This document shows, one piece after another, positions 1 to 64,000 of a stretch of DNA of 64,000 nucleotides. The notes beneath the pieces are model-generated. The model did no database searches. It was not told the origin of the DNA and worked only from the letters and a program-made list of their open reading frames with translations. Source of the DNA: Octopus sinensis (taxonomy: Eukaryota); assembly GCF_006345805.1 (NCBI RefSeq), contig NC_043005.1, positions 8,184,001 through 8,248,000 of the forward strand, given 5' to 3'. Position 1 is the first letter of the stretch. Each line of letters opens with the position of its first letter. The position numbers and the translations under genes are program-made.

Positions 1-591
1 GATATTTATCCATCTCCAGCCATCTTTAGTTACACTATTATTCTTCAATGTTTTCATTTGATATTATACGTTGGACGAAGCCAATCTCTTCTCCATTTTT
101 AACTGACGGCTGCAATAGCATAATGGGTTTTACGAGCATTCAATACTACTAACATTATATACAACACTTTTTTTTCCTTCTTTCATTTTAGATATTACTC
201 GTAATACGATGTTCTAAAAAAATGATATGTGTTTAAAATTGACTTCGCCCTAAACCAGTTCATCCACCGCACCAATGGCTTTCCTTACTGTCATGATATT
301 TTAGTTTGTTTTTGTCATTGGTTTGGTTGTTATTTCCTTTATAGTACATATTTTGTTTTCTCTGGTTGTCTATAAAGCTTGGCTTCTATCAATATGACAC
401 CGATGCTAATCAATAAAATAGATGTAGTTTAAAAAGATAAATAACAGTCATAACATTAGTCAACGTATATTGTTCAATGCCATAAATTTATCTCTCTGGC
501 TGCCTGCCTGCCTATATACTATACACACATTCTAATGTATGTATGTATCTTCTGTCTGTCTGTCTGTCTTTTTGTTTGTCTATCTATTAGC

Positions 592-655
<64 letters not shown>

Positions 656-664
656 CTTTATATA

Positions 665-846
665 AAAGCATCAGAAATATAACAAAAGCTGTTACTCAGA
701 GTTTCACGTTCCCGTTCGACAACGTGAAACTCTGAGTAACATCTTTTGTTATATTTCTGCTGCTTTGAAATAAAGCATATTACTCTACCTCTCGCATTTG
801 AGTACTCTTTTTTCCACCTTGGTTCACATTTATGTGCTTACTTCGG

Positions 847-848
<2 letters not shown>
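665..848. mobile_element. Fold-back (46-bp arms, 10-nt loop) of a short non-coding repeat carrying the 3' half of a hammerhead motif; same family as 16619-16780
   Basis: 665-710 is the near-perfect reverse complement of 721-766. 767-848 matches the reverse complement of 16619-16700. Minus strand reads ACG-GGAA-CGT GAAA CTCTGAG TA ACAG. Flanked by (TA)n on both sides. Confidence 0.7.
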
Positions 849-893
<45 letters not shown>

Positions 894-909
894 TATATAT
901 ATAAATTAT

Positions 910-1520
910 AATTTCTAAATCTCTCTAAAGGAGAGATACAGCAGCAGTACTGGGTACTAATATTTATTGCCAGACTAACGTGGCAGTCCAGAGAATTTGG
1001 ACGAATGCTGCTGTTCATTTGCTGCGAGAGACGATCGGTTCTAGCTAGCTACATGATGCACGGACCTGCGTCTATAAACCTTTGAACAGGGGAGCTCATC
1101 AACTTCCCTTTGCTGGCTAGGTACCTACAGACCTGTTTCGGGGTAGTTTCCTCCTGATCAATACGGAGCAGCCGAGTCCAGCTGTTCGAAGATTTTCTTT
1201 ATATATATTCAGTGAAATACATGCAAAAATAGACATGTCATAATTTTTAAATATCTCTAAAGGAGAAATGCAGAAGCAGTACTAAAAGAGCAGCAACGAC
1301 CCCTGCCGGACTCAGCTGCTCCACATTGACAAGGGGCAACTACTACGATACCGGTCTGTGGTGCTTCGCCAGCAAAAGGGAGTTGATGACCTCCCCTGTT
1401 CGAAAGTCTATGGATCGCAGGTTCGTGCGTCATATAGCTTAGCTAGAAGCGATCGCCTCTCGGAGCTAATCAACAGCAGCAGTCGTCCTATTTCTCTGGA
1501 CAGCTACGTTAGTCTAGCAT
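910..1520. mobile_element. Two diverged, mutually inverted copies of a ~360-bp HHR-bearing repeat (family of 11336-11822)
   Basis: ~968-1180 is the reverse complement of ~1305-1520, and both align by eye to 11515-11800. Degenerate HHR motifs at 1125-1166 (-) and 1321-1361 (+). Confidence 0.65.
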
Positions 1521-1697
1521 TTGGGTATAATATATGTTTCGACTCGCTCTGAGTCTCTTCAGGTACATCAATAAAAAGTCTCACTAGAGATTTCTTGAGT
1601 CGGCTTACGTACCACTATATGTCCATCAAATTCGAGAATGAGTAAAATCAGAGAAAAATTATTGAAACACAAAAAAATTAAATATGAACGTGGAAAG
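1521..1697 (-). mobile_element. ~175-bp repeat with HHR-like motif; inverted partner of 2880-3057
   Basis: Reverse complement matches 2880-3057. Minus strand reads GTAC CTGAAGA GACTC-AGAGC-GAGTC GAAA CATATA. Confidence 0.65.
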
Positions 1698-1895
1698 TAT
1701 ACATTCAAAAGAAAATGACTTAATCCGCTTTCGCTGTTGTAACGTTAAGAGAAAGAAAAGGAAGTAGAAGTTGAAAGGAAGATAATACTTAGATGAAAAT
1801 TCTTTTTGTGTTCGTACTTAGAGGCATATATAAATACGCAAATATACATATAAACGAACATATACATACGCGCTCACAGGTGCATAGCAAAGTAT

Positions 1896-2280
1896 GGAAG
1901 CACTCCGTCGGTTACGACGACGAGGGTTCCGGTTGATCCGAATCAGCGGAACAGCCTGCTCGTGAAATTAACGTGTAAGTGGCTGAGCACTCCACAGACA
2001 CGCGTACCCTTAACGTAGTTCTCGGGGATATTCAGCGTGACACAGAGAGTGACGAGGCCGGCCCTTTGAAATACAGGTACAACAGAAACAGGAAGAAAGA
2101 GTGAGAGAAAGTTGTGGTGAAAGAGTACAGCAGGGATCACCACCATCCTCCGCCGGAGCCTCGTGGAGATTTAGGTGTTTTCGCTCAATAAACACTCACG
2201 ACGCCCGGTCTGGGAATAGAAACCGCAATACTATGACCGCGAGTCCGCTGCCCTAACCACTGGGCCATTGCGCCTCCACA
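1896..2280 (-). mobile_element. tRNA-derived SINE, family B
   Basis: Minus-strand head TGTGGAGGCGCAATGGCCCAGTGGTTAGGGCAGCGGAC (A-box-like). Near-identical copy at 49181-49563. Flanking direct repeat CATAGC(A/C)AAGTAT. Confidence 0.85.
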
Positions 2281-2479
2281 TAGCCAAGTATATGGGTATA
2301 TATATACTACTAGATAAACACGCATACTCACACGAATGGATGAATATATACATATATATGTATAGGAACTCATATACTCAGGTACACACCTCTATATATA
2401 CATAAATGTGCGTACATAGCATAGATGAATATGTGCATAGATTCGTACGTAAAGCAAGATACACACGTCTGTGCAAAGC

Positions 2480-2534
<55 letters not shown>

Positions 2535-2879
2535 TCACACACACACACACACACGCGCGTGTTAATACACTCGCATAAAGATACATAAGTAAATACATAT
2601 ACGTAAGTATATATATATACATATACATACATACATACATATATATATATATAACACACACATATATATATGTGTATGCATATATACATATAAATATACG
2701 CCCGCATACTCGTATACACGTATTCACACTAATATACATATATACACCAACAGAAATGCAAATGCGCACAGGTGAATATGTAGAGATATATATCTATATG
2801 TACGTATAAACACACACGTATGCACATACACACATACATATATATATATACATACACACATACACGTACACATATATAA

Positions 2880-3057
2880 TTTCCACGTTCATGTTTGAAT
2901 TTATTGCGCTTCAATATTTTTCCTCTGATTTTACTCATTCTCAAATTTGATGGACATATAGCAGTACGTAAGCCGACTCAAGAAATCTCAACTGAGACTT
3001 TTTATTGACGTACCTGGAGAGACCCAGAACGGGCCGAAATGTGTTGTGCCCAATAAA
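2880..3057 (+). mobile_element. ~175-bp repeat with HHR-like motif; inverted partner of 1521-1697
   Basis: TTTATTG-AC-GTAC CTGGAGA GACCC-AGAAC-GGGCC GAAA TGTG TT GTGC-C-CAATAAA at 3001-3057. Confidence 0.65.
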
Positions 3058-3101
3058 GCCTATTACGCATTCCATCTCCTATTTTATTAATACTATATAT
3101 A

Positions 3102-3560
<459 letters not shown>

Positions 3561-4073
3561 ATAGATCAACAGGCTTCCTTCCAGAATGAAAAATCTAGAA
3601 GATTTTAGCGATTTGAAGGAATTATATTTTCTTTCACTGAAGCATTGGAAAGAATTCAATGCAATACACCAAGGAGAACGAATATATTTACAGTTTATAT
3701 GATCTTATGTAGAACAAATCTTTGAGGGAAACATTTCTTAGAAGTTTGGCAGCATTCATCGGGATCATTGTGAAGGATCGCTCGAGTATATGGCATTACA
3801 CAACATTATCTCAATATCTTCTAGAGTCTATACGAAGTTTGTGGTTGCTGTTTCATGATTGGCCATATTACCAAAATTATCACCATTACTGGTCTATGTC
3901 ATAGCTGTATCCTCTCGCCCTTTCTCTATCTGCAAGTAGTTTGTTTAATGATGAAGGGGGTGATATGTGAGAACGCTGCAGAACTACGGTGGAAGGTAAT
4001 CAGAAGTTTGTGTGACGTGATCTTTACAGATAGCATCGCAATCCTGGCCAATATAAAGATTTGTATTGCATTA

Positions 4074-4360
4074 ACTCTTTTACTCTTTTACTTGTTTCAG
4101 TCATTTGTGACGGGGACGTAAACACACCAGCATCGGTTGTCAAGCAATGCTAGGGGGAAACACACAAACACACACACACATACACATATATATATATATA
4201 CATATATACGACGGGCTTATTTCAGTTTCCGTCTACCGAATCCACTCACAAGGCATTGGTCGGCCCGGGGCTATAGCAGAAGACACTTGCCCAAGATGCC
4301 ACGCAGTGGGACTGAACCCGGGACCATGTGGTTGTTTAGCAAGCTACTTACCACAGCCAC
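4074..4360 (-). mobile_element. SINE family A, internally deleted
   Basis: Reverse complement of family A head and tail; lacks ~100 bp of the 3' half. Confidence 0.85.
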
Positions 4361-4808
4361 TTCTGCGCTTTTCCACCGATCATTAAAAAAAAGCAGGGAC
4401 GATGGAGCTCGATATAAACTGTAACCAAAATCCCAATTGGATGCGGATAAATGCCACAGCCCTGCTTTCTATTTTCACTGGTCAGCCGGTTGCACAAGAC
4501 ATGCACAGTTTCTGCTACCTAATAAGGCTCGTAAGTATAGGACCTAATGCAAAGAAAGAAATCCGCAACGAAAGGAATCTATTGCACTGTGTACGCCGAA
4601 CCTGGTAAGCTACTAGCATCAGTACGGGAATAAATGTTTATTTATAGTGCAATAATCTTGTCAATAGTTCTATATGGCTATGGACGTGAAAAGTATCGCG
4701 TAGCTGTCAAGAAACTAGACCAAAACTGTCTGATTCTGCAGAGGATATAAGATTAAAATGACAAAATCCTCTAAGCAAATTCAATAAAAACACTGTGTAG
4801 CAGCGTCT

Positions 4809-4954
4809 GATGTGTGTGTGTATGTGTGCGTGTGTGTGTGTGCGTGCGTGTGTGTGTGTGTTTGTGTGTGTGTGCGTGCGTGTGTGTGTGTTTGTGTGTG
4901 TGTGCGTGTGTGTTTGTGTGTGTGTGTGCGTGTGTGTGTGTGCGTGTCTGTGTT

Positions 4955-4987
<33 letters not shown>

Positions 4988-4997
4988 GCGCGCGCGC

Positions 4998-5028
<31 letters not shown>

Positions 5029-5169
5029 CGTGCGTGTGTGTGTGTGTATGTTTGTGTGTGTTTGTGTGTGTGTGCGTGTGTGTGTGTCTGTGCGTGTGTG
5101 TATGTTTGTGTGTGTTGTGTGTGTGTGTGTGCGTGTGTGTGTGTTTGTGTGTGTGTGTGCGTGCGCGCG

Positions 5170-5200
<31 letters not shown>

Positions 5201-5363
5201 TGTGTGTGTGTGTGCGTGTGTGTGTGTGTGTTGTGTGTGTGTGTGCGTTTGTGTGTGTGTGTATGTTTGTGTGTGTGTGTGTGTTTGTGTGTGTGTGTGC
5301 GTTTGTGTGTGTTTGTGTGTGTGTGTGTGTGTGTGTCTGTGTGTGCTTCTGTGTGTGTGTGTG
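4809..5363. repeat. ~550-bp compound (TG)n microsatellite with TGCG/TTTG interruptions
   Basis: Direct inspection. Confidence 0.95.
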
Positions 5364-5751
5364 AGTATGTATGTGTATGAGGTGTCGCCTTTATAACTGA
5401 AGTCTCATGACTAATGAAATGTTATCCTGTTTCACGTCAGCATTCATCAGGGTGCCAAAGCAGCAACATCAAAAAACAAGGTTGCTGGTTTCTTTTTGAA
5501 AAACTCGTGATGATGCGTAGTATTTACGAACATAAGTAATTTAGTAGAGCACGATAATTAAAAAAAAAAAACTAGGTCAAAAACCTTTAAGTGCTAAAAA
5601 TGTTTTTGGCAGATACTCTATATTGTTTAACAAGTGTAAATCAAAATTAACACGACTGCACACGGACACAAAGGCGTATTTTTTCATATGCATATACATA
5701 TATATATTCGTACCTATCAGGTTTCTGCCAAAACTGCGTCTTGTATACATA

Positions 5752-6678
5752 CAGGGTGCGATGGGTAAATTGTCGCCATTTTATATTTTAAATTTTGCGC
5801 ATGTGCATTGCTTGTTTTTAAATTTGTCGACCACAGAGTATGGTAGGGTCACTTGGGCACCATCTGTGAAAAAACAGCACCATGACACAATTCAATCTGC
5901 CAGAAATTTGGAAATGATATGCTGTACTGTTAGACATCTGTGACAGAAGCTCCTATACGAACATTTCAGGGTTTGGGTGTCAATCCGAGGACAGTGCAGC
6001 GGATTCAGAAGTGACTCTAATGGTGATTACGAAGGTTCAGCAGCTCGGAAAACTTACTCTAATCGTTCAGATGACAAGAACTCCTAAATTTGTTGGTGAG
6101 ATCCAGGCCATGATTGAAAAACGAACATGCTTTGGTTTTTCTCAGACGAGAAAAATTTCTGCCAGGAACACAGAGAACAACCGTTGGCTTGTCGTGTCCC
6201 CAAAACATGCACCGAGAGTGATAAAAATCAAACATCCAGTCAGCACCATGGTGTTTGGAGTGATTATTAGCAATGGCGACGTTATGCCTCCATTAATCTT
6301 CCCACACATCCTCAGCCTCAACATGGAGGCCTACATCAAATGCTTGAAGGAGGTAGTGCTACTCTGAATCAAGAGGATGGCTGCTGGAAGATTTCTGGTA
6401 TCAGGAATCTGCACTATGCCACACAAGCAACAGAACCCAGTCGTGGCTGTCAGAAAATTTCTACGACCACAATTAACTTAAACAAGGAGACCGTCCAGAA
6501 GAGTTACAGAAGATTCCGAAGTCGTCTAGAGGCCGTGGTTGAAGCCAATGGCGACTTTTTGAATAAATTTACTCTAGTGCTTCAAGATACTTTTTGTTAG
6601 CAGTATGTATTAAAATGAGATGTCAGTGTAATTTTCATATCTGCGTAATTTAGACGACAGTTTATTCAACTCACCCTA
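5752..6678 (+). mobile_element. Decayed, internally deleted Tc1/mariner-superfamily (maT/DD37D-like) DNA transposon
   Basis: Imperfect TIRs CAGGGTGCGATGGGTAAATTGTCG / CGACAGTTTATTCAACTCACCCT. Transposase remnants KHPVSTMVFGVIISNGDVMPP and RFRSRLEAVVEANGDF, broken by frameshifts. Confidence 0.8.
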
Positions 6679-6849
6679 CATACATACATACACATATATA
6701 TATATATATATATATGTATAGTGGCAGTTGTCTACTCCTTATGCAGAGTTTGACCACCTCCTATACCTACACCTTAGTACCATCATGGCGTCTGATGTGG
6801 CGTTTTATACCAGACAATGTTCTGAAAAGACAGCTACATACCCCATATA

Positions 6850-6933
<84 letters not shown>

Positions 6934-7011
6934 CTTATAAAAAAGAAGTTTGAAAACGCCACTATATAAGATAAATTTTAATTTTCTTAGAAATGTTACG
7001 TTTCGGGGAGA

Positions 7012-7062
<51 letters not shown>

Positions 7063-7092
7063 TTATATTATATATATATATATAATATAATG

Positions 7093-7159
<67 letters not shown>

Positions 7160-7185
7160 TATATATATGTATATATATGTATATA

Positions 7186-7375
7186 TTGGGTCATCCTATA
7201 AAGAATGCGGTTTTGTATACTTCTTTTATTTAAAAAATAAGATAAATAAAGCTGTTTTTTAATCTAAAATACACTCTCCTTCATTTTCTACAATGCCGTT
7301 CCATCTATCTGGTAGATTTGCAAGGCCCCTATCCAAAATTCCCTTATCCGTGACAAAAGATACTCTTCCAGTATT
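7186..7375 (-). mobile_element. mariner transposase C-terminal fragment with terminus
   Basis: Minus strand translates GLANLPDRWNGIVENEGE, the typical mariner C-terminal motif. Terminus TATTGGGTCATCC follows (TA)n. Confidence 0.65.
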
Positions 7376-7409
7376 GTGGACAACCAGATTAAGTTATAAA
7401 ATGTATTAG

Positions 7410-8270
7410 ATTCTCTGAATCACAAGTGAAGTTGGTTTTAATTTTGAACCTCTCTCCTTGTCGGAATAGAAGTTCCGAGCCTTTCAGTAGGTTGGGGAAC
7501 GTTCTACAATTCGGGCGTTCATATTTTTTAACCGTTGGTTTCTTGGCTGTTGTGTAAAGCTTTGCATTTGTTAGAAATCTTTTAATTTATTTGTGTAGCG
7601 TTTTGCATTTAATGAATTTATGTCTTTTCAGAATGTTGTACAGTTTGGGATCTCTAGTGAGCATAGGTAGATGTTGTACAATAGTGCTGTATAACTTATT
7701 GTTTCTAGGGTTGTCAGTCGATATATATATACTAGTGCTTTGAGTTGAGGTGTGGTGTGGTGTTACGTTTTGTTGCCCTTAGTGTTTTAATGTTTGATTT
7801 CTTAGCACGCTTAATTCCATCGTCTATAAATAAGGGAGGATATTCTTTTCCAGTTAGTGTTGTTCTGAGGTCTTGAAATCAAAGGTCCCTAGTATTTCTA
7901 TCAGACACTATAGTGCAAATCCATTTTGCTAAATTAAAGGGGATATTTCTTTTGGTGTGCTTCGGGTGGCATGAACTAAACAGGAGATAAAGCTTTGAAT
8001 CCGTTGGTTTCTGATAAATATCATTTCTTATTTGATTGTTGACATTATTTTATCATAATATCCGAGAAAGGGAGCTGTTCTTTGTTATATTCCATTGTGA
8101 ATTTAGGGTTTATATAATTTAGTATTCATTTGAATTCCAGAAGTTTATCAATGCTCTCCTTCCAAATGATAAAACAGTCATCCAGGTATCTTTACCAGTT
8201 CTCTCATATATAATGGTGAAAGGGATATCCATATTTCGCAAGAACAGGGACTGCTTTCGTTCCCATCGCA
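7410..8270 (-). pseudogene. Penelope-like element (Neptune-like) RT/thumb/linker fragment
   Basis: Minus strand gives [10 protein letters not shown] (8170-8195), KFTMEYNKEQLPFL, IYQKPTDSKLYLLFSSCHPKHTKRNIPFNLA and RPNC. Stops and frameshifts present. Confidence 0.8.
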
Positions 8271-8328
8271 AATATATAAATTTTATTATTATTATTATTA
8301 TATTATTATTATTATTATTATTATATAT

Positions 8329-8396
<68 letters not shown>

Positions 8397-8465
8397 GCAG
8401 TGCTCCAGCATACCGGTGTAAAAATTGACAGAAAAAAAGTAAAAGAATATATAAATATATAAATA

Positions 8466-8515
<50 letters not shown>

Positions 8516-8550
8516 TATATATATATACACATACATACATACATAAATAC

Positions 8551-8590
<40 letters not shown>

Positions 8591-8593
<3 letters not shown>

Positions 8594-8713
8594 TGCCGAA
8601 GTTTTATCTTGACTATTGAGTAAATGTAACATATTATTTTATAGATACATTTCCTCTATTTACATAATATTGAGGTCTCTTTCTTTCTTTTGTTATCTTA
8701 CCGTTTTTACCAA
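8591..8713 (+). mobile_element. Solo 3' tail of the Naiad-type PLE
   Basis: Matches 59495-59601. Embedded in (TA)n. Confidence 0.8.
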
Positions 8714-8794
8714 TATATATATTTACATATATACACATGTGTGTGGGTGTCTGTATGTATATATGTATGTATGTAAGTATACGTATATATATAT

Positions 8795-8825
<31 letters not shown>

Positions 8826-8850
8826 GTATATTATATATATATATATATAT

Positions 8851-8888
<38 letters not shown>

Positions 8889-9351
8889 TTCTTATATATA
8901 TACACATGTGTGTGGGTGTCTGTATGTATATATGTATGCATGTAAGTATGTATATATAATATATATATATATATATATATCTACATGTATACACACAACA
9001 CGCACACATATGTATAAACTATATATCATCTAAATATTTTGAGGAGTACTTTATTTTGCAACATGAAGAGTAATTCTATCGAAATATGGCGCTGAATTAA
9101 CCGGTAGAGCAAAGATTATAAGAAAATACCTGCCCGTCTTAAAAATTTAAAAAGTAGCGGGGTCGATTTGTTCAATTAAGCCTTTCATGGCGGTGCTCCA
9201 GAATGACTGCAATCCAGGGGCTGAAGCAAGTAAAAGATAAAAGGAAGAACATAATATATCTAACGTAAACATATAGTAACACGCGATGAGTTGACGAGTA
9301 GCGTCGATTTTTACAATATTCTAAATAATAATAGTATTTTATAAGCATAAT

Positions 9352-9546
9352 TTTTTATAAGCGCTGAGCGGGCAATGACTGGAGAAAATAGTCTGATAAT
9401 GGGGCATATAATGGTCTAATAATCGGACATATAAGCCCTCGATGGAAAAAAGTGGCGACGGGGAAAACCTACTTTTTCCGTCGAGGGCTTATATGCCCTA
9501 ACATTAGACTATTTTCTTTAGACATTGCACGGCGATTGTTTATAAG
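9352..9546. mobile_element. Palindromic MITE-like element
   Basis: CATATAAGCCCTCGATGGAAAAAAGT / ACTTTTTCCGTCGAGGGCTTATATG plus outer arms GAAAATAGTCT / AGACTATTTTC. Confidence 0.6.
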
Positions 9547-11335
9547 CTTACATATTTTATTATTTCTATATCAGAATAAGAGATGAAACTTCTAACACGT
9601 ACCTGTTTGTGTTTGTGTGTATGTGTATCTTTAGATACATACATGCATATACTTATTTATTTATATACTCGTATATATATGTACATACATATGTATGTGT
9701 GTGTGTGTTTGTGTGTGATCTGGGGGTGTGTAAGTGTGTTTCTTGTTGTTGCTTTTGTCCTCTCAGACAGCTGACAATAATTTTCTCTTTAGCTTGCAGT
9801 TTTTAAAATATGAGATGAATCATATACATTCCGGTTACTGTTTCTCTAGTTGCATCATATTATTATATAGTGCTCTTGCAAGCTGCCCTTGGCAGATTGT
9901 TTGTTGACAACTTCCTTCATATCAAAATAATGTAGATTTAGCAGCTGGGAACCGTTTGTATCAAGACATTAACCTATTTCCTAAAAGCTGCAATAACTTG
10001 TGAAAATATCGGCATACTTGGAGATCAAATTTCTCGACTATTTGTTCTACGTTCTAAAACATTTTTTCTATGTTTATTCTATGTTATAGGTCGCTCCGTT
10101 TTTGAAGCACACACTATTTTATCGAAGTATAAATATGATTTAATAGTGTAGAGTAAGAAAAAAAGTATTGTACAAATATATTATACTTTTACCTTTCTCT
10201 CAACTGACAAGTTCAACCACTAAATTCGTGGGTGTATCTGTTTTGTGCAGCGCTTTTAAGACTTGTTTGTTTATTTGAATATTCTTGTGTCATCGCTTGC
10301 ATCGCAAAAACACTATAGCAAGAAAGTAACACATTTTTATCAATAATTACTAAGCAAAAAAAAATCTTTGTTTTTTGAAATGTTGTATATATTAAGTAAT
10401 AATTGTTTCTAAAATAAAATAATTATTTCTAACATTTTGTCTTTATTAATATAGACGGAATTTCTTTGGTTCCTATTTGTTAGATTTATTCTAAACATTC
10501 TTTCCCAATTACAAAGCAGAATGGGTGGTGATGTGTATCAAACGTTGATCTACTTGTTTACAAATATATTATTCATGATTAAATTATTTTAGTGTTGATT
10601 ACAGAGAAAGAAAATAACTAATGAAAATGAAGGATATTAGACACATTCAAAAGGACATAACATATTAATATTTTCCTTTGTTGATTGTTTAAACCATTCT
10701 TGAATCGTTCATGAATCTCTCTTTCTTAATAATCAGAATTCTTCATAAGGTATAACGACTCGTTCAAATAAAAGCAGATTTTGTCGAGTGTTCGTTTAAA
10801 AATTACATCTTTAAGCAATTAACTGACGATATACTGACTATTTAGCATGTAACATATTGATTCAGTCCGATTTACAGTCTCTTATAAAACGAGTACTGAA
10901 ATTCAGTGACAAGAGGAAAGCCATGCGACATGTGTAAAATAGAAATGTGTGCGAGCTGACGGCGTGGGATGCCATGAACTAGCTGAGATGTACAAATCCT
11001 TCAAGTAGATCTTAGACGAAAGTACGAATTACTCAAAAATACACGTAATTATGTAGTCACATTGTAAACAAGATGGATCTTCGTTAAGGTACTGATAGAT
11101 TACTCGTTAACCTTACCAGGAAAGATGAAGCAAGATGGTTATGCCTGAAATAATTTTAATCATATATCTGCTCGTTCAGTAACAATCTAGGGTTACAGGA
11201 CAGTAATACATTGTTATACACAAGGAACGAACAATATTACATGGTGTGGAAAATATATTTTTGATACACACATACACACAAACACGTATATACGTACACA
11301 TTTGTGCTATTAGATATATATTTATATATACATAT

Positions 11336-11822
11336 GGAGCTAATCAGCGACAGCTTTAGTTTTATTTATAGACTGCCATATTAGTATGGCAATAACTATT
11401 AATACCTAGTAACGCTGCCGTAATCTCCTTTAGAGAGACTTAGTAATTTTAATATTTCTATTATTGAAAACAAGTGGATGTATTCCACTGTAACTAGGTA
11501 AATAAAATCTTCGAACAGAGAGTCAGTAGTGACACCTGCTGGTTCTGGCTACGCTGCATTGATGAAGGGCAACAACACTGAAACATGTCTGCAGATGTCT
11601 GACTAGGAAGATGAAGCGGCTGACATCCCCTCTTCGAAGGTTGTAATGGACGCAGGTTCGTGTGTCAAATAGCTAGCTAGAGGCGATGGCCTCTGGGAGC
11701 TAATCAGCGACAGATTTAGTCTTGTTTATAGACTGCCATATTAGTATGGCGATAACTATTAATACCCAGTAACGCTGCCGTAATCTTCTTTAGAGAGACT
11801 TAGTAATTTTAATATTTCTATT
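11336..11822 (+). mobile_element. Partial tandem (~1.35 units, period 360 bp) non-coding repeat containing one hammerhead motif
   Basis: 11336-11463 recurs at 11696-11823. HHR at 11554-11594. Bounded by TA-rich tracts. Confidence 0.75.
11554..11594 (+). ncRNA. Minimal type I hammerhead ribozyme motif (C3U variant)
   Basis: Stem I CTGCA/TGCAG; core TTGATGA; weak stem II; GAAA; palindromic stem III ACATGT; GUC site. Confidence 0.6.
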
Positions 11823-11843
11823 ATATATATATATATATATGTG

Positions 11844-11905
<62 letters not shown>

Positions 11906-12146
11906 AATATATATATGTGTGTGTGTGTGTAGGTTGTATGCATATCTTTAAATCGAAAAACAAAAACAGAACAAACACAAAAAAAACAAGAGCGCGAGGA
12001 CGTGGTACATACAAATTATAAGCAGACGCTCAGGGAAGAAAAAATGTGGTCTTACGAGTAAAGCTCTTCTTCGGAAATAGGAGAGTCCAACAGAAAAGGA
12101 AGACGCTGGAAACAAGTAGCCAACGATTCACATGTGGTTACATTCG

Positions 12147-12200
<54 letters not shown>

Positions 12201-12559
12201 GCATGCATGCATACATACATAAATTCATGTGTATGCATATATATATGTATGTTAGAATATATGCATATATATATATAGTCAAAACTACTATAATAACCAC
12301 ATTGTACTGAATGCGAGGGAATGCAACTCTCGAAGCGAGCCTCCTAAAACAGACTCAGCCGCATATCATATGATTTCGTAATTAGTGCACAAAATGCACT
12401 TTTCACTCGTCAGTGCAAGCATAGTCAAGACATATAAAAATAAACAAAATTCAATATACCAGACGAACACCACACGTATCCAGCATAGTAAATAGAAACT
12501 GTTTACACTTTTATATCTATGTAAGAGGCGGCTTTTCGAATTGCATCCGTACGCTGGTC

Positions 12560-13192
12560 GACAGTCCAAATGAAGCAAGTAATATTCTCCGATGAGTCCT
12601 GTTTTTCTCTTTTCCCCACTGCAGGACGAGTTTATGTGTGGAGGTAGCCCTAGAGGTTTTTGATCCTGACTGACCTCTTCCTACAGTGAATCATGGAGGA
12701 ATGCCAGCGACGGTTTGGGCAGCCATTTCTTGGAAGTCTTTCGGTCCAATCATTGCCCTACATGGTAGGATGGACAAGAATCATTTATCGGAATATTTTG
12801 GGTAATCAAGTCCTTCCTATGGTCCAGACATTATTCCCTGATGTTGAGTGCGGCTTCCAAGATGACAATGTCCAATATCCATCTCTCATGTGGTTAAGAA
12901 TTGGCATGAAGAACATAGTAGTGATCTACCACATATGGAGTTGCTCCCTCAATTTCCAGACCATAATATTATTGAGAATCCGAGGCCTCTTGGAGCGATA
13001 AGTTAGAAGTCGATACCCTCCACCGTCGTGTCTGCAACAGTTGGAGCACGTTTTGCAGGAAGAATGGCTCATGATCCATCTCAATGAAGTCAGGAAGCTG
13101 TGTGAATCAATTCCCTGACGCATCGAAGCTGTTCAGAAATATATATTCATTGAATTTAACATTTGTTCCAATTATTTTTTAAAACCCTTGTA
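12560..13192 (+). pseudogene. Decayed Tc1 (DD34E-type) transposase and 3' end
   Basis: Remnants PTVNHGG, YRNILGNQVLPMVQTLFPD..FQDDN, PPPSCLQQLEHVLQEEW, RIEAV, across stops and frameshifts. Confidence 0.8.
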
Positions 13193-14923
13193 TATATAAC
13201 GGAATTATTGGCGTGGGATTATCAATATGGGCAAATATGTCATAAGCTCTATGTTGGCACACCAGGCTAACAGTAATCTTTAGATTAGTAAAGATCTACA
13301 AGTACATCCGTGGTTGTGTTCCTGTCAAACTGGTTTATACACAGAGTGTGTTGTATATGTATGCATATATGCTATAATAATCTCACTATGTAATTGTACC
13401 ACATAATAATGTGATACGTAATGTATATAATAACATACAGCTACTAAACAGTTACTAAGGGAATATAATACATTGTAATAAATAACAATGTATTATATCG
13501 AATGGTCTCAATGTTTAAGTTAATATATTGTAATTGATATTCACAGTGTAATGTTAAACGCTATAATGATATACTTATTGAGTAATGTTATACATGTGTA
13601 TGCTACGACGTATAATTTCAATAAAATATCTATAGATAAATACTGTTAATTAATATACGGCTCGTAACAAACTTGCTGCAATGGAATTCTGCTCTTGCTT
13701 ATTAGATTCTTGTCATTTCTCATCTAACAGGCCATTAAAGGTACTCCATCCGTGACCATCCCTTCTTTTGTTTAGATATAGCATTTCTGTGTTTGCATTA
13801 ACTCATGTGCTGTCGGTGTTATGTTGTTTTTGGTTCCAGTTTGATCCTGATGGGGCCGATCTATGAACAAATACATTCCAAGCATGACTCGGATAGAGTA
13901 TGCTTAACACAGCGTCACCGAAATGTAAAACTTCCCTTTGAAGACGACAGAATATAATCAGGTCTTGATACTGCATCTAGCAACTGTAGTTGTCTTTAGA
14001 GATTGGCCTGGCTTGATCATGTAATCGTATTATCAGAGAAAATGCTGTTCTGATCATCGAATACTATTGTCAATATGTTTACAACTGTATAGGCGAATAT
14101 TTCCATCTTTTTATTTAAAAAAATGCGATGTGGTTTAATTGGAGGTGGTACCGTTTTTGCTGACATCTTATCAAGAGCGCACCAGTCTGATTACATCAAA
14201 GGAAAATGTGACAGCTGGCTTCTTTGGATGTTTCCTAACCCAGTGTGAGTGATGTGTTAATCACTTTGAGCCAGAGACAGGGACAAGCAATGTGGCGGAA
14301 ACACCACTCGTCACCTGCTCGTCACCCCATTCTATTTCCTCAAAATTGAATCCATAACATAAGAGATGTTATACATTTAATATTGACCAAGAATTTTACT
14401 AAATTTAATATTCCGCCTGACAAGATTCTCATCAAATTTTAAAATGTTTGCCTTCCAATGGTATATGGCCTTCTCAAAGAAAAAAAAAATGCCCAGTAAA
14501 ATGTTATCAGCCGAGCAGGTGCGCGCTCTTAACCATTATCTAAATGTCTGGGAATTGACTCTACGTGAAACTCATACGAGTGAGCAATGTCCAGAGTTGA
14601 CTCTTCGGCTGGTGTTTCTGTTATTGTCCAGATTTTCAATTATTTATAATAACTGTTTTAATGCTAATTTGAAAAGTAATATTTTATTTATATATAATTG
14701 ATTAATTTCAAACAAAGTACTTAGCGCACGTCTACCTCCGTAATGAACGCAGTAACCGATCGATAATTTTATGGAATTCCAAGTTTGTAACCAAATTTTA
14801 GAAGCGAAAGTAGCGGTATTACTAAATTTGAATAAAAATATGTCACCATAGCCTCCGTAAAAACATCTGCGGCAGCCGTTCTCAATATATATGTATACGT
14901 ACTTATATGCATATATATGTATG

Positions 14924-14971
<48 letters not shown>

Positions 14972-14986
14972 TACATAAATACATAC

Positions 14987-15049
<63 letters not shown>

Positions 15050-15082
15050 ATATATGTATGTATGTATGTATGTATTTATGTA

Positions 15083-15134
<52 letters not shown>

Positions 15135-16084
15135 CATATGCATAAACACACGCACATATGCATACACGAAATATATATATATATATAAGTGAATATATTT
15201 GTATGAAATCAATATTAATTTTTTGCTATTATATTTATGAGGTCGTTGCAATAAAGTTGTCTTAATGGGAGCGACGCTAATACAAGAATGCTTGTATTCT
15301 GAGAGATGATTTATTTAGAAGAATGCAAAAAGGAAAAAAAAAAAAGACTAAAAATCGCATTTTTACATACTTCGAAACTTTATATTCATTGGTTATTAAA
15401 GAAAAAAAGACACACACGTACACACACAAACACACACACACACGCACAAAAAGCCAACAACAAACAATAAGTTGATAAAAATTCATTTAGTCTTCTCAAA
15501 TGCGATAATTCATGATATGGTTATTACTTTATTAAATCTTTTTTTTTCTCGCATTTCTATTAACGGTAAAAATCTATTGAAAACAAAGATTTGTTTGTTT
15601 GCTTATTTCTCACTTCTCACTTCAGTTTTTGTTTTCTAAAGCGATTTTGCAAAAGAAAATATAGCTGTAATAATTCTTTCTTTCTGAAAGGAAACGAAGA
15701 AAAACTATATCAACAAAGAAAAATCATTAATAATGATAACACTTTTTCCTTCTTCCCAAATTCGGGGGCGGGGAAAGAAAAAAAGTAAACAACAGCAAAT
15801 AAAAAAAGGACAGGATAAATCTTGGAATTTATCGAACGATCAAGCGGTAGACGCATTTTGTGGTATATTTTTGAAAAACAAAATGGTCCAGAATATCATA
15901 TAGAAATATTATTTGGAATATGGTAAGATGAACAGAATATGAATAAAAATATGTTATATTATACTGGTATAGATGCTGAGAATGAAGACTTTATGTTATT
16001 GAAGAATGTATCTGACTCTGTTCCCCTGACTGCCTACTGTTTTAAAACCAATATTTAATTCTGTCGCAGACATTCACTAAACAA

Positions 16085-16240
16085 TGCAGAATTATTTCCA
16101 TGCATTTTTATATGAATTTGCTACAGAATTTATATTCTTGCCATTACTTTCTTCAGAATTTATATTCTTACTCTTACTTCCCGCAGAATTTATATTTGTA
16201 CCATGAATTTCTTCCAAGTTTATAATCCTACCGTGATATT
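16085..16240. repeat. Degenerate ~30-bp minisatellite (CAGAATTTATATTCTT...)
   Basis: CAGAATTTATATT recurs at 16124, 16154 and 16184, with weaker flanking copies. Confidence 0.6.
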
Positions 16241-16568
16241 CATGAAAGATTAACTACTGCAAACCACGACACCTGCATTAGCTTATGCTCTTTGCAGCAC
16301 TTCGCAGTACTTCGCAGTAACATCTTATTCTCGGAACACATTATGAATGGGAAACGTTAAGTTAAGTTTATGTATCAATATGATAAACTGGAATAGTTAA
16401 ACCTATGAGAACATAATGTATGAGGTAGAAGTGATAACGGAGAGGTGATATATGTCAATATGAGCAGATTTACATCAGCATGTAATGGTATATATCTGGT
16501 AGCACACACTGTTAAATTGAAAGAATGAACAAAAAGGATACAACAGGCACTACAGACAAAGAGACACT

Positions 16569-16618
<50 letters not shown>

Positions 16619-16621
<3 letters not shown>

Positions 16622-16779
16622 GGAGTAACACATAAATGTGAAACAAGGTGGAAAAAGAGTACTCAAATACCAGTGGTAGAGTAATATGCTTTATTTAAAG
16701 CAGCAAAAACTGTCCGATGAACGGCAACGGGAAAATCAGAGTAACAGGTTTTGTTGAATTTTCTGCTGCTTTAAATAAA

Positions 16780-16780
<1 letters not shown>
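16619..16780 (+). mobile_element. Short HHR-bearing repeat between two (TA)n tracts (family of 665-848)
   Basis: 16706-16752: AAAACTGT CCGATGA ACG-GCAA-CGG GAAA ATCAGAG TA ACAGGTTTT. Enclosed by a 17-bp inverted repeat 16689-16705 / 16764-16780. Confidence 0.65.
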
Positions 16781-16848
<68 letters not shown>

Positions 16849-16917
16849 TATATACATACACACATGCAAACACACACACATAAAAGTGCAGGAGTGGCTG
16901 TGTGGTATGTAGCTTGC

Positions 16918-18869
16918 ATACTACTAAGTTGTTGATGCGTTTGTTCTACGCCAAGAAAGTAACGTCGTTTGACATTGAAATATTGAACATATGAAGTACG
17001 ACGATAGGGCATTTGTTTTTTTGGGGGCTCAGTGGGAATTTTTTTTCCTTATTGTTTATTATTTTTTGTCGGAGAAGGGTCTCCACTGGGTTCCAGACAT
17101 TTGTTTGCCAGTGGTCGTACTAAAAGACTCACTTTTTAGTGAGAATTGTGTGTGAATGCGGGAGGAGTGTCCCTCCTCTAATTTATGATTTTATGTGACT
17201 GTGTACACTTCGCAGATGTTGCCATTTGGAGTACAACCAGAATTGGAGAAATCTTTGCTGCTATTTTTGTGCTGCAAGCGATTTTTAACTGTGCTACAAA
17301 GGATTACCAGAGTTGAATTTTGTTGTCTTCCTTCGTTCTTTTTCTCTTGTCTGTCTTTCTGCTCTTTTTTGTGTTTGCATTAGAGACTTTTATTTCGAAA
17401 TTTTTGATTTTGTTATGGACATTTATATTTTAGTTTATTTTATTAATGGCAATCAAATGTAAGAAAGCCTTCGAGTAGCGAATTGTGGCCCCCAAGGAGT
17501 CGCTAAAATACTATGATGAGAGAATGGTGGTGTTGCGGAACTATTGCAAGGTCCGCGACACCATCTGTGTATTCTTTCAGACTGAAATTGAAAAAGAGTT
17601 GGCGGGGTTGGCGCCAACTCATAAGTTCATCCGTAGGGGTGCAAAGTACGCAACGGTGTGCGTGCTGTTTGATACCCCTACGGAGGCTCAGAAATTTTCG
17701 AGCCAACCTATAGTTAGGAGGAAGATTTTGTTTCTCCCCACTTATGGTGGACGTAAATTGACAAGAGCCTGAGTGTGTGGGCTGCCGTCCGGTGTAGAGG
17801 CTGGATGGATAGAAGATTCTCTCCGTCGAGGCCTGAGTGGTGGCCCTGCCAGGCTCTTGAATGTAAAAATACTGCCTGCGGTCGATTGGGTCGAGTCAAA
17901 AGCCAATTTAACCCTATGGGCCCAATCGGCTGGAGATCTGCTTTTACCAGATTTTTTGACAATGACTGATTCCAGGAACCCGGTGATCATTGAGGGACGT
18001 TCCTCCAAGTGTCACCTGTGCCTGGAATCAGGGCATATGAAGAATAACTGTTGCCGAAACCAGGCGAAGGTCCTGGAACAGTTGATTGATGATGACTGTA
18101 ATCCCCCTGTTACCCCCAATGGAACCTCCTGCTCCTTCGTTGGAGGGAGAGAGGGAGAAAGTCGAGGAGGAAGTAACCTCCTCGAGAAAAGGTACTAAGA
18201 GAAAGAAGGTGGGCAACAATGGTTGCCTACGATGTACCCTGAGGTGGCGGGAGGGGAGGAGGGACTTCCGGACATGTTGGAGGAACTCCACCATCCCGTC
18301 GCAAAGGGGAAAAAAGAAGAAAAAGAAAACCGGGGCATTGCCGGCGACGGCATGTCCCGATACTCCTTCAGTGGGATGTGTGCCATCGGAGGGGGAGAAG
18401 AAGGAAACCTTGTTAGTGGGATGCATGCTACCGAGCGAGGTATTTGAGGTCCCCCTCAATGAAGGTGACGAAGAATTTGTATTCCTCAATCGCAGGGGAG
18501 TGGCGATAGTGGAGTATGTGGAGTATAATCTTGATAGTCGGGTTCTGATGAACCCGATTTTTATTGACAGTCCAGAGTGGCCTTCGCAGGTGACTGCACT
18601 GGGACTGGAAAGAAAAGATATTTTTCCACAGGTCAAGATCCTTCCCAAAGGAGGATTACTGATAACTTTTTTTTTGCTCTGATTGGTGTTTTTAGGAATA
18701 CCTGAAGGCCGCAGAAGAGTTAGTTGAGGCAGTAATGTAAGAAGTTTATCGCCTCCATATGTATGTGTATAAATTTTGTTTCCTTTGTGATGGACTTCTA
18801 GTCCAATTTTTTGTATATATTTGTAAGAGGTTTAATACCTCTATATATGTTGTTTTTTTAATGAATAAT
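16918..18869 (+). mobile_element. ORF1-only (gag-like, CCHC zinc knuckle) non-LTR-type element inserted in a SINE head
   Basis: Flanked by a 27-bp direct repeat (16891-16917 and 18870-18896). No RT or endonuclease motifs inside. Confidence 0.65.
17446..18682 (+). pseudogene. Disrupted L1/Tx1-like ORF1 protein with zinc knuckle
   Basis: ATG at 17446 is in frame with ORFs 17485-17772 and 17773-18198 (two in-frame stops). VIIEGRSSKCHLCLESGHMKNNC = CX2CX4HX4C. Continues by frameshift into 18086-18682. Confidence 0.65.
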
Positions 18870-19229
18870 GGAGTGGCTGTGTGGTAAGTAGCTTGCTAAC
18901 CAACCACATGGTTCCGAGTTCAGTTCCACTGCGTGGCACCTTGGGCAAGTGTCTTCTGCTATAGCCCCGGGCCGACCAATGCCTTGTGAGTGGATTTGGT
19001 AGACGGAAACTGAATGAAGCCTGTCGTATATATATGTACATATATATGTATGTGCGTGTATGTGGTTGTGTGTCTGTGTTTACGTCCCCGTCACTTAGCG
19101 GTTCGGCAAAAGATACCGATAGAATAAGTACTGGGCTTACAAAGAATAAGTCCCGGGGTCGATTTGCTCGACTAAAGGCGGTGCTCCAGCATGGCCACAG
19201 ACAAATGATTGAAACAAGTAAAAGAGTAA
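18870..19229 (+). mobile_element. SINE family A (target of the upstream insertion)
   Basis: Matches the family A consensus from GGAGTGGCTG to GTAAAAGAGTA. Confidence 0.9.
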
Positions 19230-19380
19230 TGCTTTAGAGAAGCAGAGGTTCGACGGGCGCTTTCTGTCTTCTCCCATCTTTATTATCTTGCATTATTATC
19301 ATTCGTCTCATTAATGTCCGTGTCCAGCCCGCAAAGCTACATATCTGTGTACTGCCTTTATGGCAAATGATATAAAATAA

Positions 19381-19522
19381 AGTAGCTGGCTTACCAACAA
19401 TATGATACTAGGTTCAGTTCCACTGCGTGGTACTTTGGGTAAGTATCTTGTATTATAGTTTCGGGCTAACTAAATCCTTGTGAGTGAATTTCGTAGACAG
19501 AAACTGAAAGAAGCCCGTCGTA
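19381..19522 (+). mobile_element. Diverged SINE family A 5' half (3' half resumes ~20010-20207)
   Basis: GGTTCAGTTCCACTGCGTGG...GAAACTGAAAGAAGCCCGTCGTATATA. Confidence 0.7.
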
Positions 19523-19733
19523 TATATATATATATATATATATAAATATATAATTAATCAATATAGGGTGGCAAAAAAATTTTGTAGAATTTTTTGCCAC
19601 CAGCGGCCTAGTGGGAAAAAATTAAATAGTCATAGACCATTTTAAAATTTTGCGATGATTTGAAAATTTTAGGTCAGATATTGCCTTGGCAGGGTCGGAA
19701 ATGCCTCGTGAAAATATCTGTTCCGACTTGGCT

Positions 19734-19840
19734 ATTTCTTACTGAAGAATCTGAGGGCCTATGGAAGATTGGCTTGATTTAATTTAATCAGGTTAGTTTA
19801 CCATTAAACAGCAGATGAAACGGTGCATCCTATAAGAAAT
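19734..19840 (+). ncRNA. Type I hammerhead motif with extended stem II
   Basis: Stem I ATTTCTTA/TAAGAAAT (8 bp); CTGAAGA; stem II ATCTG/CAGAT enclosing a further hairpin; GAAA; CGGTGCATCC; TA. Confidence 0.6.
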
Positions 19841-20310
19841 TACAGGGTAAATGTTTTTTAAATTTTCTCCTGGTTTACGGAATTGATTTTTATTTGCGGT
19901 TGAAGCTTTGGCTGTTATTTCTAGTGGGTGAATGGCCTATTATGGCCGTTCCTTGATTGTTGATATATATAAATATATATATATATATATGTGCATGTGT
20001 GTGTGTGCGTGTATGTTTTTATAACTGTGTTTGCCACCACGTCCACCATCGCTCGACAATCGATGTCGGTGTGTTTATGTTCCCGTAAAAAAGAGACCGA
20101 TATGATAAATATTAGGCTCACAAAGAATAAGTACTGGGGTCGACTTGTTCGATTGAAGGCGGTGTTCTAGCATGGCCGCAATCAAATTACTGAAGCAAAT
20201 AAAAGAAAAAAGAAAAATACATACACACACACGCACACACACACATACGCACGCACGCACACACACACACATACACACATATATATATATATACATATAT
20301 ACATACATAT

Positions 20311-20356
<46 letters not shown>

Positions 20357-20646
20357 GATCCATAATATATACATATACAACATACATTTATATATACATA
20401 TGGTATATATATACATATATATATACTTATACATATGAAAACATACATATATACGTTATGTATATGTATACATAATACATGCATGTACATATATATATAT
20501 ATATATATATGTATGACATACATACGTGTATGTATGAATTTATATGTATATATATATATACATATATATATATATAATATATATATATTATTATGTATAT
20601 TATATGTAGATATATACATATATATATACATATATAAGAATTTTTT

Positions 20647-20872
20647 GCGTAATGAGATTAAAAAAGCAAGGCTGTATAGATATTAGAGCATTTAGGTAGC
20701 TCTTACAGCTGTTTCTATAATATTAATTAATAATATCCTTTCATCGAAGACGGCGTGAGAGAAAAAATTAAGCCACACTTAGTTTTCATGCGATATTCTA
20801 GAAACAGCTGTAACACCTTCTATCTATAAATGCTCTAATATCTATACAGCCATGTTTTTTTTCCCATTACGC
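20647..20872. mobile_element. Fold-back repeat with ~70-bp arms and a degenerate minus-strand HHR
   Basis: 20647-20717 is inverted to 20799-20872. Minus strand TCT TCGATGA ... GAAA CAGCTG TA AGA. Related motif at 27024-27071. Confidence 0.6.
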
Positions 20873-21729
20873 CAAAACATTCATATATACACACGCTGAC
20901 ATAGAAACAAAGTAGAACCCTTTATTCGCAATATTACCAAATCTGGAACTTAACTATGGTCTGTCTATAGCACTTATTCAGCATTACTTGACGCATTTGG
21001 GTCTCATTGACACCATTATCTAATTTCTATACATTTCTCACAACTTCCAGACCGTTTCCGAATAACGTATAAAGAAGATAATTCCAGATCTTACGTCTCT
21101 TCTGTCTAAAACAAATGAAGCAAAGAAACGAGAGACTGTGCATCTTGTGAAGGAGTAGGAAGGTTTCGTTCTTTATGTGTTTCAGTAAAGAAGACAACCT
21201 TTTTCATAGCTTTCTCATATTGCTGGATATGTTTTATGTTTAAGATGGGTGCAGAGCATTTGTTGAAATGAAAACTCACACTTCTTTTTATATACTGACG
21301 ATATAGTGCATTTGTATAACAATTTTAATATGCCAACTCTTTGAAATATTATTAGCTTTCGTTTTCCTTATTCAGTTACATCATGATTCTAAAAGACTCA
21401 CTTGAATTATTCCCTTAGTGCCAGAGATGAAATGAAAACATGTGTTGAAAGTCTCCATTTTATACGTATCACCCGAACGACTTTTTACAAACACATATGG
21501 TTAAGCGTTTGCTCGACAGCTTGTTATTCGAAATATATTCAAATATCAGATAATTTGAAGGGAAACAGGGTTCAGGTAACCAAATGGAATTAGGAATTTG
21601 AAGATCAGAATATTGGCCATCTAAAGTATTTCATCTGTAAAGTATTTATGAATCCTCTCCATTTAGGCTTTGAGTTCCGTACTTCAGCATTGCTTGGTGG
21701 ATGAACAAAATTAAAATATGTAGGAATGT

Positions 21730-21774
<45 letters not shown>

Positions 21775-22112
21775 TGTGTGTGTGTGTGTGTGTTGTGTGT
21801 GTGTGTGTGTGTGTGTGTGTATGCATGAATATATTGCATGAATATACATATGTACACTAATACAGAGACACACACAGAAGCACACACACGTTGTATCAGA
21901 AATATTTACACATGCATAGATACATGCATAACTATCTTGATATACGTATACAAGTAGATTTAACACACACGCGCGTATGACTGTGCATTTTGGCTCACAA
22001 ACTAGAGAAGTAGTGAATGCTTATTGTAGCATACAGTTACTTTACGCACTTGGTACACCCTGTGTTCATATTCGTTGTTTCAGCTTTTGTACGTTTAACC
22101 AAATATTGCGTG

Positions 22113-22201
<89 letters not shown>
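22113..22201. repeat. (ATCT)n tetranucleotide microsatellite
   Basis: Direct inspection. Confidence 0.95.
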
Positions 22202-22202
<1 letters not shown>

Positions 22203-23580
22203 ATCACAATAAAAGAAAGAATGCTTGATTGTTGGATGTGATTCATATAATCGTGTGTCACATATATAAAAAAATAAATAAACGATGGCTAGAGTTGAAG
22301 ACAACATATTATACTGCTGTAAAGTAGAATAGAATGATATATTATAGGGTAAACACCGAGCTCCGTCAAAAGAGTCTATAAAGGCAACAATTAGTTAATA
22401 AAATTATTTTAGAGTGTCTAGTAAGCTCACTCGTCGGCAAAAATTGTGTAGAATCTAACGTTTCGGACACTCGTTCTTCGCCTGTAATTGAAGAAGAGAG
22501 AAACTTATGTTGTTACGTGATCTGGAAGAAAGTTGATAGAATATTAAATATCGTATGACATATTTATGTGTATAGTCTGGGAAATTATCAATGATTATAC
22601 CATATTATGGTATAATCGTATATATCGCATATAATAATAACTTATGATTGGAAACGTAGTATGCCATATCCACATGCAGAACTATAAGTATTATCACAAC
22701 CTACATTTTTAAGGATATCTAAGAATTATGCCACACCAGTGTGGGATATTAAGTAATTTCTTGTATATGGCTCGATCGCATGCAACAATATACATGTATG
22801 ACCTATTTAAAGATCTCTGAGATTACTAAGGGATATAAAAAATGTATCTCTAGATAGCAATTGTGTATCTTGTAAACGCATCTCATATCGTAGCGTAGCA
22901 TGATGCAAAACAGTAGTTTGCAATGCGAATTTCAATGACTATGAGTACGCGCTCTATCATGTGTACAACTCTTATAGAATACAATATGCTGATACATAAT
23001 TGGTGACGAATATCCCACCTATATACGTGTGTTATTAGCAATACACACCTGTATAAATATCTTCCGCTTGAAGTCAGTTTTTATGCTTTCAACACTTCAT
23101 TCGCTAATGAAACAGAACGTGAGTCGAGTGAAGGCTTAATAGCATTAGAATATCCTGAACAGTGCTAACTATAATTTCAAACTAGACATAATTGTTATTA
23201 CTTAGTCATACCATCTTTTCCTTCTTGCTAATACGGAAACTGAAGCTGATTTTGTACTGATGGCAGTGAGAGAAGGTAAAGGAAAGAAGGAGTGAAAGAG
23301 TTTTAAAATAAAGTCAAGGGGGAATGAAAGAGAAGTAAAGTGGCAAGAAGGAATGTAAAATTTAAAGAAAAGGAGGAAGAGAAATATTGAGACAGAGTTA
23401 AAGGAATGGATAGAAAGAGGTATAAACGATGATAATATGGAAGTGGACATTGATAAATAGTACAGAGAAAGTCAGAGAAAGACGAACGAAAGTGCAGTTG
23501 GATTATATTAAGATGTATAGAGGAAGATAGTGAAGCAGATAGGCAGCCATATATTATATATATAGTATATATATATCTAT

Positions 23581-23628
<48 letters not shown>

Positions 23629-23650
23629 GTATATATGTGTATTTATATAT

Positions 23651-23874
23651 CTCTTTTACTCTTTTACTCTTTTACTTGTTTCAGTCATTTGACTGCGGCC
23701 ATGCTGGAGCACCGCCTTTAATCGAGCAACTCGACCCTGGGACTTATTCTTTTGTAAGCCCAGTACTTATTCTATCGGTCTCTTTTGCCGAACGCTAAGT
23801 AACGGGGACATAAACACACAGCATCGGTTGTCAAGCAATGCTAGGGGGACAAACACAGACACACAAACACACAC

Positions 23875-23933
<59 letters not shown>

Positions 23934-24104
23934 CATACATATATACGACGGGCTTCTTTCAGTTTCCGTCTACCAAATCCATCACAAGGCTTGGTCGGCC
24001 CGAGGCTATAGTAGAAGACATTTGCCCAAGGTGCCACGCAGTGGACTGAACCCGGAACCATGTGGCTGGTAAACAAGCTGCTTACTACAGAGCCACTCCT
24101 GCGC
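23651..24104 (-). mobile_element. SINE family A, full length
   Basis: Reverse complement of consensus from GCGCAGGAGTGGC to the (AAAAGAGT)n tail. Confidence 0.9.
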
Positions 24105-24136
<32 letters not shown>

Positions 24137-24510
24137 AAGAGCGAGAGAGAGAAAGATAAAGATACAAAAAGCGACACCCAAAGGGAAAGCTATATATATG
24201 TATATATATATAAGAAATTTAAGACGGAAAATACACACACTTTACATAGTTTTTATATAATTTTTAATATATCTTATATTGTATTTGTCGATCGGTTTCA
24301 CTTTCGCTAATAATGACATTAAAATTTATTTAAATACGTATTTTCTTAAGAAAAATATTTTGTCCATGTTGTGTGGAGTTAATGTATTAATGATACAACA
24401 TGTAGAAAATTCCAAGGGGGTGTAATTGATTATCGTTATTACTGTGGACAGAAGAGATAATTGTTCATCTTTCGATGGGGGTGGATATATATATATATAT
24501 ATATATATAT

Positions 24511-25746
24511 AGCGCTCTTTTCGTTCCAGCAGTCGCCGAAGCAACACGTATTTGTTCGTCTCCCTGCGGCCATTAGGCACAACTTCATAAGCCAGCCCCA
24601 AACTCAACTCGTCCTGTCGAAAGACCCTTGTCCTACGTCCTGGTTTTGTTCTGTTTTTTATTTTTACCGTTATTGTTTTACGGTTTTGTATTCTTATTGG
24701 TGTCACGTATTCTGTATTTTTGTTCGTGTACTTCGTTCGTTTTCCGTCCTTGTGTTTATACATTCGAAGCTTTCTTCCATGGGATCTAATGCGCTTGGCT
24801 TAGATTTCCCATGGCGGGCTGCCATATCGGAGCAATCTCAAGATTAATCAGCCGAAATTGCTAAGATGATCTGGTTCTTGACTGATGACTGAGGGCTTCG
24901 AATGTCCCGTCCTGTGGTTCTTGTGTCGTCTCTGTGGTGTTTCATGTTCTTGTCCATTCTGTCTGTATTATTTTACTTTTACCTATATAATCGGCGGCTA
25001 CGTATCCACATTGTCCTTATACGATAAGTATATTTTTTCTCTAGCATTGATACGACTCTTAATCTGTCTCTTTCTCTCTCTCTCTCTCTCCTCCCTATTC
25101 CCCTTCCTTCTTTCCCTCTCCATCCGTTCCCCCCCTTCTACGTTTCTCTATCTCTCTCACCTCCAGCCCCCTCGATCTGTCTCTTTCTTCTCCTCCCTCG
25201 TCCACATTCTCTCTCTTTTCATCTGTCCCTTCTCCTGTCTTTTGTTCTCACGTGACCGCTAGCCACTGTTGAGCGCTCTTTCGTTCCAGCGTCGCCGAAG
25301 CAACACGTATTTGTTCGTCTCCCTGCGGCCATTAGGCACAACTTCATAAGCCAGCCCCAAACTCAACTCGTCCTGTCGAAAGACCCTTGTCCTACGTCCT
25401 GGTTTTGTTCTGTTTTTTATTTTTACCGTTATTGTTTTTACGGTTTTTGTATTCTTATTGGTGTCACGTATTCGGTATTTTTGTTCGTGTACTTCGTCGT
25501 TTTCCGTCCTCGTGTGTATACATTCGAAGCTTTCTTCCATGGGATCTAATGCGCTTGGCTTAGATTTCCCATGGCGGGCTCGCCCATATCGGAGCAATCT
25601 CAAGATTAATCAGCCGAAATTGCTAAGATGATCTGGTTCTTGACTGATGACTGAGGGCTTCGAATGTCCCGTCCTGTGGTTCTTGTGTCGTCTCTGTGGT
25701 GTTTCATGTTCTTGTCCATGTCTGTAATTATTTTTACTGTTTACCT
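24511..25746 (+). mobile_element. Partial tandem repeat (two ~475-bp copies, period ~762 bp) of a structured non-coding element between (TA)n tracts
   Basis: 24511-24984 is near-identical to 25272-25746. Contains hairpins (CCATGGGA/TCCCATGG, ACATTCGAAGC/GCTTCGAATGT) and hammerhead core motifs. Confidence 0.8.
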
Positions 25747-26144
25747 ATATATATATATATATATATATGCACACAATAAAAAAAGTAGAGTAGTGGGGGA
25801 GAAATATTTACAGTGATGGATATGTATTCGTGAATTTAAAACATTATAGAGATCAAAGTTGGTTATACTTGCATATTTAGACGTGTTCTGTATTTGTCAA
25901 TGAATAAATGTTCTTTATTTATACGTTCTTGTATAAAAATTGTATCTTTGCACTGATAGAAAACTGTAAAATTTGGTTTGATGTTACCTGCACATCTCTC
26001 TACAAGTTCACTTAAAGGAATCTGTCTGTATTGCGGGAACCGGATCTGCTCTTTATGTAGAGTGGTTCTTTGTCTCACTGTCATACTCGTCTGTCCTATA
26101 TACACACACACACACACACACTCATATATATATATATGTATATG

Positions 26145-26220
<76 letters not shown>

Positions 26221-27023
26221 ATGCTTGCATGTATATATGTATGTATAAAGGAAATAAAATAATATTAGAAAGAAAGCTGTTGGATTATGAAAGATGGCAT
26301 AGAGTAAATGGATAGAGTGGAAGTGCAAGAGTGCGAGAGATTAGGTATGAAAGAGAAAGTAAGTATGGAAAAATTCGAGAAGGGGCAGCTTTCTTGAGAG
26401 ATATGGAAATATTACTGGGAGAAAATGGGAATGTGGCTTGAGAGTAAGAATGAAGTAAGAAAGTTAGAACAGATATCAGCGAGAATTTGAAAAAAGAGGA
26501 CAGAGAGTGGCGTGAGAGAAAGGTAAAATAAGTTTTAAAATGATAATGGGCTTAAAAGATCCCAGACCAGAGATGACGGAGTGAGGAGGTAGAATCAGAT
26601 AGATGAAATAAGATACGAAAATATATACAGAATAAGAGAGTGAATGAATAACTAGAGAGGCTGATGGAGGCTTCGACATAGAAATGTAATGATAAAATAG
26701 AAATTTAGAAAGCGAGAGTTGATGAAATAATAAAAGCTGAGGGAAATGAAAAGCATGAAAGAAAAATGCGAATAAAATTATAACTACTCAGAGGAGATAA
26801 GAAGAAAATGTTGGGGTATACTGTTGGCGGAGGAGCTGAAAGGACTGTAAGGGTAAGAGTTTGTGTTAGAGTAAAGTACGACTACAACATATGATGTATA
26901 TATATATATATATATAATATATATAATATATATATATATCTATATATTATTTATTTATTTTAGACAGAGTGAGATAACAAAGCCAAATATGTGAGGGGTT
27001 TTCGAGTCATTTCTAATGAAATA

Positions 27024-27071
27024 GTTTTACAACTGTTTCTGGGATATTATGGATATCCCTTCATTAGAGAC
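27024..27071 (-). ncRNA. Degenerate type I hammerhead motif
   Basis: GTCT CTAATGA A-GGGATAT..ATATCCC-A GAAA CAGTTG TA AAAC. G5A mutation in the core. Confidence 0.45.
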
Positions 27072-27596
27072 GCTGTGAGAAGGTATTTGAGTTCAAATTT
27101 TTGTGGAAAAGGAGGAGATAGAGAATATAGAGGGAAATAAGAGAATGGAAGTAGAAATAAGATATATAAAGATATATGAAGTTATTATGCTACATTTATT
27201 TCTAAATGTGGTATTTGTTTCCATGAAAGTTTGGCGCGCTGTTAGTAGGGGCATTTGAATTATAACGTGGGATGTAATCAATTGAACCACACGTGTATTT
27301 ATCGTTATGGTAAAATCTGGCGTGTGTTTGAGTGGATTTCATCCAGATAGTTTTGGCCGAGGAGCTACAAGTGGGTTTTTTGTAAGTAAAATTACATTTA
27401 ATTCATTAATAGCGAAACAATTGTCCCAAAATAATCTGTATTTTTGTTATTTTTTATTTGCCCTGTTCGTGTGAGCTAACAATCGTACTGACTTTCATGG
27501 GAAACAAGTATTTTGTGGTTGAAAACCTTTTGGATTAACTAGTGCTAGAGTGAGCCATATAGTGACCACTCTCTTATATTTAATTATATATATATA

Positions 27597-27648
<52 letters not shown>

Positions 27649-27791
27649 GAAATAGAAAGATGAATAATCTTGTAGTAGATTAATCAAAGTTTAACGAGAT
27701 ACCTTAGTAGCAAAAATCACAGCAGTGAACAGCACGGTTGGAGGTACAACCATCTGGCGTTGACAACCGTTTTGGTGCGGATAATTGAAAT

Positions 27792-28114
27792 TAAAACATT
27801 ATTGGGTGAATTGAAGAAATGGAGCTGAAACGCAGATTTGAGACAGAAATCGTTTTATTTCATTCTACTTGTGTGTTCGAAAGGCACAAATTACCAAAAT
27901 CTGATTGAATAATGGGACCATACATTTGTCTTTCTCTTCAGGAAGAAAAAGGAAATCCGTTTGGAAAACAAAAACAAAAACAGAGGCAGAGCAACAAAAA
28001 ACAAATCGAACTGTGCTCCTAAGAGCCCATGGCGAAACACGGGTAGAATGAAATAAAACGATTTCTGTTCAATCTGCGTTCAGCTCCATTCTTCAATTCA
28101 CCAATAATGTTTTA
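27792..28114. mobile_element. Fold-back repeat with ~85-bp arms; the right arm starts within an HHR-like motif
   Basis: 27792-27879 is inverted to 28033-28114. CCTAAGA GCC-CAT-GGC GAAA CACGGG TA at 28018-28045. Confidence 0.6.
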
Positions 28115-29885
28115 TATATCTATATATATATATTATATATATTATATAACCATGTTTGTGTGTGAATTATTATGAGATACTTTGCATTTTTGAACTATTT
28201 GAGATGTGATGTACATATTTACAATGAATATACACACACATTTTCAGGAGAGATAAGAACAAGAATGAGATTTTTGATGTCTGGTGTTGTAGCAAGGCGT
28301 TTCTGATTGCAGTGGTTAGGGCGGTGCTTGGAGAGTTGGATGTAACATAGATGATAAGAGGAGACCTGAATGGATCAGAATGTATGAGTAGAGCAGCCAC
28401 AAGACTAACCAGCTCTTCGATACAGGGACTATAATCATAGTGATAGAAAACGCAGAGCCAGGAAATAATACGCCTGTGAGCCGAGGCTAGAATGTGTGTG
28501 TCTGTGTGGTTTATGCGAAACAGGTGAGTGATATTTCTATAAACTTTGCCCAATTGTGGACAGCAGATCCTTCACAGATGCGCGAAAAATAGTCAGTTCA
28601 GTTCTGAGTTTGATAGTATATCATTAAATACTGAGGGTACCTTATAGTTTGAATAGAAAGCCATTTTCAGCAAGGCACTCCTCGCTATGTAAGTCTGGGC
28701 TCTATGTAGATGACATCGTTGGTGATAACGAAGGTATCTGGTGATCCTTGGAGACTGCTCATGCAGGTGGATGATAGTCGATGAAGTTGTCCAGATAAGA
28801 TAGCGCTTGTATTTTAATTTTAACTGTTGGAAGACACTGCATCGACATAACAATTCAAAGATGTTTTGAGATCTCTGTTCAGTCTAATTTGTAGTGTTGT
28901 CATGTGTGCATGTAGCCTGTGTGGAGCTGATGACTGGTTAGGCAATATTAAGCAGGAATGATATGTCGTATCCCCTGCATATGATTAAGCTTTACTGGAA
29001 ATGATATCAAGTAAGGTATTGAGGGAGAAAAAGACTATAGATGGAGAAAACCAAACACCAAGTGGACCGAATATCGGATAGAAAGAACTCCCCCAACACA
29101 TTCCAAGGTAATGAGAGTTTCAGAGAAAGAATGGAGTCTGTAAGCGGAAAGTTTCGAGTACAGATTTACAAACTAGGCACGGTAAAAAGCTATGCTGATG
29201 TCTTCTGTGAAAAACTTATTTTAACCGAAGTTTCCTTAGGCTAGAGTCCGTTTGTGAGTAACATAAGAGTAGGATTATAGTAAATATGGCTCTACAAAGC
29301 CGTAATGGTAGTTTTTAAAAAAGCAAGAAGAGAGAGAGAGAGAGAGAGAGAGAGACAATGAGAGAGAGAGAGAGTGAGAGAGAGACAGTGATAGAAAGAG
29401 AGAGAAAAAATGGAATGATGGTATTTGTGAAAGTAATTGTTAACGGCCATCTTTCTTGCATGTGAAATAGTGGATGTTAGAGCAATAGAGATATAGTTGG
29501 CAACTTAGGTAAAAAAAATCTATTTTCGGTCAGGAGTGAGATTGCTAGCGATTAAAAGAGTATAAAGAAATGAGATGCAGTTAAAAGAAGATCGTTCTGA
29601 TTTTCATAAGAGGTCATACGATAAAAAACTGGATTGAATAATTCCTAGTTCATGGTGCAATGTTTTGGATCATTTCAAATATAATACGAGGCAAATATAT
29701 AAAAAAATAAATATTTAGTTTTAGTCACGCTGAGAGAAGTAAAACAGGTTACACAATTGTTGAAGTAAACACACAAACACCGACAGACACACACACACAC
29801 AGACACACGCACGCCTGTGTTTCTGTAGGTGATGTATGTATGTATGTATGTATGTATGTATGTATGTATGTATGTATGTATATAT

Positions 29886-29936
<51 letters not shown>

Positions 29937-29947
29937 TATATATATAT

Positions 29948-29984
<37 letters not shown>

Positions 29985-30980
29985 TAAAACGGTAAGATAC
30001 AAAAGAAAGAAAGAGACCTCAATATTATGTAAATAGAGGAAATTTATCTATACAATATGTTACATTACTCGGTAGTCAAGATAAAACTCTGAGTTTCAGA
30101 TGCGAAGTGGAAATCCACAACACCATCTCTTCGGTTATCTGGCCAATTTGAAAACGTTATGAAAAAATACCGTTAAAAATGAAGGGAAATTACTCTGTTA
30201 TAACTCTGCTTGCCTGCGTACTTATACATCGCTCGCATTTTTCGTCATAAAAATTATTAAAAATACATAAAAATATATAAAAATATATAAAAATATATAA
30301 AATCTTCTTGGGACATAACACAGAAAGCATGTTCTATCCGTTTTCTTTAGGGGACCAAAACGTAACAAAAATTTAGTCACATGTGGGCATGATCCGAAAA
30401 GCTCTGTCCTGTATTTAGACATGTGGTAGGGCCTAAGCTGCTTTTCCAGATAAGCCATCTCTCCAGTTGCATAAACCGCACCTTCCGCTGCCGTTAGTAT
30501 AGGGCTTACATCTGGCCAAAATCTTCATGTATGTTATAATCGACACCTTATCTCTTAAAGACCAAATATGATTGGATAATTGTGTCGCTTTTCTTTTGTT
30601 CCAATGCCTAAAGCTCAAAGTGTGGTTATTGAACCTGGCCTTGAAATTACCCTCTGTCAGGCCCACGTATTTCTTCGTCGAAACGGTTGTCTTTAGTGGT
30701 TATAGAGTTTACGGTAGCTTCATATATGATGGTTTGGACATGCAAGCTCAATTTAGCGGGCACAATTCTTTATTCCTGCATGAACAGCTGTTTTCTTCTT
30801 GTGTTTTTGTATGTTATGATTGATTATTGTTTTAAAATTGGTAGTTGAACTAAAACTAATTTTAAATTGTGTCTATTGAAGAGTTTCCTATAAGCATGGT
30901 TAACTGGAAAATGTCTATCTATCAGTGCTAGGAAATATTTACCTATATTGAAGGCCACCTCGGGTGAGTAAGGGGGCGTA
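29985..30980 (-). mobile_element. Naiad-type PLE 3' portion (thumb end, GIY-YIG, 3' UTR with HHR), inverted
   Basis: Reverse complement of 58580-59597. GLTEGNFKARFNNH and CGLC motifs. Confidence 0.9.
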
Positions 30981-31983
30981 AACTAGCCCAACAATATCAC
31001 CAGCCCAACAATAAGGAAAAGGAATAATAGAAATAGGAAGGTTATCTGGTTTACGCCCCCTTACTCACCGAGGTGGCCTTCAATATAGGTAAATATTTCC
31101 TAGCATGATAGATAGACATTTTCCAGTTAACCATGCCTATAGGAAACTCTTCAATAGACACAATTTAAAAATTAGTTTTAGTTCAACTACCAATTTTAAA
31201 AACATAATCAATCATAACATACAAAAAACACAAGAAGAAAACAGCTGTTCATGCAGGAATAAAGAATTGTGCCCGCTAAATGGAGCTTGCATGTCCAAGA
31301 CCATCATATATGAAGCTACCGTAAACTCTATAACACCTAAAGACACCGTTTCGACGAAGAAATACGTGGGCCTGACAGAGGGTAATTTCAAGGCCAGGTT
31401 CAATAACCACACTTTGAGCTTTAGGCATGGAACAAAAGAAAAGCGACACAATTATCCAATCATATTTGGTCTTTAAGAGATAAAGGTGTCGATTATAACA
31501 TACACTGGAAGATTTTGGCCAGATTAAGCCTATACTAACGGCAGCGGAAGGTGCGGTTTATGCGACATGGAGAGATGGCTTATCTGGAAAAGCAGCTAGA
31601 CCCTACCACATGTCTAAATACAAGGACAGAGCTTTTCGGATCATGCCCACATGTGACTAAATTCTGTTACGTTTTTGGTCCCCTAAAGAAAACGGATAGA
31701 ACATGCTTCTGTGTTATGTCCCAAGAAGAATTTATATATTTTTATATATTTTTATATATTTTTATGTATTTTTATATAATTTTTATGACGAAAAATGCGA
31801 GCGATGTATAAATACGCAGGCAAAGCAGAGTTATAACAGAGTAATTTCCCTTCATTTTTAACGGTATTTTTTCATAACGTTTTCAAATAGCCAGATAACC
31901 GAAGAGATGGTGTTGTGGATTTCCACTTCGGCATCTGAAACTCAGAGTTTTATCTTGACTACCGAGTAATGTAACATATTGTA
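30981..31983 (+). mobile_element. Naiad-type PLE 3' portion, head-to-head with the preceding copy
   Basis: Matches 58528-59530. CSCRNKELCPLNGAC..IIYEA..YVG motifs; frameshifted. Confidence 0.9.
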
Positions 31984-31990
31984 TATATAT

Positions 31991-32069
<79 letters not shown>

Positions 32070-32104
32070 AATATGCATATACATATACATATACATATAT
32101 ATAT

Positions 32105-33099
32105 GCGAATATAAACAAGAAGGGTAGTAATATTATTTACTACCAGGTGCCCAGCACAAAAGACGAATTAGTCATAAGACAAAAATTTATTCATATAGAA
32201 AAATATTATTCATGTAGTTATACAATTAAGGGCTCCTAAATAAAGATGCCGAGTGCTGGGAACACAAAAAGGGGATGAATTTATCGAGAGTGAAAATCAA
32301 AAATAATCAATCATAACATACAAAATCAATCATAACATACAAAAAACACAAGAAGAAAACAGCTGTTCATGCAGGAATAAAGAATTGTGCCCGCTAAATG
32401 GAGCTTGCATGTCCAAGACCCTCATATATGAAGCTACCGTAAACTCTATAACCACTAAAGACACCGTTTCGACGAAGAAATCGTGGGCTGACAGAGGTAA
32501 TTTCAAGGCCAGGTTCAAAACCACACTTTGAGCTTTAGGCACTGGAACAAAAGAAAAGCGACACAATTATCCAATCATATTCGGTCTTTAAGAGATAAAG
32601 GTGTCGATTATAACATACAATGGAAGATTTTGGCCAGATGTAAGCCCTATACTAACGGCAGCGGAAGGTTGCGGTTTATGCGACATGGAGAGATGGCTTA
32701 TCTGGAAAAGCAGCTTAGACCCTACCACATGTCTAAATACAAGGACAGAGCTTTTCGGATCATGCCCACATGTGACTAAATTTCTGTTACGTTTTTGGTC
32801 CCCTAAAGAAAACGGATAGAACATGCTTTCTGTGTTATGTCCCAAGAAGAATTTCTATATTTTATATATTTTATATATTTTTATGTATTTTTATATAATT
32901 TTTATGACGAAAAATGCGAGCGATGTATAAATACGCAGGCAAAGCAGAGTTATAACAGAGTAATTTCCCTTCATTTTTAACGGTATTTTTTCATAACGTT
33001 TTCAAATAGCCAGATAACCGAAGAGATGGTGTTGTGGATTTCCACTTCGGCATCTGAAACTCAGAGTTTTATCTTGACTACCGAGTAATGTAACAATTG

Positions 33100-33188
<89 letters not shown>

Positions 33189-34222
33189 TGCATATACATA
33201 TACATATACATATATATATGCGAATATAAACAAGAGGGTAGTATATTATTTACTACCAGGTGCCCAGCACAAAAGACGAATTAGTCAAAAGACAAAAATA
33301 TTATCATATAGAAAAATATTATTCATGTAGTTATACAATTAAGGGCTCCTAAATAAAGATGCCGAGTGCTGGGAACACAAAAAAAGGGGATGAATTTATC
33401 GAGAGTGAAAATCAAAAAAATAATCAATCATACATACAAAATCAATCATAAAACATACAAAAAACACAAGAAGAAAACAGCTGTTCATGCAGGAATAAAG
33501 AATTGTGCCCGCTAAATGGAGCTTGCATGTCCAAGACCATCATATATGAAGCTACCGTAAACTCTATAACCACTAAAGACACCGTTTCGACGAAGAAATA
33601 CGTGGGCCTGACAGAGGGTAATTTCAAGGCCAGGTTCAATAACCACACTTTGAGCTTTAGGCACTGGAACAAAAGAAAAGCGACACAATTATCCAATCAT
33701 ATTCGGTCTTTAAGAGATAAGGTGTCGATTATAACATACAATGGAAGATTTTGGCCAGATGTAAGCCCTATACTAACGGCAGCGGAAGGTGCGGTTTATG
33801 CGACATGGAGAGATGGCTTATCTGGAAAAGCAGCTTAGACCCTACCACATGTCTAAATACAAGGACAGAGCTTTTGGATCATGCCCACATGTGACTAAAT
33901 TTCTGTTACGTTTTTGGTCCCCTAAAGAAAACGGATAGAACATGCTTTCTGTGTTATGTCCAAGAAGAATTTATATATTTTATATATTTTATATATTTAT
34001 GTATGTATTTTTATATAATTTTTATGACGAAAAATGCGAGCGATGTATAAGTACGCAGGCAAAGCAGAGTTATAACAGAGTAATTTCCCTTCATTTTTAA
34101 CGGTATTTTTTCATAACGTTTTCAAATAGCCAGATAACCGAAGAGATGGTGTTGTGGATTTCCACTTCGGCATCTGAAACTCAGAGTTTTATCTTGACTA
34201 CCGAGTAATGTAACATATTGTA
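32105..34222 (+). repeat. Two further ~1.12-kb tandem units of [~195-bp piece of the 445-bp repeat + PLE GIY-YIG/3' UTR + (TA)n]
   Basis: GCGAATATAAAC recurs at 32105, 33220 and 34319. PLE segments at ~32300-33100 and ~33420-34222 are near-identical. Confidence 0.9.
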
Positions 34223-34232
34223 TATATATATA

Positions 34233-34281
<49 letters not shown>

Positions 34282-34535
34282 AAATATGCATATTACATAT
34301 ACATATACATATATATATGCGAATATAAACAAGAAGGGTAGTAATATTATTTACTACCAGGTGCCCAGCACAAAAGACGAATTAGTCATAAGACAAAAAT
34401 ATTATTCATATAGAAAAATATTATTCATGTAGTTATACAATTAAGGGCTCCTAAATAAAGATGCCGAGTGCTGGGAACACAAAAAGGGGATGAATTATCG
34501 AGAGTGAAAATCAAACGTTTACCGATAACTTTACA

Positions 34536-34609
34536 ACTCGTACCGCGGTTTCTGCTTCTTTCTAGCAAAACACAGAATATGTTTGCTAAGGCCAGCTTCA
34601 TCAGCGAGT
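34536..34609 (-). ncRNA. Type I hammerhead ribozyme, canonical core
   Basis: ACTCG CTGATGA AGCT..TAGCAAA/TTTGCTA..AGCA GAAA CCGCGG TA CGAGT: 5-bp stem I, palindromic stem III ACCGCGGT, GUA site. Confidence 0.75.
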
Positions 34610-34981
34610 CGCCTAAATTTAATCGAGGTCTGCAACGATGTGGGACTATGTGTTGAACCCGACTACTAGCAGATCTTAACTTTTCAAATCTCTGCGCAGA
34701 CGCAAAATTTACACCGGCATGCCGGGAAGAATTTTACGAATAAATCCATCATGTAGTATGCGAATATAAACAAGAAGGGTAGTAATATTATTTACTACCA
34801 GGTGCCCAGCACAAAAGACGAATTAGTCATAAGACAAAAATATTATTCATATAGAAAAATATTATTCATGTAGTTATACAATTAAGGGCTCCTAAATAAA
34901 GATGCCGAGTGCTGGGAACACAAAAAGGGGATGAATTTATCGAGAGTGAAAATCAAAAACGTTTACCGATAACTTTAACAA

Positions 34982-35057
34982 ACTAGCGTTACCGCGGTTT
35001 CTGCTTCTTTCTAGCAAAACACAGAATATGTTTGCTAAGGCCGCTTCATCAGCGAGT
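34982..35057 (-). ncRNA. Second hammerhead copy in the 445-bp array
   Basis: Same core and stem III. The 3' strand of stem I carries indels. Confidence 0.6.
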
Positions 35058-35434
35058 CGCCTAAATTTAATCGAGGTCTGCAACGATGTGGGACTATGTG
35101 TTGAACCCGACTACTAGCAGATCTTAACTTTTCAAATCTCTGCGCAGACGCAAAATTTACACCGGCATGCCGGGAAGAATTTTACGAATAAATCCATCAT
35201 GTAGTATGCGAATATAAACAAGAAGGGTAGTAATATTATTTACTACCAGGTGCCCAGCACAAAAGACGAATAGTCATAAGACAAAAATATTATTCATATA
35301 GAAAAATATTATTCATGTAGTTATACAATTAAGGGCTCCTAAATAAAGATGCCGAGTGCTGGGAACACAAAAAGGGGATGAATTTATCGAGAGTGAAAAT
35401 CAAAAACGTTTACATATATATATATATATATATA

Positions 35435-37431
35435 TAGTATAAATCCAATTCTGTGCGTGTATGTATATGTGTAAAAGATTATATAGTTTTCAACTAATTT
35501 TCTCCAAACTGGAAACATACATTACTTATGTTTCTCAGATGGTTTTAAACTCTTAAAATGTTTCACATAAGGAGTAACGGGACCCTGAGAGCAGAAAACA
35601 CCCGTTTTTGGGTTACGTGGAGAACAGAGGTAACACTTTGCGAAGTAGCTTTTAGAAATTGATTGTTTCCCTTACATTACATCCACTGGTCAAAAACTTA
35701 TCACAATCTCAATTGGCCCCAAAAACCCCTTGAAATAAAAGTAATAAACAGCTGCTGCAGTACCTTCCTGGAAGTCCCCACACCTACAAGTCAGTTGATA
35801 CAATCTCAGCTCCAGAAGAGGTGGTAAATTATCCGACAGAATTTCTCAATTCATTGGAGCCTCCAGGGCTACCTCCCCACGGATTAGAACTGAAAGTGAG
35901 AACTCAAGTAATGTTATTGAGGGAGTTTGGATCCACCAACACTCTGTAGTGGGACATGTCTGGTTGTAAAGATGACACCAGATGTTATTGAGGCAACCAT
36001 TCTCTCAGAATGTGGAAAAGGAGAGAATGTTTTCATACCCAGAATTCCTCTCATTCCATTGGGAGCTGAAATTCCCTTTTCATTCAGAAGAGTATCAGGT
36101 TTGCAATTTCTGTCAATAAATGCTAATTTCAAACACTCTCTGTGGTAGAACATCACTTGGAAGAGTTCTGTTGCTCACACGAGCGATTAAATGTTGGCTG
36201 CTCTAGAGTGGGAGTGGGAAACAAACAACAAAATCGATTTGCATTTGTTCTACAAGGGAAAACAAAGTATATTGTTTACCAAGAGGTTTTGTAGGAATTA
36301 CTAGGCGCAGGAGTGGCTGTGTGGTAAGTAGCTTGCTAACCAACCACATGGTTCCGGGTTCAGTCTCACTGCGTGGCATCTTGGGCAAGTGTCTTCTGCT
36401 ATAGCCTCGGGCCGACCAATGCATTGTGAGTGGATTTGGTAGACGGAAACTGAAAGAAGCCTGTCGTATATAAGTATATATATATGTGTGTGTGTGTGTG
36501 GGGGGGGGTTGTGTGTCTGTGTTTGTCCCCCTAGCATTGCTCGACAACCGATGCTGGTGTGTTTACGTCCCCGTCACTTAGCGGTTCGGCAAAAGAGACC
36601 GATAGAATAAGTACTGGGCTTACAAAGAATAAGTCCCGGGGTCGATTTGCTCGACTAAAGGCGGTGCTCCAGCGTGGCCGCAGTCAAATGACTGAAACAA
36701 GTAAAAGAGTAAAAGAGTATCCTAAGATGCGCTACAGTATCCACTGTTCCTTGTGAATGGTAAAGATGGCTACCATTTCGGCATAATGCCTATCAAACCC
36801 GAAGACTGCATCAACAAAGCAGTTTCCTACATAGACTTCAATATCAAAGCATATTCTCCAATTACACCCAACAAACACGCGGTAAGCCATTACACCTTAT
36901 TTTCTTCAAGTAATTCCTTATTACATGTTCTCAAGTGACTGCAAAGGCTCAGTTTGTGTTTCTTATTCTACAACCAAATCAGCAATCCAATGTCAGACAT
37001 TTGCCTTCTGCAACATTTCAACAATTCGCTTCCCCGTTGCCGTCTACCATTGCAGGCCCCTTTCCGGAGCGTACCTATTTACGTACAATATCTCCATTTC
37101 ACCTACATTCATTCGACTGCCAACCATACAATGGGTCATGTTAGACGGAGCGCCGACCGCCGACCGCCGCAAAGGAGTGTATATCCGCTGACAGCTTTTC
37201 AGTGCGTTCAAAAATCACATACACCCCACCCACAATTTTCCATGACAGGTTAGGTCCTGGATCCTCCAAACGGACGCATTACATGTCTCTTAGACGAATT
37301 AGACCATCATTTACTCCATTAACGTTTTGTCGCCAATGCTGCACTTTCCGTATCACATGTCTCAACATAACTGTAATATATTTACAAACAATGTCATTTT
37401 ATTCCCGAACAATGCCGGATATCTCTGCTAG
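35435..37431 (+). mobile_element. Internally deleted Helitron with PIF1-helicase remnant (SINE inserted)
   Basis: 35740-36292 translates YPTEFLNSLEPPGLPPHGLELKV..LCSGT..VFIPRIPLIP..FRR..IVYQEVL. 3' hairpin CCCGAACAATGCCGG then CTAG at 37428-37431. 5' boundary approximate. Confidence 0.75.
36304..36719 (+). mobile_element. SINE family A, full length
   Basis: GGCGCAGGAGTGGCTGTGTGGT (A box) ... GGTTCAGTCTC (B box) ... GTAAAAGAGTAAAAGAGTA. Confidence 0.9.
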
Positions 37432-37550
37432 TATATATATATATATAGTTTTATTTTTAGATATAATTGATGTACTTAAATGTAGTCGTGTTTTTAGCTT
37501 CTGCTTTTTCCATGATCACGTGTGAGTATTTTATTTATATTCCCCGTAAG

Positions 37551-37611
37551 CTCTACTGAAGAAGAATGTATCCTTTATAGGGATTAGTTCCGAAATTGAT
37601 TCAATATAGAG
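37551..37611 (+). ncRNA. Type I hammerhead ribozyme motif, near intact
   Basis: CTCTA CTGAAGA AGAA..ATCCT/GGGAT..TTCC GAAA TTGA-T-TCAA TA TAGAG. Lies in a ~300-bp island between (TA)n tracts. Confidence 0.7.
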
Positions 37612-37746
37612 ATAATGAAATTTAAATTTTCTAAAGGTTAGTTGCCCGCTTTCAGTTCAATTTTCCTGTAATAAGTGGATTATAAGTGGATAAATCAGTG
37701 TATTGGCTTTAGAATAACCTTCTTTAGCCCTTAATTATAAGATGTT

Positions 37747-37814
<68 letters not shown>

Positions 37815-37878
37815 GTATGTATGTATATATATATATATAATATATATATATATTTATAATATATATTATATATATATA

Positions 37879-37965
<87 letters not shown>

Positions 37966-38606
37966 ATATTTATATATGCATGTGTGTGTTGCGTGTGTGT
38001 ATGTGTATGGTTGTGAGTGTAAGTATATCTGTCCGTCGACTATAAAATCCAGGATTGTTATCGATGTGATAAATAGTAGCAGTCTAGCATAGAAATAGAG
38101 ACAGAGTGAGTGAGTGAGTCTGTGGGCGAGTGCAGGAGTGAATGAATGAATGAATGAGTGCGAGATAGGTAGAAAGAAAAGAGAAAGAGGATAGCCACAT
38201 TTGAATAGCGAACACTGAAGCTCTTATTGTTGTCTCATTTTACGAACGTTACAGTTTCGCTTTTCAGAAAGGCTCATTCATTGCTGTCTAATTTGTAAGT
38301 TGCAGTCGTCTACACATTTTATGATTTCTCCATTCTATTGTCAAACTGGTGAAAACCTGTTATTTGTTTGCGTTGTTAAGTTTCATAGAATAAAACTGCA
38401 GACATGATTATGGCTGCTTGGAATGTTATAGGCACATTAATGGCTGATAATATTATACGGTGCTCTAGTAAAAGTCTTTGCTATTCTCTTATCTTTTAGA
38501 ATTATCGAGAATTTTCCCTCTCTTTCATCCCATTTGTGAAAACCTCTTTTCCTTCACAATTCTCTACCATGTCTTCACTTATGTGTATATATATATATAT
38601 ATATAC

Positions 38607-38668
<62 letters not shown>

Positions 38669-38686
38669 TATATATATATTATATAT

Positions 38687-38731
<45 letters not shown>

Positions 38732-38897
38732 ATACATATTTATATATATATATGTATATATATATATATGTTATATATATGTGTGTGTGTATACATATTT
38801 ATATATATATGTATACACACACATTTCTGTTTCGTATTCTCTCATGTTTTCTTAAACGGATATATACATATATATATATATATTATATATATATATA

Positions 38898-39048
<151 letters not shown>

Positions 39049-39056
39049 TATATATG

Positions 39057-39097
<41 letters not shown>

Positions 39098-40084
39098 CAT
39101 CATTCGTTCTTCTTTGTTATATTTTCATTACTTTTGCGGTTGCCGATCATACTTTAATTCTCTTATATTCACCTTGCGTATGTTTTAGTATGTGTTGCTT
39201 AAAATTTTTTTTCCTGCAGCCTCCTGCTCTCCGTTCTGTCTCTGATACTTTCTCCTTCGTGGGTGCTGAGCAATACGTCAATTTCCAGGAAACAAGCGTT
39301 AGAATGACATTCATGATACATTACTGATGCTGTCTGTAATGGAAAACAACTGATTGTTAACAGAATGTTGTCTTAACATGAAGCAACGACCGATGAAATA
39401 TTCGTTTCAGTTAGAAGGAAAATATCCTAATTTATTTCTTTCGCTATAGACTACGTTCTATAGTTCCTACCCTTGTTTGAGTCTGGTTACTCATGTCAAC
39501 AACTGGCCAAACATAAAACTGACGATGAAAACAACACTGATGCTAATACTAATACCATGAAATATCTTCTACATTGATGTCATGTCCTGATAGAAATAAC
39601 AGTTTCCCAAATGATTCTGCCACCTTAGACAAGAATGTCATACTATTTAAAAAGGTTCAGAAAGCAGGCTGCACTGACTGTTTATACAGACAGGATGGAT
39701 ATGGTTTTAAACCCGTTTACTATAGATTTACTCGATTAGACCTGTCCTAGGGCTAAACAGCATATAATAGTAACAACAATGTTTCTTACAACGCCAGAGA
39801 AAATCAGTTTAATCAGAAGGACATCGTTCAAAGTTCGGTCCAATGAGTGGCGCATTGAGTGTCTTCTACAACTGCAGGTTGACTAATATCATGTGAATGG
39901 ATTCTTGGAAACTGAAACGGCACCCATCTTCGTCGCATATAAACATAAGAGAGAAAGCCTAAGATCTATGCTGTCCTCTGTCAATGTCATCTTTAGAAAT
40001 GTAATAAACCAGTGATTGCGCTGTGAGCAACACAAACTTTATACAGTTTATGTAAAAATAAAGGAATGAGTAAAATAATATGCT

Positions 40085-40480
40085 CTCTTTTACTCTTTTA
40101 CTTGTTTCAGTCATTTGACTGCGGCCATGCTGGAGCATCGCCTTTAGTCGAGCAAATCGACCCCGGGGCTTATTCTTTTGTAAGCTCAGTACTTATTCTA
40201 TCGGTGTCTTTTGCCGAACCGCTAAGTAACGGGGACGTAAACACACCAGCATCGGTAGTCAAGCAATGTTGGGGGGGACAAACACAGACACAAACATACA
40301 CACACACACACATATATATATACATATATACGACAGGCTTCTTTCAGTTTCCGTCTACCAAATCCACTCACAAGGCATTGGTTGGCCCGGGGCTATAGCA
40401 GAAGATACTTGCCCAGGGTGCCACGCAGTGGGACTGAACCCGGAAAACCATGTGGTTGGTTAGCAAGCTACTTACCACAC
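40085..40480 (-). mobile_element. SINE family A
   Basis: Reverse complement of consensus. Confidence 0.9.
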
Positions 40481-40597
40481 GAGTTACGATACGTCGTTTG
40501 GTATCCATCTAATTCTGGTACGAAAACAATATAGACAAAGCAGGAGGAGCGCAGTAGCATCATGACTATGCTGATGACTTCTGTGAAAAACTTATAT

Positions 40598-40905
40598 GTG
40601 GAGGCACATGGTCTAGTGGTTAGATCAGTGGACTCGCGGTCGAGGGATCGCGGGTTCGAATCTCAGACCGGGCGATGTGTGTGTTTATGAGCGAAACACC
40701 TAAGCTCTACGCTACTCCGGCAGAAGGTAATGGCGAACTTCTGCTGCCTTTTTTTTTGCCACAGCTTCCTCTCACTCTTTCCTTCTGCATCTTGCAGCTC
40801 ACCTGCGACGGACCGGCGTCCCGTCCAGGTGGGGAACCTATACGCCAAGGAAACTGGGAAACCGGCCCTTATGAGCCAGGCATGGCTCGAGAAGGAAAGA
40901 AGGAA
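40598..40905 (+). mobile_element. tRNA-derived SINE sharing its head with family B but with a different 3' tail
   Basis: TGTGGAGGCACATGGTCTAGTGGTTAGA..GGTTCGAATCTC (A/B boxes). Ends GGCTCGAGAAGGAAAGAAGG. Confidence 0.8.
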
Positions 40906-42006
40906 TGACTGCATATCTGTTTCAAAGAATACAGCGCAACGTATCTATATAATTAACCAGAAGGTCAGAAGAACGCTTCCACGTATATTAGCTACTCTTT
41001 AAAATACGTAATCGTAACACCTACATGGAACCAATTTTGCGTGTCTCTTCTCTCACTATCTTGCATCATAATCACAACATATTTACACACCTTGTCGTTG
41101 TTACTCGCAGAAACACAGTAAACGGAATCTCTTTCATAAATATCCAAGAGAGCAAATGAACTGCAAGTAATAGATTTAAGCTTCATAAAAACCAGCAACA
41201 CTGAACTAATCATTATTAAACTAATGAGCAACACTAAACTAATAGCTGCGAAATTACTCTCAAATTACACATTACCAGTTTAAATAGGAAGGATACCTTG
41301 GATAAATTGACTCTCGATGCTCTCTCTGAAAACAAAAATGCCAAGATGGTCACAGCTGTTATATGTCTGCTTGGCAAGGACTAACATGACGCTAAAGAAC
41401 AACATAGGAACAGTAACATATATAACCAGCAAAATAAATAATGAGAAAGCCTGAATGTAATTGTTCGGGCGTCTATAAATAATAAATAAATCTCCCTTGA
41501 AACAAATTCTACTCCATTAAGAAAGACATATGATAGTGTTTTTATGTAAATTATTCTAGAAAATCAACAAATGGATAGTCACAGCATGAACATCAGTTTG
41601 GGGTTAAATACAGCTACAACATCATTATACTAGAATCTAAAAACATACCCAACAACACAAATTTAAAAATTTTAAACCGAAACATCTAGTTCGATAGCAC
41701 TTTAACAACCTAATCCTATTCATGGGGAAAATAAAATTAGCAGTAAACTTATCAAGGAAATAAGATAAATAAATCAAAAAGCTAAATTAGGAAAACGTAA
41801 TTTAAACAGAAAAAAGTGATACACAAGCACGCATACAAACACACACACATATACAAATATACATAACCATACATACGCATACATGCACACACAGACAAAC
41901 ACACATATATATACATACAGGCACATATTTTGTATTTAAACCAAAACCTCAAACTTTCACTTCCGACAGGGAGCATATATTGCTTTACTTACGTTTTTTA
42001 AAATTT

Positions 42007-42400
42007 TTTACTTGTTTCAATCATGTGACTGCGGCCATGCTGGAGTACCGCCTTTAGTCGAGCAAATCGACCCCAGGACCTATTCTTTGTAAGCCTAGTA
42101 CTTATTCTATCGGTCTCTTTTGCCGAACCGCTAAGTTACGGGGATGTAAACACTCCAGCATCGGTTGTCAAGCGATGTTGGGGGGACAAACACAGACACA
42201 CAAACATATACACACACATACATATATATAAACATATACATATATACGACGTGTGTCTTTCAGTTTCCGTCTACCAAATCCACTCGCAAGGCTTTTGTCG
42301 GCCCGAGGACATAGTAGAAGACACTTGCCTAAGGTGCCACGCAATTGGACTGAACCCGGAACCATGTGGTTGGTAAACAAGCTACTTACCACACAGCCAC
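42007..42400 (-). mobile_element. SINE family A
   Basis: Reverse complement of consensus. Confidence 0.9.
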
Positions 42401-42707
42401 GAAATTTCAAAATTACCAACATACAATGAAATATCTGAAGACTGAATGAATTATTGTAATCGCTATTAACTTCAACTACTGATATGAACATAATCTGGAA
42501 ACAGGTTTTATATCTCCATTATACATACTATGACAACAAAAAGCCAAATAAAGCCTCCCTATTCTTCAATGTACACCTTGATAAATCATGAACAGACTTA
42601 CATTCGACATTACTAATCTGTATATTACTAATCCAGAACAAATAAATACATTACACATTTTACGAAAGAAATATATGATGGATTTTAACAACAAAGTAGT
42701 AATGATA

Positions 42708-42940
42708 AGGCGGCGAACTGGCAGAAACGTTAGCACGCCGGGCGTAATGCTTAGCGGTATTTCGTCTGCGTTACGTTGTGAGTTCAAATTCCGCCGAGGT
42801 CGACTTTGCCTTTCATCCTTTCGGGGTCGATAAATTAAGTACCAGTTACGAATTGGGGTCGATGTAATCGACTTAATACCTATGTCTGTCCTTGTTTGTT
42901 CCCTCTGTGTTTAGCCCCTTGTGGGTAATAAAGAAATAAG
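42708..42940 (+). mobile_element. SINE of a further family
   Basis: GGCGGCGAACTGGCAGAAACGTTAG head, GAGTTCAAATTCC B box, central GCCTTTCATCCTTTCGGGGTCGATAAATTAAGTACCAG core. Flanking direct repeat AGTAATGATAA. Confidence 0.75.
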
Positions 42941-43636
42941 TAATGATAACAACTTACTATTCCATTTGTACTATTCTCTAATACACGCTTCAATATACCC
43001 TCCTAAAGAAACAATACAAAACGTTGACCAGGAGACAATTTCTAAGGGATGAAGCAAACCTACACAACAGAGAGTTACAATCTCTCACATGGATTTCAAC
43101 AAAAACCCCTCTCTTACCAAATGATTTTATCCTATAAACTACACATTTTTCCATGACTACAACACACAAAAGCTCTCATATAAAAATCCTCCAATGCTAC
43201 AATACCAATCACCTAGCAACATGTTACCATGACAATATACATACAGCAGCAACTACCGAATCCATGATCCGTCTCTTTAGAAGAATATCAAATATTTTCT
43301 GACAGTATCAAATATATATATAAACATCACAGTGTGCAGTATAAACATACCACATAGAAAGTACAAACATACTTGTGGTTACACGTATCACATCTACAGC
43401 ACTAATTGCATACAGAGCGTAATAATGCAATGCAAGCGGAACATATACAAATATACTTAAATCTCTCTAAGGACTGCATTTTAGTGACACCTTAAAAGAT
43501 AAAGTAATAGTGGAGAACAAAAATTTACTATGATAATTATAGACTATATCAGCCGTGTAGTCCACAAAATGAAAATAAGTTAAAACTATTCTGGCTATTT
43601 TGGTTGCGCACTAAATGCTCTCAAAATCTATATATA

Positions 43637-44038
43637 GGCGCAGGAGTGGCTGTGTGGTAAGTAGCTTGCTAACCAACCACATGGTTCCGGGTTCAGTCCC
43701 ACTGCGTGGCATCTTAGGCAAGTGTCTTCTGCTATAGCCCCGGGCCGACCAATGCCTTGTGAGTGGATTTGGTAGACGGAAACTGAAAGAAGCCTGTCGT
43801 ATATATGTATATATATATGTGTGTGTGTGTGTGTGTTTGTGTGTCTGTGTTTGTCCCCTAGCATTGCTTGACAACCTATGCTGGTGTGTTTACGTCCCCG
43901 TCACTTAGCGGTTCGGCAAAAGAGACCGATAGAATAAGTACTGGGCTTACAAAGAATAAGTCCCGGGGTCGATTTGATCGACTAAAGGGGGTGCTCCAGC
44001 ATGGCCGCAGTCAAATGACTGAAACAAGTAAAAGAGTA
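43637..44038 (+). mobile_element. SINE family A, full length
   Basis: Near-identical to 36304-36719. Confidence 0.9.
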
Positions 44039-44759
44039 AATGAGTATACAACAAAGCAAAAGTTCTAAATCGCCGATCATGGTCAATATATATTGCAGAA
44101 AATAGCAGTTCTAACGGTTCCTATCATCTCATGCACTGATTACTCTGAAACCTTAGAGACATCTACAACATCACAGAACATTAAAACCGTAGCATTCTAA
44201 GATCACCGTGTCCATAACACCTTAAAATTACCATTAGAATTACATGTTTCGTTCCATACCCTCTCTTTTTCTCTTTCCTTCATATCTTCATCACCTGTTC
44301 TTCCCTCACGTTTCCATTCCCCCTTTTCTTTCATCTCTCCCTCACTCTCTCTCCTTCTCTTTCGTATCTTTCTCCTTTTCTCGCCTATCTTTCCCTTCCT
44401 TTGTCTCTCGCTAACTTTACCTCACTCCTTCTCATCTCTCCCTCATATATTTCTCATTTTCCCTCCTTCTCCTCACTCTGTCTCTCCCCTTCTCGCATAT
44501 TATCTTCATTCTCTTCTCTTTCCCTCACACTGTCTCTCTTTCTATTCTCCTTCCTCTCCCTTTCTCTGTCTTCCTATCGTTCCATACCGCCCTTTCACTT
44601 TCCTTCATATCATCCTCTCTTTTTCTTTCTCCCTATCGCTCCAGACTCCCTTTTCTTTTCCGTCCATCTCTCTCTCTTTCCCTCTCCCTCTCTCTGTCTT
44701 TCCTTTTTCTCTATCTCCCCTTGTTTCCGTCACTTCCTCTCCCCCTCTGGGTTTAGAAA

Positions 44760-47700
44760 AAGAAGATGGCACCGAGGAACTGAATCTTCTGTTGCGAGCA
44801 TGGTCAATGGCTAGCAGCGATCCTCCAAACAACATCATTACTGCTGCACTGAAGGACAAGGGTTTATGTAGAGCCACTACGCAGAGAGAACGGAGGAAAT
44901 TATCCGATCGTATGCCTTTATTAGACCACACGTTGACACTCTTGATGTCAGCATGGGAGACAACTGTGGCAAAGCTGATAAGAATAGGGACGTTAAAGCA
45001 ATAACCTGATGTCCCTCTGATCCAGTGGTCCCACAAAAGAATAGATCCCACACGCCTGTGAACAACCATACTGGTAAGGATAAGGAAGATGAAGAAGCAA
45101 CAACCAGAAGTCCCTCTGTGCCAGTGGTCCCACAAAAGAATGGAGCCCTCACCCCTATGGGCAACCAGAGGTATGCAAGGGCTACCACCAGTAAAGGAAA
45201 GAAAGACCACAGGCAAAATCATAAAAAAGAAAGAGAAGCGGAAGGAAAAGGAAAAGATGAAACAACTAAAACTAAAGCCGAAACCCCAAACCATCAAACT
45301 AAAAAACAAAAACGCCAAAATATGGAGGTTCCAAGGGAATCTTCAACTCTAGAAGAGAATAAAAATTTGGAGTGAAGATGAAGAAGTGAAAATGTTGGCA
45401 TGGACAAGACGGTACAAACTTCCGGTTTCCTCAACCGAGACGCCGCCAAAACTGTTGGGGCCTTCAGGAGAAATACTTTCCAGAAGGTAAAGCATCAGTT
45501 CTCTTGAAAGATAAAATATGCAGATGCTCTGTGCTCTTCAGATGTTATGCAAAAAGCAGTAGCTGAGCAAGAGACTTTTTTTGTGCATGGCACAAAAGAT
45601 TGTGCAGCAGCTGACCTGGCTACATCAAGCTCAAACACGGAACCTTGCCCACAAGTGCGGAAGAGCACCACAGTCAACAAACACGGGATGACCTCCCCTA
45701 ATGCCAGCACAGTCGTTAAGCCAATATGTTTACTAAATATTGGAGGCCTGTTGCATGACAACAAAAATCAGACTCATTTTTCTGAGAGACCATGTTGAAT
45801 GCACTCGTCTGAGGCCTGATATAGAGAATCCAGAACACGTAACAAAATATATCATACTGCGACAGACGGAAGGGAAAGGAGTCATGGAAGAATTGCTGCA
45901 CACATCCGCGAGGACCTCACATCACAGGTACTACAGTCATACACAATTTCAGAATGTGACACTCGAGTTGCGTAAATAAAACAATACAGTATACTTTCAC
46001 TTGTTTCAGTCATTTGACTGCAGCCACAGGAAACCCAATGAGGATAAGTGAAATATTAAATGAGCAATTCAAATATGTTTTAACTCCACCCACAGGACAC
46101 TTGCAAGTCAACAACCCAACTGACTTTTTCGCCACTTCAGATATAAAAGCAGGTGCAGTGGTGATTGATTACATCAATATAAAAGAAGACGTTGTAATAA
46201 GGGCTATAGATGAGATGAACACGAACTCTGGCCCTAATTGATTCCTATCCATTTTTCTAAAATTATGTAAACGAGTCCTAGCAAGACCACTGTAGTCTCT
46301 CTTCTAGAGTTTCCTTGCAACTGGCAAATTTCCAAGCAAGCTGACGGAAGGCAAAATATGCCACATTCATAAAAGACGTAGCAGAGCAGAGACCAAAGAC
46401 TACAGACCTATCTCTCTGACCTCGCACATCAGCACAGTCATGGAAGGAGTAGTCAGAAGAAAACACACCACGTTCCTTGAGGAAAATGACTTGCTGACTG
46501 ACACCCAACACGAATAAGCTGCCTGACTCAGCTCTTACAACACTATGACTTGGTGTTGAAAGAACTGTTCAACAAATCAAATGTGGATCTCGAATTTGCA
46601 AAGGCTTTTGATAAAATCGATCAGGGAATGTTATCACAAACTACGTGATTTCGGCATAGTCAAGAAATTGGGAGAGTGGCAGCATGACTTTCTGAAAGAT
46701 AGACGTCAAGCAGTAGTAGACACTAGTGCCACCTCTATCGACACGCAAATAGTGAATGGTGTTCCGCAAGGTACCGTTTTGGGATCACTGCTGTTCATAA
46801 TGGACCTCTCAGATATGTCCCGAGCCACACAGAGCGCCATGATCACAAGTTACGCAGATGATACAAAAGTTTCACATATGATATAGAACACTGATGAAGT
46901 TATGCACCTGCAACATAAGTTAGATGAAATATACAAGTTGGCTACAAAGAATAGCATGCAGTTTAATGCTGAAAACTTTCAAGCCCTATACTATCAGCAT
47001 GCAAAACTAAATGCAATACCAATTAAATACACTAGACATGGAAGGATTGCAATCCCAGAGACACTCAATGCAAAACTTGGGTATTTAAATGACCAATGAT
47101 CCATCCTAATGTTGCTATGTTGGCAATGAAATGTAGGTGGCTGACCGGATTGATTCTTAGAACTTTTAAAACGTGAGATCAGGAAACAATGATGGTCCTC
47201 TAGAGGACATTTCTCCTAAGCCACTTTGACTATTGCTCCCAGCTATGATCACCAGCCAATGTGAAATTAATTGCAGAACTTGAGGCAATCCAACGAAGCT
47301 ACAGGAAGAATATAGCCTCTATGTAGCATATAAGCTACTGGGAAAGACACAAGAGCGTAGGCAGGAAAGATATGCCGCAATAAACATCTCGGAAGTTACT
47401 GGAGACACTTGTCCCAAGCTTTGGCATTGAGAGTTATACAAATGCTAGAACGGGGCACCATTGCATAGTGCCAAAGTCTCCAACATTGCCATCAAAATAT
47501 AGGGCAAGATATTGCAACAGACTGTGCTTTAAAGGTCCACAATACTTGAATATCCTCCCGAAGGACATGAGAGATCTGCGCGAGGTGGATGTGTTTTCAA
47601 AACAAAATACATCTCTTACTGTCAAGTGTCCCAGATGAACCAACTTCACAGCAGGAAGTGCAAATAAAGGCAGCGTCGTCAAACTCCCTCATGCACCAAA

Positions 47701-47812
47701 TGTTAATTTCGAGAAAGAATTAGTGAAGTGAAAATTGTGTAGCAACACCAAATGGTGAAGCCCCAGCGTGGCTACAGCTCGTAAGCTGAAACTAGTTCAA
47801 TACAATTCATAT

Positions 47813-47815
<3 letters not shown>
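44760..47815 (+). pseudogene. Decayed CR1/L2-group LINE (ORF1 remnant, start of APE endonuclease, RT, 3' end)
   Basis: CLLNIGGL (APE start), DYRPISLTSH, FAKAFDK, GVPQGTVLGSLLF, YADDTKV. Many stops and frameshifts; large internal deletion near 45960-46030. Confidence 0.85.
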
Positions 47816-47867
<52 letters not shown>

Positions 47868-48126
47868 GCATACAGAAATATATCTGTATATGTATATGTA
47901 TATATCTATAGATATACACACACACACAGAAACGCGCGCACACACACATACATACATATATAATTTATATGTACATATAAATTGTTACACTAGATAATAA
48001 TAGAGTCAAGAATATCTTCGCAAATATTTCCTCTTGAATTATTGCTCCGTATTGACAATATATACATAAATATATAAATATATATGGATACATAAATATA
48101 TATATATACATACATCATATATATAT

Positions 48127-48175
<49 letters not shown>

Positions 48176-49180
48176 CATATATACATGTATATATCTATAC
48201 ATGCATGTGTTTGTGCGTGTGTGTGTGTGTGAGCATGTGATGTATGTGTTGCATAATTGTAGACAGAGAAGCGAAATTATGTTTCCGCTGTCACAGTACT
48301 TATTTATTTTTAAGAATTACATCAAAGATTTCTAACCCTACCGCTGGTGTACAGTACTTCCTGTGTCTAGCAGAACTTATATTATCTCGATATTATGACA
48401 TCCGGTGTCTGTCCCTTATGAAGGTGACTATAATTATTTGTTTCTCTAAGAAGGCGAAATGAAATCACTGTTCTAACTTATAATTTATTTTATTCCGACG
48501 AGTTTCGGATATAAGGATAGAATTTGCTTTGAACTTAATAGAAGAATTATACGACCAGAAGACAATTCTTGACCATTTAACAATTGTTATTTCTCACTCT
48601 CTGTTTTTATAAAGTTTAATTAAATGTTATTTCTCTTTTATTAGGCGCATGTGTGAGCCATATACGTATAATATATGCCAAAAATCCTTAAGATATTTGT
48701 GCCTTTTGATATGTTTCGTTGGTTTGAAAATATTTGTAACTTTTACACTAAATGAGCTGATATCTCTTGCGGTAAGCTTACCTGTGTGTTAACGTTGACT
48801 GAGGAAAATATTTCCAATTATGGCATCCTCCCTCGAGTAGTCGTTTTAAAGGCATGTAAGACTACATTATCCAATGTATCCTTGCCATGAAATGCATGCA
48901 TTTTCACTTTTCAGCCCGTTTTTGGTTGGCATTTACCAATTCCTCTCTTCCTTGATGTAGTTCACATTCTACCAAATACATTCCAGCTTTGAAAAACTCG
49001 TGTTATTGGAGTTTTCTAGATCTATATTACACAATGTATATTTTAGTGTTTAAACGGTTAGTGTAGCATGAAGGCCATTTGACTGCGATTTCCAACGAAT
49101 GTATGACCACATGGAGACTTCTGGTTTGTATTCGAAGCGTTAAAATAAATAATACACAATAAACTCAATAGACTATTTTT

Positions 49181-49563
49181 GGAAGCACTCCGTCGATTAC
49201 GACGACGAGGGTTCCGGTTGATCCAATCAACGGAAGAGCCTGCTCGTGAAATTAACGTGCAAGTGGCTGAGCACTCCACAGACACGTGTACCTTTAACGT
49301 AGTTCTCGGGGAGATTCAGTGTGACACAGAGAGTGACAAGGCTGGCCCTTTGAAATACAGGTACAACAGAAACAGGAAGTAAGAGTGAGAGAAAGTTGTG
49401 GTGAAAGAGTACAGCAGGGATCACCACCATCCCCTGCCGGAGCCTCGTGGAGCTTTAGGTGTTTTCGCTAAATAAACACTCACAACGCCCGGTCTGGGAA
49501 TCGAAACCGCGATCCTATGAGCGCGAGTCCGCTGCCCTAACCACTGGGCCATTGCGCCTCCAC
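49181..49563 (-). mobile_element. SINE family B with 11-bp TSD
   Basis: Near-identical to 1896-2280. AGACTATTTTT at 49170-49180 and 49564-49574. Confidence 0.9.
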
Positions 49564-50711
49564 AGACTATTTTTAAACAAATAGAAAAAAGAAATAATGT
49601 TAATAATGTGATTCTCCTCTAATATGCATCTAATAAAGCTTTGGGCTTGATTATTTGTAATATTTTCACTACTAAAAATTACTACATTAGCGTAACACGT
49701 GGTAATCAGAAATAAAAGGTTAAGTTCTTTGTGAGGTATGTATGTTTGTCAGGTTAAGTTCTTTGTGAAGCAGGAATTCACTTTTTACCCGAAAATGTTC
49801 ATTTTATCATTAAATGCAATATGAAATAAGAACCTGACAAACCATAGACTACATATTATCGTTTAATAAATATATTACAGATGTTTAATTACATATTTTA
49901 GGATAGATATTTCTTTCAACCTGGAGTTTTAGTTACTCAAGGAGTGAAGTTTATCTTTACTCATTTGCTTGAATAACTTGCATCACAACAGTCTCTTTGC
50001 AGACAGCAACAATAGTCAGCCATTATGTTTGTGTTTCATCTGCTCTGATACCTAGTCACAATGGTTTCGATGTCTTGATAGAATATTTCTCCTTGTTTAT
50101 CACATATTGTACTATGACTTTCAGGGAAATAATCCAGTTGTTGGCTGTACTAGAAATGCACTTTTACATTCATGTCACAACCAAATGCTCGAAAACTGGT
50201 TAACACAGTCTGCACTAGTTCTTCATAATTTGATAACACCTTGTTTCCAAGGATATCAAACTCAACTGCATCAAAAGCATACTTTTTCAACCTCAGACAT
50301 TGTCTCCAAAACTGTTCGTTCTACAATAACCACCGAATCTGTGCCTCGTCAAACGCACCAAACTTAATTTTCTCACAAGTCAGAGCTGGAAATTTAATAC
50401 TTGAATCAGGTGCTGTCTCAGTGTTTTAACACATATTTTACACATTATTTAGGGTGCCCAGACTTTGTCTTGGTCACTCAGTTTCATTGCAAATAATTGG
50501 GTCTGCATTTGATGCTCAATAGATGGGTCTGCATTTGATGAAGCCAAATTGATTCTTACAAATGGTGACAGTACGGGTTATGTTAAAAGACAGACATTTA
50601 GGTTTGTGAAAAATCTTGATAAAGTAAGATGGACTTCAATTTTGAAATCAGCACCTCATTATTACTAGGAAATATGTCTCCAAAATCAGAAACAAAATCT
50701 ATGACCTACAG

Positions 50712-50743
<32 letters not shown>

Positions 50744-50748
50744 ATATG

Positions 50749-50874
<126 letters not shown>

Positions 50875-50928
50875 TATATACATGAGTGTGTGTGAGTGTA
50901 TGCATGTGTGTAAGTGTATATATAAATA

Positions 50929-50984
<56 letters not shown>

Positions 50985-52667
50985 GACGCACACACATACA
51001 CACATATATTGTAACATCACCTCTTATGTCCAGACGAAAGGCATATGTTCAGTAATTTTCAATATTCAGCAACGAAAATAACAGTACAACACTGCTGATT
51101 CTAAACTGATCCAATCTATAGAAAATTATATTAATCATATTAATTTTCACTTTGTAATGTTGCACCAAATCATGGACACAGGTGACGTACAATCACTTCA
51201 AAGGAACGATGATTGAAATTAAAGTTACAATTCAGATTTATATAGCCTGCTGTGTTTACATACTAATAGAAGTTCTAAACAGCGTATATTTTGATTGAAA
51301 ACAGTACAATCTATTATAATACATATTATTTTAATGTTTGACTCTTCGAACGGAAAATACCTTATATATTAATATCGGCATATGGAGCTATTCTAAATTC
51401 TATATATCGCAATATTAGAGGAGTAGGGCTTCTACAAATAGCATATTAAGACATCTCATAGCAACCTGCATATTAGGATGTTTATCTTATACACTAGTAT
51501 TAGTATAGCAGGAATAATAGCATATCTTACGTTATTAAAATAGTAACTGGAGTAGGAATAGCCCACGGTGTCACTTCTGCATCAAGAACAACTAGATTAG
51601 TGAGAGGAGAAAACATGGTATAATGAGCCATACTTTCCATAGACCAGAATAGCTTCTTGCAACTCACTGCCTTTCGAATAAGTTTACCTTCCTTCCATTT
51701 GTTGTCCAGAATTCAGCCATTAAAACTGTTGCTTGGTCTTCTCATTAAGAATGTTTTCTGGACGCCCCCAAAACGTAGATATAGAGGGAGAAGTCAAGAC
51801 GTCAAGCTAGAGTGGAGTCGAGTTCAGTAGACGGCCTCCGAACGTGCGACATAACAAACAATGAAATTCTAATTAATTAAAATTTCTTTTGGATCATTAT
51901 ATCATGTATATTAACCAACCTATATACACTTACTGTGTATAGCTTAAATCACGAAATACACGGACATATGTATAACACGGTATATTATACATGTTATATG
52001 TTCTACATTCGTTATGATTATTCATTGTTTTAGTCATCACGTATATGACCATCCCGGAGAAACCTCTTCGAATAATATATAATTATTTCCCAGCTAAAAG
52101 AAGCTAATTTTGTAATATTGTAATATTCATATGATCAGAGAAAAATTAGGAGAAATATACGACAAATAAGTGGATAAATCTGTATCATAAGATTATGGGT
52201 ATTTATAATTCAGCGAGGATAAGAACACATAATTGCTTATTGCTTGCTTGAAGGCTACACTGTTCCCAATATCCATGGCAGATTTTGTGAAGTAGAGGAG
52301 GGGTTTAACGGTTTCCTACAAAATCAGCTTTATTGATTTCTTTTGCACAAAGTTTTAATACTAGTAGCAGTAGTGATGGCAATAGTAATAGTGGATTTGA
52401 ATAAGTGTAGTTGTGGTAAATGTTCAGGTATTAGTAAAAATTATTATGATAGTAATGAAAATATTATGACAGAGGCAGTGGTTAAGTTAATTTCAATGCT
52501 TGATAGGAGACGAGAGGTAAATAATAGAAATGATACTGCCGATAGAGAGGATTATAACAATGTAACGAAGTTAATAATTGTAATACGTACTGTAAAAATG
52601 GTGACAGAGGTGCTGAAATGAAGATAAAAAAATACTGGCATATTATCTTTATTTTTTGCCTATTTGC

Positions 52668-52729
52668 AGGCTTACACTGATCTGTTAGGCCTGTGATCTG
52701 TCAGGCCTACACCGATCTGTCAGGCCTAT
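52668..52729. repeat. Three short tandem GATCTGT(T/C)AGGCCT units
   Basis: Direct inspection. Confidence 0.7.
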
Positions 52730-55700
52730 GGAAAAATCGTATAAATAAAAGAGCATAACAATAGATTAATTGAGAGGAGTTTCGGAAAATATTCACACGA
52801 TCCGATTTTTTTCCCTCATAACTTTCAGGAAAATAGATATCTTTTAATGAAGGCTTATACAAAAATCCTTTCAAACGGCATAGATTACAATTATAAAGAA
52901 ATTATGAGGAAAATGTTTTCGAGGGAGTGAGGAGAGGAGTTTCGGATGACGAAGACGAAATAATTTAGAACCACACTGTTTTGACGGTGATTTCCCCATT
53001 TTTTAAAAATCACAGCCTTCGAAATGATGGGTTGGGTCGAGGTGAGGGCATCTTTGTAGGAAAAAGTTTTTAATTTTTAATTTTACAACCTCACTCCCTC
53101 ATTATCACATTCTGGATATATTTTGTTCAATTTTTTGGCACTTGAAAACCATGGGAGGTATTTATTAGGTAAAGAAAAACATTAATATTTTCAGTGGGTT
53201 GAGTGATTTAAGGGAGATTTGGCTGTTGTTTCTAGTTCATCCCAAGAGAACCCTCCTCGTTTCTTTATCATCCTCGCATGCCTTGATATTTTCAATATTT
53301 TCTATAAATACACATCATTGAAAAATGATGATATTTTCGCAATTTCTCTCCCTTCCACCGATTGTTTATGTTTACAATTTAAAATAGATGAAAGCTTGAG
53401 AAATCCATTGCTGGTATTTATCCACAGTGATTAAAAAAAGTTACGTAAGCGATAATCCATTTTAATAGCATACTTTTCTGTTAGAAAATGTTTCTTCTTA
53501 CGCACACATACAACTTCGCTTGAATGAGGTAAACATTTAGACCACAATTGTTTTTTTGTTGCTTATATTCAACAATGAACCACACATATGTTACTTCGGC
53601 ATCATCATTCCATGAAATATGTTTAATGGGAGGAAAATATTGAAAAACATAAAATATTGAAAATATCTGAACGTTCCTTGAATTATTCGCCTTTTCCTCT
53701 GAAAATATTTACGCTTTTGTTTGACCGGAAATGTTCCTCCCATGGTTTTCAAGATTAAAAAAATTACCAAAATCGGTCCGGATTATTATTATTGTAAGGG
53801 TTACAGCATTCCAAACAGCCATATCAATAAAGTCACTTCCGAATTGTTTTTACAAAATTTATACTGGTATATTAAAAGATTTTCATTCAATAAATAATGT
53901 TTTTATATTACGTATATAGAATAAACTGTGGATTTTGTAAATAGCGAATTAAAACTTGAAAAGAAAACATTGGAATGGAAACAGAATACTTCGCAGTGAA
54001 TGCAACAAATATTTAAATATTTAAATATTTAAATTTAAGGGTCACTTTCCAGGTGGTACAGACGTATTAAGTATCGTAGAAGATATTCAGCACCCAAATG
54101 CCAATCTCAAAAATCTATTTTTCCTAATTCGTCCACCTCACTTTCATCGTTAATAATAAAATCCCTTAACATTGTTCAAATAAACACTTTAGAACAAAGC
54201 CGTAAGACGAATTCAATGTATTATTTAGCTACAATAAAGAGCTATGCGCCATATTCTCTCTATCAATTCTCTCAAACTAACTCATAAATTTCCTCTCAAT
54301 CAACTATGACAGGGGACAATATTCTTAGACTTTTCGTTTTAGTTTCATTGTAGTTAATTACATTTTGATCATTTTCAGATAGAACTTATTTATACAAACT
54401 ATATTTATACAACTGCGCGAGATAAATTTATCTAATGGAGAGAGTAGGTGTTATGTGATTTAGATTTATAAGCAAATTGAATATATACAGACGTTATGCA
54501 TTAAGACACCTTTCGCAGACAGATGTAGGCGTTAGTGATTTCCAGAGTCTATTTGCCTTGTTTTCTCAGTGTTTCATTTAGGTATATATAACTAGACTCA
54601 TGTGCATGCAATTTATCCTTCGCAACTCAGCATTTTCATCCAATTTTCTTTATAATATACGCGTTTAAAGTAACACTTAAAGAGAAAATATAGTATATTT
54701 GTTACTAGGTGTGATACTAACAAATATGGAAGCACTTCTATTTGATGACATGACAATGAGAATGAGGTGGATAAATTAGGAAAAATAAAACAATGATAAC
54801 AGATAAAATAATAAATGTGTTGAAATAAAAAGCGGATTCAATATGGATGAGTATGATGGAAAACAATCAATAATTTCAGATATAAAGTAATAATGATGAC
54901 AAATTTCGTATTCAAAAATCATATATGCAAATGATATTCCACATATATTGATTTATTATAATTTTCTTTTTAATGGGTTAGGTGTGGGACTACGGATGTG
55001 TACTGGTACTGTCGTCAAAAATTTAATTGATCATATCGAACATGTTTCTTAATTCTGTACCTCTTACCATATCGATCTATTGGTCGAATTACCAAGGTAT
55101 GAATCATAACAATAAGCAATACTGTTTTCTAGGTCTGTGATGATTTTTCTTGAAATTTATGTACCTAAGTCATATAGGTAGTTTTTTTTAATCAGAATAT
55201 TATCGATGCTATTTAGTATTCCACTGCACTTTCTCCGAGAAAAGTAAAATATGAAAAACGTGAATATCGAAAAAATGAAAACCAAATATTCATTCATTCG
55301 TTGTCCCTCAGGTACGGTCTACAATTCCTGTTTATATTAATAAAACCAGAATATCAATTAAATATACTGGGGAAATGAAAAAGTAAATATTTTTTCTAGA
55401 TACGAATAATTGTTGCTGAAGACGATTCACGGCATATATTGAACCATATGTAAACTTGAGAGAGATTTTTGGGTGAAATGCATAAGATACATGTGGAATT
55501 GGTTAACAATTATTTGAGCCCTGAATATTAAAAAATATCTATGTTAGAAACGCGTATATAAAGCGTGAAATCGCTTATTATGTTATATACACTAAATAAT
55601 ATGTACTGAATATGAAAAACAATAAAACTGAAAATTATTTACAGACTTTCGAATCGAAAAAAGTTGCTAATTTTTAGAAATATGAAAATTTGAAGAATAT

Positions 55701-57937
55701 GAAAAAATCGAACTTAATATTCTTCCTGACAATTTTTAATATTGCAATACCTACCACTTCCCATGACAGTTACTATCCACATTATAAGAATAATACTACA
55801 ACTGCTGTCAACAGCAGCAATAATATAAAATTATATGAAGTTAACTTCCATAGAAATGCTAAAAGAATTATGCGATAATCTTTTAGGAAAAAGTAAGAAA
55901 AACGAAGAAACAATGCAAAAATAAATAAACACTCTATCTAGACTATTTATAAAATCATTGGACATTACACGACAGCTCTGAAGGAAAAGTACAAATAATA
56001 ATATAAATAGAAAAAATAAAATAAAGAAATAAAATAATATATGAGTCTCTTTGAAATTTGTTTCTGTAATTCCTCCTGTTATATGAATCGAAGTTTATGG
56101 TATTATTAATAAAAATTTGATTTTGTCACGTTTGCAAAATCTTTTAAGCGTTTTAATCGTGTCTGGTGAAAGCAAAGAAATAATGCCAAAAAGAAAGTAA
56201 TATGAAAATATTAAGAAATAAAAATTACAAATATAAGAATATTTAAATGTCTCAAAACAACTTGTGAGGGAGGTTTCTCATAACAAATAATACTAAATAT
56301 TACTGTTTTTTTCTGTCTTGAGGAATTTATCATGAAATCTTGTGAAATGCATTTATTAGTTATTTATTATTTTTTATCATTATAATATGGTAAAAGAAAA
56401 TAGTTTTCAGAATCGACAAATGTTTGCCGATTTTAACCAAAGAATTCTTCACTGAGAGATTATATAAAATAGGGAATAACATATTCTTATGGGAAAATTC
56501 TTCGTTCTTTGACAAATGGATTTTGAATTGCTTTATAAAAAGAAAACCAAATATAAGAAATAAGCATAGATGTGCTCACATTCCTATGGCATCAAGCTGT
56601 GGAATTTGTTTACAAAAAATACAGGAAACCCAAAAGGAAAATGGTAAAACAAACCAAATCTAGGAATTGTGTTTTTCTAGGAAAAATGTGTTTTTTTATA
56701 TTTGTCATCCGATAGATTATCTGCTATGGAATTTCAAATCGATTTTGATATATATTTGCTTACCGTTAAAGTTCGTGTGTATTTACAAATGGCTTTCTGT
56801 TGAAATGTATGTGCGGATACATGCATGCATAAATTAGGGTGCAGCACATTCTCATATACGGTTGTAGAGTTTGCAAGTATACTCAACTACATATAGAGAA
56901 GAATTAGAATGTTGCTGGTTGTTTCTGTCAAGACTTCCAACTAATCCGTATCCAAAATGGTTTGTTACTATCCCAGCTGATACAGTACAATTTAATAAAA
57001 ATAAGAAAACTCTGTTCTCTCTACATTATGTCAGCAGTGGTAATAATCAGTATAAAGTTTGTACTGTACAGTGAAAAAATAACAATCATCTGAGATCAAA
57101 GGACTAAAAACGTGAAGAAAATTATACAAATGAAAACTGAAAGATACAGAATGATTATAAAATCGACAGACATTACCAACTCACTCCTGTGTTAAAAAGC
57201 ATCTAAAGTAAAAAATATAAAAAAAAACTTTGAATATCACGGAGAAATTTCTATGAGTGTAAAACGAAAGAAATGTAATGTATCGTAACAAGTTCACTAT
57301 TGCAGCTATTCTCATATTTGTAATGGGCTTTAAACTTAAATTCTTAGTATAAATATCTTTAATGCAATAAGTCGTCTTTATGAGGCAGCTAAGCCTATAT
57401 TATCCCGTCAATAATGACTGATAACGAACATGAATTGTAGAAAAGCACCATGGCACACATTTACCAGTAGAAAGTAGCTAGTAATTATATTTTACTCCAT
57501 TGATCATAGAGGCAATAATAGGAATAACTGGTGGATTACATTTATTTGGTTAGTGAAATGATTTAACTGTTAATTAAGTTCTCCTTGATTATATGGTTAG
57601 TAAAGATGGAGGTTTTAGGACGAATTAGATTAGAGAAGTGACTGATGCATAATATAAGGGTAACAAGAGGATAAGCGCGTAAATTTAGAAGTAGTAAGCA
57701 CGTACAAGAAAGCGGCCGCTGTATTAATAAGCGGACAAAGAGATAATGTCTCAGTGAAATGTTAGGTAAATGAAAGAACATTAGTCCTTTCACCAGACGG
57801 ATGCTTATATTTTGGGATACAGTTCAATATGTACGAGTGACTAGACACCACTGTTGAAGATGTATATATTCCTATGGCAGGCAAATTTTTGGTTTGCATA
57901 AGGCTTTCCTGGAGGTAAGGTTTACTCTCTCTCCCTC

Positions 57938-58014
<77 letters not shown>

Positions 58015-58027
58015 TATATATATATCA

Positions 58028-59236
58028 GAGAGCGCTTTCGATGTGAGCATGAGTTCATATGATGGGGCAGGCATCTGTGATCTAATTGGACTTTTTCTCC
58101 TAGATACCTTAGGTAAGACATTCCCTAACGTACATTTCGCCATCTACAAAGATGATGCCCTCGCCTTAACAGCTAATACAAATGGACCAGCACAAGATCG
58201 TTTTAGGAAGGATATTATCCAGTTAATGAAACATTTCGGACTTAGTATAACTATAGATACTAACCTGACGGTTGTCAATTTCTTAGACGTTTCCTTAGAT
58301 CTTAATAAGAATATTTATAAGCCTTATAGGAAGCCCAATGATAGACTAAGTTATATTAATGTAGGTTCATGCGATCCCCCTATAGTATTCAAAAATTTAG
58401 TTAAAAATATTAGTAAGAGGATTTCTAGCCTCTCATCTGATGAGGACATCTTCAATAGCGTTGCCCCAGTTTATAACAAGGCTTTAAAAGATAGTGGTTT
58501 TAGCAATAAAATAAAATATACACCTATCACTAGCCCAACAGTAAGGAAAAGGAATAATAGAAATAGGAAGGTCATCTGGTTTACGCCCCCTAACTCACCC
58601 GAGGTGGCCTTCAATATAGGTAAATATTTCCTAGCACTGATAGATAGACAATTTCCAGTTAACCATACTTATAGGAAACTCTTCAATAGACACAATTTAA
58701 AAATTAGTTTTAGTTCAACTACCAATTTTAAAAACATAATCAAACATAACATACAAAAAACACAAGAAGAAAACAGCTGTTCATGCAGGAATAAAGAATT
58801 GTGCCCGCTAAATGGAGCTTGCATGTCCAAGACCATCATATAGGAAGCTACCGTAAACTCTATAACCACTAAAGACACCGTTTCGACGAAGAAATACGTG
58901 GGCCTGACAGAGGGTAATTTCAAGGCCAGGTTCAATAACCACACTTTGAGCTTTAGACACTGCAACAAAAGAAAAGCGACACAATTGTCTAATCATATTT
59001 GGTCTTTAAGAGATAAAGGTGTCGATTATAACATACAATGGAAGATTTTGGCCAGATGTAAGTCCTATACTAACGGCAGCGGAAGGTGCGGTCTATGCGA
59101 CATGGAGAGATGGCTTATCTGGAAAAGCAGCTTAGACCCTACTACATGTCTAAATACAAGGACAGAGCTTTTCGGATCATGCCCACATGTGACTAAATTT
59201 CTGTTACGTTTTTGGTCCCCTAAAGAAAACAGATAG
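58028..59236 (+). pseudogene. PLE RT C-terminal half + GIY-YIG endonuclease, one nonsense change
   Basis: ORFs 58043-58843 and 58898-59236 are in one frame. TAG at 58841-58843 is TAT (Tyr of IIYEA) in the sister copies at 31-34 kb. Confidence 0.9.
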
Positions 59237-59439
59237 AATATGCTTTCTATGTTATGTCCCAAGAAGAATTTATATATTTTTATATATTTTTATATATTTT
59301 TTATATATTTTTTATGTATCTTTATATAATTTTTATGACGAAAAATGCGAGCGATGTATAAGTACGCAGTCAAGCAGAGTTATAACAGAGTAATTTCCCT
59401 TTATTTAACGGTATTTTTTCATAACGGTTTCAAATAGCC

Positions 59440-59502
59440 AGATAACCGAAGAGATGGTGTTGTGGATTTCCACTTCGGCATCTGAAACTCAGAGTTTTAT
59501 CT
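59440..59502 (+). ncRNA. Variant hammerhead motif in the PLE 3' region (also 30079-30140 -, 31893-31955, 33012-33074, 34132-34194)
   Basis: AGATAA CCGAAGA GATG..GTGG-ATTT-CCAC..CATC-T GAAA CTCAGAG TT TTATCT. Confidence 0.6.
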
Positions 59503-60096
59503 TGACTACCGAGTAATGTAACATATTGTATAGATAAATTTCCTCTATTTACATAATATTGAGGTCTCTTTCTTTCTTTTGTTATCTTACCGTTTTATCA
59601 ATATATATATATATATATATAATGAACTAAATAAGGGTGAGAAAATTGGATACTAATTTAATAGTACATCCATTTAACACCATGTGGCTTAGTGCATAAA
59701 AACCAGGAATACAATAAATTTTATACGTAAATATAAGAGAGTAACCACTATGTAGCACTAAAAATAGATCCGCTAGTTTTCAGCCACGAAGAATTGTTTC
59801 CGATGAAAGTTAGCTAACCTGGATTAATTCAAACAAAAATGTCATTTATTGCTTTTTGACGTTGTAAATGAGCAAGTATTATATGATCTACAGTGAGTTT
59901 CAAGAACATTGAGTAGGAATATGTCTGACATCTTTCTGCTCTGTAGATTCGTATATGCCAACGAATAAGGAATCGAACATCGATCTACTTTATTTAATAA
60001 ATGGATAAACAAATGAGTGGATGCAAGAATACTAGATAATTGAAAGAATCTAAATCATTTGGACGAAACCAAATTGGTTACTTTTGTATACTCAGT

Positions 60097-60316
60097 TTTA
60101 AAAGTAGAAAGATGGCTTTGCACATTTTTTTCGGAACACATTTGGTTCCTTTAAACACACACACGCACACACACACACACACATACACGCACACACACAC
60201 ACACATACACACACACACGCACACACACGCACACACAAACACACACACACACATGATTAAAGGGAACCAATTTTTTACGAAGAATTTGTGCAAAGCCATC
60301 TTTCTATTTCTAAAAT
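60097..60316. mobile_element. MITE-like inverted repeat enclosing a (CA)n tract
   Basis: 60097-60154 is inverted to 60257-60316 (TAGAAAGATGGCTTTGCACA / TGTGCAAAGCCATCTTTCTA). Confidence 0.65.
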
Positions 60317-60319
60317 CGT

Positions 60320-60711
60320 TATATATAAAAGTGAGGTTGTGTGCTGTCTGTCTCCTACGATTTAGATTCCTAACTACTCCCACATTTTGCGGTGCAGTTT
60401 AACCAAAACCGGTTATCTTATAGTCGTGATTCATATCGAGCCCTTCTGGGTATTAGCGCGCGTCTACGATGAGTCTACGATTAAAAAAAAAATTTACCAT
60501 CAATTTTTCCCATTTTTTAATGCATTTTTGGCATATATAAGGGAAGTAACACTCCAAAAATTTATTAAATCTCAGAACGTAAAAAGCCACAGTAACACCC
60601 CCCCCCTTTGTGGTTAGCCATATTGGGATGGCTATTATACTTTACATCTCTAAAAATGCTTATATAGTTATTTCCCTTACAAACCCGAGCAATGCCGGGC
60701 GATACTGCTAG
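60320..60711 (+). mobile_element. Non-autonomous Helitron
   Basis: 5' TATATAAAAGTGAGG..TGTCTGTC. 3' hairpin CCCGAGCAATGCCGGG followed by CTAG (60708-60711), like the end at 37404-37431. Confidence 0.75.
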
Positions 60712-62269
60712 TTGAATATATAAGACTAACCGATTTGGTTTTGTCCAAATCATTTAGTTATTTTTAATTATATAATATTCTTTTTCATCCACTCTACTTA
60801 TTTGTTTATTCATTTATTAAATGAACTGGATCGACGTTCGATTCCTTATTCGCTGACATATACGAATCTACAGAGCAGAAAGATGTCAGACATATTCCTG
60901 TTCAATGTTCTTGAAACTGATTCTAATTCATATTATTCTTGCTCATTTACAGCGTTACAAAGCAATAAATGTCATTTCTGTTTGACTTAATTCAGATTAG
61001 TTTAATTTTGTCTATCTTGCTTCATCAATGATAATCATATTACTTTATTGTTACTTATATCTATTCTACATGGCTATAATGTTTCGTATAATCAAATAGA
61101 AGGGTGGTTTTGTTTATCCCCATATCAGCCCTGACGGAGCAGTCTTTCAACGCTCAAATCGTGATAATAGTCTCTTTTTATGGTTTTCTGTTTCCAGAAC
61201 TACATCAGCTTCGATAAACACTTTTTAATGTTAGGTAGTGGCTTGAGTTAGATTTTGATGCTATTTATGACTTGTACAATATTGTAAGCTTTCGTTTTTG
61301 CAACCAGTCTTCAAAACTCAAGTTCATTTTGAGTAAAGGGTACTTCTCGTATATTTGTGCCTGGGAAAACATAGCATCCTATTTTTCTATTAGTGTTTGC
61401 AGAACAAATGAGATATCATTAAATCAGTGATTACCGGAAGTACAAATGTAATGACTTTATCAACTCAGCAAGTGTATGTGCTCGTGACTCTACCTGGATA
61501 TGTGACTGTGCCTGTGTATGATTGTATGTTGGTGTGTGCATATTTGTGTAAATAATGACTTGCATTGTAAAGTACATAACATAATATATGGAACTGTGCA
61601 GGGGTTTTCACCAATGAAAGGGGCTTCGAAAACTGAGTAGAATCGTTCGTATAGATGAAGTGTATGAAACCATTATTGTGATGTTTGGAGGGTTGTCATC
61701 TCCTTTACTGGGCTATGCAGATATAATTAGTAACAGGTTTGTAGAAAGACGAGTATGGGAATTATATGCGCAATAATGAAAAAGCATTGCATTAAATTGA
61801 TGTTTCAGAGATTATTTAATCAAAAATGTTGGCAGGCGCCAGAGAAAATCATTACTTCACATTCAGAGACATCTGTGCCAGTAAGTTCTCAATCCATCAT
61901 AAAATACTTTATTCTAGTTCAAATTCAAACTTACCTTTTTGTCGATATTTCAAAATCCAGAGAACTCATGTTTGTGGAACTAGTATTTATTTTAGCATTT
62001 GTTAAAAACGTAGGCACGCCATTTTAAAGTTAAATGTTTATAAATTTTACACTTTACGCCATATTTTCAATAAACCGTTGTCATCTGTTGATGCAGTACA
62101 CAACTCCAACTATCAATTAGAAAGATTGATATCATAAGCGTGCTATGTTGCGTCTAATCTGAGAATTGTAAACGTTTTGTGACAGCGGGCTCAAACTGCA
62201 GGAACTTATAAATCTTCCAATTTCCAATGCAATATTTTTACGTCTTTATGTATTTAAACGTCTTTATGT

Positions 62270-62620
62270 GTGAAGGCGCATGGCTCAGTGGTTAGAGCGT
62301 CGAGCTTACGATCGTGAGGTTGTGAGCTCGAATCCCGGACCGGGCTGCGTGTTGTGTTCTTGAGCAAGGCACTTTATTTCACGTTGCTCCAGTTCACTCA
62401 GCCGTAGAAATGAGTTGCGACGTCACTGGTGCCAAGCTGTATCGACCTTTGTCTTTCCCTTGGATAACACTGGTGGCGTCGAGAGGGGAGGCTGGTATGC
62501 ATGGGCGACTACTGGTCTTCCATAAAAAAAAACAACCTTGCCCGGACTTGTGTCTAGGAGGGCAACTTTCTAGGTGCAATCCCATGGTCATTCATGACCG
62601 AAGGGGGTCTTTTACCCTTT
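62270..62620 (+). mobile_element. tRNA-derived SINE of a further family
   Basis: GGCGCATGGCTCAGTGGTTAGAGCG (A box), AGCTCGAATCCC (B box), then TGTGTTCTTGAGCAAGGCACTT core. Confidence 0.8.
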
Positions 62621-62890
62621 ATGTTTTGGACTGTTGTCAATATTATGGTTAAGCAACTAAAACTTAGCCGGAGAATGCACTTGGATGTAACTTTTGACTA
62701 TCATTGATTTGTTAGTTCTATTCTTACTTTGTATTATTTCCAAAATATTATTCCCATTTCATTTCTGATTAGCCTCCTACAGAATGGTAAGTAGTTTATG
62801 AAATTGCCATTTGCTACAAGGCCAGAAATTTTGATTAATCTATGGGCGGTGTTTAAAAGCTTTCGTAACGGGAGAGTGAGACTTTAAGAT

Positions 62891-62929
<39 letters not shown>

Positions 62930-63025
62930 ATGTATGTATGTATGTATGTATGTATGTATGTATGTATGTGCTTGTGTATTAATCTACATACATATACACA
63001 TATACAAATATATGTATGTATATAA

Positions 63026-63062
<37 letters not shown>

Positions 63063-63070
63063 CACAGACA

Positions 63071-63132
<62 letters not shown>

Positions 63133-63368
63133 CAGTATTGGCCAAAAGTCACATGGTAGTAAATCAAAATTCCATAAATACTTAATATTCAATTTAATTT
63201 ATTCATTCCAATTATGAATGTTTAATAATTGAATGCTGTGAATTAAAAATCGACGTTTCTTTTCAACATTTGTCTATTTATTAGCAAAGTCTAAAAAATA
63301 ATATTGTGTTTTAATCTTGGAATTAAATGATTTTTGATTTACTGTCATGTGATTTTTGGCCAACCCTG
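63133..63368. mobile_element. Tc1/mariner-type MITE
   Basis: TIRs CAGTATTGGCCAAAAGTCACATG / CATGTGATTTTTGGCCAACCCTG with TA on both sides. Confidence 0.8.
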
Positions 63369-64000
63369 TACGTATTACTACATATGAATAAAGTTGAATT
63401 TGACATGCTACCAAATATATTTTACGTGACTTTCGACATAGGACAAGAAATCAGGAGTCATGGTGTCATAAAGCAAACAACGGCAGTTAAAGATTAAATG
63501 AATATTAAAGCTAATTATTATTGTTGGTAATTGCATCATCCAAATACTTCTTTAAAACTCATAAACTATAGAAGTCTTACACATTTACCATTCAGCTGTC
63601 ATAGAATGATGGATAGTGAGAATATTTACAAGCAGCCACGTTTTATATAGTCTTTTCGTCGGTGACCTGCGTTAGCATTTGATTACTGTAGATAGGAGGC
63701 CTATTCACTTTGAAATTAACTTGCCACGTGTACTATCTAATTATTTCCATTAACGTCCAGACATTGAAGAATTAACTTTCGATTCTCTTTTACAGGTCTT
63801 CAAAAGTAAGAAAACTTATTAAAATTAAAATATTCAGCAGTTAATAGGAAATAAGGATTATACGTAAACCTATCTCCTGAAATATTTCCTTAATGATAAC
63901 CAAAACGGATTAAATTGCGGTCATATAGTGAACAAATTACTGAAAATAACTGAAAATAAATGCACTGTCCGTAAATTATGAAGGTGATTAAACAGACAAC

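Follow-up and report, generated by a model that had tools for sequence, protein, structure and literature searches.

A candidate split-core hammerhead ribozyme in a dispersed non-coding tandem repeat of Octopus sinensis

Introduction

In the terms of Eckert et al. 2023 (PMC10085705), whose available sections divide the hammerhead ribozyme into blocks S, G and C, the circular order of hammerhead types I, II and III is S-C-G. A stretch of 64,000 nucleotides of Octopus sinensis DNA (NCBI RefSeq assembly GCF_006345805.1, contig NC_043005.1, positions 8,184,001 to 8,248,000 of the forward strand; hereafter the window, whose own numbering we use throughout) contains a motif in which the order is instead S-G-C and which matches no Rfam model. 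The motif was noticed in a reading of the letters made without database searches (the sequence-only reading), which called its strands A, C and B in their order along the DNA. It raises two questions: can a hammerhead core with its GAAA strand before its CUGAUGA strand be completed within one repeat unit, and where would the strands of its stem II lie?

Results

The motif lies in a dispersed tandem repeat

The window is microsatellite-rich DNA of a 2.7-Gb genome, and the motif is part of an insertion with the following features.

24511-25745, plus strand: whole insertion, a non-coding 762-bp unit repeated 1.6 times head to tail, with (TA)n flanks on both sides
24984-24989, plus strand: internal TATATA marking the junction between units, the point at which copies abut host (TA)n; putative start of reverse transcription
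25520-25667, plus strand: second ribozyme copy, with a predicted cut after C25599

The array consists of one unit at 24511-25271 and a partial unit at 25272-25745, which are 96.5% identical over 480 bp. The sequence-only reading had placed the motif in both copies of a tandem element, and we found 24831-24897 to be letter-for-letter the same as 25593-25659; to this can be added that the element is a 1.6-unit array of a dispersed family. The stem II strand of the second copy carries an extra C, which leaves 4 bp plus a bulge. In 30 loci of the same subfamily (3 kb fetched for each), copies were arranged head to tail in arrays of up to 2.3 units, the 3' end being mostly fixed against (TA)n and the 5' ends scattered. 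The internal TATATA lies 146 nt 3' of the predicted cut. An LTR-retrozyme or TRIM reading of the locus (480-280-480) was rejected, since other copies are head-to-tail units with variable 5' ends.

Iterated searches recovered 175 distinct cores in five subfamilies (SF1-SF5), the window belonging to SF1 and the clusters lying 20-42% apart; a sixth, young subfamily (SF6) was found after these. The best matches of SF1 and SF6 were 98-99% identical, and self-repeat periods of 686-856 bp were seen in most tandem loci of all five subfamilies. The pattern CCGAAA-N22-26-CTGANGA had 14,391 matches genome-wide compared with 625 for a reversed control, and 90 of the first 100 matches listed belonged to the family. 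From these searches, we estimate that the element is a dispersed non-coding repeat with about 14,000 copies in the genome.

No Penelope-type open reading frame was found within the unit among the 79 longest of 99 frames, which were scanned against Pfam. The same 79 frames gave two reverse-transcriptase matches, both outside the family's unit, together with one transposase, one DUF4817 and one weak Tmp39 match, and the searches made found no autonomous element sharing sequence with the family. The head-to-tail junction was present in contigs of four RNA runs, although this junction exists in genomic DNA too. Contig starts at 24834, 24838 and 24842 were left out of the evidence, as contigs cannot reveal ends or circles.

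Three other sequences in the window were recorded. A GUC-GAAA-GAC hairpin motif occupies 24617-24626 and recurs, again 5' of the ribozyme, in copies of SF2 and SF3. On the minus strand, 34316-35413 is a 448-bp tandem array of 2.5 units in which a classical-order type I hammerhead was seen by eye, with a 7-bp stem I in one copy, CUGAUGA, a palindromic stem III and a long stem II region that has A opposite A at its closing pair; this array is likely a second, ordinary retrozyme. Positions 20122-20211 and 23663-23752 hold a short dispersed repeat in two inverted copies with 84% complementarity; the repeat is probably a fragment of a SINE.

Stems I and III covary around a conserved core

The core of the first copy comprises four segments.

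24831-24843, plus strand: block S, made of a stem III strand, the AUC triplet and a stem I strand; predicted cut between C24837 and U24838
24844-24848, plus strand: 5-nt linker from stem I to stem II
24849-24862, plus strand: block G, made of the stem II 3' strand CAGCC, GAAA and a stem III strand
24876-24888, plus strand: half of block C, made of a stem I strand and CUGAUGA (C3-A9)

All three strands lie where the sequence-only reading had put them, with GAAA before CUGAUGA, and stems I (24838-43/24876-81) and III (24831-36/24857-62) are, as it had claimed, perfect 6-bp helices in hammerhead register. A descriptor of the S-G-C order that demanded at least 4 bp in stems I and III found exactly 2 sites in the window compared with 0.05 per Markov-resampled window, and with both stems at 5 bp or more it found 0 sites in 100 such windows. 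Across the five subfamilies, the majority base is shared at 12 of 12 core positions compared with 66 of 133 other positions; N7 is free (U, G, C or A), and G was never seen at H17, which is C or A in each family parsed.

The helices themselves change in a paired manner. Between subfamilies, stem III goes from GCAAU/AUUGC to ACAGU/ACUGU, which amounts to two compensatory pairs; a third (ACUGU/ACAGU) is present in 6 of 34 SF4 copies, and stem I changes from A-U to G-C in SF3. This covariation consists of a few subfamily-level events in a single genome. The collection of homologues and the covariation check that the sequence-only reading had proposed came out in its favour, as the A-C and A-B pairings (stems III and I) covary and CUGANGA and GAAA are kept; its suggestion of a rearranged, non-circular core is thus backed by the S-G-C order and by compensatory changes in both stems.

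At E up to 1, Rfam gave 132 matches in the window, none of them to a hammerhead: all were microRNA-family models on simple repeats except for one snoRNA. Eight family loci gave no hammerhead match at gathering thresholds either. We presume that the Rfam models are unable to represent the S-G-C order. A chance resemblance inside a repeat would also leave Rfam without a match, but it would not give the 14,391 matches against 625, the descriptor statistics or the conservation of the core. As covariation is seen in three mutually crossing stems, the third of which is described below, we exclude chance and regard it as next to impossible.

Stem II is predicted to form with an upstream strand

24817-24821, plus strand: stem II 5' strand GGCUG (G10.1 = 24817), detached from the CUGAUGA core

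The sequence-only reading had sought stem II among the bases that follow CUGAUGA, either as CTGA/TCAG with a CC bulge or as GGCT/AGCC with a 5-nt insertion, and either option would make this an ordinary type-SGC hammerhead. Both exist in SF1, where 33 of 33 copies are nearly fully paired, and GGCU persists after the core in SF1, SF2 and SF6. In a 26-row alignment with rows hand-picked from the 175 cores, CUGA/UCAG was paired in only 40.4% of cells and GGCU/AGCC in 76%, a value as high as which occurred in 0 of 500 shuffles, whereas the block G strand paired with an upstream segment in 94.5% of cells, with compensatory changes at 3 of 5 pairs. The closing pair of GGCU/AGCC is lost in SF3-SF5, where it is an A-C mismatch in 30 of 34, 29 of 34 and 25 of 34 copies, respectively. 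Furthermore, the bases after CUGAUGA sit in another helix (helix X, below) with a probability of about 1, which leaves both options at 0.0. Given that the upstream strand covaries with block G, neither placement of stem II proposed in the sequence-only reading held, and we consider an ordinary type-SGC hammerhead very unlikely.

The upstream pairing was found throughout the family: stem II is GGCUG/CAGCC in SF1-3, GGGCA/UGCCC in SF4 and GGCCU/AGGCC in SF5. In one fixed register it is 86-95% paired per subfamily compared with a median of 31-39% over 20 registers, and RNAalifold, unprompted, chose it together with helix X and hairpin Y. The segment adjoining A9, by comparison, pairs with block G at 12-44% only, which is chance level. 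We parsed 48 sites individually (2 in the window and 11 of 30, 25 of 25 and 10 of 20 loci in three sets, the 19, 0 and 10 loci that failed to parse being chance matches or copies with mutations or truncations). In 48 of 48 parsed sites, the base that follows A9 is unable to pair with 11.1, and the stem II partner lies 18-22 nt 5' of H17. The G10.1-C11.1 closing pair next to G12 is supplied by the upstream strand, with A opposite C11.1 at the 10.1 position in 10 of 34 SF3 copies. As judged from these sequence comparisons, stem II is predicted to pair with 24817-24821 and not with bases 3' of CUGAUGA; as its strand is upstream, the link between A9 and G10.1 would be open. In three family loci (L177, L261 and L298), an internal deletion has removed the stem II strand and brought hairpin Y next to block S.

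The sequence-only reading had also raised assembly between tandem copies. A tandem transcript offers every block order, so neighbouring copies or two molecules could in principle build a core of classical order in the way of dimeric hammerheads, and dimer cleavage has been reported for some animal retrozymes in the available portion of that literature. Such an assembly would still need a stem II strand beside A9, where pairing is at the chance level given above, and it leaves the conserved spacing of the blocks inside a single unit without a role. As one unit supplies all strands with conserved spacing, assembly between copies is unnecessary, and we rate it marginally below even the ordinary type-SGC arrangement.

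The core is predicted to open inside block C

Around the upstream stem II, three further helices complete the predicted fold.

24760-24774, plus strand: helix X 5' strand, pairing with 24891-24905 over 15 bp (pair probability 0.86-1.0)
24891-24905, plus strand: helix X 3' strand, beginning 2 nt after A9
24777-24814, plus strand: hairpin Y, between helix X and stem II
24822-24828, plus strand: 5' strand of a stem I-stem II interaction helix, pairing with 24868-24874, by analogy with the 'I' helix of PMC10085705
24868-24874, plus strand: 3' strand of the interaction helix

From 5' to 3', the elements are X', Y, II, interaction, S, G, interaction', I', CUGANGA and X. The pairing of ACAUUCGAAGC with GCUUCGAAUGU, which had been taken for a competitor of stem II, is instead a part of the conserved fold, namely helix X, and this helix is paired in 90-96% of cells of the 26-row alignment. 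Hairpin Y is absent in SF6 and is therefore optional. The interaction helix is 83-97% paired in SF2-SF4, has one U-C mismatch in SF1 (the window) and exists in SF5 as a variant recognized by eye; its value of 66.7% in the 26-row alignment is partly due to MAFFT, which shifts SF4-5 by one base.

Folding of the region gave z = -3.92. Pseudoknot-free ViennaRNA probabilities were 0.45 for stem II, 0.36 for stem III and 0.04 for stem I, and the pseudoknot-free minimum-energy structure is an alternative fold; since the three stems cross one another, low stem probabilities are expected of a pseudoknot-free model. Taking the covariation and the helices together, we find it very probable that the fold is conserved in the family.

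In the predicted structure, the cyclic block order would be SGC/CSG and the RNA would be opened inside block C, such that the chain enters and leaves via a fourth arm and not via stems I, II or III. In a circular monomer, the remaining 600-odd nt would hang off helix X. With neither helix X nor the upstream strand of stem II, an RNA limited to 24825-24910, the span that the sequence-only reading had suggested for a cleavage assay, would probably fail to cut even if the complete motif is active.

In the literature covered, which lay mostly outside subscription journals, we found neither a published description of the split-core layout nor a hammerhead in which helices separate A9 from G10.1. 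In a viroid hammerhead, the link from A9 to stem II contains one additional base. The available portion of Perreault 2011 lists core insertions at other places and none of the A9-G10.1 helix kind, and in the available sections of PMC10085705 insertions between A9 and G10.1 are at most 1-2 nt and block C is uninterrupted. The cleaving HRIMA-1 ribozymes described there have CUGAUGA-U-stem II, with an extra U after A9, which by analogy may serve as a small precedent for tolerance at this link.

Truncated copies start near the predicted cut

Copies with scattered 5' ends allowed start sites to be placed relative to the predicted cut, with +1 at 24838. Among 90 copies picked only by their G and C blocks, and counted by eye, 14 start at +6 to +14, about 11 start events fall over -1 to -100, and 45 extend 100 nt or more upstream of the cut; 76 of the 90 run through the predicted site. 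Rows with internal deletions, duplications or diverged full copies were dropped from this count (L177, L188, L200, L261, L285, L295, L298, L309, L318, L319 and L324), along with rows ending near -84 to -99, an alignment loss. In loci joined to (TA), also counted by eye and found with search patterns that favour near junctions, 26 of 29 start at +1 to +12, with 4 of the 29 at +1 (first 100 matches listed), and in a second set (first 100 of 522 matches) 75 of 98 start at +4 to +14 and 23 of 98 at +15 to +36. Under a uniform null, which ignores TA microhomology, p was 2e-7 for the 90-copy set, 4e-8 for the 29 loci and 3e-18 for the 98 loci; hot spots at +8 and +13 are attributable to TA microhomology there. 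The excess of starts 4-14 nt 3' of the cut, which falls off on both sides, is as expected if some templates end at the cut and would lend indirect support to cleavage, although a reverse-transcriptase stall could also be its source.

In three cases (L305, L306 and L328), a copy abuts a second one in inverted orientation, and one of these junctions lies within a few bases of the predicted cut. Inverted arms are described as typical of Penelope-like insertions in the available text of Craig et al. 2021 (PMC8557442). Outside the family, L197:1400-1560 contains a match with GAAA before CUGAUGA and some upstream complementarity, and is possibly another family or chance.

The start sites bear on whether the conserved fold cleaves itself. 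For a Penelope-like element of anole, reverse transcription starts inside the RNA, and cleavage is protein-dependent and dispensable for insertion in vitro. This makes a fold without cleavage of its own the main rival to our reading, either as a protein-assisted ribozyme or as a dead one kept as a binding or stalling signal for a Penelope-like protein. The anole hammerhead stays uncleaved without protein, and a signal of this kind would fit the 76 of 90 octopus copies that extend past the site and the grouping of starts a few bases 3' of the cut rather than at it. On the other hand, all catalytic positions are kept, with only N7 varying, among subfamilies up to 42% apart, and the C or A at H17 of every family parsed, never G, also speaks against this rival; read-through copies would also be expected from circles. 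We therefore judge a fold that does not cleave itself to be unlikely, if the least unlikely of the alternatives, and self-cleavage after C24837 to be probable.

A similar layout occurs in Naiad Penelope-like elements

The available text of Craig et al. 2021 (PMC8557442) describes Naiads as Penelope-like elements that prefer (TA)n insertion sites and lack a canonical hammerhead, with unexplained 'HHR_core' and 'HHR_half_core' cases that include Naiad_Ovul; there, this absence serves as an argument that the ribozyme may be no more than a parasite of Penelope-like elements. It also calls cephalopod Naiads long inactive and records a (TA)n-targeting Hydra element in octopus.

We examined by eye parts of the 3' tails of 33 of the 54 Naiad consensus sequences, named by file order, and 10 of the 33 had the split-core layout (Bfor, 3_Chem, Amil, Aacu, Anas, 2_Movir, Plae, Obim, Ovul and Esco), although stem I of Bfor is only 2 bp and the Esco copy is degraded. 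The ten reduce to about seven independent cases, spread over ctenophores, cnidarians, cephalopods and an acanthocephalan, and their helix sequences are unrelated, with G-C at 10.1-11.1. The other 23 tails comprised 2 with a local stem II in S-G-C order, 4 of classical order, 6 with other motifs and 11 with nothing resolvable.

Several of these tails deserve separate mention. In the available part of File S5 of PMC8557442, Naiad_Lpol and Naiad_Ptep have, by eye, the S-G-C order with a stem I of 6-8 bp and a stem III of 10-11 bp, and a hairpin placed between blocks S and G serves as a local stem II, with A9 again unlinked in a second split-core design; 2_Nbra, 3_Nbra, Hpol and Smim carry classical-order hammerheads with a long loop II that the descriptors of PMC8557442 missed. 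In the same file, Naiad_Mley, 4_Chem and 1_Movir have a common motif at the position of other Naiads' hammerhead, and Naiad-1_Chem, 2_Chem and Olur have one around GCTTACTC and CACCTGA. By its position in these partial tails, the GCTTACTC/CACCTGA motif is a candidate for another self-cleaving RNA. The motif common to Naiad_Mley, 4_Chem and 1_Movir presumably resembles the twister ribozyme.

In the octopus genome, an 18-mer of the Naiad_Ovul tail had 242 exact matches (control, 0). Of 20 such loci, 10 could be parsed, with the triplet GUA, and 7 of these 10 had a 6-bp upstream stem II 21 nt 5' of H17, the same spacing as in the window's family. BLAST gave no match between the window unit and the 20 loci, and four family motifs were not found in the available Naiad supplement text, where line breaks could hide a match. 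No Naiad open reading frame was found in five 5-kb stretches upstream of the Naiad_Ovul-type motif; one of the five contained a LINE-type endonuclease and reverse transcriptase, with other repeats before the motif.

Discussion

We propose that the locus is a non-coding tandem mobile element with a split-core S-G-C hammerhead that is likely active, and that it is likely copied by a borrowed Penelope-like reverse transcriptase; as a whole, we hold this to be a probable account. Transcripts of tandem units would be cut once per unit into 762-nt monomers, whose 5' and 3' ends would be held together by helix X, the interaction helix and stems II and III. Such self-paired monomers could be ligated into circles, as reported for type I retrozymes. 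Reverse transcription would begin at the unit's internal TATATA, into (TA)n, and on a linear cut monomer would run off after about 146 nt, giving an excess of starts just 3' of the cut, while on a circle or an uncut multimer the enzyme would pass the site and make longer and multi-unit copies. A linear template leaves room for only ~146 nt of cDNA; to account for the 76 of 90 copies in which the site is passed, a circle or an uncut multimer would be needed. We lean slightly towards a circular RNA template, and give a similarly slight preference to a Naiad-type enzyme as the mobiliser.

In its widest form, the proposal is of a fourth opening of the hammerhead: an active, non-circularly permuted ribozyme whose chain passes in and out by an added arm between A9 and G10.1 would have been kept in at least four animal phyla as the Naiads' missing ribozyme, and in this genome a circular-RNA parasite of 14,000 copies would employ it and would have left traces of its cut linear form among truncated copies; we find this somewhat more probable than not. 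The published six-permutation scheme assumes an uninterrupted block C, an assumption that the covariation-backed split-core motif breaks. Non-circular hammerheads, known from environmental RNA, would thereby be placed in animal chromosomes and at high copy number, and an answer is offered to why Naiads, dominant in many invertebrate genomes, seemed free of hammerheads. RNA engineering would also gain a new scaffold from a hammerhead whose three classical stems are closed internally and whose fourth arm is free.

Comparison with known systems places the element between several of them. Like Naiads, it shows a (TA)n bias, a fixed 3' end and 5' truncation (30 loci). The Naiad open reading frame, with an N-terminal GIY-YIG endonuclease and a reverse transcriptase, is absent from its non-coding unit, and cephalopod Naiads, going by the available text of PMC8557442, are far older than this element. 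The window's family and Naiads would thus have a common architecture only, recognized from layout without sequence homology.

According to the available sections of PMC10085705, type SGC cleaves and is found only in metatranscriptomes, CSG occurs in metagenomes, and both have a short linker from stem I to stem II (typically 3 nt) and a helix that joins the outer ends of these stems. The window motif is like them in its cyclic block order, its three mutually crossing stems, its short linker (here 5 nt) and its outer helix. It differs from type SGC in that block C is contiguous there and here has one or two helices between A9 and G10.1, in that its stem II strand lies 5' of the cleavage strand, and in being a chromosomal animal repeat of about 14,000 copies.

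Metazoan non-LTR retrozymes have type I hammerheads and units of 150-450 bp in the available text of Cervera and de la Pena 2020 (PMC7229834), and are proposed there and in Li, Clavereau and Pollet 2026 (bioRxiv 10.64898/2026.07.22.740005) to spread via circular RNA and Penelope-like enzymes; the available portion of the latter uses type I descriptors only. The octopus element is like these retrozymes in its non-coding head-to-tail repeats, its one hammerhead per unit and its low GC, and unlike them in its 762-bp unit and in a split S-G-C motif that type I descriptors would miss. On its layout and family comparisons, the element thus appears hammerhead-like and retrozyme-like, but fails the defining traits of type SGC and of the retrozymes described.
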